A DNA stretch of 64,000 bases, taken from contig OZ024741.1 in NCBI GenBank assembly GCA_964016885.1, forward strand, positions 26,536,001-26,600,000. The letters run 5' to 3'. Position numbers and translations under genes: made by a program. Positions within the stretch are counted from its first letter, which is position 1. Every line of letters begins with the position of its first letter. The DNA comes from Eledone cirrhosa. Taxonomy: Eukaryota. Shown in pieces: positions 1 through 64,000 of this stretch. The notes under the pieces were generated by a model. The model was not told the DNA's origin. It made no database searches and saw only the letters and a list, made by a program, of their open reading frames with translations.

Positions 1-199
1 ACACTAATCTGGTTGTGGAACCAACCAACCAACCGGAAATTTATAAATTCCTAAATTTATAAATTTATTATAAATTCCTAGATTTATAAATTTATTATAA
101 TAAATTGAAGTGAAAGCAACTGGTGCGTGTGTTTCTTATTGGTAACATGACCCTCCCAAAGTATAACAATATATGTATATATATATATGTGTATATATA

Positions 200-1789
200 T
201 ATCATCATCATCATTTAACGTCCATATTCCACGCTCGCATGGGTTTGGACGGGAGTTTTCCCACTTGAGGCAAGAGTGGTTGTCTTGCTCGCACAGGACT
301 GTCTGGCGGGTTTTCTAAGGCTGGATGCCCTTCCTAACACCAACCACATTTACAGTGTGGAACTGGGAGATTTTTACCGTGTTACCTACACGGCCACATT
401 ACAGCGTGGACTGTGTGTTTTTTTTGTTGTGACACCTACACGACCTCGTTTGTTTCGGGCTGGATGTTGTGGTACCAACATGACTTTACATTGAAAGGGG
501 TGGTGTGCATGGGGTGGGGGTAGTGGGACGAGGGTGTATTTTGTTAGAGGTGCCTACTGGCTGGAGTAGGTTTCACTTTGCACTTAGTTAAGGCGGGTCT
601 TCTCTATTACTGTGTAGCGCCAAAGATCTCGGTCCAGTGACATTGTCTTAGAGAGGTGTAAGTGGGTGAGGTCGGAATTTATCAAGTCGTCCCAGGCTTT
701 TCTGGGTCTGCCTACTCCGTGACTACCGTCTATTTTTATTGCCTTGCACTTTTATATACAGCTGTCGTCTTTCATGCGCATCACGTGACCATACCAACGT
801 AGTCTTCTCTCGAGTAAACAACATCTGATCCCTCTTATTTCTAATTTCTCCCTTAGTTTGTTTATGCTTTGCCGTTCACGTATATTACTATTACACATCC
901 AGCGGAGCATGCAAGCTTCGTTTCTCTCCAGTCTGCGTATATCCTCTGCACACAATGCCCAGGTCTCACTGCCATGTAACATTGCTGTTCGTATGCAGGC
1001 ATCATACAGCCTGCCTTTTATTTTTAGAGTGAACCCTTTAGCGGCCAATAGTGGTATAAGCTCTCTGAACTTTTTCATCCCGTTCTGAATCTAGCTACTG
1101 TACTTTCAGAGCACCCTCTCCCACACCTGATTTTGTCACCCAGGTAACGGAAACTGTCCACTATTTCTATAGAACCATCTGTGCAATGGAATGAATTAGT
1201 ATTCTGTGGGCACTTGCTGCTACATATTGCACCAGAGCACCGGCCACATATAAAATCTATATTCTTAGTTAGCTTACCTGTGATCCCACTACATCTTTTA
1301 TGTACCCATACTTTGCATTTGGGACATAAAATGGAGTTTCTGCCTACTCCTTTCCTACACATTGAGCATGGCCATTTCCCAGATGGGACCGGTGTCCTAT
1401 TTTCCTTCCTACAAACTAGAACTTTAGTCTTAGACAAGTTAACTTTAAGGCCTTTTGATTCTAGGCCATGCTTCCATGTTTGGAATTTCTCTAGTCCAGC
1501 CATTGATTCAGCTATGAGTGTTAGATCATCTGCATATAGGAGTTCCATGGGCAGCCGGTCTTGAACTCCTCTGTTATAGCCTGAAGGGCAATAATAAATA
1601 GTAGGGGGATAAGGACGGAGCCCTGATGCTAAACTCTTCACTATATTTGTTGTTAATTCTAACCTTGCTGACTGTTTCTTTATACATGGCTTGTATAGCT
1701 CTCACAAACCATTCATCAACACCTAGTTTTCTAAGCGCCTACCAGATAATTGAGCGGGGTACTCTGTCAAAAGCTTTCTCCAAGTCAAC
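200..1789 (-). mobile_element. 5'-truncated, frameshifted RTE family A copy
   Basis: Split ORFs 752-1078 and 1075-1641 match the RT/PHD/C-terminus; small deletion near 1630; UTR and (GAT)n tail. Confidence 0.9.
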
Positions 1790-2072
1790 CGGGTGATGTG
1801 TTGTTTCCTTGAGCAAGACACTTTATTTCACATTACTCCAGTTTACTCAGCAGTAGAAATGAGATGATAGGGACTCGGGTTCCTATCATTCCACTGCAAA
1901 GTGGTCGTGTAGGTGCCACGGTAAAAACCACCCAGCACTCTCTGTAAATGAGGTTGGTGTTAGGAAGGGCATCGAGCTGTAGAAATCAAGCCAGAATCAG
2001 TACGCGTCCCACCCTTGCAAGCAGGGAAAAGTGGACGTAAAATGATGATGATATATGATGATGATGATGATA
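1790..2072 (+). mobile_element. SINE-like fragment: CORE-like segment + GGTGTTAGGAAGGGCATC motif + RTE family B-type tail
   Basis: TCCTTGAGCAAGACACTT resembles the CORE domain; ends CCCACCCTTGCAAGCAGGGAAAAGTGGACGTAAAATGATG. Confidence 0.6.
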
Positions 2073-2236
2073 TACATATACATATACATATATCTGTATA
2101 TATATATATATAAGTATATATACATATATATATATATAAGTATATATACATATATATATATAAGTATATATACATATATATATATAGATAAGTATATATA
2201 CATATATATATACATAAGTATATATATATATATAAG

Positions 2237-2268
<32 letters not shown>

Positions 2269-2279
2269 AGTATATATAC

Positions 2280-2897
2280 ATCATCATCATCGTTTAACGT
2301 CCGTGTTCCATGCTTGCATGGGTTTGGACGGGAGTTTTCCCACTTGAGGCAAGAGTGGTTGTCTTGCTCGCATAGGACTGTCTGGCGGGTTTTCTACAGT
2401 TGGATGCCCTTCCTAACACCAACCACATTTAGAGTGCGGGGCTGGGAGGTTTTTACCGTGTTGCCTACACGGCCACATTACAGCGTGGACTGTCTGGCAG
2501 GTTTTCTACAGCTGGATGCCCTTCCTAACACCAACCACATTTACAGTGTGGGACTGGGACGTTTTTACCGTGTTGCCTACACGGCCACATTACAGCGTGG
2601 ACTGTCTGGCAGGTTTTCTACAGCTGGATGCCCTTCCTAACACCAACCACATTTACAGTGTGGGACTGGGACGTTTTTACCGTGTTGCCTACACGGTCAC
2701 ATTACAGCGTGGACTGTCTGGCAGGTTTTCTACAGCTGGATGCCCTTCCTAACACCAACCACATTTACAGTGTGGGACTGGGACGTTTTTACCGTGTTGC
2801 CTACACGGTCACATTACAGCGTGGACTGTGTGTTTTTTTTTTCGTGACACCTACACGATCTCACATGAGACACCTACACGTGACACCTACACGATCT
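2280..2897 (-). mobile_element. RTE family A 3' UTR-only element with four tandem 112-bp modules
   Basis: G(C/T)TGGATGCC recurs at 2399, 2511, 2623, 2735. Confidence 0.88.
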
Positions 2898-2964
<67 letters not shown>

Positions 2965-2997
2965 TATATATATATATAAGTATATATATATATATAT

Positions 2998-3368
2998 ATC
3001 ATCACCATCATTTTACGTCCGCTTTTCCCTGCTTGCAAGGGTGGGACGGGTCTTATTCAGCACAGCATCTCTCCACTCGTCACGGTCCCTCGTCATCTCC
3101 GCCGTGAGCTTCAATGATCTGAGGTCTGTTCTCACCACCTCCGCCCATGTTTTTCGTGGTCTACCTCTACCACGTCTTCCTTCAACTGGCATTTCCTGGC
3201 ACTTCTTCACCCATCGGTCATCCTCCATGCGCATCACATGTCCATACCACCTCAGTCTCCTCTCCCGTACACTACATTCTATCCGTCTCAGACACAGTTT
3301 CTCTCTCAACACATTTATGCTGGGTCGTTCACGCACATCCAAAGGAGCATGCTTGCCTCATTTCTCTC
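2998..3368 (-). mobile_element. 3' fragment of a second RTE family (B) whose ORF runs into the tail
   Basis: ORF 3013-3342 [11 protein letters not shown]...GRPRKTW...[13 protein letters not shown] directly followed by (GAT)n. Confidence 0.88.
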
Positions 3369-3376
3369 CATATAAG

Positions 3377-3407
<31 letters not shown>

Positions 3408-3510
3408 TAATATATATATATATAATATATATAATATATATATAAGTATATATATATATATATATATAAGTATATATATATATATATAAGTATATATATA
3501 TATATATAAG

Positions 3511-3544
<34 letters not shown>

Positions 3545-3974
3545 TCGTTTCTGAATTTGTTTAGGAAGATTCTTTATCTGAAATCGTGTGTTGAAACTGA
3601 TATTGTTATACTTTGGGAGGGTCATGTTGCCAATAAGAAACACACGCACCAGTTGCTTTCACTTCAATTTATTATATATTTATAAATTTATAAATTTCTG
3701 GTTGGTTGGTTGGTTCCACAACCAGATAGTTGTTTATATATTATATTATATATATATATAAGTATATATATATATATATAAGTATATATATATATATATA
3801 TATAATATATATATAATATATATATAATATATATATATAATATATATATATATATAATATATATATAATATATATATATAATATATATATATAAGTATAT
3901 ATATATAAGTATATCTATATATATAATATATATATAATATATATATATAACACCCCCCCCCCCACCGCAAGGTG

Positions 3975-4232
3975 GTCGTGGAGGTGCCATGGCAAAAAAG
4001 CACCCAGCCCACACTGTAAAGTGGACGTGTAGGCGCCACGAAAAAGCACCCAGCACTCACTGTAAATGAGGTTGGTGTTAGGAAGGGCATCCAGCTGTAG
4101 AAATCAAGCCAGATCAGTTCCTGTATGAGCAAGGCATGGTCAGCAGACCAGACACTGCCCACAACAGGACAACACGTCTAACCCATGCTAGCGTGGAAGA
4201 ACGGACGTAAAACGGTGATGATGATGATGATG
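3975..4232 (+). mobile_element. Short non-autonomous retroposon with RTE-type tail
   Basis: Near-identical inverted copy at 54378-54592; shared AGGAAGGGCATCCAG motif; (GAT)n tail. Confidence 0.8.
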
Positions 4233-4234
4233 AC

Positions 4235-6342
<2,108 letters not shown>

Positions 6343-7160
6343 TTAAAGGTTTCTTTCTAAAAATGAAAGGCAGATTGTATGATGCCTGCATACGAACAGC
6401 AATGCTACATGGCAGTGAGACCTGGGCATTGTGTGCAGAGGATATACGCAGATTGGAGAGGAACGAAGCTTGCATGCTCCGCTGGATGTGTAATAGTAAT
6501 ATACGGGAACGGCAAAGCATAAATGAACTAAGTGAGAAATTAGAAATAAGAGGGATCAGATGCCGTTTACTCGAGAGAAGACTACGTTGGTATGGTCACG
6601 TGATGCGCATGAAAGACGACAGCTGTATAAAAAAGTGCAGGGCGATCAAAATAGACGGTAGCCACGGAGTAGGTAGACCCAGAAAAACCTGGGACAATTT
6701 GATAAATTCCAACCTTACACACTTGCACCTCTCTAAGACAATGTCACTGGACCGAGATCTTTGGCGCTACACAGTAATACAGAAGACCCACCTTGCCTAA
6801 GTACAAAGCGAAACCTACAGTCAGTAGGCACCTCTTAACAAAATACACCCCATCCACACCACCTCTTTCTCTGTAAAGTTATGTTGGTACCACAACATCC
6901 AGTCCGAAATAAATGAGGTCGTGTAGGTGTCACGACAAAAAAACACACAGTCCACGCTGTAATGTGGCCGTGTGGGTAACACGGTAAAAACCTCCCAGTC
7001 CACACTGTAAATGTGGTTGGTGTTAGGAAGGGCATCCAGCCGTAGAAAACCCGCCAGACAGTCCTATACGAGCAAGACAACCAATCTTGCCTCAAGTGGG
7101 AAAATTCCCGTACAAACCCATGCAAGCGTGGAAGATGGATGTTAAACGATGATGATGATG
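6343..7160 (+). mobile_element. 5'-truncated RTE family A copy
   Basis: [15 protein letters not shown]...KTHLA*, then UTR and tail. Confidence 0.9.
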
Positions 7161-7253
7161 TATATTGTTTTATGCCTAGATTCAATGCCTGCATGTTTTA
7201 TCCAGGTTGTCACATTCTGAGGCAAAACAGGTCAGATGAATCTGTCTTGCTCA

Positions 7254-7704
7254 TACTCTCAGCTCCCAATAATCTCCCTCTACCGCTTATTAATTTTTCA
7301 GATTTTTTCCAGCCCCCTAGCTTTTATTCCATACTCTATACGAGGTTCTAACGACTCAGATCATCTACTGCTTTTATACATATTCTTGTGTCTCTAATAA
7401 TCGTCCTCTTCCTACTTATTAATTTTTTAGACCACACCTTTGTTTATTAAATTTTGCTAATCAATCTCCTGCGAAATATTATTTTAAGTGGTAGCATTCC
7501 TGCAACAATTTTCTTTAGACATTAAAAAACATTATACATGACAAAAAAAGTACATATGTCATAAAATAAACAGGATCGTTTGGAATCTCTATGTAAACTA
7601 AATGACTAATTCTGGTTTTTAAAAAAATCTGCGGAGATAACCTAGAAATATTACTTATTTTCCAGCCATCCCGCTCCCCCCCCCATTATTGGATTCTGTT
7701 AGTA
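7254..7704 (+). mobile_element. TA-flanked MITE (TIR ~TACTCTCAGGTCCCAAATAAT), degenerate, with a second left end at 7381
   Basis: Internal sequence shared with 26454-26870, 41588-41981, 44009-44365. Confidence 0.7.
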
Positions 7705-8000
7705 CGTTCTATTTTGGCAAGCTTTCAATGGCTGTATGCCCTTCCTAACACCAATTCTGTCACGATGTGTACCAGGATCATGTTGTCATGGCACCACCAC
7801 TACCACTGGTACCTTCACTACCACATATTGAGTGCATCTGGTTTACAATAGCTATGCCATATTGTTCTATTATTGTAGGTGATAAAACATTGCTTCAAAA
7901 AGGACCCCCGTCATAATTATGAAGCCTTAAAAAACTTGCAGTATTGTTAGACACACCACCACCACTACCACCATGATACTTTATGACCACTGCTAAACAC

Positions 8001-8280
8001 ATGACCAATATACCACTAGGGTGACCAATATACCACTAGTATGACCAATATACCTCTAGTGTGACCAATACACCACTAGTGTGTCCAGTATACCACTAGT
8101 GTGACCAGTATACCATTAGTATGACCAAAACACCAGTAGTATGACCAATACACCACTAATATGACCAATACACCACTAATATGACCAATACACCACTTAT
8201 ATGGCCAATACACCTCTAGTGTAACCAATACTTCTCTAGTGTGACCAATACATCAATAGTGTGACCAATACACTACTAGT
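8001..8280. repeat. 20-bp minisatellite (RTGACCAATAYACCACTAGT), ~14 copies
   Basis: Direct reading. Confidence 0.92.
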
Positions 8281-11200
8281 GACAGTACAGGGATAGAGGG
8301 ACTATACTAATAGTGGACAGGAGGGCTGACAGTACAGGGATAGAGGGACTATACTAATAGTGGACAGGAGGGGTGACAGTACAGGATAGAGGGACTATAC
8401 TAATAGTGGACAGGAGGGGTGACAGTACAGGGATAGAGGGACTATACTAATAGTGGACAGGAGGGCTGACAGTACAGGGATAGAGGGACTATACTAATAG
8501 TGGACAGGAGGGGTGACAGTACAGGGATAGAGGGACTATACTAATAGTGGACAGGAGGGGTGACAGTACATGATAGAGGGACTATACTAATAGTGGACAG
8601 GAGGGGTGACAGTACAGGATAGAGGGACTATACTAATAGTGGACAGGAGGGCTGACAGTACAGGGATAGAGGGACTATACTAATAGTGGACAGGAGGGGT
8701 GACAGTACAGGGATAGAGGGACTATACTAATTGTGGACAGGAGGGGTGACAGTACAGGGATAGAGGGACTATACTAATAGTGGACAGGAGGGGTGACAGT
8801 ACAGGGATAGAGGGACTATACTAATAGTGGACAGGAGGGCTGACAGTACAGGGATAGAGGGACTATACTAATAGTGGACAGGAGGGGTGACAGTACAGGG
8901 ATAGAGGGACTATACTAATAGTGGATAGGAGGGGTGACAGTACATGATAGAGGGACTATACTAATAGTGGACAGGAGGGGTGACAGTACATGATAGAGGG
9001 ACTATACTAATAGTGGACAGGAGGGGTGACAGTACAGGATAGAGGGACTATACTAATAGTGGACAGGAGGGGTGACAGTACATGATAGAGGGACTATACT
9101 AATAGTGGACAGGAGGGGTGACAGTACATGATAGAGGGACTATACTAATAGTGGACAGGAGGGGTGACAGTACAGGATAGAGGGACTATACTAATAGTGG
9201 ACAGGAGGGGTGACAGTACATGATAGAGGGACTATACTAATAGTGGACAGGAGGGGTGACAGTACATGATAGAGGGACTATACTAATAGTGGACAGGAGG
9301 GGTGACAGTACAGGGATAGAAGGACTATACTAATTGTGGACAGGAGGGGTGACAGTACAGGGATAGAGGGACTATACTAATTGTGGACAGGAGGGGTGAC
9401 AGTACAGGATAGAGGGACTATACTAATAGTGGACAGGAGGGGTGACAGTACATGATAGAGGGACTATACTAATAGTGGACAGGAGGGGTGACAGTACAGG
9501 GATAGAGGGACTATACTAATAGTGGACAGGAGGGCTGACAGTACAGGGATAGAGGGACTATACTAATAGTGGACAGGAGGGGTGACAGTACAGGGATAGA
9601 GGGACTATACTAATAGTGGACAGGAGGGGTGACAGTACAGGATAGAGGGACTATACTAATAGTGGACAGGAGGGGTGACAGTACAGGGATAGAGGGACTA
9701 TACTAATAGTGGACAGGAGGGGTGACAGTACAGGGATAGAGGGACTATACTAATAGTGGACAGGAGGGGTGACAATACAGGATAGAGGGACAATACTAAT
9801 AGTGGACAGGAGGGGTGACAGTACAGGGATAGAGGGACTATACTAATAGTGGATAGGAGGGGTGACAGTACAGGATAGAGGGACTATACTAATAGTGGAC
9901 AGGAGGGGTGACAGTACAGGGATAGAGGGACTATACTAATAGTGGACAGGAGAGGTGACAGTACAGGGATAGAGGGACTATACTAATAGTGGATAGGAGG
10001 GGTGACAGTACATGATAGAGGGACTATACTAATAGTGGACAGGAGGGGTGACAGTACAGGGATAGAGGGACTATACTAATAGTGGACAGGAGAGGTGACA
10101 GTACAGGATAGAGGGACTATACTAATAGTGGACAGGAGGGGTGACAGTACAGGGATAGAGGGACTATACTAATAGTGGACAGGAGGGGTGACAATACAGG
10201 ATAGAGGGACTATACTAATAGTGGATAGGAGGGGTGAAAATACAGGGATAGAGGGACTATACTAATAGTGGACAGGAGGGGTGACAGTACAGGGATAGAG
10301 GGACTATACTAATAGTGGACAGGAGGGGTGACAGTACATGATAGAGGGACTATACTAATAGTGGACAGGAGGGGTGAAAATACAGGGATAGAGGGACTAT
10401 ACTAATAGTGGACAGGAGGGGTGACAGTACAGGGATAGAGGGACTATACTAATAGTGGACAGGAGGGGTGAAAATACAGGGATAGAGGGACTATACTAAT
10501 AGTGGACAGGAGGGGTGACAGTACAGGGATAGAGGGACTATACTAATAGTGGACAGGAGGGGTGACAGTACATGATAGAGGGACTATACTAATAGTGGAC
10601 AGGAGGGGTGAAAATACAGGGATAGAGGGACTATACTAATAGTGGACAGGAGGGGTGACAGTACAGGGATAGAGGGACTATACTAATAGTGGACAGGAGG
10701 GGTGACAGTACATGATAGAGGGACTATACTAATAGTGGACAGGAGGGGTGAAAATACAGGGATAGAGGGACTATACTAATAGTGGACAGGAGGGGTGACA
10801 GTACAGGGATAGAGGGACTATACTAATAGTGGACAGGAGGGGTGACAGTACATGATAGAGGGACTATACTAATAGTGGACAGGAGGGGTGAAAATACAGG
10901 GATAGAGGGACTATACTAATAGTGGACAGGAGGGGTGACAGTACAGGGATAGAGGGACTATACTAATTGTGGACAGGAGGGGTGACAGTACAGGATAGAG
11001 GGACTATACTAATTGTGGACAGGAGGGCTGACAGTACAGGGATAGAGGGACTATACAAATAGTGGACAGGAGGGGTGACAGTACAGGATAGAGGGACTAT
11101 ACTAATAGTGGACAGGAGGGGTGACAGTACAGGGATAGAGGGACTATACTAATTGTGGACAAGAGGGGTGACAGTACAGGATAGAGGGACTATACTAATA

Positions 11201-12396
11201 GTGGACAGGAGGGGTGACAGTACAGGGATAGAGGGACTATACTAATAGTGGACAGGAGGGGTGACAGTACAGGGATAGAGGGACTATACTAATAGTGGAC
11301 AGGAGGGCTGACAGTACAGGGATAGAGGGACTATACTAATTGTGGACAGGAGGGGTGACAGTACAGGGATAGAGGGACTATACTAATAGTGGACAGGAGG
11401 GGTGACAGTACAGGATAGAGGGACTATACTAATAGTGGACAGGAGGGGTGACAGTACAGGATAGAGGGACTATACTAATAGTGGACAGGAGGGGTGACAG
11501 TACATGATAGAGGGACTATACTAATAGTGGACAGGAGGGGTGACAGTACAGGATAGAGGGACTATACTAATAGTGGACAGGAGGGGTGACAGTACATGAT
11601 AGAGGGACTATACTAATAGTGGACAGGAGGGCTGACAGTACAGGGATAGAGGGACTATACTAATAGTGGACAGGAGAGGTGACAGTACAGGATAGAGGGA
11701 CTATACTAATTGTGGACAGGAGGGGTGACAGTACAGGATAGAGGGACTATACTAATTGTGGACAGGAGGGGTGACAGTACAGGATAGAGGGACTATACTA
11801 ATAGTGGACAGGAGGGGTGACAGTACAGGATAGAGGGACTATACTAATTGTGGACAGGAGGGGTGACAGTACAGGATAGAGGGACTATACTAATAGTGGA
11901 CAGGAGGGGTGACAGTACAGGATAGAGGGACTATACTAATAGTGGACAGGAGGGGTGACAGTACAGGATAGAGGGACTATACTAATAGTGGACAGGAGGG
12001 GTGACAGTACAGGATAGAGGGACTATACTAATTGTGGACAGGAGGGGTGACAGTACAGGATAGAGGGACTATACTAATAGTGGACAGGAGGGGTGACAGT
12101 AGAGGATAGAGGGACTATACTAATTGTGGACAGGACGGGTGACAGTACAGGATAGAGGGACTATACTAATTGTGGACAGGAGGGGTGACAGTACAGGGAT
12201 AGAGGGACTATACTAATTGTGGACAGGAGGGGTGACAGTACAGGATAGAGGGACTATACTAATTGTGGACAGGAGGGGTGACAGTACAGGGATAGAGGGA
12301 CTATACTAATTGTGGACAGGACGGGTGACAGTACAGGATAGAGGGACTATACTAATAGTGGACAGGAGGGGTGACAGTACAGGATAGAGGGACTAT
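8281..12396. repeat. 46-47-bp purine-rich minisatellite, ~88 copies
   Basis: Unit GACAGTACAG(G)GATAGAGGGACTATACTAATAGTGGACAGGAGGGGT, head-to-tail with no spacers. Confidence 0.97.
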
Positions 12397-14239
12397 CTTA
12401 AGAATGATCAAACTAGGGGCGGGGGGGGGGGGGCACAGTTGTGTTTTCAATACATACATACCTACATACATACAAACAGACAAACGTAGAAAACACACAC
12501 ACAAAGACACATACAATGCACACACAAAGACATACAAACACAAACATACAACACACACACATAACAGACATAGAACCACACACACACACACATACAAAAA
12601 CACCCAAACACAAACATACAACCACACACATGTAATGAAGAGGTACAAATAACATGTTGACAGATTTGGCAGCGTTTTGTAATAATTAAAATTTTGCACA
12701 GAAACCACCTCCTCCCCCTATCTCTCTCTCTCTAATACAAGTTCCTAGTCTCTCACTTTCCCCCTCTATCTGTCTCTACCATTTTCTCAATCTCTCTCTC
12801 TCTACCACAAGCTGCTTGTCTCTCACTTTCTCCTTGTGCCTCTTACCACTGCCTCTCATCTTCCCCTCTCTGTCACTCTACCATTTTCTCCTTGTCCCTC
12901 TTCCCACTGGCCCTCTCTGTCACTGCCATTTTCTCCAAGTCTCCCAATCCCTGTCTTTCCCTCTCTCTACCACCAGCTCCTAGTCTCTCCTTGTCCCACT
13001 CACTGCTCCTCCCGCTCACCTCAGTCTCTCAATCATTTTCTCACCCCCTTATCTCTCTACCACCAGCTCCTTGTCCCCCACCCCCGCTGCCTCTCCCCTC
13101 TGTCTTTCTACCATTTCCTCATAGTCTCTCAATCTGTCAATCTCTCTACCACAGGCTCCTAGTCTCTCACTTTCTCCTTGCCTCCTCCCCCTTCCACCCA
13201 TCCCCCTCTCTCTTATTGGTTCATTACTATTCCCAGATACAATAACTGTCAAGATGGGGTTAGGGGGAGGAGGGGGAGAGAACTTTCCTTTGATAGCTTC
13301 AGTAATTTATTTAAAGCAATAAGGCACACACAGAGACAGAGGCACACACACACAGAGACAGAGGCACACACACAGACACATACACAGAGAGACAGAGGCA
13401 CACACACAGAGACAGAGGCACACGCACACAGACAGAGGCACAGAGACAGAGCCACAGCACACAGGGACACACATACAAAGAGACATACACAGGGACACAC
13501 ATACACAGAGGCATACACATACAGAGACACACATATAGAGACTGTTATATACACAGACACAAAACACACCTCCTGTGTTAAACTATGGCACATACACAGA
13601 GGGATACACATACATACACACCTCCTGTGTTAAACTATGGTACAGACACACACATACAGAGACACACACACCCTGTCTTAACAAACTATGATGATGATGA
13701 TGATGAAGAGAGTCACTTCCACCCTATCCAGGTACCTGGCTATGATGACAATGATGATGATGATGATGATGATGATGCTCAAGGACAAAATAAAATGGTG
13801 TGCACCTTTAAGTTACCAGCAAATTGACCAGAGGAAGAGATGATTGGGCTTCATGGTGCCCTGCTAATAACACGTGACCATCTGGTGGTCAAGGCAGCTG
13901 TAGTCATCATCATCATCATAATCACTATTTATCATAATTTTCCACGCTAGCATGGGTTAGACAAGCTGTCCTATTGTGAGAGAAGCCAGGTTGGATGACC
14001 GTGTCTTGCTCATACAGAACTGTTTCTCGCTTACTTTCTACTGCTGGATGCTGTGTTCTAAACATTGACCTTCTAGAGGTGACAGTAATATGTGTACTAT
14101 TGATCTCTCAGTTGATTGATATTGTCTGTCATTAACATGGTGTCACCAAATATTCTAAACAGTGATGATGTGATGGTCAAGGTAACCGCAATATCTGTAT
14201 TATTTTGATCCCTCACTTCACTGAGAGTCTCTCTCATTA

Positions 14240-16108
14240 ACACTATATCAAACACTCTATACACACTATGTCATCAAACACTCTATACACACTATGTCAT
14301 CAAACACTCTATACACACTACATCATCAAACACTCTATACACACTACACCATCAAACACTCCACACTATACCATCAAACACTCCACACTATACCATCAAA
14401 CACTCCACACTATGTCATCAACCACCACACTATACCATCAAACACTACACTATCCCATCAAACACCACACTATACCATCAAACACTACACTATACCATCA
14501 AACACTAAACTATACCATCAAACAACCATGAAACATTACACTATACCATCAAACACCACAATATGTCATCAAACACTATATCATTAAACACTCTATACAC
14601 ACTACATCATCAAACACTCCACACTATACCATCAAACACCACACTATGTCATCAAACACCACACTATACCATCAATCACTACACTATACCATCAAACACT
14701 ACACTATCCCATCAAACACCACACTATACCATCAAACACCGCACTATACCATCAAACACTACACTATACCATCAAACACTACACTATACCATCAAACACT
14801 ACACTATACCATCAAACACCACACTATGTCATCAAACACTACACTATATCATCAAACACCACACTGCACCATCAAACACTATACTATCCCATCAAACACT
14901 ACACCATCAAACACCACACTATACCATCAAACACTACATTGTACCATTAAACACCACACTATACCATAAAACGCCACACTATCCCATCAAACACTACACT
15001 ATACCATCAAATACTACACTATACCATCAAACACTATACTATACCACCAAACACCACACTATACCATCAAACAGCACACTATACCATCAAACAGCACACT
15101 ATACCATCAAACACCACATTATTCCATTACATACCACACTATACCACCAAACACCACACTGTACCACCAAACACCACACTATACCACCAAACACCACACT
15201 GTACCATCAAACACCACACTATACCACCAAACTATACCATCAAACACCACACTGTACCACCAAACACCACACTATACCACCAAACACCACACTATACCAC
15301 CAAACACCACACTGTACCATCAAACACCACACTGTACCATCAAACACCACACTGTACCATCAAACGCCACACTATACCATCAAACGCCACACTATACCAC
15401 CAAACGCCCCACTATTCCATCAAACGCCACACTATACTATCAAACGCCCCACTATACCATCAAACACTACACTATCCCATCAAACACCACACTGTACCAC
15501 CAAACACCACACTGTACCATCAAATACCACACTATACCACCAAACACCACACTATACCACCAAACACCACACTATACCACCAAACACCACACTATACCAC
15601 CAAACACCACACTATACCACCAAACACCACACTATACCACCAAACACTACACTATACCATCAAACACCACACTATACCATCAAACACTACACTATACCAT
15701 CAAACACTACACTATCCCATCAAACACCACACTGTACCACCAAACACTACACTGTACCACCAAACACCACACTATACCACCAAACACCACACTATACCAT
15801 CAAACACCACACTACCATCAAACACCACACTGTACCATCAAACACCACACTATACCACCAAACACCACACTATACCACCAAACACTACACTATACCACCA
15901 AACACTACACTATACCATCAAACACCACACTATACCATCAAACACCACACTATACCATCAAACACCACACTATACCATCAAACACTAAACTGTACCATCA
16001 AACACTACACTGTACCATCAAACAGCACACTATACCACCAAACACCACACTATGCCATCAAACACCACACTATGCCATCAAACACCACACTATACCATCA
16101 AACACTCT
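14240..16108. repeat. 20-bp minisatellite (CACTATACCATCAAACACCA)
   Basis: Direct reading. Confidence 0.95.
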
Positions 16109-16939
16109 ACACAGGTTTTTTAAATTCTTTTAAATATTTGTTCTCTTTCTCCAATTTATAAAATATAATGAAAATAATAATCTATTGCCAGAAGTTGTTG
16201 TTGCTGTTGCTGTAGGATTATCTGTGACAAATCTTTATCAGTGAAAAGACAATCTAATCATGACCACCCCTTATATTGTATATCGGGAGTGATTATTCAG
16301 TATAGTTATTTAATCTGTAACCCATTGATGTAATATTGCTAATGAAATACACTGCTTATATATAATATTATAAAGCTGAGCAACATGTGTATGTATTATG
16401 TATGTATCCAACACCCCCCCCCATAGTTTCTTAGCTTTACTCTCTCTATAATAGATCATTCCCCCTCTCTATAATTTAACTGCTTTACTCTCTCCGTCGC
16501 TCTTCCCGCTCTCTTTAATCACACACACATCTACAGAGAGAGACAGAAAAACAGAGGGAGGGAAAAAGAGAGAGATAGGCCGTTAGACAGAGAGATACAA
16601 TTAAAGCGTAGTTATTCAGAGAGAGAGGGAGAGAGAGAGAGAAAGCTTAGGAAAACTACACACACACATCTACAGAGAGAGACAGAAAAACAGAAAGAGG
16701 GGAAAGAGAGAGATAGTCCGTTAGACAGAGAGAGATACAATTAAAGTGTTAGTTATTCAGAGAGAGTCGGAAGGACAATGTGACACGGGAGGGTGTGTGG
16801 TATCTTTGCAGTGGCGTGGTGGGGGAAGGCATACCTAGCCAGACACCAGCCGGACGGGCCAGCTAGTGTTTCAATAAATTTTGAAAAAAAAAAAAGAAAA
16901 AAAAAAAAAAAAAAATTCAAATATTTCTAAGAATTTAAT

Positions 16940-17100
16940 AGTTTCTTACTTTTGGTACAAGGCCAGCAATTACCCCCAGTGCATCACTGGTACTTTATTT
17001 TATCAACCTCCTAAGGATGAAAGGCAAAGTTAACCTCGGCGGATTTGAACTCAGAACACAAATAGCCATAACTATGCTGCAAAGCATGGTGTCTGATGCT
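16940..17100 (-). mobile_element. tRNA-derived SINE
   Basis: B-box-like GAGTTCAAATCC followed by CCTTTCATCCTT...GATAAAATAAAGTACCAG central domain, as in the other copies. Confidence 0.8.
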
Positions 17101-17514
17101 CAGATTAACAAACTGTTTCTTTACTAAACTGATATTTAGAACATTGTATAACAAAACAATTGTTAAATAAAATTATAACGCTAGAATTTAATATAAGGAT
17201 AAATAAACATTTTAAAATAAATGGTTTTGTATCTTTAATCCAGAGCAAATAACCAACCCACCTATATCTGCACCTGGTTCTCCCTCACCATCCTCTGGGG
17301 AAACACCTTCTCTATTCTGTCTGCCGGGGGGGGGGGGGGGGGCGTGGAGTGGCCAGCGCTTGTGACCCCATTTGCTTATAACAATGAGAGATGGGGAGGG
17401 TGAAATAGTTATTTACTTTGCAGTAAAGCAATGTCTTGTCCTATGTAATCTTGTTAACATGAAGATTCCTCAATGTCTTTGATGATTCTAAACAAACATA
17501 ATTGTCTCTTTTAT

Positions 17515-17599
17515 TTAACCCTTTAGTTACCAGCCCGGAAAAAACTGGCTCTGATTCCATAAAACAAATCTTTAAAAAATATTGTAACAAAAGAGTTAA
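17515..17599. mobile_element. Tiny TTAA-flanked piggyBac-like MITE remnant
   Basis: TTAACCCTTTAGTTAC ... GTAACAAAAGAGTTAA inverted ends. Confidence 0.55.
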
Positions 17600-17699
17600 G
17601 GCAGTTGGGTGAAGTTAGAGGAGGATTTGGTTGCTATTTCTAACACACCAAGTGACTACCATTACAGGTTTCTTCAGTGCAAATTGTTATTGTGGTTGT

Positions 17700-20090
17700 G
17701 TTGGTGGTAGTGGCTGATGTGATGGTGGTGGTGGTGGCTGATGTGATGGTGGTGGTGGTGGCTGATGTGATATATGGTGGTGGTGGTAGTGGCTGATGTG
17801 ATATATGGTGGTGGTGATGGCTGATGTGATACATGGTGGTGGTGGTGGCTGATGTGGTATATGGTGGTGGTGGTGGCTGATGTGATATATGGTGGTGGTG
17901 GCTGATGTGATATATGGTGGTGGTGGTGGCTGATGTGATATATGGTGGTGGTGGTGGCTAATGTGATATATGGTGGTGGTGGTGGCTGATGTGATATATG
18001 GTGGTGGTGGCTGATGTGATACATGGTGGTGGTGGTGGCTGATGTGATACATGGTGGTGGTGGTGGCTGATGTGATATATGGTGGTGGTGGTGGCTGATG
18101 TGATACATGGTGGTGGTGGTGGCTGATGTGATACATGGTGGTGGTGGCTGATGTGATATATGGTGGTGGTGGTGGCTGATGTGATACATGGTGGTGGCTG
18201 ATGTGATACATGGTGGTGGTGGTGGCTGATGTGATATATGGTGGTGGTGGTGGTGGCTGATGTGATATATGGTGGTGGTGGTGGCTGATGTGATACATGG
18301 TGGTGGTGGCTGATGTGATATATGGTGGTGGTGGTGGTGATGTGATATATGGTGGTGGTGGTGGTGGCTGATGTGATATATGGTGGTGGTGGTGGCTGAT
18401 GTGATATATGGTGGTGGTGGTGATGTGATATATGGTGGTGGTGGTGGCTGATGTGATACATGGTGGTGGTGGTGGCTGATGTGATACATGGTGGTGGTGG
18501 TGGCTGATGTGATATATGGTGGTGGTGATGGCTGATGTGATACATGGTGGTGGTGGTGGCTGATGTGATATATGGTGGTGGTGGTGGTGGCTGATGTGAT
18601 ATGGTGGTGGTGGTGGCTGATGTGATATATGGTGGTGGTGGTGGCTGATGTGATACATGGTGGTGGTGGTGGCTGATGTGATATATGGTGGTGGTGATGG
18701 GTGATGTGATACATGGTGGTGGTGGTGGCTGATGTGATATATGGTGGTGGTGGTGGTGGCTGATGTGATATATGGTGGTGGTGGTGGTGATGTGATATAT
18801 GGTGGTGGTGGTGGCTGATGTGATATATGGTGGTGGTGGTGGCTGATGTGATATATGGTGGTGGTGGTGGTGGCTGATGTGATATATGGTGGTGGTGGTG
18901 GTGGCTGATGTGATATATGGTGGTGGTGGTGGTGGCTGATGTGATATATGGTGGTGGTGGTGATGTGATATATGGTGGTGGTGGTGGTGGCTGATGTGAT
19001 ATATGGTGGTGGTGGTGGCTGATGTGATACATGGTGGTGGTGGTGGTGGCTGATGTGATATATGGTGGTGGTGGTGGTGGCTGATGTGATATATGGTGGT
19101 GGTGGTGGTGGCTGATGTGATATATGGTGGTGGTGGCTGATGTGATATATGGTGGTGGTGGTGGTGGCTGATGTGATATATGGTGGTGGTGGTGATGTGA
19201 TATATGGTGGTGGTGGTGGTGGCTGATGTGATATATGGTGGTGGTGGTGGCTGATGTGATACATGGTGGTGGTGGTGGTGGCTGATGTGATATATGGTGG
19301 TGGTGGTGGTGGCTGATGTGATATATGGTGGTGGTGGTGGCTGATGTGATATATGGTGGTGGTGGTGGCTGATGTGATACATGGTGGTGGTGGTGGCTGA
19401 TGTGATATATGGTGGTGGTGGTGGCTGATGTGATATATGGTGGTGGTGGTGGCTGATGTGATACATGGTGGTGGTGGTGGCTGATGTGATACATGGTGGT
19501 GGTGGTGGCTGATGTGATACATGGTGGTGGTGGTGGCTGATGTGATATATGGTGGTGGTGGTGGCTGATGTGATACATGGTGGTGGTGGTGGCTGATGTG
19601 ATACATGGTGGTGGTGGTGGCTGATGTGATACATGGTGGTGGTGGTGGCTGATGTGATATATGGTGGTGGTGGTGGCTGATGTGATATATGGTGGTGGTG
19701 GTGGCTGATGTGATATATGGTGGTGGTGGTGGCTGATGTGATATATGGTGGTGGTGGTGGCTGATGTGATATATGGTGGTGGTGGTGGCTGATGTGATAT
19801 ATGGTGGTGGTGGTGGCTGATGTGATACATGGTGGTGGTGGTGGCTGATGTGATACATGGTGGTGGTGGTGGCTGATGTGATACATGGTGGTGGTGGTGG
19901 CTGATGTGATATATGGTGGTGGTGGTGGCTGATGTGATATATGGTGGTGGTGGTGGCTGATGTGATATATGGTGGTGGTGGTGGTGGTGGTGGCTGATGT
20001 GATATATGGTGGTGGTGGTGGTGGTGGTGGCTGATGTGATATATGGTGGTGGTGGTGGTGGTGGTGGCTGATGTGATATATGGTGGTGAT
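17700..20090. repeat. Compound minisatellite (GGT)n-GGCTGATGTGATA(T/C)AT
   Basis: Constant ~16-bp core with a variable number of GGT triplets. Confidence 0.96.
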
Positions 20091-20574
20091 GATGATGATG
20101 TGGTGGTGATGGTGTGGTGCTGATGGTGGTGGTGGTAGTAGCTGATGTGATTCAGGTTGGATGATGTTGGTGGTGGTGCTGGTAGTAGTTATTGATGTAA
20201 TATATGGTGATGATGATGATGTTGTACTGGTGGTTATTGGTGTTGGTGGTTGTAACTTCCAGTGTGGTAGTAGGTAGGTCATAGCCTGCAGCAGCAGCAG
20301 CAGCAGCAGTTGTTGTTGTTGTTGTTGTACCTGTCATACAGTGGACATATGTTTTCTGTCTTGTGAATGAATGAATAATGGGGCACCACTACTACTACTA
20401 CTACTACCACTACTACTACCACCACTACCATTGTTGCTGCTGCTCCTACTAATACTACTTCTACTACCACCACCACCTTTGCTGCTACTACTACTACTAC
20501 AACAACCACCACTACCACCACTACTACTACCACTCTGCTTTATTCCTTTCCAGACAACCATACACACACACACA

Positions 20575-20966
20575 CTCATACATACATGTACACAAACTCA
20601 TATATATATATATATACATGTACACACAAACACATACATACATGTACACACAAACTCATAAATACATGTACACACAAATGCATACATACATATACACACA
20701 AATGCATACATACATGTACACACAAATGCATACATACATGTACACAAACTCATATACATACATGTACACAAACTCATATACATACATGTACACAAACTCA
20801 TATACATACATGTACACAAACCCATATACATACATGTACACACAAACCCATATACATACATGTACACAAACTCATATACATACATGTACACAAACTCATA
20901 TACATACATGTACACAAACTCATATACATACATGTACACAAACTCATATACATACATGTACACAAA

Positions 20967-21024
<58 letters not shown>

Positions 21025-23045
21025 CACACAAACACATACATACATGTACACACAAACTCATAAATACATGTACACACAAATGCATACATACATATACACA
21101 CAAATGCATACATACATATACACACAAATGCATACATATATATACACACAAATGCATACATATATATACACACAAATGCATACATACATGTACACAAACT
21201 CATATACATACATGTACACAAACTCATATACATACATGTACACACAAACCCATATACATACATGTACACAAACTCATATACATACATGTACACACAAACC
21301 CATATACATACATGTACACACAAACCCATATACATACATGTACACAAACTCATATACATACATGTACACAAACTCATATACATACATGTACACACAAACC
21401 CATATACATACATGTACACAAACTCATATATATATACATGTACACACAAACACATACATACATGTACACACAAATGCATACATACATGTACACAAACTCA
21501 TATACATACATGTACACAAACTCATATATATATATATATACATGTACACACAAACACATACATACATGTACACACAAACACATACATACATATACACATA
21601 AATGCATACATACATGTACACACAAACTCATATACATACATGTACACATAAACTTATATACATACATGTACACACAAACTCATATATATATATATATATA
21701 TACATGTACACACAAACACATACATACATGTACACACAAACTCATATACATACATGTACACAAACTCATATACATACATGTACACACAAACTCATATATA
21801 TATATACATGTACACACAAACACATACATGCATGTACACACAAACACATACATACATATACACACAAATGCATACATACACCCACAAATGCATACATACA
21901 TGTACACAAACTCATATACATACATGTACACACAAACTCATATACATACATGTACACACAAACACATACATGTACACACAAACTCATATACATACATGTA
22001 CACATAAATTCATATACATACATGTACACAAACTCATATATATATATACATGTACACACAAACACATACATGCATGTACACACAAACACATACATACATA
22101 TACACACAAATGCATACATACATGTACACACAAATGCATACATACATGTACACACAAATGCATACATACATGTACACACAAACTCATATACATACATGTA
22201 CACATAAACTCATATACATACATGTACACATAAACTCATATATATATATACATGTACACACAAACACATACATGCATATACACACAAACACATACATGCA
22301 TGTACACACAAACACATACATACATGTACACACAAATGCATACATACATGTACACACAAACTCATATACATACATGTACACATAAACTCATATACATACA
22401 TGTACACATAAACTCATATACATACATGTATACATAAACTCATATACATACATGTACACATAAACTCATATGCATACATGTACACAAACTCATATGCATA
22501 CATGTACACATAAACTCATATACATACATGTACACATAAACTCATATATATATACATGTACACAAACTCATACATACATGCACACACAAACATACATACA
22601 TATACACACAAATGCATACATACATGTACACACAAATGCATACATACATGTACACACAAACTCATATACATACATGTACACATAAACTCATATATATATA
22701 TACATGTACACACAAACTCATACATACATGCACACACAAACACATACATACATATACACACAAATGCATACAAACTCATATACATACATGTACACAACAC
22801 TCATATATACATGTTCACACAAACTTATATATATATATACATGTACACACAAACACATACATACATGTATACACAAACTCATACATACATGTATACACAA
22901 ACTCATACATACATGTATACACAAATACATACATACATGTACACACAAACTCATATACATACATGTACACAAACTCATATACATACATGTACACAAACTC
23001 ATATACATACATGTACACAAACTCATATACATACATGTACACAAA

Positions 23046-23099
<54 letters not shown>

Positions 23100-25065
23100 C
23101 ACACAAACACATACATACATGTACACACAAACTCATAAATACATGTACACACAAATGCATACATACATATACACACAAATGCATACATACATATACACAC
23201 AAATGCATACATATATATACACACAAATGCATACATACATGTACACAAACTCATATACATACATGTACACAAACTCATATACATACATGTACACAAACTC
23301 ATATACATACATGTACACACAAACCCATATACATACATGTACACAAACTCATATACATACATGTACACAAACTCATATACATACATGTACACACAAACCC
23401 ATATACATACATGTACACAAACTCATATATATATACATGTACACACAAACACATACATACATGTACACACAAATGCATACATACATGTACACAAACTCAT
23501 ATACATACATGTACACAAACTCATATACATACATGTACACAAACTCATATATATATATATATATACATGTACACACAAACACATACATACATGTACACAC
23601 AAACACATACATACATATACACATAAATGCATACATACATGTACACACAAACTCATATACATACATGTACACATAAACTTATATACATACATGTACACAC
23701 AAACTCATATATATATATATATACATGTACACACAAACACATACATACATGTACACACAAACTCATATACATACATGTACACAAACTCATATACATACAT
23801 GTACACACAAACTCATATATATATATACATGTACACACAAACACATACATGCATGTACACACAAACACATACATACATATACACACAAATGCATACATAC
23901 ACACACAAATGCATACATACATGTACACAAACTCATATACATACATGTACACACAAACTCATATACATACATGTACACACAAACACATACATGTACACAC
24001 AAACTCATATACATACATGTACACATAAACTCATATACATACATGTACACAAACTCATATATATATATACATGTACACACAAACACATACATGCATGTAC
24101 ACACAAACACATACATACATATACACACAAATGCATACATACATGTACACACAAATGCATACATACATGTACACACAAACTCATATACATACATGTACAC
24201 ATAAACTCATATACATACATGTACACATAAACTCATATATATATATACATGTACACACAAACACATACATGCATGTACACACAAACACATACATGCATGT
24301 ACACACAAACATATACATACATGTACACACAAATGCATACATACATGTACACACAAACTCATATACATACATGTACACATAAACTCATATACATACATGT
24401 ACACATAAACTCATATACATACATGTACACATAAACTCATATGCATACATGTACACAAACTCATATGCATACATGTACACAAACTCATATGCATACATGT
24501 ACACATAAACTCATATACATACATGTACACATAAACTCATATATATATACATGTACACAAACTCATACATACATGCACACACAAACATACATACATACAT
24601 GTACACACAAATGCATACATACATGTACACACAAACTCATATACATACATGTACACATAAACTCATATATATATACATGTACACACAAACTCATACATAC
24701 ATGCACACACAAACACATACATACATATACACACAAATGCATACAAACTCATATACATACATGTACACAACACTCATATATACATGTTCACACAAACTTA
24801 TATATATATATACATGTACACACAAACACATACATACATGTATACACAAACTCATACATACATGTATACACAAACTCATACATACATGTATACACAAATA
24901 CATACATACATGTACACACAAACTCATATACATACATGTACACAAAACTCATATATACATGTTCACACAAACATATATATATACATGTACACACAAACAC
25001 ATACATACATGTATACACAAACTCTATACATACACTTATACACAAACACATACATACATGTACAC
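20575..25065. repeat. 24-26-bp satellite (ACATACATGTACACAAACTCATAT) with ~2 kb higher-order duplication
   Basis: Direct reading; marker variants recur ~2 kb apart. Confidence 0.93.
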
Positions 25066-26095
25066 ATCAACCCACATTGTTACATATTTATACAGGTACA
25101 GACACACACAGAGACAGACAGACAGACTGATCTTCCATCCTTAGAAGAAAATAACAGTGTTTGTATACATGCACATGTGTGAGTGTGTACATGTAGTAGT
25201 GAGCATGTGTGTATGTGTGTGTGTGTGTGTGTATATGTGTGTGTGAGTGTGTATATATGTGAGAGTGTGTATGTGTGAGTGTGTATGTGTATGTGTGTGT
25301 ATATGTGTGAGTGTGTGTGAATGAAAAAAGACATTAGTTTTCATCAGAGATATTGCAAAGGAATCATTCATTCTTTAAACTCAGCCAGACAGATGTGGTG
25401 GTGGCGGTGGTGTGGTGGTGGTGGTGGTGGTGGTGCAGTGGTGGTGTGGTGGTGGTGGTGCAGTGGTGGTGTGGTGGTGGTGGTGCTGTGGTGGTGGTGT
25501 GGTGGAGCTGTGGTGGTGGTGGTGGTGGTGGTGGTGGTGCTGTGGAGATGAGAGAGGAAGATAAAGTAGGAGTGTATAGACTGCTCACAACAGCATCACC
25601 ACAACAATCATCATCATCATACAATAGACAAGAGAAAGGGAAGAGAAGATACAGTATGAGTGTAGACAGCTCACACCACCACCAGCTCAGAGAAGCTACA
25701 TAAACAACACTATAATTTATTTAGACAGTTAAAGAGGGCTGGGCGGTAGTGGTGTGGTGGATTGTGATTTGGTGGTAGTGGCAGTGCTGATTGGGTGGTG
25801 GTGGGCGGTTGGTGATGATGGTGCAGGAGTTCATACTTCAAACTGCATTAATTAAGTGTGAGACCCAGCATACAAGACTAAGTCAGCTTCAGACCAGAAA
25901 AGAACCAAACTAGAAGTACAGAGATACAAAATAGAACCAGAATCCCTGACCAAACTCAGGGTGGCCAGCCCCAGTAAAAATCTTTCAGTAAAGTTTGTAA
26001 CATTCTTAAGCTCTTGGATTCTAATCTCCTTATACATGTGATCCTCTATGGTGGGCTCCCACAGAAAAATCACTGACAAAATATTTCTTTGACAC

Positions 26096-26432
26096 ATCAT
26101 CATCATCGTTTTACGTCCGCTTTTCCCTGCTTGCAAGGGTGGGACGGATCCTATTCAGCACAGCATCTCTCCACTTGTCACGGTCCTTTGTCATCTCCTC
26201 CATGAGCTTCAGCAATCTGAGGTCTGCTCTCATCACCTCCACCCATGTTGTTCATGGTCTTCCTTCTACTGGCATTTCTTGGCACTTCTTTACCCAGCGG
26301 TCATCCTCCATGCGCATCACATGTCCATACCATCGCAGTCTTCTCTCCCACACACTATAACTTATCCCTCTTAAACACAGTTTCTCTCTCAACTCATCCA
26401 TGCTTCATTGTTCACGTACATTGACATGACAC
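26096..26432 (-). mobile_element. Degenerate RTE family B 3' fragment
   Basis: Homologous to 2998-3368. Confidence 0.85.
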
Positions 26433-26453
26433 AATAAATAGATAACAGAGGTG

Positions 26454-26870
26454 TACTGTCACATCTCAAATAATGCCCCAATTCCCCCACTTATTAATTT
26501 TTCAGACTTTTTCCGATCCCACCTCCCCTGCCAGCACTTATTCCCACCTCCACTTATTAAATTTTGCTAATCTCTCCAGCAAAATTTTATTTTAAGTGAT
26601 AACATTCCTGTTACAATTAATTTTCTTTACACATTAAAAAAGCATTATACATGACCCCAAAAAAGTACATTACTAGAAATCCCATGTTATAAAAGGAATA
26701 AGATGGGTTGGGGTTTCAATATGTAAACTAAACGACTAATTCTGGTTTTTAAAAAATCAACGGAGACAACCTAGAAAAATTATCAATTTTGCAACCCCCA
26801 CGCTTATTCCAACACCTTCGATTGTTCCACTACCTCCTGCTTATTTCAAACCCCTGCTTATTCCCCTCCT
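26454..26870 (+). mobile_element. TA-type MITE copy with right end lost at an RTE fragment
   Basis: Shared internal sequence TTATTAAATTTTGCTAAT...GAAATCCCATGTTATAAAA. Confidence 0.7.
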
Positions 26871-27597
26871 GTGCAGATCGGAAAGGAATGAAGCTGCATG
26901 CTCTGTTGCATGTGTAATATACATGAATGGCAAAACATAAACGAACTAAGTGAGAAATTAGGAATAAGAGGGATCAGATGCAGTTTACTTGAGAGGAGAT
27001 TACATTGGTATGGTCATGTGATGCGCATGAAGGACGACAGCTGTATAAATAAGTGCAGGGCGATCAAAATTGATGGAAGTTACAGAGTAGGTAGAGGCAG
27101 AAAAACCTGGGACGATATGATAAAATCTGACCTTGCACACTTACACCTCTCTAAGACAATGTCACTGGATCGAGAACTTTGGCGCCACGCAGTAATACAG
27201 AAGACCCGCCTTCCCTACATACAAAGTTAACCTACAGTCAGTAGGCCCCTCCTAACCAAATATACACCCCAACCCACTACCCCTACTCCATCCTCCCACT
27301 TCTACCCTTTCTCTGTAAAGTTATGTTGGTACCACAGAACATCCAGTCCGCACTAAAGACGTGTCGGTGTCAACAAAAAGCACCCATGCTGTTGTGTAGG
27401 AGACATGGTAAAAAGGCTCTCAGTCCACACTGTAAATGTGGTTGGTGTTAGGAAGGGCATCCAGCCGTAGAAAACCAGCCAGATACAGTCCTATACAAGC
27501 GAGACACGGTCACCCGATCAATCTTGCCTCAAGTGGGACAATTCCCGTCTAACTCATGCTAGCGTGGAAGATAGACGTTAAACGGTGATGATGATGA
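26870..27597 (+). mobile_element. Older truncated RTE family A copy
   Basis: ORF 26898-27230 matches the C-terminus; diverged UTR and tail. Confidence 0.88.
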
Positions 27598-28321
27598 AGT
27601 GTTGGTACATTAAACTGTGATCAATATCATAGCAAGACAAAGCAACCATAGTGAGACTTAAGTTTAACATACATGAACACATTGTATAGACCTCTTATGC
27701 CTCTTATGAATTACCCTATGTTAGTGTTACTGCTACTTAAACAATAATGTCAGATTTACATGCTTCACCTGTAAAATATGGAATGGTCATGGCTGGAATG
27801 ACTCTGAATATAGGTTTGTTCAACTAGGATTGAACTATTACAACAACCCTGAGCACCTTTTTGAATTCCATCTTTCCAACAAACAGTACAGCTTTCATGA
27901 CTTTCAGAAACATTTTCCCATGCTGAAGCATGGAACACACTACCAGCATCAGTTGTTAGCTGTCAGGACACTGAATCCTTCAAAACTTCCATGCTCCCTG
28001 AAATTTGCCAACACTACACCTGATATTCCCCCCTTCACACACACGCATGCATGTATCTGTGTGTATAACATGACTCATACACTGTTCACTTTCCTGACAT
28101 TTGCACATTATTCTATGTACTATACATGCACCTTTGATGTGTTGTAGTGCACCTGAGCAGTGTACACAATTTTCATTATTATTACCTATATATTGATGAG
28201 GTCCTTAGTGTTATTGCTAAATTTTATTTAATATAACTGCCCCTCTGTTCCTTGTTCTACGTATTTCACTCAATGTGGCCATTCTGGTCCCAGTAAAAGA
28301 AATCATTGTTATTATTATTAA

Positions 28322-28542
28322 AAGGGCAGCCGATTGGCGGTATCAGCAGAGCATCGGACAGCATGTTTTATGGCATTATGGCTCTTTATGTATGTTCTGA
28401 ATTCAAATCTTGTCAAGGTTAGCTTTGCCTTTCATCGTTATGGGGGTTGATAAAATAAAATACCAGAAATGCACTGGGGTCAATTTGATTGCCTTCCCCT
28501 CCCACCAAATTATTGGCCTAGTGCCTAAATCAGAAACCATTA
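28322..28542 (+). mobile_element. tRNA-derived SINE (diverged)
   Basis: A-box-like TGGCGGTATCAGCAG, GAATTCAAATC, CCTTTCATC...GATAAAATAAAATACCAG. Confidence 0.75.
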
Positions 28543-29684
28543 TCTATACATATATATATAAAACTGTAGTTGTCTGTGTGTGTGTCCTCGTTTCTGCAAA
28601 GTCTATACAAATCCACATTTCTACTCCGATTGACTTCAAACTTGCATTTATATATTCATTGCAGTCTAAAGATATGAACTGCAGCTTTTATTTTTCAATT
28701 TTCTGTAGTTAAAGGGGTGTTAGGCACCGGTTATCGATCTCTGTCGCGCCCTTATAATATCTGTCTGTATGCCTGATTGTCTGCATTATGTTTGCTATTT
28801 TCCGTTCATTGCCAGGGAACGTCTTCACGAACCAAAGTATCGTCTTCCTGTTTTCCTTCGGTTGCAACGTTTTTCGAAATATTTACTTCTGCATTCACAG
28901 ATGGATTTTTTTAGTTTCAGAAGATCCCGTTAAGGGTGAAAACAGCGATTCTTTGCTTAAACTTTAATCTGTTATTTTAATATATAATATAAGCGAGGCA
29001 AGCCAGCCCAGTTGCCACTTCTTGCCAATAAACATTAACCCTTTGTGCGCCATTCATCTAACTGTAGACCAACAAATACCAACTAAACGGAGCATTGACA
29101 AGAACGATGGCGAATGAATCTTCGAGGTAAGCAGTTTCCTCCCGAGTTGTTAGTTCATGCAGGATTCTCTGCTACACATTTTCGTAATAATACCTAACAA
29201 CGTACTGCTGGTCACTCCTTCCTCCAAAAGCCGTACAAAGCGGTCATGTGCATCGGGCAGATGGATCGGGTGCAAATCTACACCAGGCCTACGCGAGAAA
29301 TTCACAAGGGACTGCACTGAGAGGGATAGAGAGAAGAGTAACTTAGTGACAAGAGTGTTAATGAACTTTTGAGGTAAGTAGCCTACGCCTTACTACTATT
29401 GAACTGGAACCTTCTGCCAACTTAACCTGTGACTTTCTCTTTCACATTTACTTCAATAGGCCAAAACAGAGGAGTATGAAAAGAAGGGGCTCAACAATAT
29501 TTCTATGAACAATACATGTAGACAGCTAAACTGTACTTTCAACTTCTTAATTTTCTCCTCATAAAACAAGTTTCCTGTCGGTATATTTTCGTGAGTTTTT
29601 AACAGGCATTCACAAATAAACGTTTCTCATTGGAGGTGATATTACCAATGTTCTTATCCGTGCAATGCCGGGATACACTGCTAG
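28543..29684 (+). mobile_element. Non-autonomous Helitron
   Basis: 5' A|TC start, subterminal hairpin-like CCGTGCAATGCCGGG, 3' CTAG|T, no TSD. Confidence 0.8.
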
Positions 29685-30081
29685 TTATTATTAAAATTAC
29701 TAGTTTAATAGTAGGGTCAATATAGTTACCATTCCTCACTGCATCAAATTGATGGCAAAGTAGCTAAATTAGAAACTGTTATTAGCATTATTGAAAGAAA
29801 TTATTATTATTATTGTATTTGTGTAACTTGTTATATTGTTATTGTTATGTCAATAATATTACTGTTATTGTTGTTATGACAATAATATTGTTATCTCACT
29901 ATTTTTAATTAAATTTTTTGTTTTTCATGAATTTGTCCAATCTATTTTCAAATTTCATTGAGAAATGTTAGCTGCTTTTCTCTTATACACACACATATAT
30001 ATATATGTATGTATATATATATATATGTATATACATCATCATCATCGTTTAACGTCCATCTTCCACGCTTGCATGGGTTTG

Positions 30082-30114
<33 letters not shown>

Positions 30115-30117
<3 letters not shown>

Positions 30118-33100
30118 TCATCATCATCATCATCAACGTTTAACGTCCGTGTTCCACGCTTGCATGGGTTTGGACGGGGGTAGTCCCACTTGAGGCAAGA
30201 GTGATTTGTCTTGCTCGCATAGGACTGTCTGGCAGGTTTTCTACAGTTGGATGCCCTTCCTAACACCAACCACATTTACAGTGTGGGTCTGGGAGGTTTT
30301 TACCGTGTTGCCTACACGGCCACATTACAGCGTGGACTGTGTGTTTTTTTGTCGTGACACCTACACGATCTCATTTGTTTCGGCCTGGATGGCGCGGCAC
30401 CAACATAACTTTACATAGAACGGGGTGGTGTGGATGGGGTGGGGGTGGCGGCGGGAGGGGTGTATTTTGTTAGAGATGCCTACTGGCAAGGCGGGTCTTC
30501 TCTGTTACTGAGTACCGCCAAAGGTCACGGTCCAGTGACATTGTCTTGGAGAGGTGTAAGTGTGTGAGGTCGGAGTTTATCAGCTCGTCCCATGTTTTTC
30601 TAGGTCTGCCTATTCCGTGGCTACCGTCTATCTTTATTGCCCTGCACTTTGTAATACAGCTATCGACTTTCATGCGCATCACGTGTCCATACCAACGCAG
30701 CCTTCTCTCGAGTAAACAACATCTGATCCCTCTTATCTCTAATATTTTCCTTAGTTCGTTTATGCTTTGCCGTTCACGTATATTACTGTTACACATCCAG
30801 CGGAGCATGCAAGCTTCGTTCCTCTCTAGTCTGCGTATATCCTCTGCACACAATGCCCAGGTCTCACTACCATGCAACATTGCTGTTCGTATGCAGGCAT
30901 CGTACAACCTGCCTTTCATTTTTAGGGAGAACCCTTTAGCAGCTAATAGTGGTATAAGCTCTCTGAACTTTTTCCAACCAGTTCTGACTCTAGCTACAGT
31001 ACTTTCAGAGCACCCTCCCCCACTGCTGATTTTATCGCCCAGGTAACGGAAGCTGTCCACTATTTCTATAAAACCCTCTGCGCAATTGAAAGAGCTAGTA
31101 TTTTGTGGGCACTTGCTGCTACTTATTGCACCAGAACACCGGCCACATGTAAAGTCTATGTTCTTAGTTAGCTTACCTGTGATCCCACTACATCTTTTAT
31201 GCACCCATACTTTGCATTTAGGACATAAGATGGAGTTTCTACCTACGCCTTTCCTACATACCGAGCACGACCATTTCCCAGAAGGGACCGCCGCCTTGTT
31301 TTCTTTCCTACAAACTAGAACTTTGGTCTTAGCCAGGTTAATTTTAAGTCCTTTTGACTCTAGGCCGTGCTTCCATGTTTGGAATTTCTTCTCTAGCTCG
31401 GCCATTGATTCCGCTATGAGTGTCAGGTCGTCTGCGTATAGGAGTTCCCATGGGCAGCCTGTCTTGAACTCCTCTGTTATAGCCTGAAGGGCAATAATAA
31501 ATAGTAGGGGGCTGAGAACAGAGCCCTGATGGACGCCAACTTTTACGCTAAACTCTTCACTATATTCGTTGTTAATTCTAACCTTGCTGACTGTTTCTTT
31601 ATACATGGCTTGTATAGCCCTCACAAGCCATTCGTCAACGCCTAGTTTTCTAAGAGCCCACCAGATAATGGAGCGGGGGACTCTGTCGAAGGCTTTCTCC
31701 AGGTCGACAAAAGCTAAGTAGAGGGGTTTACCTTTAGCTAGGTACTTCTCCTGTAGTTGTCGTACTATGAAAAGAGCGTCTGTGGTGCTTTTGCCTGACA
31801 CAAACCCGAACTGCATTTCATCTAGATCAATTCTCTCTCTGATTAGTTGCGCTATTACTTTTTCCGTGACCTTCATGACCTGGTCGATTAATTTAATGCC
31901 TCTATAGTTACTCCTATCTAGGGCGTCTCCTTTACCCTTATAACAGTTAACGATGATGCTGCTATGCCAGTCCTTCGGAACAACCCCATTCTGTACGACT
32001 TGGTTAACTATGCGGGTGACCATGGTGTGTCCCACCGTGCCAGATGCCTTCAGCATCTCAGCAACTATTTCCGAAGGCCCAGCCGCCTTACCAGTCTTCA
32101 TATCCTTGATTGCCTTACTTATTATACTCCCCTCGACTAACACTGCTGGTCCCTCTATCGGGTCGATATGGGGGAGACTGTCTTTCTCCCATTTATTCTC
32201 CTCATTTAGTAGCCTTTCATAGTGACACTTCCAAGCTACCTTCTTATCAGTGTCGGTGATGGCAAGTATGCCATCATCGTTAAGTACACACTTCTCCCCG
32301 ACAATATCACGGTTTTCCTTGACGCATTGCCTGGCAATCCTGAACACCTCACGTTTTTGGTCATCGCGTTGTAGAACATGCTTGAACTTTCTTTCCTCAG
32401 CTTCCCTTCTTGCTAAGTACACTTCTCTCCTAGCTTCCCTCCTGGCCACTTGATAGTCTACTCTACTTCCCCCATCCCGCCATACTTTCCAAGCCTGCTT
32501 TTTGGCCTTAATTGACCCCTCCACCTTACTGTTCCACCACCATGTTACTCTCCTCCTGCCTACAGGCCTGCTCCAGCCACAGACTTCGTCTGTCGCCAAC
32601 AGCAGGTTAGCTTTCAGAAATTTCCACTGTCCCTCTATATTGTCCGATTCTAGATGCTCTTCCTTACTGTCGAAAGCATCAAGTAATATGCTTTGAAATT
32701 TATTTCTGGCTGTGGGGTCTTTTAGTTTCCATATTTTCCTCCTGAGGATAGTCCTCTTCTGCTGTCGGGTGCGTCTCGTCCTGACTATGAGGTCGCTAAT
32801 TATCAGTCTATGTTGGGAGGTGCATTCTTCATGGGGGAGGGATTTAGTGTTTACAACAGACACTCTGTCACGTCTTCTGGTAAGGATATAATCTACCTGG
32901 CTTGTGTGTTCCCCGGATCTATAGGTAATCAGGTGATTGTCACGTTTTTTGAAGTTAGTGTTACAGATAGTTAGGTTATTTGCATCACAGTATTCCAGAA
33001 TTCTGGAGCCTTCCTCATTTCTAGTACCAAACCCATAGCCTCCATGGATTTCGTCATAGCCGTCACAATGTTGTCCAACGTGACCATTTAGGTCGCCTGC

Positions 33101-33768
33101 AATAATTATATAGTCACTGTCAGATATTTGGGAGGTAGTTAGCAACAGTGTCTCATAGAATCTGTCTTTTATAGTGCCGGGCAGTCCGGATTGGGGTGCG
33201 TACGCAGATATTACTGTCACCGTAGTTCTATTGAGGACAAGTCTTATTTGAATTATTCTGTCGTTCACTCTATTTACGTCTATTATCTTATCTGCCCACT
33301 TTTCTGCTACCATGATTCCTACTCCACCCAGCCCATCGTCGTTTCCCACCCAGAAAAGCTTATAACATCGTTTTTTACCCTCAATGAATCTAGCAGACCC
33401 ACCCCTCCACCTGGTCTCTTGAATACAACAAACATCGACCTCCTTACGTTCAAGCATTTCTACAACCTCGTTAGCGCGACCCTTTAGGGTGCCTACATTT
33501 ATGGTACCAACTCTGAAGTTTTGGGTTGCGTTTGGAGGGTGGGGGTGGTGGGGGGCGGGAGGAGATAGGGTTATGTTAGCCATCCGCGGACGAAACAAAG
33601 AGGAGTGCTCGCATTCTCGTCCACGAGGTGAATTTGACTTTAACTTTGGCATTTTCGCTCTGGGCGTCCAGATTTTTCTCTCCCTTCCACTCTCCAAGGA
33701 TTCCGCAGTCCGTCCGTCCATCCATCCATCCATCATATATCGAAGGCAACCGGGCAAGCGATAGTATA
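30115..33768 (-). mobile_element. Full-length RTE LINE, family A copy 1 (5' UTR may extend to ~34190)
   Basis: ORF + ~350 bp 3' UTR + (GAT)n tail abutting (TA)n; similarity to copy 2 ends near 33768. Confidence 0.92.
30470..33757 (-). CDS. RTE-clade LINE polyprotein: APE endonuclease + reverse transcriptase with embedded PHD-type finger (copy 1)
   Basis: Uninterrupted 1095-aa ORF; APE motifs TINVGTL, CIQETRW, SAYAPQ, AGDLNGH, VDYIL, SQHR; RT motifs FVDLEKAFD, GVHQGSVLSP, YADD, FRYLG; RTE C-terminus [18 protein letters not shown]. True start codon uncertain. Confidence 0.95.
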   Translation of the reverse strand: MPGCLRYMMDGWMDGRTAESLESGRERKIWTPRAKMPKLKSNSPRGRECEHSSLFRPRMANITLSPPAPHHPHPPNATQNFRVGTINVGTLKGRANEVVEMLERKEVDVCCIQETRWRGGSARFIEGKKRCYKLFWVGNDDGLGGVGIMVAEKWADKIIDVNRVNDRIIQIRLVLNRTTVTVISAYAPQSGLPGTIKDRFYETLLLTTSQISDSDYIIIAGDLNGHVGQHCDGYDEIHGGYGFGTRNEEGSRILEYCDANNLTICNTNFKKRDNHLITYRSGEHTSQVDYILTRRRDRVSVVNTKSLPHEECTSQHRLIISDLIVRTRRTRQQKRTILRRKIWKLKDPTARNKFQSILLDAFDSKEEHLESDNIEGQWKFLKANLLLATDEVCGWSRPVGRRRVTWWWNSKVEGSIKAKKQAWKVWRDGGSRVDYQVARREARREVYLARREAEERKFKHVLQRDDQKREVFRIARQCVKENRDIVGEKCVLNDDGILAITDTDKKVAWKCHYERLLNEENKWEKDSLPHIDPIEGPAVLVEGSIISKAIKDMKTGKAAGPSEIVAEMLKASGTVGHTMVTRIVNQVVQNGVVPKDWHSSIIVNCYKGKGDALDRSNYRGIKLIDQVMKVTEKVIAQLIRERIDLDEMQFGFVSGKSTTDALFIVRQLQEKYLAKGKPLYLAFVDLEKAFDRVPRSIIWWALRKLGVDEWLVRAIQAMYKETVSKVRINNEYSEEFSVKVGVHQGSVLSPLLFIIALQAITEEFKTGCPWELLYADDLTLIAESMAELEKKFQTWKHGLESKGLKINLAKTKVLVCRKENKAAVPSGKWSCSVCRKGVGRNSILCPKCKVWVHKRCSGITGKLTKNIDFTCGRCSGAISSSKCPQNTSSFNCAEGFIEIVDSFRYLGDKISSGGGCSESTVARVRTGWKKFRELIPLLAAKGFSLKMKGRLYDACIRTAMLHGSETWALCAEDIRRLERNEACMLRWMCNSNIRERQSINELRKILEIRGIRCCLLERRLRWYGHVMRMKVDSCITKCRAIKIDGSHGIGRPRKTWDELINSDLTHLHLSKTMSLDRDLWRYSVTEKTRLASRHL

Positions 33769-34217
33769 GGCCTCTGGCTTATGATTTGGTCCGCGTAATA
33801 ATAATAATGGTGATGCGTGGGGGTGGGGGTGGGTGGCTCTGGCTTATAATAATGGTGGTGATGGGGGGGGGGGGCTCTGGCTTATGATTGGTCCACGTAT
33901 TAAGTATGGTGGCGTGTGGGGGCGGGAGGGAGGGGTGTGGGGTAGCTAGCTGGAAGGTTATGAATGTTTAACAAGCGATTTAACAAAAAGCAAAACTGCA
34001 AGATTTGTTCTGTTCAATACGACAAAAACACCGTATTTAAACCTTAAATAGATAACAAAAAAATACAGATTTCGGATTTTGCGAGATTGGATGTTTGTTT
34101 GGACTGTGTACGGAATTGAGCGTGGAAATGGAGAGAAGGATTGTACTTTACGGTTTACATGAGTCCATCATAGAAATAATTGAAGCAAAGTGGATAAACA
34201 TGAAGGAAAACTTATCT

Positions 34218-34254
<37 letters not shown>

Positions 34255-35939
34255 AGCTAAGCGAGAGATAGAGGGGAAGAAAGAGAGGGGGGGGGGAGAT
34301 AGTGGCTGACCGCAGCCCCCTCGTGGAGAAGCAGGAGGGTGAAGGGATATATATATATATATATTAAACTCATTCTGTAACATACTTCCTACCCTGTATG
34401 TGTGTGAGACTGTTTTGTCTGTCTATGTATATATATGTGTTACAAGCACACAGACAGCATGTACACAAATAAACACATATATAACACTACAACATATATA
34501 TAATATCAAACTCTTCTCATACATACAGCCCATGATACACATATACACACAAGGCAAATACATATCACATACATACACACAAGACAAATACATACCACAC
34601 ATAAATATACACAAGACAAATACATATCACACACATACACACAAGACAAATACATACCACACATATATATACACAAGACAAATACATATCACACACATAC
34701 ACACAAGACAAATACATACCACACACATATATACACAAGACAAATACATATCACACACATACACACAAGACATACCACACACATATATACACATAAGACA
34801 TAAATCACATACATATATAAGACATAAATCACATACATATATATATACATATAAGACATATCACACACATACACAAGACAAACATATATCACGCACACAT
34901 ATAGACAGAGACTTACAAACAGACACAGACTCTCACACACATACTATTGTATCTGTGTGTGTGTTTCTGACACACAGACATACACACCCACACCCACACC
35001 AAACACATGACTCCCACCTCTCACAGACAGAACTCTCACACCCAACACATACCCCCCCCCCCCCACACACAGACAGAACTATCACACCCAACCCATAACC
35101 TCCTACACCCCCCACACAGGCAGAACTCTCACACCCACCCCATACCCCTACACATAACCCCCCCACACACACACATACAGAACTCTCACACCCAACACAT
35201 AACCCCCCACACACATACAGAACTCTCACAGCCAACACATAACCCCCCCCCCACACATACAGAACTCTCACACCCAACATAACCCCCCCCCCATAACACA
35301 GACACATACAGAACTCTCACACCCAACACATAACCCCCCACACACATACAGAACTCTCACAGCCAACACATAACCCCCCCCCCCCACACACACACACATA
35401 CAGAACTCTCACACCCAACATAACCCCCCCCCCCATAACACAGACACATACAGAACTCTCACAGCCAACACATAACCTCCCACACACAACTCTCACACCA
35501 AACACATACCCACCCACCACTCACACATCAACCCCCCACACACAGACAGAACTCTCTCACCCAACACATACCCACCCACCTCACACATCCAACACAACCC
35601 CCACAGACAGAACTCTCACACATCCAACACATACCCCGCCCCCACACACAGACAGAACTCTCACACCCAACACATACCCCCCCCCATAACCCCACCTCTC
35701 ACACAACCCCCTTCCACACCAAACACCTCCATATTCAGACAGCCGCACAGATATCTCCCCCTCCCCACAGTTTGCGATATAGTGAGTGAGAGAGACCATT
35801 AATTTTTCATTAAGTTAAATGACTGAAGAACAACAAACTGTGATTGTGTTGTGTGAAGAGACATGATTATGTTGTGAGACTGGCACAGTGTATGAACCTC
35901 ACATCACACTATTTCACCTCACTACCACCTCTTCAGCTA

Positions 35940-38900
35940 CATAACAACACTGAAACTATATAACAACATTCAAACTACACAACATCACTGAAACTACATA
36001 ACAACACTGAAACAACACAACACTGAAACCACACAACACTGAAACAACACAACACTGAAACCACACAACACTGAAACAACACAACACTCAAGCCATACAA
36101 CACTGAAACCACACAACAATGAAACAACACAACACTGAAACCAGACAACACTGAAACCACACAACACTGAAACAACACAACACTGAAACCACACAACACT
36201 CAAGCCATACAACACTGAAACCACACAACACTGAAACCACACAACACTGAAACAACACAACACTGAAACCACACAACACTGAAACCACACAACACTGAAA
36301 CTACACAACACTGAAACCACACAACACTGAAACCACACAACACTGAAACCACACAACACTGAAACAACACAACACTGAAACCACACAACACTGAAACCAC
36401 ACAACACTGAAACAACACAACACTGAAGCAACACAACACTGAAGCAACACAACACTGAAACCACACAACACTGAAACAACACAACACTGAAACAACACAA
36501 AACTGAAACCACACAACACTGAAACAACACAACACTGAAGCAACACAACACTGAAACCACACAACACTGAAACCACACAACACTGAAACAACACAACACT
36601 GAAACAACACAACACTGAAACCACACAACACTGAAACCACACAACACTGAAGCAACACAACACTGAAACCACACAACACTGAAACAACACAACACTGAAA
36701 CCACACAACACTGAAACAACACAACACTGAAGCAACACAACACTGAAACCACACAACACTGAAACAACGCAACACTGAAGCAACACAACACTGAAACCAC
36801 ACAACACTGAAACAACACAACACTGAAGCAACACAACACTGAAACCACACAACACTGAAACAACACAACACTGAAACCACACAACACTGAAACAACACAA
36901 CACTGAAGCAACACAACACTGAAACAACACAACACTGAAACAACACAACACTGAAACCACACAACACTGAAACAACACAACACTGAAGCAACACAACACT
37001 GAAACCACACAACACTGAAACCACACAACACTGAAACAACACAACACTGAAACCACACAACACTGAAGCAACACAACACTGAAACCACACAACACTGAAA
37101 CAACACAACACTGAAACCACACAACACTGAAACAACACAACACTGAAGCAACACAACACTGAAACCACACAACACTGAAACCACACAACACTGAAGCAAC
37201 ACAACACTGAAACCACACAACACTGAAACAACACAACACTGAAACCACACAACACTGAAACCAAACAACACTGAAACAACACTACACTGAAACCACACAA
37301 CACTGAAGCAACACAACACTGAAACCACACAACACTGAAACAACACAACACTGAAACCACACAACACTGAAACAACACAACACTGAAACAACACAACACT
37401 GAAGCAACACAACACTGAAACCACACAACACTGAAACAACACAACACTGAAACCACACAACACTGAAACCACACAACACTGAAACAACACAACACTGAAG
37501 CAACACAACACTGAAACCACACAACACTGAAACAACACAACACTGAAGCAACACAACACTGAAACCACACAACACTGAAACCACACAACACTGAAGCAAC
37601 ACAGCACTGAAACCACACAACACTGAAACCACACAACACTGAAACAACACAACACTGAAGCAACACAACACTGAAACCACACAACACTGAAACAACGCAA
37701 CACTGAAGCAACACAACACTGAAACCACACAACACTGAAACAACACAACACTGAAGCAACACAACACTGAAACCACACAACACTGAAACAACACAACACT
37801 GAAACCACACAACACTGAAACAACACAACACTGAAGCAACACAACACTGAAACAACACAACACTGAAACCACACAACACTGAAACCACACAACACTGAAA
37901 CAACACAACACTGAAACAACAACACTAAAACCACACAACACTGAAACAACACAACACTGAAACCACACAACACTGAAACAACACAACACTGAAACCACAC
38001 AACACTGAAACAACACAACACTGAAACCACACAACACTGAAACAACACAACACTGAAACCACACAACACTGAAACAACACAACACTGAAACCACACAACA
38101 CTGAAACAACACAACACTGAAACCACACAACACTGAAACCACACAACACTGAAACAACACAACACTGAAACCACACAACACTGAAACAACACAACACTGA
38201 AACCACACAACACTGAAACCACACAACACTGAAACAACACAACACTGAAACAACACAACACTGAAACCACACAACACTGAAACAACACAACACTGAAACA
38301 ACACAACACTGAAACAACACAACACTGAAACCACACAACACTGAAACAACACAACACTGAAACAACACAACACTGAAACCACACAACACTGAAACAACAC
38401 AACACTGAAACACAACAACACTGAAACAACACAACACTGAAACCACACAACACTGAAACAACACAACACTGAAACCACACAACACTGAAACAACACAACA
38501 CTGAAACCACACAACACTGAAACAACACAACACTGAAACAACACAACACTGAAACCACACAACACTGAAACAACACAACACTGAAACAACACAACACTGA
38601 AACAACACAACACTGAAACAACACAACACTGAAACAACACAACACTGAAACCACACAACACTGAAACAACACAACACTGAAACAACACAACACTGAAACC
38701 ACACAACACTGAAACAACACAACACTGAAACCACACAACACTGAAACCACACAACACTGAAACCACACAACACTGAAGCAACACAGCACTGAAACCACAC
38801 AACACTGAAGCAACACAGCACTGAAACAACACAACACAAACAACACAACACTGAAGCAACACAACACTGAAACAACACAACACTGAAACACAACAACACT

Positions 38901-39565
38901 GAAACAACACAACACTGAAACAACACAACACAAACAACACAACACTGAAGCAACACAACACTGAAACAACACAACACTGAAACACAACAACACTGAAACA
39001 ACACAACACTGAAACAACACAACACAAACAACACAACACTGAAGCAACACAACACTGAAACAACACAACACTGAAGCAACACAACACTGAAACACAACAC
39101 TGAAACAACACAACACTGAAACAACACAACACAAACAACACAACACTGAAGCAACACAACACTGAAACCACACAACACTGAAACAACACAACACTGAAAC
39201 AACACAACACTTAAACAACACAACACTGAAGCAACACAACACTGAAACAACACAACACTGAAGCAACACAACACTGAAACCACACAACACTGAAACAACA
39301 CAACACTGAAACAACACAACACTGAAACCACACAACACTGAAACACAACAACACTGAAACAACACAACACTGAAACCACACAACACTGAAACAACACAAC
39401 ACTGAAACCACACAACACTGAAACAACACAACACTGAAACCACACAACACTGAAACAACACTGAAGCAACACAACACTGAAACAACACAACACTGAAACC
39501 ACACAACACTGAAACAACACAACACTGAAACCACACAACACTGAAACCACACAACACTCAAGCCA
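35940..39565. repeat. 15-bp satellite (ACACAACACTGAAAC[C/A]-type), ~240 copies
   Basis: Direct reading. Confidence 0.97.
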
Positions 39566-39669
39566 TACAACAACACAGGCACCAGTGTATGAACCTCACA
39601 TTCCAACACTCAAACCTCACAATAAAACTCAAGCTACACAACAAAACACAAAACCTCACAACACTGAAA

Positions 39670-40221
39670 CCACACAACTCACTGACTGCACAACTCACTG
39701 ACTGCACAACTCACTGACCGCACAACACACTGACTGCACAACTCACTGACCGCACAACTCACTGACCGCACAACTCACTGACTGCACAACTCACTGACTG
39801 CACAACTCACTGACTGCACAACACACTGACTGCACAACTCACTGACTGCACAACTCACTGACTGCACAACTCACTGACCGCACAACACACTGACTGCACA
39901 ACACACTGACCATACAACAACGTGACCACACAACAACGTGACCACACAACTCACTGACCACACAACTCACTGACCACACAACACACTGACCGCACAACAC
40001 ACTGACCACACAACAAAGTGACCACACAACTCACTGACCACACAACACACTGACCACACAACTCACTGACCACACAACACACTGACCACACAACTCACTG
40101 ACCACACAACACACTGACCACACAACTCACTGACCACATAACTCACTGACCACATAACTCACTGATCACACAACACACTGACCACACAACAAAGTGACCA
40201 CACAACTCACTGACCACACAA
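39670..40221. repeat. 16-bp satellite (CACAAC[T/A]CACTGAC[TG/CA/CG])
   Basis: Period 16 (ACTGAC at 39681 and 39697). Confidence 0.93.
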
Positions 40222-41587
40222 TACTCCAATCCTTATCTCACCTCTCCAACCCTGAAGGCAGTAATGATCATTAAGACATCAGATTAAGAATGATTCAGTC
40301 CTTGCTCACTACATTCATGACCACATTTCTAATGAAACACTATTTCTAATTAATTAATGAACAATTTTGAGGGATTTACTAAAATTATTAATTTTTTCAT
40401 TACTAAGATAGTAAGGTTCTTATATAAAATTATGTTGGAAGATTTTAATTTATTTTGGAAACCTTTAAATGGGTGGCTTTATTTCATAGAGCCAGAGCTG
40501 GTTTGGGCCGGGTTGGTAACTAAAGGGTTAAATCTTACAGAGGTCAACTTTTCCTTTCATCTTTTCAAGGTCAATAAATAAAATACCAGTCCAGTACTGG
40601 GGTTGATTTTTTTGGGGAAAAATGAATTGTGTTCTGATCTGGAGGTGCTGCCATGCTTAAAATCACCAAGACATTCTGTGTGTTAGGACAGTGTTCCAAC
40701 AACTTCATCAGGTGTTAAAAGCACTTTACCTACCACTCCAACATTTCCAGCCACACAACACTATTGTATTTTCACGGTAAAGTCTTTATCTACTATCAAA
40801 TCTATGGATTTTGATATTTATTTTGAGGACAATACCTTAATGTTTGATGAGCAGCCGGTTACAGCCAGTTTGAATAGAAAGAGGTGAGAGAATTCTGGCC
40901 GGATACTGTCAGTTTAGATGCTAAAGAGTTAAACTGTAGAATAGATGAATGATTCACGAGATTGCAATGGCTGAATTTAAAGAAAAGCTGTGTGTATGTT
41001 AGAAGATACACTTGTCACAGATCAGGGAGGAACCAACCAATGATCTTCTTAATGGCATTAGTACCCATCTACAAAGATTTAACCCTTTCCATACAAGACC
41101 GTCTGAAACTGCCCCAGGTTCTATGATACAAATTATTTATTTTAAAGTGTTATTTATTTATTTATTTAATCAATTTAAACGTCCAGGTAGAGCTAGTAAG
41201 CCATGACAGACTAGGGGAAGTATTGAGTACTCCTTACAGTTGATAATTAAAAAAGCTAGTGAGACAAGTAATAATCAAACGTAAAAAAGGGGAAAAAAAA
41301 ACAGAAAAATTTTTTTTTCAATATTGAAGACCAATGGGGGCAGATTATGGATAAGAAAACGAGAAAGAAAAGGAAAATAGGAAATAAGGGAAGATGTAAA
41401 ACAGAAGTTTCTCTTGTTAAATCTTTTTGCAGCTTCCATGTACTCAAAGATGGACGTTTATATTTGGTAGACCTTTAACCATATATTGAATGTGTTTATA
41501 TTAATTGAAAAAACATATCAAAATTTCATCTAAGAAACTTTAAGTTATGTTCCATGTTCCAAATACTAAATAATGAAAAAGTTTGGT

Positions 41588-41981
41588 TATTCTAAGGTCT
41601 CAGATAATCACACACCCTGCTCCCTGCTCATTAATTTTTCAGATCCCCCCACTTTTATTCCCCCCTCCCCCCGCTTATTAAATTTTGCTAATCTATCTCC
41701 AGCGAAATCTTATTTTAAGTGGTAGCATTCCTGTGACAATTGATTTTTTTTAGACATTAAAAAACATTATACATGACAAAAGAAAAAAAAAATACATTAC
41801 TAGAAATCCCATGTTATAAAATAAATAGAATGGGTTGGGGTTTCAATATGTAAACTAAACAACTAATTCTGGTTTTTAAAAAAATCAACAAAATCAACAA
41901 AAAAATCAACCTAGAAAAATTACCAATTTTCCATGACACCCTACTTATTCCCCTTCCCCTATTATTTGGGACCTGAGAGTA
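41588..41981 (+). mobile_element. TA-flanked MITE (Tc1/mariner-pogo-like ends)
   Basis: TATTCTAAGGTCTCAGATAAT ... ATTATTTGGGACCTGAGAGTA imperfect TIRs. Confidence 0.78.
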
Positions 41982-43489
41982 CATCACTGAATCCCTGCAA
42001 AGTTTTGATTATTCAAAAAATTATTTGAAAACCATTGGCAACGAAAGGGCTAAAGTGTTCATATTTATCTAAAAAAATCTTCCATCATAATTTTGTGTTA
42101 GAACCTCTGTTAAGTTATGTTCCAAACACCAGCTTAATAATGAGAAAGTTTGTTACATAACTAAACCATGCCAAATTCTTTAATTATTTTCAAAACCTAG
42201 ACAACGTCTTTCATTATAAATATGGTAATTAAAGGGTTAAACAGATAATCTGATACCCTCTCCCATAAACATGTGGCTCTTCTTAGAAGTAGACAAAAAA
42301 AAAATCAATATTCCAAGCCACAACAAACAACAATTATATTTCCACAAGCGCAAGATTTGTGAATGTTGGCACAGCATCTATCTATAATTTCACACCTATT
42401 TCTATTGCACATCTTTGGACTGGAGAGGAAGAGAGGAGAGCAAAACAAAGAAATGTCTATTTTGCACCACACACCTCAATATACTGGACAAAACTTTCTC
42501 TCTTTCGCTCTCTGTCTCACTCCTTCTCTCTTTCTTACTTCATCTTTCTCTCTTTCTCTCACACACTCTTTCACCCCCACCACCCTCTCTCTCTCTATCA
42601 GATAACCATACATATCATAGCATTTGCTTCCACATATATTGACAAATGGAATATAAATATTTGATTTGTGTACTTGTGTGTGTATATATGTGTGTGTGCG
42701 CCTACATGTAGGTGTATGCGTGTTCATGTGTGTATATATGTGTTTGTGAGTGTGTATGTGTGTTTGTGAGTGTGTATGTGTGTGTGCTTGTATATATGTG
42801 TGTGTGTCATCATCATCATCATCTCATCATGTCTGTTTTATTCCTCACTCACATCTACCAAATATTTCTACATGTTTCTTTCGACAGGTAAATTGAATAT
42901 CACACATTTTCAGCTGTACTTCCCTATATATACACACCTGTAGTCACACACTAGTATACACTCACCTACATACATATATAATATATTTATATGTATGTGT
43001 GTATATGTATATATCTTCCTGCCCAAGCCCTGATAGCAGGGAAAGCGGATGTTAAAATGATGATTATATATATATATATATATATATATACATACACACA
43101 CCCTCAGACACACTAACACACACAAACAAATGCACACATACAAACATACACACGCATAAACAAACACACACAAACAAACAAACAAACACAAAGAATACAC
43201 ACGCAAACACGTACACACACATGCACAAACACACAGCTACACAAACACAAACACACATAAGCATACACACAAAAACACAAACTCACACAAAGAAACACAC
43301 AGAAACACACACACAGAAACACACTCACACACACAAGTATTCAGTCTTATTTTCTATGAGTATTTATCACTTTATCACTCACTTTTAAAAGACTATCATT
43401 TTGTAGATTACATTCTCCACTGACATACTGAAAATAACAAGAGTGAGATGCTCAAAAAGTGCATAATAATAGTGATGATGATGATGTTG

Positions 43490-43890
43490 ATGGTTCTACT
43501 AGAGGTACAAGGTCAGCAATTTTGAGGAAGAGGAAAGTTAATTAAATCGACCCCAGTGTATTACTGGTGCTTTATTTTATCGACCTCGTAAGGGATTTGA
43601 ACTCAGAACGTAAAGGGATGCAACTTTATGCCACAAAGCATGGTGTCTGACACTATACCAATTACTGCCAACCCACCGCCCTAGTGATAAGAATAATAAT
43701 TGTTTCTACTTTTGGCACAAGGCCATCAACTATCCCAGTGTACCACTGGTACTTTATTTTATCGACCCCGTAAGGATGAAAGGCAAAGTTAACCTCGGCG
43801 GGATTTGAACTCAGATCATAAAGGGCCGTAACTCTTTTGCTGTAAAGCATGGCGTCCTACTCTCTACCGATACTGCCAATCAACCGCCAT
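43490..43890 (-). mobile_element. Two tandem tRNA-derived SINEs
   Basis: GGGATTTGAACTCAG twice; shared central domain. Confidence 0.82.
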
Positions 43891-44008
43891 AATAACAGTG
43901 CACAACAAAATTAAGGTTTACAAAGAAGGTTATGAAAGTGGGTGGGGGAGTTATGTTGGGAGACTAAAATATGACCCCTCCACCTCTGGTCGTTTCTATG
44001 TCTAAATA

Positions 44009-44365
44009 TATTCTCAAGTCACTAATAATCGTCCCCTCCCGCTAATTAATTTTTCAGATTTCACCCCCTCCTCCCACCCTCTGCTTATTAAATTTTGCTA
44101 ATTTATCTCTGGCAAAATTTTATTTTAAGTGGTAACATTCCTGTGACAATTTTCTTTAGACATTAAAAACATTTTACATGACAAAAAAGTACTAGAAATC
44201 CCATGTGTTATAAAATAAATAGGATGGGTTGGGGTCTCAATATGTAAACTAAACAACTAATTCTGTTTTTTTTTTAAATAAACAGTGACAACCTAGAAAA
44301 TTACTGATTCTACAACACCCCCGCTTATTCCAACCCCCAACCCTATTATTTGGGACCTGAGAGTA
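44009..44365 (+). mobile_element. TA-flanked MITE, same family
   Basis: TATTCTCAAGTCACTAATAAT ... ATTATTTGGGACCTGAGAGTA. Confidence 0.78.
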
Positions 44366-44566
44366 TAAGTATTTGCAATCTAGGGCCAAAGACCGCTGAG
44401 GTGTAGACTTAAAACTTGAAGTGTATGTTTCCATGTGTAGTAAAAATGTGAGAGTGGAATAAGACCAGCTGGGGGGGGGGGGGGAGGTTCTATATGTAGT
44501 AAAGGTGTAAGAGTGGATTAGAACCAACTGGGTGGGGGTTTCTATGTGTAGTAAAGGTGTACTTAC

Positions 44567-44641
44567 ATGTCCATCATCAGAACAGCTGGCAATGTAGTCT
44601 CCACTGTCATCAATACTGATTTGGTTCACAGTGTTGTTATG
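44567..44641 (-). CDS. VPS41: VPS41 coding exon (HNNTVNQISIDDSGDYIASCSDDGH), WD40-type segment
   Basis: 75 nt, TTTACAG acceptor, GTAAGT donor, phase 0; matches VPS41 NQIS.D.SG......CS.DG. Confidence 0.92.
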
Positions 44642-45194
44642 CTGTAAAGAAAGGTCAAGCAAAAGAGGTCAGCAGTCAGAAGGAAGGAGAAATGACAGTG
44701 GCATGGCTAGGAGCTTTCCACAATCAAGACTCGATAGGTAGGAGAAGCTCATTTTGGCATGGTTTCTACAGCTGGATAAGCCTCATAACATCAACAACTT
44801 TACAGAGAAGATTGGGTGCATTTTAGTGTTGCATCAGCATTACCTCTTCACAGATTGGACTGTATGCATTTTATGGCATCAGAACCACCACTTTACAGAG
44901 TGGACTAGGTGCATTTTATTATGGCACCAGCACTATCACTTTAGACAGTGAAGTTGATGCATTGCATTGTGACAATTTTACAGAGTGTACTGGGTGTATT
45001 TTACTGTAACAACATCACTACAGTTACAGGTGTATTGTGACACAACCACTTACATTTTACATGATTAAAAAAAATAAAGAAAAAATAAAGAATTTTGAAA
45101 AAGTATTAAAAAACATTGTAAAATTAAATTCTCCTAAAACTTGTTGATCAACATATAGCAAGTGTTTATCTTCAATGAGAGGAAACATAGAACA

Positions 45195-45236
45195 TCACTG
45201 ATGATGTCACAGATATGTGTGTTGAAAGAACTCTGA
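45195..45236 (+). ncRNA. Degenerate minimal hammerhead-like motif
   Basis: TCA-CTGATGA-(CACA/TGTG hairpin)-GAAA-GAAC-TC-TGA; stem I only 3 bp. Confidence 0.35.
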
Positions 45237-47149
45237 GAAACTATATCTATATATGTATATGATAAACATTGATTGCCAGATGAATTATTTATAGAAATAT
45301 AAAAATATACTGAAGTGAAAACCAAACCAAACAGTGAGTGTATTTTACTATATTTTTTTGGCAATATTAGAACATCATGACCCTCCCCAAATATAACAAT
45401 AATGGTATTTTCTTTATTCTTTTATTTCTTTCAGCCAATAGATTCTAAATTACAGGACATATACAAACACAAATGTAAATATAGACATCATGTATAAATG
45501 TGGTTGGTGTTAGAAAGGGCATCCAGTCATAGAAACCAAGCCAAAACCAGTTCTGTATGAGCAAAACACTGTCATCTGATCTGGCTTGTCTTATAATGGG
45601 ACAACTCGTCTTACCCATGTTAATGTGGATAAATGGATGTTAAACGGTGATGATGATTATACATACACACACAAATACAAACATACATACATACACATAT
45701 ACATGGCTTCTATGCAGTTTCTGTTTGCCAAATTTCATTCACAGGGTATTGTAAGCAGAAAATATTTGGTCATGGTGCCACACAGTCGATGTCACATGGT
45801 TACAAAGTAAATTCTTTAAGTACATATGACCGATGATTTGGTATTGTACAATAATGGTCAGTGCTGGGAAGATCGGTGATGAAAGGGTTAAGACATTTGA
45901 CCGTAACCTTATTTACAAGGAACAGAAAACATACCTCAAATGTAATAAAAACTATAAAAATATACAGTTCAATCAAGTTTTCAATACCCCATGCCTCAAT
46001 GAATAGCATACGTACACATGTCTGTGTGTGTGTATATATATATATAAATATACATATATATACATACGTACACGTCTGTGTGTGTATATATATATACATA
46101 TATATGTACACCTGTCTGTGTGTGTGTATATATATAAATATACATATATATACATACGTACACATGTCTGTGTATGTATATATATAAATATACATATGTA
46201 CACATGTCTGTGTGTGTGTGTATATATATATAAATATACATATATATACATACGTACACATGTCTGTGTGTGTGTGTATATATATATACATATATACATG
46301 TATATATATATATACATGTCTGTGTGTGTATATATATAAATATATATATATATATCACCTAAGTATATGGCTTAAAATGTGAAGTTAAGTTTCTAAACTG
46401 GAAAGCTCCTCCAAAATCTCCAATGTTGGTAATCCTATTACAAGACTGAGAAATAACGTATTTGTTGGTAGTTTCTTCAACTAGTACTACTAAAACAAAC
46501 ACCACCACCACAACCAACAATACCACCATCACCACAAACCCCAGCACCACCATCACAACCAACAATACCACCACCAGCACCACATACCACCACTACAACT
46601 AATAACAATACCAACAGCACTACAACCGCCCCCACCAACACTGAAACTGCTAACACCACTAACACCGCCACCACCACCATCACTAAAACTTCCGCAGCCA
46701 TTACCACCAATAACAATACTAACATCAATTCTACAACCTGTACTACTACCACAGCCACTACTAGCATCACAACAACAAAAGCAACCACAACAACAACTAT
46801 AACAGCTTAGCTGAAATTACAAGAGTAAACCAAGAGAAAAGAAGAAAACAAACAGGCAAGTGAAAATTACAGACCCCCCCCCCCCTTCTTTAAGTAAACT
46901 TCATGTTGATAACTTATTTCAATATTCTTTCTTTATTGTCACCATGGTTACTATCATATACATAACAACAACTACAACAACAACGAGAAACTTCTTTCAA
47001 ACTATTGCTTCAATACATTATATTCCAGAAGGAAAGAGTTTTTCTTGAAAGCTGATTATAAACTAAGCTATATAAACTGTGTCCATCCCCACCCCACCTT
47101 TTAGTTTCAGAATTACAGGCTGGTTTGAAGTATTTATTGATGTTGTTGA

Positions 47150-48746
47150 CACTGTTCTGTTCTGGTTCACTGCCCACCATCATAACTGGCTTGACACCAA
47201 ACTGTTAAGACATTTGTTGTTCTGTTCTGGTTCACTGCACATCATCATCATAACTGACACCAAACTGTTAAGACATTTGTTGTTCTGTTCTGGTTCACTG
47301 CACATCATCATCATAACTGACACCAAACTGTTAAGACATTTGTTGTTCTGTTCTGGTTCATTGCCCACTATCATCATCATAACTATCATAGTACCAGGAG
47401 GGCATCAACTGTTCTGGTTCACTGCCCATCATCATAACTGTCATGGCATCATGCAGGCATCAACTGTTCTGGTTCACTGCCCATCATCATCACAACTGAC
47501 ACCAAACTATTGTGTTAAGACATTTGTTGTTCTGTTCTGGTTCACTGCCCATCATCATCACAACTGACACCAAACTATTGTGTTAAGACATTTGTTGTTC
47601 TGTTCTGGTTCACTGCCCATCATCATCACAACTGACACCAAACTATTGTGTTAAGACATTTGTTGTTCTGTTCTGGTTCACTGCCCATCATCATCACAAC
47701 TGACACCAAGCTATTGTGTTAAGACATTTGTTGTTCTGTTCTGGTTCACTGCCCATCATCATCACAACTGACACCAAACTATTGTGTTAAGACATTTGTT
47801 GTTCTGTTCTGGTTCACTGCCCATCATCATCACAACTGACACCAAGCTATTGTGTTAAGACATTTGTTGTTCTGTTCTGGTTCACTGCCCATCATCATCA
47901 CAACTGACACCAAACTATTGTGTTAAGACATTTGTTGTTCTGTTCTGGTTCACTGCCCATCATCATCACAACTGACACCAAGCTATTGTGTTAAGACATT
48001 TGTTGTTCTGTTCTGGTTCACTGCCCATCATCATCACAACTGACACCAAACTATTGTGTTAAGACATTTGTTGTTCTGTTCTGGTTCACTGCCCATCATC
48101 ATCACAACTGACACCAAGCTATTGTGTTAAGACATTTGTTGTTCTGTTCTGGTTCACTGCCCATCATCATCACAACTGACACCAAACTATTGTGTTAAGA
48201 CATTTGTTGTTCTGTTCTGGTTCACTGCCCATCATCATCACAACTGACACCAAACTATTGTGTTAAGACATTTGTTGTTCTGTTCTGGTTCACTGCCCAT
48301 CATCATCACAACTGACACCAAACTATTGTGTTAAGACATTTGTTGTTCTGTTCTGGTTCACTGCCCATCATCATCACAACTGACACCAAGCTATTGTGTT
48401 AAGACATTTGTTGTTCTGTTCTGGTTCACTGCCCATCATCATCACAACTGACACCAAACTATTGTGTTAAGACATTTGTTGTTCTGTTCTGGTTCACTGC
48501 CCATCATCATCACAACTGACACCAAACTATTGTGTTAAGACATTTGTTGTTCTGTTCTGGTTCACTGCCCATCATCATCACAACTGACACCAAACTATTG
48601 TGTTAAGACATTTGTTGTTCTGTTCTGGTTCACTGCCCATCATCATCACAACTGACACCAAGCTATTGTGTTAAGACATTTGTTGTTCTGTTCTGGTTCA
48701 CTGCCCATCATCATCACAACTGACACCAAGCTATTGTGTTAAGACA
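47150..48746. repeat. 68-bp minisatellite (~18 near-identical copies) preceded by 63-bp related units
   Basis: CATTTG at 47521 and 47589; only an A/G variant (CCAAAC/CCAAGC) in the main array. Confidence 0.96.
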
Positions 48747-49304
48747 CTTATTATGTGAGGCTATAAACTAGAATTTAGCTTTGTCTTATGTCTTTAAATA
48801 GGAAACCTTTAAAATGGGTTGTTTTGTTCCATAGAGCCAAAGTTGGTTAAGAAAAGGGTTGTCACTGAGGTGTACAACATGACCAAGCAGGACTATGGAT
48901 GCCCTTCCTAACAGCAACAATCAAAATTTGTAATGTCCTCAACAAGACTAAAGGGTCCACTCTATGGCGCCGCAATTTATTTGCCAAACACTTTACAGAG
49001 TCAAGTGATAATTCTCTGTATTATAAGATGAGACACTACTAGTACTAATAGCTCCGTCTCCCTCTCTCTCTCTCTTTTGTTCTCTGTACAACAGAGCTAT
49101 GATCTAAAATATGGCAAGTGAAGAGGGGGGAGGGTAAGATGCGGAAATAAAACAGCTGCTACTGAGCTGCATAGTTAGTTTTCTAGGAATGGTTTATCAC
49201 AGACAGGAATGGAGGGGGACACAACTGAAGACCAGAAACAGGTAGAATACATACAAACACAATAATATATGAAGAGATGATTATAAAAAAAAACTAAAAC
49301 AAAA

Positions 49305-49492
49305 AATAATTGTTTCTACTTTGGGCACAAGGCCTGCAATTACCTCAGTGTATTACTGGTGCTTTATTTTATTGACCCCGTAAGGATGAAAGGCAGTGTT
49401 AACCTCGACGGGATTTGAATTCAAACTATAAAAGGCCATAACTCTATGCTGCAAAGCATGGAATCTGAACCTCTACCGATACTGCCAATCCA
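49305..49492 (-). mobile_element. tRNA-derived SINE
   Basis: Same family motifs as 56045-56432. Confidence 0.8.
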
Positions 49493-49739
49493 AATAATAA
49501 TAATGAAAGATGAAAATAGGAAAAATATTGAGAAATGAAGAATAATTAACCACAATAATAAATGGCTGAGAAAACTGGGTAAAATATCCCTTGAAATGGT
49601 AAATAATAAAATAGACAGAAGCATCTGGCGAATTCTTCCCAGATCCTGAGACACTATACCTGATTTTTTCAACTATTATAGTGGTCGGCTATTATTATAC
49701 TTATTTGTATTGGGATGCACATATTTTAAATATCATATA

Positions 49740-50230
49740 TATCATCATCATCACCGTTTAACTAGCATAGGTTAGACAGGTTGTCTTATTTCAGTCAAGC
49801 CAGGTCAGATGACCATGTCTCGCTCACTCTGATTTTGGCTTGGTTTCGGCAGCTGGATGCCCTTCCTAATGCCAACCACATATACATTGTGGACTGGGCA
49901 CTTTTTGTCATGACATCTACATGACCCCCTTACAGTGTGGACTGGGTGTTTTTTGTTGTGACACCTACACAACCACTTTACAGTGTGGACAGTGCTTTTT
50001 GTCATGACATCTACATGACCACCTTACAGTGTGGACTGAGTGCTTTTTGTTGTGATGCCTACATGATCACTTTGCAATGTGGGCTGGATGCTTTGGTGGG
50101 AAGGGTGTGTGGGGATTTAGGAGGTGGATATATGGGCATGTGTGATGGGCGGAGTTTTAGGATGGGGGTGAAGGTGTATACCAGATGTATGCTTCAGCTT
50201 GTGCTCATGGGAAGAAGGCAGGTCTTACAT
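49740..50230 (-). mobile_element. Diverged RTE family A-type 3' UTR with ~49-bp internal repeats
   Basis: GGATGCCCTTCCTAA motif; repeated TTACAGTGTGGAC...GACATCTACATGACC. Confidence 0.7.
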
Positions 50231-50581
50231 ATACATATATATGCTAGTTAGGTGTATAACTATAGTTACAGGCAGCACGCCGTTCGAAGCACTCACTGCT
50301 ATTACGAGGTCCGTCTCGTGTTGGTTTGTATTCCAGACTTAAGGCAGCTGTAGTGTGCAGAGTATAAATAGAGTTTAGATGTGTCTTTGCATATATAAAC
50401 TCACATATCTGAGGAGATGTCAAAGAAAAGTCAGATCCCGGTCATTATGATTGAGCTGATTGATATTGAAACAATTGTAATATGCCAATAAAGTTTGTAC
50501 ATATAAAGTTTGTAATATGCCAATAAGTTTGTGCCAATAAGTTTGTACAATAAAGTTTGTAATATGCCAATAAGTTTGTAC

Positions 50582-53500
50582 ATACTATCGCTTGCCTGGT
50601 TGCCTTTCGATATACGATATATGATGGATGGATGGACTGCGGAATCCTGGAGAGTGGAGGTGAGAGAGAAAAATCTGGACGCTCAGCGACAATGCCAAAG
50701 ATAAAGACAAATTCACCCCTTGGACGAGAATGCGAGCACTCCTCATTGTTTCGACCACGGACGGCTAACATAACACCATCGCCCCCCGCCCCTCACCGCC
50801 CCCAACCCCCAAACGCAATCCAAAACTTCAGAGTTGGTACCATAAATGTAGGCACCCTAAAGGGTCGCGCTAACGAGGTTGTAGAAATGCTTGAACGTAA
50901 GGAGGTCGATGTTTGTTGTATTCAAGAGACCAGGTGGAGGGGTGGGTCTGCTAGGTTCATTGAGGGTAAAAAACGTTGTTATAAGCTTTTCTGGGTGGGA
51001 AACGACGATGGGCTGGGTGGAGTAGGAATCATGGTAGCAGAAAAGTGGGCAGATAAGATAATAGACGTAAATAGAGTGAACGACAGAATAATTAAAATAC
51101 GACTTGTCCTCAATAGAACTACGGTGACAGTAATATCTGCGTACGCACCCCAATCCGGACTGCCCGGCACTATAAAAGACAGATTCTATGAGACACTGAT
51201 GCTAACTACCTCCCAAATATCCGACAGTGACTATATAATTATCGCAGGCGACCTAAATGGTCACGTTGGACAACATTGTGACGGCTACGACGAAATCCAT
51301 GGAGGCTATGGGTTTGGTACTAGAAATGAGGAAGGCTCCAGAATCCTGGAATTCTGTGATGCAAATAACCTAACTATCTGTAACACTAACTTCAAAAAAC
51401 GTGACAATCACCTGATCACCTATAGATCCGGGGAACACACAAGCCAGGTAGATTATATCCTTACCAGAAGACGTGACAGAGTGTCTGTTGTTAACACTAA
51501 ATCCCTCCCCCATGAAGAATGCAACTCCCAACATAGACTGATAATTAGCGACCTCATAGTCAGGACGAGACGTACTCGACAACAGAAGAGGACTATCCTC
51601 AGGAGGAAAATATGGAAGTTAAAGGACCCCACAGCCAGGAATAAATTTCAAAGCATATTACTTGATGCTTTCGACAGTAAGGAAGAACATTTAGAGTCGG
51701 ACAATATAGAGGGAGAGTGGGAATTTCTGAAAGCAAACCTGCTGTTGGCGACAGACGAGGTCTGTGGCTGGAGCAGGCCTGTAGGCAGGAGGAGAGTAAC
51801 ATGGTGGTGGAACAGTAAGGTGGAGGGGTCAATTAAGGCCAAAAAGCAGGCTTGGAAAGTATGGCGGGATGGGGGAAGTAGAGAGGACTATCAAGTGGCC
51901 AGGAGGGAAGCTAGGAGACAAGTGTACTTAGCAAGAAGGGAAGCTGAGGAAAGAAAGTTCAAGCATGTTCTACAACGCGATGACCAAAAACGTGAGGTGT
52001 TCAGGATTGCTAGGCAATGCGTCAAGGAAAACCGTGATATTGTCGGGGAGAAGTGTGTACTAAACGACGATGGCACACTTGCCATCACCGACGCTGATAA
52101 GAAGGTAGCTTGGAAGTGTCACTATGAAAGGCTTCTAAATGAGGAGAATAATTGGGAGAAAGGCAGTCTCCCCCATATCGACCCAATAGAGGGACCAGCA
52201 GTGTTAGTCGAGGGGAGTATAATAAGTAAGGCAATCAAGGATATGAAGTCTGGTAAGGCGGCTGGGCCTTCGGAAATAGTTGCTGAGATGCTGAAGGCAT
52301 CTGGCACGGTGGGACACACCATGGTCACCCGCATAGTTAACCAAGTCGTACAAAACGGGGTTGTTCCGAAGGACTGGCATAGCAGCATCATCGTTAACTG
52401 TTATAAGGGTAAAGGAGACGCCCTAGATAGGAGTAACTATAGAGGCATTAAATTAATCGACCAGGTCATGAAGGTCACGGAAAGAGTAATAGCGCAGCTA
52501 ATCAGAGAGAGAATTGACCTAGATGAAATGCAGTTCGGGTTTGTGTCAGGCAAAAGTACCACAGACGCTCTTTTCATAGTACGACAACTACAAGAGAAGT
52601 ACCTAGCTAAAGGTAAACCCCTCTACTTAGCTTTTGTCGACTTGGAGAAAGCCTTCGACAGAGTCCCCCGCTCCATTATCTGGTGGGCTCTTAGAAAACT
52701 AGGCGTTGACGAATGGCTTGTGAGGGCTATACAAGCCATGTATAAAGAAACAGTCAGCAAGGTTAGAATTAACAACGAATATAGTGAAGAGTTTAGCGTA
52801 AAAGTCGGCGTCCATCAGGGCTCTGTTCTCAGTCCACTACTATTTATTATTGCCCTTCAGGCCATAACAGAGGAGTTCAAGACAGGCTGCCCATGGGAAC
52901 TCCTATACGCAGACGACCTGACACTCATAGCGGAATCAATGGCCGAGCTAGAGAAGAAATTCCAAACATGGAAGCACGGCCTAGAGTCAAAAGGACTTAA
53001 AATTAACCTGGCTAAGACCAAAGTACTAGTTTGTAGGAAAGAAAACAAGGCGGCGGTCCCTTCTGGGAAATGGTCGTGCTCGGTGTGTAGGAAAGGCGTA
53101 GGTAGAAACTCCATTTTATGTCCTAAATGCAAAGTATGGGTGCATAAAAGATGTAGTGGGATCACAGGTAGGCTAACTAAGAACATAGATTTTACATGTG
53201 GCCGGTGCTCTGGTGCAATAAGTAGCAGCAAGTGCCCACAAACTACTAGCTCTTTCAATTGCGCAGAGGGTTCTATAGAAATAGTGGACAGCTTCCGTTA
53301 CCTGGGCGATAAAATCAGCAGTGGGGGAGGGTGCTCTGAAAGTACTGTAGCTAGAGTCAGAACTGGTTGGAAAAAGTTCAGAGAGCTTATACCACTATTA
53401 GCTGCTAAAGGGTTCTCACTAAAAATGAAAGGCAGGTTGTACGATGCCTGCATACGAACAGCAATGCTGCATGGCAGTGAGACCTGGGCATTGTGTGCAG

Positions 53501-54258
53501 AGGATATACGCAGACTAGAGAGGAACGAAGCTTGCATGCTCCGCTGGATGTGTAACAGTAATATACGTGAACGGCAAAGCATAAACGAACTAAGGAATAA
53601 ATTAGAGATAAGAGGGATCAGATGTTGTTTACTCGAGAGAAGGCTACGTTGGTATGGACACGTGATGCGCATGAAAGTCGATAGCTGTATAACAAAGTGC
53701 AGGGCAATAAAGATAGACGGTAGTCACGGAATAGGCAGACCTAGAAAAACCTGGGACGAGCTGATAAACTCCGACATCACACACTTACACCTCTCCAAGA
53801 CAATGTCACTGGACCGAGACCTTTGGCGGTACTCAGTAACAGAGAAGACCCGCCTTACCTAAATATATAGTAAAACCTACTCCAGCCAGTAGGCATCTCT
53901 AACAAATACACCCCGTCCCACCACCCCCACCCGATCCACACCCCCCCGTTCTATGTAAAGTTATGTTGGTGCCGCGCCATCGAGGCCGAAACAAATGAGA
54001 TCGTGTAGGTGTCACGACAAAAAAACACACAGTCCACGCTGTAATGTGGCCGTGTAGGCAACACGGTAAAAACCTCCCAGACCCACACTGTAAATGTGGT
54101 TGGTGTTAGGAAGGGCATCCAACTGTAGAAAACCTGCCAGACAGTCCTATGCGAGCAAGACAATCACTCTTGCCTCAAGTGGGACTACCCCCGTCCAAAC
54201 CCATGCAAGCGTGGAACACGGACGTTAAACGCTGATGATGATGATGATGATGATGATG
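50582..54258 (+). mobile_element. Full-length RTE LINE, family A copy 2
   Basis: ORF + 3' UTR ending GGACGTTAAACGCTGATGATGAT...; no TSD recognised. Confidence 0.92.
50632..53862 (+). CDS. RTE-clade LINE polyprotein: APE + RT with PHD-type finger (copy 2)
   Basis: Uninterrupted 1076-aa ORF nearly identical to copy 1; YADD at 52906-52917. Confidence 0.95.
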   Translation: MDCGILESGGEREKSGRSATMPKIKTNSPLGRECEHSSLFRPRTANITPSPPAPHRPQPPNAIQNFRVGTINVGTLKGRANEVVEMLERKEVDVCCIQETRWRGGSARFIEGKKRCYKLFWVGNDDGLGGVGIMVAEKWADKIIDVNRVNDRIIKIRLVLNRTTVTVISAYAPQSGLPGTIKDRFYETLMLTTSQISDSDYIIIAGDLNGHVGQHCDGYDEIHGGYGFGTRNEEGSRILEFCDANNLTICNTNFKKRDNHLITYRSGEHTSQVDYILTRRRDRVSVVNTKSLPHEECNSQHRLIISDLIVRTRRTRQQKRTILRRKIWKLKDPTARNKFQSILLDAFDSKEEHLESDNIEGEWEFLKANLLLATDEVCGWSRPVGRRRVTWWWNSKVEGSIKAKKQAWKVWRDGGSREDYQVARREARRQVYLARREAEERKFKHVLQRDDQKREVFRIARQCVKENRDIVGEKCVLNDDGTLAITDADKKVAWKCHYERLLNEENNWEKGSLPHIDPIEGPAVLVEGSIISKAIKDMKSGKAAGPSEIVAEMLKASGTVGHTMVTRIVNQVVQNGVVPKDWHSSIIVNCYKGKGDALDRSNYRGIKLIDQVMKVTERVIAQLIRERIDLDEMQFGFVSGKSTTDALFIVRQLQEKYLAKGKPLYLAFVDLEKAFDRVPRSIIWWALRKLGVDEWLVRAIQAMYKETVSKVRINNEYSEEFSVKVGVHQGSVLSPLLFIIALQAITEEFKTGCPWELLYADDLTLIAESMAELEKKFQTWKHGLESKGLKINLAKTKVLVCRKENKAAVPSGKWSCSVCRKGVGRNSILCPKCKVWVHKRCSGITGRLTKNIDFTCGRCSGAISSSKCPQTTSSFNCAEGSIEIVDSFRYLGDKISSGGGCSESTVARVRTGWKKFRELIPLLAAKGFSLKMKGRLYDACIRTAMLHGSETWALCAEDIRRLERNEACMLRWMCNSNIRERQSINELRNKLEIRGIRCCLLERRLRWYGHVMRMKVDSCITKCRAIKIDGSHGIGRPRKTWDELINSDITHLHLSKTMSLDRDLWRYSVTEKTRLT

Positions 54259-54321
54259 CAACACTGATTTCGATTCCACTTACTTTATTTCTCTCTCTCT
54301 CTATATATATATATATCTATC

Positions 54322-55008
54322 TATCATCATCTTTTAACGTCCATCTTCCACGTTAGCATCGGGTGTGTGTGTGTGTGTCATCATCACCGTTTTACGTCCG
54401 TTCTTCCACGCTAGCATGGGTTAGACGGGTTGTCCTGTTGTGGGCAGTGTCTGGTCGGCTGACCATGCCTTGCTCATACAGGAACTGATCTGGCTTGATT
54501 TCTACAGCTGGATGCCCTTCCTAACACCAACCTCATTTACAGTGAGTGCTGGGTGCTTTTTCGTGGCGCCTACACGTCCACTTTACAGTGTGGGTATATA
54601 TATATATCATCATCATCAGGTTTAGCGTCCGTGTTCCACGCTTGCATGGGTTTGGACGGGAGTTTTCCCACTTGAGGCAAAAGTGGTTGTCTTGCTCGCA
54701 TAGGACTGTCTGGCGGGTTTTCTACAGTTGGATGCCCTTCCTAACACCAACCACATTTACAGTGTGGGTCTGGGGAGGTTTTTACCGTGTTGCCTACACG
54801 GCCACATTACAGCGTGGGCTGTCTGGCGGGTTTTCTACAGCTGGATGCCCTTCCTAACACCAACCACATTTACAGTGTGGGGCTGGGAGGTTTTTACCGT
54901 GTTGCCTACACGGCCACATTACAGCGTGGACTGTCTGGCGGGTTTTCTACAGCTGGATGCCCTTCCTAACACCAACCACATTTACAGTGTGGGGCTGGGA
55001 GGTTTTTA
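54322..55008 (-). mobile_element. Pile-up of three tail-bearing retroposon fragments, the last with about three 112-bp modules
   Basis: Tails near 54322, 54378 and 54606; GGATGCCCTTCC recurs at ~112 bp spacing. Confidence 0.82.
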
Positions 55009-55029
55009 CACATATATATATATGTGTGT

Positions 55030-55260
55030 GTGTGCATTTGAAAATAAGGTTTTTCTCCTTGCATACATTTCGCTCATCTAGGGAATGTCTTCACATGCTA
55101 CCATTATGTCTTTCTACTTGGTTATAACCTTTTTGAAATATTTACTTCTGTGTTCATAGATTGATATTTCTTAGTTTAAGATGAACCTGCTTACGGTGAA
55201 AGCAGAAATTATTTGTTTAAACTTTTTAACTGTGGTAATAATAAATATTTGCTCTACTAG
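55030..55260 (+). mobile_element. Fragment of the same Helitron family as 28543-29684
   Basis: AGGGAA(C/T)GTCTTCAC...GAAATATTTACTTCTG...AAACTTT shared with 28800-28970; ends CTAG|T. Confidence 0.65.
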
Positions 55261-55393
55261 TTATATATATATATATATTAATAAAAGGAATTCCAACTTT
55301 GTCTGATTTACTCGTTTTATTTACAATCCTTTAAAATTTATAATGGTATTAGAATGAAATAGTATGGTAGAATATTAAATGTTAAGTGTTAAT

Positions 55394-55432
55394 TGAACAA
55401 GTACTTTCATGCTTTCGCAATCTTCAGGTTCA
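55394..55432 (-). ncRNA. Minimal type-I hammerhead ribozyme (mirror copy, sense to the VPS41 pre-mRNA)
   Basis: Exact reverse complement of 55506-55544. Confidence 0.82.
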
Positions 55433-55505
55433 TAATGTGTGATGACAGTCAAGTTTGCAATTTTCAACTGTTGAAAATTGCAAACTTGACTGTCACCACA
55501 CATTA

Positions 55506-55544
55506 TGAACCTGAAGATTGCGAAAGCATGAAAGTACTTGTTCA
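55506..55544 (+). ncRNA. Minimal type-I hammerhead ribozyme
   Basis: UGAAC-CUGAAGA-U-UGC(GAAA)GCA-U-GAAA-GUAC-UU-GUUCA: 5-bp stem I, full core, GNRA-capped stem II, palindromic GUAC stem III loop. Confidence 0.82.
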
Positions 55545-55564
55545 ATTAACACTTAATATTTAAT

Positions 55565-55700
55565 TGTTTCTACTTTAGGCACAAAGCCAGCAATTACCCA
55601 GTGCATTACTGGTACTTTATTTTATCGACCCCGTAAGGATGAAAGGTAAAGTCAACCTCAGTGGGATTTGAACTCAGATCGTAAAGGGACATAACTATGC
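55565..55700 (-). mobile_element. 5'-truncated tRNA-SINE inserted in the palindrome arm, TSD TTTAAT
   Basis: TTTAAT at 55559-55564 and 55701-55706; the left arm shows the empty site. Confidence 0.85.
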
Positions 55701-55844
55701 TTTAATATTCTACCATACTATTTCATTCTAATACCATTATAAATTTTAAAGGATTATAAATAAAACGAGTAAATCAGACAAAGTTGGAATTCCTTTTATT
55801 AATATAATCTTCTATACACAATCATACACACCCGTGTATATTTA

Positions 55845-55878
<34 letters not shown>

Positions 55879-56044
55879 CAGGTATATATAAACTAGTAGA
55901 GCAAATATTTATTATTAGCACAGATTAAAAGTTTAAGTAAATAAGATAGAGATTGAACCATGTGCTGATCAATTGCGAAATGCACGTCACACCTGAATAA
56001 AGTTAATGAAAATTTGACACCTCGTCCATGCTTATTATTTTTTG

Positions 56045-56432
56045 GGATTGGTAGTATCGGTAGAGGGTCTGACGCCATGCTTTGCAGCAAAGAGTTACGG
56101 CCCTTTATGATCCGAGTTCAAATCTCGCCGAGGTTAACTTTGCCTTTCATCCTTACGGGGTCGATAAAATAAAGTACCAGTAATGTATTGGGTAATTGCT
56201 GGCCTTGTGCCAAAAGTAGAAACAATTATTTTTTTAATAAAGGGTGGTGGATTGGCAGTATCGGTAGAGGGTTGGACGCCATGCTTTGACGTATAGAATT
56301 ACGGCCCTTGCCATTCTGAGTTCAAATCCCGCCGAGGTTAACTTTGCCTTTCATCCTTACGGAGTCGATAAAATAAAGTATCAGTAATGCACTGGGTAAT
56401 TGCTGGCCTTGTGCCAAAAGTAGAAACAATTA
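56045..56432 (+). mobile_element. Head-to-tail dimer of tRNA-derived SINEs
   Basis: TGGYAGTATCGGTAG (A-box-like), GAGTTCAAATCYC (B-box-like), central CCTTTCATCCTTACGGGGTCGATAAAATAAAGTACCAG resembling the recalled MetaSINE domain, AT-rich tail. Confidence 0.85.
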
Positions 56433-57067
56433 TTTTTTTAATTAAATAAATATATTTATATATATATGAATTTGATGTGATGTCATATATCCAGGTTTTT
56501 AGAATAAATATACTATATCTCTGGCTGTCGTAAGGGACAACTAAAAGGGTTGGTGATAAGAACGGCATTCAGCTATAAAATAGTGTCTCAAAAACATCCT
56601 ATCTAACTCGAGCCAGTATGGAAAAATGGATGTGAATATGATGATGATGAGGTGGTGGTATGGTGGTGGTGATGATGATGATGGATGATGATGAAGATGA
56701 GGTAGTGGTGGTGGTGATGATAATGAGGATGATGGTGATGATGATGATGGTGGTGGTGGTGATGACAACAATGATAGGGATGATGGTGGTGGTGGTGTTG
56801 ATGATGATGGTGGTGGTGGTGTTGTGATGATCATTATGATAATGATGATAGTGATAATGAGGATGATGTTGATGATGTAGATGGAGGTATGACCCTTATG
56901 TGAGTATATATGGTACTTTCTTCCTTTCTATATTTTTGTCTTAAACCTTATTAAAAGACAACTTGAAGAACTCCAGAATATTTTGCAGAGATTTAGGGAG
57001 AGGAAACACTGATCTACTGATGTACTGTGTAGGTTAGTGGACATTTAGTCAATGGAAGTGAGACAAA

Positions 57068-57292
57068 TAATTATTTCTACTTTAAGCACAAGGCCAGCAA
57101 TTTGGGGAGGGGGGAGGAAAGTTGATTAAATTGACCCCAGTGTGTTACTAGTACTTTATTTTATTGACCCCGTAAGGTTGAAAGGCAAAGCTAACCGCTG
57201 GGGATTTAAACTCATAACATAAAGTGCCACAATTCTATGCTGCAAAGCATTTTGTCTGACACTCTACCGATCCACTTCTGCTAATCCACTGC
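57068..57292 (-). mobile_element. tRNA-derived SINE
   Basis: Same family, diverged. Confidence 0.75.
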
Positions 57293-57295
57293 ACC

Positions 57296-57524
57296 TTAAC
57301 CCTTTAGTATTTAACCCGGCCGTATCTGGCCAGAATTCTCTCACCTCTTTCTGTTCAAACCTGCCATAACTAGCTGCTCATACTTATGTTAAGGTATTGT
57401 TCTCAAACTAAACAATATGAAACTCTCATAGATTCAATATTATGTGAGATAATTATATGAAAGAAAGTGTTTACTGTGAAAATACAATAGTAAATATAGA
57501 GTAATGAAAACGGTAAAGGGTTAA
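57296..57524. mobile_element. TTAA-flanked piggyBac-like MITE
   Basis: TTAACCCTTTA ... TAAAGGGTTAA; inverted relative at ~40740-40932. Confidence 0.7.
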
Positions 57525-58829
57525 ATGAAAGAAATAATGAAAGGAAAGAGAAGATAAAAAGAAAAAAAGAGGAGGAAAAGCAGCTCTGTGGACAGACAGT
57601 TGACTTTCTTGAGATATTTTGGATACTTGGGATGTTATTAATAAGAATTAAACATCAATCTAGGAAAAGGTGAGGAGGAGAAATTAGACAGGTAGAAAAA
57701 TATTTTGAACATTTCTCAGGATTCTCCAAAGAAATTGGTGGGAAATAAATATAAAATATTTCTTTATAATTGACATGAAATTAAAATGTTTAATAATTAT
57801 ACAAACTTTATGTGTGTATATGTGTCTATGTAAGTGTGTATGTATGTACACACAAACATATATATACATCCAAGATAAAAAAAGGAAGAAATAGGGAGTG
57901 AGATGGTGAAAGAGAGAGAGATGGAAAGAAAAGAGATATACAAGCATACAAAGAAATTAAAGATAGAATGAGAGTACACACTAATATTTTATACACACAC
58001 ACACATATATATATAGAGAGAGAGAGAAAGTGAAGGGGACATAGGGAGGTGAGAGAGAAAAATAGAGAGAAAGACAGGAAGTGAGACGGGGGGGGGGACA
58101 TAGCGAGGTGAGAGAGAGGAAGTGAGGAGGGGGCATAGAGAGGTGAGAGAGAGGAAGTGAGGAGGGGGACACAGAGAAGTGAGAGAGAACAATAGGGGGA
58201 AAGAGAGAAAGTAAGGGGGACATAGCAGAGAGATAGATATAGGAGAAAGAGAGAGAGAGAGAGAGATGGAGATAATGTTGGCAGTTATCCAATATGTCCA
58301 TTCCATCATTAGAAGCAGCAGAAACAATCTATGAAATCACCATTTCTCAACATTCCCAGACTTAAGATAAACCAAGATGAATAACGGCAGCAACTTGAGA
58401 GAAAACCATTCCAGTCTACAGAATAACCCCTTCCATTTCTCTTCTCCATCTTTGCAAATAAATTAAAGTCTTTTTTTCTTTTCTTTTTGACATTTTTTCT
58501 TTTCATTTCTTAATTTATATTCTTTCTTTCATTCAATAATAGAATTTTTCTCAGAACACCAGACTAGCCAATGTTTAACTCTTTTGATACCAAGCCATGT
58601 AACCCCCCCCCCCCCGCCTTCTATCGTACAAAGCTGAATATTTTAAGTGTTTATATTTATCTAAAAAACAACAACTTTTCATAGTGATTTGAAAGGTGTG
58701 GTAGAAATGGCTTGAGAAAATTAAATTTGAAGAAGACGTGTGTTTGTTTTGAAGAAATTAAATTTTCAGTTCACATATGCACATATATACATACACACAC
58801 ACACACACATATATAGCATTATTATGTAA

Positions 58830-58951
58830 CTTGCCATTCTGAGTTCAAATCCCGCCGAGGTTAACTTTGCCTTTCATCCTTACGGGGTCGATAAAATAAA
58901 GTACCAGTAATGTACTGGGTAATTGCTGGCCTTGTGCCAATAATAGAAACA
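58830..58951 (+). mobile_element. 5'-truncated tRNA-SINE with 9-bp TSD ATTATGTAA
   Basis: TSD at 58821-58829 and 58952-58960. Confidence 0.85.
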
Positions 58952-59042
58952 ATTATGTAAATTCTGTTATATGTAAACACACACAAACACAACACACACG
59001 CATATATACACACATGTATATATATATATATATATACATACA

Positions 59043-59418
59043 TAAGACCCGCCTTCCCTTGCATACAAACCTACAGTCAGTAAGCACCTCTTAACCCAAT
59101 ATACACCCCACCCCACACACCCTACCCCATCCTCCCATTTCCGTCCACTGTCAGTGACAAGAAAAAGCACCCAGTCCACACTGTAAAGTGGTCGTGTAGG
59201 AGACATGGTAAAAAGGCCCCCAGTCCACACTGTAAAGTGGTCGTGTAGGAGACATGGTAAAAAGGCCCCCAGTCCACACTGTAAAGTGGTCGTGTTAGGA
59301 AGAGCATCCAGCCGTAGAAAACCTGCCAGAGACACTTCCGTATGAGCGAGACACGCAGCAAATGGAACGAAACATGCTAGTGTGGAAGATGAACATTAAA
59401 TAATGACGATGATGATGA
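59043..59418 (+). mobile_element. RTE family A-type 3' UTR fragment with ~49-bp tandem module
   Basis: Starts AAGACCCGCCTT (ORF end); CAGTCCACACTGTAAAGTGGTCGTG three times. Confidence 0.8.
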
Positions 59419-59546
59419 CCATAATTATGTCAATTCTGTTGTTATATGTGTACACACACAACACACACACACACATAGCATTATTATGTAAATTCTGTTA
59501 TATGTACACATAACTCTGACTTTGTTGTAAAAATAAACTAACTTAC

Positions 59547-59624
59547 TGCTTGAATGTCTTTAATGTTGTATCCAGCATGATCTAATATGTGAATGGCACC
59601 GTTGTGGGTACCAAGAGCCAAGAA
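59547..59624 (-). CDS. VPS41: VPS41 coding exon (FLALGTHNGAIHILDHAGYNIKDIQA)
   Basis: 78 nt, pyrimidine tract + CAG acceptor, GTAAGT donor, phase 0; continues the previous exon as in VPS41 (FLALGTH.G...LD..G). Confidence 0.93.
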
Positions 59625-59744
59625 CTGGAAAATAAATAATAATATTAAAATACCTGTAAAAACATATACAGTTGTCAATTATAGAAATTTCAAATATGTG
59701 CATTCCAACTCTTCTTCTCCCACTTATTCCTGAGAGGATCATGG

Positions 59745-60590
59745 GGCAGAGTCTTCAACCACTCCTTCTAGTGAGTCCTGTCAGAAGAAACTGTCTCCAA
59801 CTGATCTAGCGGGATCCCTAAGCAAGACCAGCCAAGCTCATGGATGTTATCCATTTTGCTCAGGGTCTACCCCTGGGTCTCCTGCCGGTTGGTTTTTGCC
59901 TGTAAAATCTGTCCAGCAATTCTACATTCTAATCACATGCCCATAGTATCGGAGCTGTGATCTCTCAATTCAGAGAAGTAGCAGCTCTACCTGGAGTGAC
60001 TCTCTGATCTCCAAGCTACACACTATCAAGTAACGTTACTCCAAAGACCCTTCAGAGGGATCCCATTTCAGCTGCTTGTGTATGCTTTCAGTCATTACCC
60101 AAGATTCTTGACCATAGGTAACAATTGGCACGACTACCGAATTGAAGATAGCAAGTTTGGCTATTACACCCTTCTTCTGATTACCAAATGCTGAAGCTGG
60201 TGCATTACTGCGCCAACTCCTGTAATTCTTGCAATTAATTCAGCCTCCTGCCTTCCATCACTTGTGAACACAGCCCCAAAATACTTGAACTTCTCCGCCT
60301 GCTTCAGTGGAACTCCATTCACATGTAGAGTGCACTGTGCAGGCTTCCTTGAGAGGACGAGTGCCTCAGTTTTTGCAGCAATGATTTTCATTCCTGCCAT
60401 GCAGCACTCAGCATCAAACCCATCAAGTGCAAGTTGGAGATCACCTTCTGACATGATAAGTAGTATCATGTTGTCAATTCCAGCCAACTGATTCAACACC
60501 CACCAATCTTGATACCACTTCTAACCTGGCTGCACATGTCATCCTTTTCATGAAAATAATGAACAGGAGGGTCGACAATACACACTCTTG
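59745..60590 (-). pseudogene. Degenerate RT fragment of a third RTE-clade family (Rex3/Expander-like), lacking the PHD insert
   Basis: DLQLALDGFDAEC..AGMKI..AKTE..VLSRK...KFKYFGAVFTSDGRQ..E...RI. Confidence 0.75.
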
Positions 60591-61566
60591 GTAGGGTTTG
60601 CCTGTTAGCAGGGAGCATCCAACCATAGAAACCAAGCCAAAATATAGATCTATATGAGCAAAATGTGGTTCACCTGACCTGACTTGTCTTATAACATGAC
60701 AATCTGTCTAACCTGTGCAAGCATGGAAAATAGACCCAGGAGTAGACCTGAGCAAGATGGTTGGATAACAACCATGACTCGGCTGGTGTGGCTCGGGGAT
60801 CCAGCCGGATCACTTGAAGACATGTACTTCTGAGAGGACCTGTTGGAAGGAGTGTCTGAGGATTCTGCCCCCCGACCCTTCCAGGAATAAGTGGGCATAT
60901 AAGGGGAAGGGGTCATCATGAAAATAGACTACAAATGAAAGGTTTAATTGTCAGAGGATGAGAGAAACATTGAAAGTGGGTGATATCAACCATCTCAATT
61001 AAAGCAATCACTTATATAACTTGACACAATGGATCTCCTTCAGTTACAATGACGAGTGCTCCAGTTGTTTGATCAATGGAACAGTGCAATTCTTCTGACG
61101 GGCTTCCAAACAATTTCTGTCTACCCAATTTCCCTCACAATGGCATGGGTCAACCCTATAATATGGTAAATATATATTTGCCCATAATGCTACACATCAT
61201 CACCATTTAATGTCTTGCATGGGTTAGATACATTATGATACAAGTCTAACCAGTTGACTGTGCTATACCTTGCATTTATTGGGATTGTGTTGTTGGCTGG
61301 GATTTTACTGCTGTGGTGCCCTTCCTAACACCAACCACACTTACCCTGTGGAACTGGGTGGCTATGTTATGAGGAAGGTCTGACCAGTTGGCCACACCAT
61401 ACCCTGCTCACAGCAGAACTATATTTTGGGAGCTGGGTGGTCCCAGCGAGATGGAATTTGGAAGCAAATGTTTGTGAAGTAAACTAGAGAACTTCTTAAC
61501 TATTCAGCCATGCTGTGACAATAAAATAAAATAAACAACAACAAATACAAACAAACCACTACTTAC

Positions 61567-61662
61567 TTTGGAGTGAACTGCCATACAACTTGCAGCATCC
61601 TTGTGGAGAATCTTACTTAAGTCATTCACCAAGCGTTCATATTTCAACTTAGGCTCAGCTTC
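61567..61662 (-). CDS. VPS41: VPS41 coding exon (EAEPKLKYERLVNDLSKILHKDAASCMAVHSK)
   Basis: Manual translation of 96 nt between an AG acceptor and a GTAAGT donor; matches the recalled N-terminal VPS41 motif EPKLKYERL...KDAASCM.VH.K. Confidence 0.93.
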
Positions 61663-61907
61663 CTACAAATGGAAACAGATTTCATTTAGTTTTAATTTTA
61701 GTGTTTTATCATCATCATCATTGTTGTTTAACGTCCATTTTTCACGTTAGCATGGGTTAGATGAGCTGTCCCGTTGTGAGACAACCAGGTTGGGGGACCA
61801 TATTTTGCTCACAGTATGGGAATGGGCAACCCAAACAAAAACATAATTTTTTGTCCGTTCCCTTACATATAGGACTGCCTCGGAAACATAACCCTTTACT
61901 TAATGTT

Positions 61908-61980
61908 GCTGTCTGATGAGATCAGAAGAATGGTTACATAATCAAATAACCATGATTGTCATTGAAATATATATCACAGC
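61908..61980 (+). ncRNA. Type-I hammerhead ribozyme with extended stem II
   Basis: GCUGU-CUGAUGA-...AUGGUUA/UAACCAU...-GAAA-UAUAUA-UC-ACAGC, followed by AATAAA. Confidence 0.68.
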
Positions 61981-62819
61981 TTTATTAATAAAGGACTTTT
62001 TAACATCTACAACTTCGCATTTTCCTCATTCTTATTTGGAAGAAGTAACATGACGTCGAGTGTTTGAACTGAATTGCATCTATATCTAGCATATATATAT
62101 ATATTATTAGATTTACAGAATTAATACCATTTTGACTCTTGGTCAGTTGAGATTAACCTCACAAGTTCAAAGCAAAAATTCTCTTCAGAGTTGTTCACAA
62201 ACATTGTTTCCTTGGTCAGATCTGATGATCAGCTTCTTTCCTATTCCTTTCTAGATTCTTCATATTTCAAGACATTCCAGGTGTAATTTGTGAGAGATTT
62301 AGCTGCTATTTCTAGCAGGTCAATTGACCAAATAGAACCGTCTTGATTATTTGTGAAAAATGTTGGCAAGATTGTTGTGGCTGATCAAATGTATTCCAAC
62401 CATGACCCACCTGTATTTCATTTAATATAATTTATATTTAGAAATACACAATCCAATGAGTTTTTCTTGGAGGGAGTTGATATTTGGTTGCTATTTCTAG
62501 CAGACAGAGTGACCATGTAGAAGCATCCACATTTGTTTGGTTTCTTTGTGTTAGTAATATTGTCGTTGTTTAACCCTAGGTCAACCTTGATTAATCAGAC
62601 ATATGTTCAGAGATATTTCAGATATGACTATGAAAAGCTGATATTTAGTTACTATTTAAGACAGTAACAACAATAAGCAACAATTTATAACAACAACAAC
62701 TGCAATATCAATTTCTTTTGAATTGTCACTTAAAACCAATAAACAACAATATCTATTGTTGTCTCATCAAGTGTGTGTTGTTCTCTCTCTCTTTCTCACT
62801 CCCTCTGTCTCTCTCTCGC

Positions 62820-63240
62820 CCTCATCTCTCACTATTATAAGCAAATGGGAGCCCACATGCTGCCCACCCCGCGGCCCCAGTGGACAAAATAGAGAAGGCA
62901 TTTCCCCAGGGGATAGTGAGGCAGATGTGTAGAAACAGACATTCCAACTCACAAGGCTCACACCTGTGGGTAACCAACTCCATGCCGATGGTGGGGAGTA
63001 GGGAGGTGGCCCAGGCCAAGAACACCAGATGTCTCCACTGCTACGGGTTCAACTGCAAACCAGTCGGAGAGTGATAGATATTTGGAGAGTTTACCCTCCT
63101 TGGCCCAAAGTGCAGCAGAGCCTGGATAGTTGCAGACTGCTCCAGGTTGCCGCTGGAGAAAGTGTTGCATCAGGGCAATGTATCTTTATCTGCATTATCC
63201 AATGTGTCCTGTTTTAAGGGCTTGGCTAGACACAGGTGTA
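62820..63240 (-). pseudogene. Relic of a restriction-like-endonuclease (CRE-like) non-LTR element 3' end
   Basis: GSAA...EGKLSKYLSL...EPVAVETSGVLG resembles the CRE C-terminus; downstream part is also present inverted at ~17260-17400. Confidence 0.5.
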
Positions 63241-63269
63241 TTCACATAATTATACTACATACACATAAT

Positions 63270-64000
63270 TACACTACATACACACACACAATTACACTAC
63301 ATACATACACACAATTACAACACAGTAGACATACACACAATTACAACACAGTAGACACATACACAAAATCACAACACAGTAGACACATACACACAATTAC
63401 AACACAGACATACACACAATTACAACACAGTAGACACATACACACAATCACAACACAGTAGACATACACACAATCACAACACAGTAGACACATACACACA
63501 ATCACAACACAGTAGACATACACACAATCACAACACAGTAGACACATACACACAATTACAATACAGTAGACATACACACAATTACAACACAGTAGACATA
63601 CACACAATCAGAACACTGTAGACATACACACAATCACAACACAGTAGACACATACACACAATTACAACACAGTAGACATACACACAATCACAACACAGTA
63701 GACACATACACACAATTACAATACAGTAGACATACACACAATTACAACACAGTAGACATACACACAATCAGAACACTGTAGACATACACACAATCACAAC
63801 ACAGTAGACATACACACAATTACAATACAGTAGACATACACACAATTACAACACAGTAGACATACACACAATCAGAACACTGTAGACATACACACAATTA
63901 CAACACAGTAGACATACACACAATTACAATACAGTAGACATACACACAATTACAACACTGTAGACACATACACACAATTACAACACTGTAGACATACACA
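63270..64000. repeat. 24-26-bp minisatellite (ACACAATTACAACACAGTAGACAT[AC]) running off the window
   Basis: Direct reading. Confidence 0.93.

Follow-up and report, generated by a model that had tools for sequence, protein, structure and literature searches.

A palindrome with a hammerhead motif on each strand in a VPS41 intron is a likely stub of a young Penelope-like retrotransposon

An intron of VPS41 in Eledone cirrhosa harbors a palindrome that carries a minimal hammerhead ribozyme motif on each of its strands. How such an arrangement arose, whether its ribozymes can act, and what the insertion means for the host gene are the questions raised by this locus, which we addressed in the 64,000-nucleotide stretch of DNA that contains it (the window). 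Our analysis makes it likely that the palindrome is the stub of a young Penelope-like retrotransposon, with two ribozyme-bearing 3' ends placed head to head in a TA microsatellite. It would have formed in what was likely one event, with a short capped sense RNA as the template on which both target strands primed reverse transcription; inside the resulting hairpin, the ribozymes are predicted to be inactive.

Re-examination of the sequence confirmed the head-to-head palindrome and its single-base centre (Table 1). The arms do not fold back without a break, as the original prediction had it; instead, a 136-bp repeat splits the right arm. The inner perfect stem covers 95 bp (55374-55468/55470-55564, 98%), and pairing resumes beyond the insertion for a further 106 bp (55274-55379/55701-55806, 99%). 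Without the insertion, the arm measures 195 bp. The inserted repeat is putatively tRNA-SINE-like, judging by A/B-box-like motifs recognized by eye in a longer copy at 56045-56241. Within the (TA)n microsatellite that flanks the palindrome no target duplication can be read. The original prediction had been silent on two features, the 37-bp tail on only one arm and the high copy number of the unit. Its concern that the palindrome could be an assembly fold-back artefact is ruled out by at least 582 occurrences of the same centre, by the later insertion inside this copy, and by fold-back loose ends in the contigs of an independent run.

Table 1. Features of the palindrome and its host intron (positions in the window)
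Feature	Position	Strand	Evidence
VPS41 intron holding the palindrome, 14.9 kb	44642..59546	-	exons on both sides
Left (TA)n target	55263..55273	.	
Left arm, corresponding to the Penelope-like element's 3' end (part of the pseudo-LTR) and running outwards from the inferred start site; no tail	55274..55469	-	same 195 bp terminates the ORF-bearing copies L071, L085, L086 and L100
VPS41 sense-strand minimal type-I hammerhead motif; cut predicted after 55399	55394..55432	-	
Centre of the head-to-head junction, inside near-palindromic ACAGT, the family's hard 5' boundary, 31 nt below the parent's TATA box	55469..55469	.	
Right arm, left-arm sequence in opposite orientation, split at 55565-55700	55470..55806	+	3 differences/195 bp from the left arm
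Minimal type-I hammerhead motif; cut predicted after 55539 (arm 70/71); stem III has the palindrome AGUACU	55506..55544	+	
Later insertion, 5'-truncated unrelated repeat, 6-bp duplication TTTAAT on both sides	55565..55700	-	
37-bp tail, right arm only; between pseudo-LTR and ORF1 in full-length copies	55807..55843	+	
Expanded (CT)n/(TA)n, combining the short spacer that follows the tail in the element with the TA target	55844..55890	+	sequence; spacer in full-length copies

On both sides of the TA tract lies an older repeat family (2,242 candidates; window 55060-55262 (+) and 55891-55944 (-)). The 54 bp that end it recur as an inverted duplicate, 91% alike, beyond the tract. Since this inverted 54-bp duplicate stands on the far side, the young palindrome sits at the centre of an older inverted duplication. 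A third, decayed hammerhead candidate at 55181-55222 was rejected, being part of this unrelated repeat, whose candidates are 73-86% identical and whose 20 aligned copies do not conserve the catalytic box. No link was found between the older repeat at that position and the ORF of the Penelope-like element.

The proposed tie to Penelope-like pseudo-LTRs proved right: the arm forms the 3' end of an element that encodes reverse transcriptase (RT) and GIY-YIG domains, it is present in high copy number, and the four ORF-bearing copies of Table 1 link it to these ORFs. In long copies, an ORF with RT, a C-x4-C-x2-C linker and, at its C terminus, a GIY-YIG domain is followed ~310-360 bp downstream by the arm. 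The 775-aa ORF of L100 matches RVT_1 at E=2.9e-6, below the curated cut-off, and GIY-YIG at E=3.3e-6, above the cut-off; its translation contains the C-x4-C-x2-C linker and the endonuclease residues CxxC...H...H (CCHH). The parent is an endonuclease-positive (EN+) Penelope-like element, in which RT is followed by a C-terminal GIY-YIG. A CX2-5CXXC linker before GIY-YIG and CCHH in the endonuclease characterize Neptune and Nematis (PMC8557442), and linker and endonuclease residues together would assign the parent to this joint class.

All 30 fetched body starts are preceded by an arm end and the tail, which lies between arm and ORF1 in each; this is the pseudo-LTR arrangement, a partial tandem. 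Over the body's first 300 bp, all 40 scored 5' ends (257 candidates) show 100% identity, so the family is young. L100 (G000:C1:21871500-21881300) is itself an 8.7-kb palindrome of two inverted full-length 4.4-kb units, 99.4% alike, in each of which a 449-aa ORF1 overlaps an open 775-aa RT-EN frame, and it turns at arm 71-81, the predicted ribozyme cut. The RT-EN ORF lies in the -1 frame relative to ORF1 and the overlap holds TTTTTTA (L100:5081-8661, G000:C1 ~21.876-21.880 Mb; L131-L160). This split layout is exact in 22/31 copies, with small variants in most others, and likely reflects a programmed frameshift; a comparable ORF split is given for some PLE types (PMC8557442). Fragments of a second Penelope-like family, with a different RT and GIY-YIG, adjoin copies of this family in the flanks of L071 and L054. 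In addition, a tandem array of ~54-bp units, each an arm piece (~85-126) plus (TA)n, occupies G000:C21:2464915-2468634 and beyond; it is a satellite derived from the Penelope-like element.

Exact words from the arm match the genome 3,253 times (26-mer, inner end) and 6,664 times (28-mer, near the outer end), and the exact 25-bp centre at least 582 times, against 0 for the controls. We fetched 100 stretches around the first matches on contig C1, namely 60 of 83 listed inner-word loci and 40 of 45 further listed outer-word loci; the samples are top BLAST hits and first contig C1 matches, not random draws.

The boundary at which both arms meet recurs in solo arms. A gap pattern tied to the arm at one end and to (TA)4 at the other yielded 648 matches, and the first 100 of these, counted by hand, left 85 events after removal of 9 repeats and 6 near-duplicates. 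In 84 of the 85, the 5' end falls between -3 and +7 (two reach -6 in AT filler), and the single exception continues for 22 nt of parental sequence. Above this wall, the parent has a TATA box, whose first T is 31 nt from position -3, and a CCAAT motif at about -118. An extra G before ACAG was seen at 8/24 junctions reaching -3, compared with 1/29 parent-type copies (Fisher p=0.007, run as 1/30). An extra C occurs there at 6/24 junctions; since it is almost as frequent and one parent copy has the G, reading the G as a trace of the cap is not specific. Contigs of four other runs show a ~20-30 fold step in depth at this wall, which is a poor measure drawn from at most two samples, and those of one of these runs (X4) have fold-back loose ends at the same position. 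We infer from motifs and junctions that the wall is probably a transcription start at the A of ACAGT. Among copies leading into a full-length body, 25/30 extend at least 45 bp past the wall, so other, longer templates exist. The wall was also considered as a splice acceptor (pyrimidine tract plus TACAG), a candidate that we rejected as 24/85 junctions retain the AG that splicing would remove.

The tail provides a second regularity. Exactly one tail is present in 54 of 57 short pairs (p=2e-13 versus independent choice) and in 11 of 12 long head-to-head pairs, one of the 12 being a mis-pairing inside L100. The two arms of a pair differ at 76 of 793 diagnostic sites (9.6%), versus 35% between pairs. 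Arms with three or more such differences were found in 12/59 pairs; some pairs used two RNAs or were later converted, and a version with a single RNA is not universal.

These regularities suggest the following route of insertion. The pseudo-LTR promoter would initiate RNA at the A of ACAGT, with CCAAT at about -118 and TATA at -31. The element protein may nick both (TA)n strands and start synthesis at two internal sites flanking the tail, as an anole protein does in vitro (PMC11167929). Both cDNAs, copied mostly from one RNA species, would then run off the shared RNA 5' end ~200 nt away. Their 3' ends could pair through near-palindromic ACTGT around a central mismatch and be joined, which would leave a T or A at the centre, or a ragged variant. 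The stub has neither promoter nor ORFs and is a dead end, and since both arms retain the 70 nt upstream of the cut, the ribozyme was uncut in the RNA behind this copy. The anole protein shows no strand preference between its two start sites in vitro (PMC11167929), so the one-tail rule needs a coupling unseen at the bench.

Alternatively, the inverted arm may stem from fold-back self-priming of one cDNA or, following a proposal made for rotifer Penelope elements (PMC3846280), of an antisense template, and not from two primings; the element and its dead-end status would be the same. The arms of a pair mostly belong to a common subfamily, as expected if one strand copies the other, and L100 turns at arm 71-81, where the end of a cDNA could fold back on a local inverted repeat. 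However, the commonest junction would require a hairpin loop of 1 nt, and there are pairs with discordant linked alleles (e.g., L011, L025, L028, L040). In addition, the junction lies at the distance expected from a sense-strand TATA and carries the extra G, which fits poorly with an antisense template. Fold-back alone also leaves the one-arm tail and the precise 3' outer ends on TA unexplained. We consider this route unlikely.

A third possibility is that the palindrome propagates itself as a non-autonomous unit, MITE- or retrozyme-like, and is copied whole. The identical 25-bp centres and the uniform length of the top matches would fit such a unit, but a 1-nt centre is found in only 19/49 short pairs, and the other 30 have different spacings through deletions, fillers and small duplications. 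Exact centres spread over several subfamily haplotypes and occur in both orientations to the tail; read against the tail, 11 have T at the centre and 7 have A. The variation in centres and the presence of palindromes in several subfamilies show that they arose repeatedly and independently, probably afresh with every insertion, and not by self-copying. Their uniformity reflects a fixed template stop instead of a master palindrome, since, besides the varying centres, solo (TA)n-joined arms stop at the palindrome boundary. The promoter motifs lie outside the unit, and there are no tandem repeats as retrozymes have. No fixed master with a constant centre emerged, and the class of MITEs and self-copying palindromes was rejected; this reading is largely refuted and very improbable.

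With priming of both target strands on a sense RNA as the preferred reading, the ends of the copies may also tell whether that RNA was cut. TA-joined ends pile up near the ribozyme cut, with 27 of 44 events in 6 nt (arm 74-69) versus 16 in the 24 nt upstream (p=1e-9); for immediate TA joins the numbers are 19 versus 15 (p=4e-6). The pile reaches 2.3-3.8 times the rate of the downstream control. Inverted junctions show no step at the cut, with 16 ends at 74-69 and 24 at 68-59 (p=0.43). Instead, their ends spread over 75-59, the 3' half of the motif (48 versus 12 in the downstream control), a pattern also expected from stalling at the folded motif or from later deletion. All these junction counts are hand tallies by gap patterns, which catch too few ends at a distance from the anchor, and the control has 114 further matches beyond those listed. 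The two data sets disagree on a sharp cleavage wall at 70/71, which the TA-joined copies support and the inverted junctions do not. Two body-linked copies, L100 and L147, begin at 70/71, and 4/5 in-arm starts among the 30 body-linked copies lie at or below the cut. Ends near the cut amount to at most a few per cent of the start-site ends (27 events versus 648 matches), and their scarcity is consistent with uncut RNA as the main template.

A more far-reaching reading, which we offer only tentatively and with more doubt than belief, takes the stubs as a mass fossil record. One protein dimer would prime both strands from the two sites beside the tail on a single capped sense RNA and would fuse the run-off cDNAs head to head, and the smaller pile of ends at arm 69-74, including two full-length insertions that start at 71, would record hammerhead cleavage in the germ line, of which the cited papers report no trace in vivo. 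If true, this dimer-priming reading would overturn the idea of antisense self-priming.

As for the ribozymes themselves, a descriptor scan covering the 64-kb window on both strands returned exactly two matches, in agreement with the original prediction in cut sites and stems. Each motif has the CUGANGA and GAAA boxes, a UH cut triplet, stems I and II, and a palindromic stem III. Rfam reported no hammerhead family at the palindrome even at E<=10, and only generic hairpins matched, under their gathering scores. The 39-nt motif is predicted to fold with -4.2 kcal/mol alone, -13.8 kcal/mol as an active dimer through AGUACU, and -67 kcal/mol when paired with its antisense. That a hairpin competes with the ribozyme fold had been foreseen correctly; the contest is one-sided, however, with the hairpin of the whole insertion predicted to win outright (minimum free energy ~-330 kcal/mol; probability of ribozyme stem I <1e-45). 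According to this modeling, the hairpin suppresses the ribozyme on either strand. The antisense arm is transcribed first on either strand, and the two motifs cannot dimerise within one transcript because they are on opposite strands. Even in a single arm the ribozyme fold is not favoured by the folding model. The entire motif is intact in 68/124 arms, and none of the 14 subfamily-variable positions falls inside its 39 nt (p about 0.04), in a family too young for covariation; this distribution hints at constraint on the motif in source copies.

The placement of the palindrome in a VPS41 intron is borne out by the flanking exons. On the minus strand, exons lie at ~61.6 kb, ~59.6 kb and ~44.6 kb, and the latter two join in frame across an intron with GT-AG ends (59546 and 44642). 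Consistent with the original prediction, tblastn of the 64-kb window gave no Penelope-type ORF. The same intron holds a non-LTR retrotransposon with an open frame of 1,099 codons, antisense to the gene (window 50563-53862 (+)), comprising an AP endonuclease, RT and a PHD-like finger; a cluster of inverted repeats at 54026-55009 adjoins it. Copies of the tRNA-SINE-like repeat lie near the palindrome in both orientations (window 56045-56445, 57065-57271, 58812-58955), and these would give the intron extra dsRNA stems. That the insertion is kept as a regulatory hairpin or ribozyme switch in VPS41 pre-mRNA, as its intronic position and capacity to form long dsRNA from either strand might suggest, is hardly credible against hundreds to thousands of like insertions, a stem broken by the later insertion and a ribozyme fold predicted to be absent. 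Nothing points to VPS41 regulation: this is one among so many such insertions, whose arms drift near the between-copy rate (divergence of 2.6% within pairs versus 3.2% between copies). The palindrome is most likely functionally inert in VPS41.

As an object, then, the palindrome is a known by-product of Penelope-like insertion, and what it offers is statistical: thousands of young stubs, their junctions readable, bear on how head-to-head copies form and on whether minimal hammerheads cut in vivo. The TATA-linked wall, the one-tail rule and the shared haplotypes lead to sharp predictions for an existing in vitro system, and the family retains apparently intact young copies usable for such tests. 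In addition, hundreds of near-perfect 400-bp hairpins in the genome are a likely, if putative, source of nuclear dsRNA. Judged by title and abstract, none of the papers found by literature search reports twin priming by Penelope elements, although subscription papers and supplements such as those of PMC8557442 and PMC11167929 may do so. Nor did titles and abstracts mention a start-site or non-templated signature at head-to-head junctions, a fixed promoter-linked wall or tail coupling, or such elements in cephalopods.

The anatomy, that is, pseudo-LTR, inverted truncated copy, single tail, TA target, and minimal hammerheads on opposite strands, is already published (PMC4209133, PMC3846280, PMC8557442). 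As in metazoan PLEs, the hammerheads have a type-I fold, a short stem I, an extra base after A9 and, for dimer formation, a palindromic region at stem III (Cervera and de la Pena 2014, PMC4209133), and hammerhead pairs on opposite strands, 100-700 bp apart, are described in the same paper. Stem II here has 3 bp and a GAAA loop, whereas Schistosoma motifs have 7-8 bp, and, barring a count of UGC/GCA in a different register, it closes with U-A where G10.1-C11.1 is usual (PMC4209133). Non-LTR retrozymes are likewise short non-coding PLE-derived units with type-I hammerheads, but their tandems run head to tail and are able to cut as dimers and circularise (bioRxiv 10.64898/2026.07.22.740005). Here, the motifs are on opposite strands and the unit is a head-to-head pair, not the head-to-tail tandem that defines the retrozyme class, which we rejected for this palindrome.

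The anole Poseidon element PAc studied in vitro shares two internal RT start sites flanking the tail, with both target strands cut and extended (Frangieh 2024, PMC11167929). There, too, the RNA 5' end sets product length and uncut RNA is the main template; RNA ends at the ribozyme cut were not found, in the sections of that report considered here. PAc belongs to a different clade, and the same sections do not show head-to-head joining or one-tail coupling. The closest relatives are the EN+ units of Neptune/Nematis type (PMC8557442, PMC3846280), which share the C-terminal GIY-YIG after RT, the CX4CXXC linker, a hammerhead in the pseudo-LTR and partial tandems, as well as a 5'-truncated copy in inverted orientation, placed head to head, a 30-40-bp tail at one end, AT-rich or (TA)n targets and an ORF1 in another frame. 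In contrast to the Penelope of D. virilis, whose internal promoter is TATA-less (PMC2377424), the present family has a TATA box above its wall. Published Neptune/Nematis-type units are truncated at variable points, to the extent that these two sources describe them; here a dominant stub, both arms of which end at a fixed site below the TATA box, is repeated in hundreds to thousands of copies.
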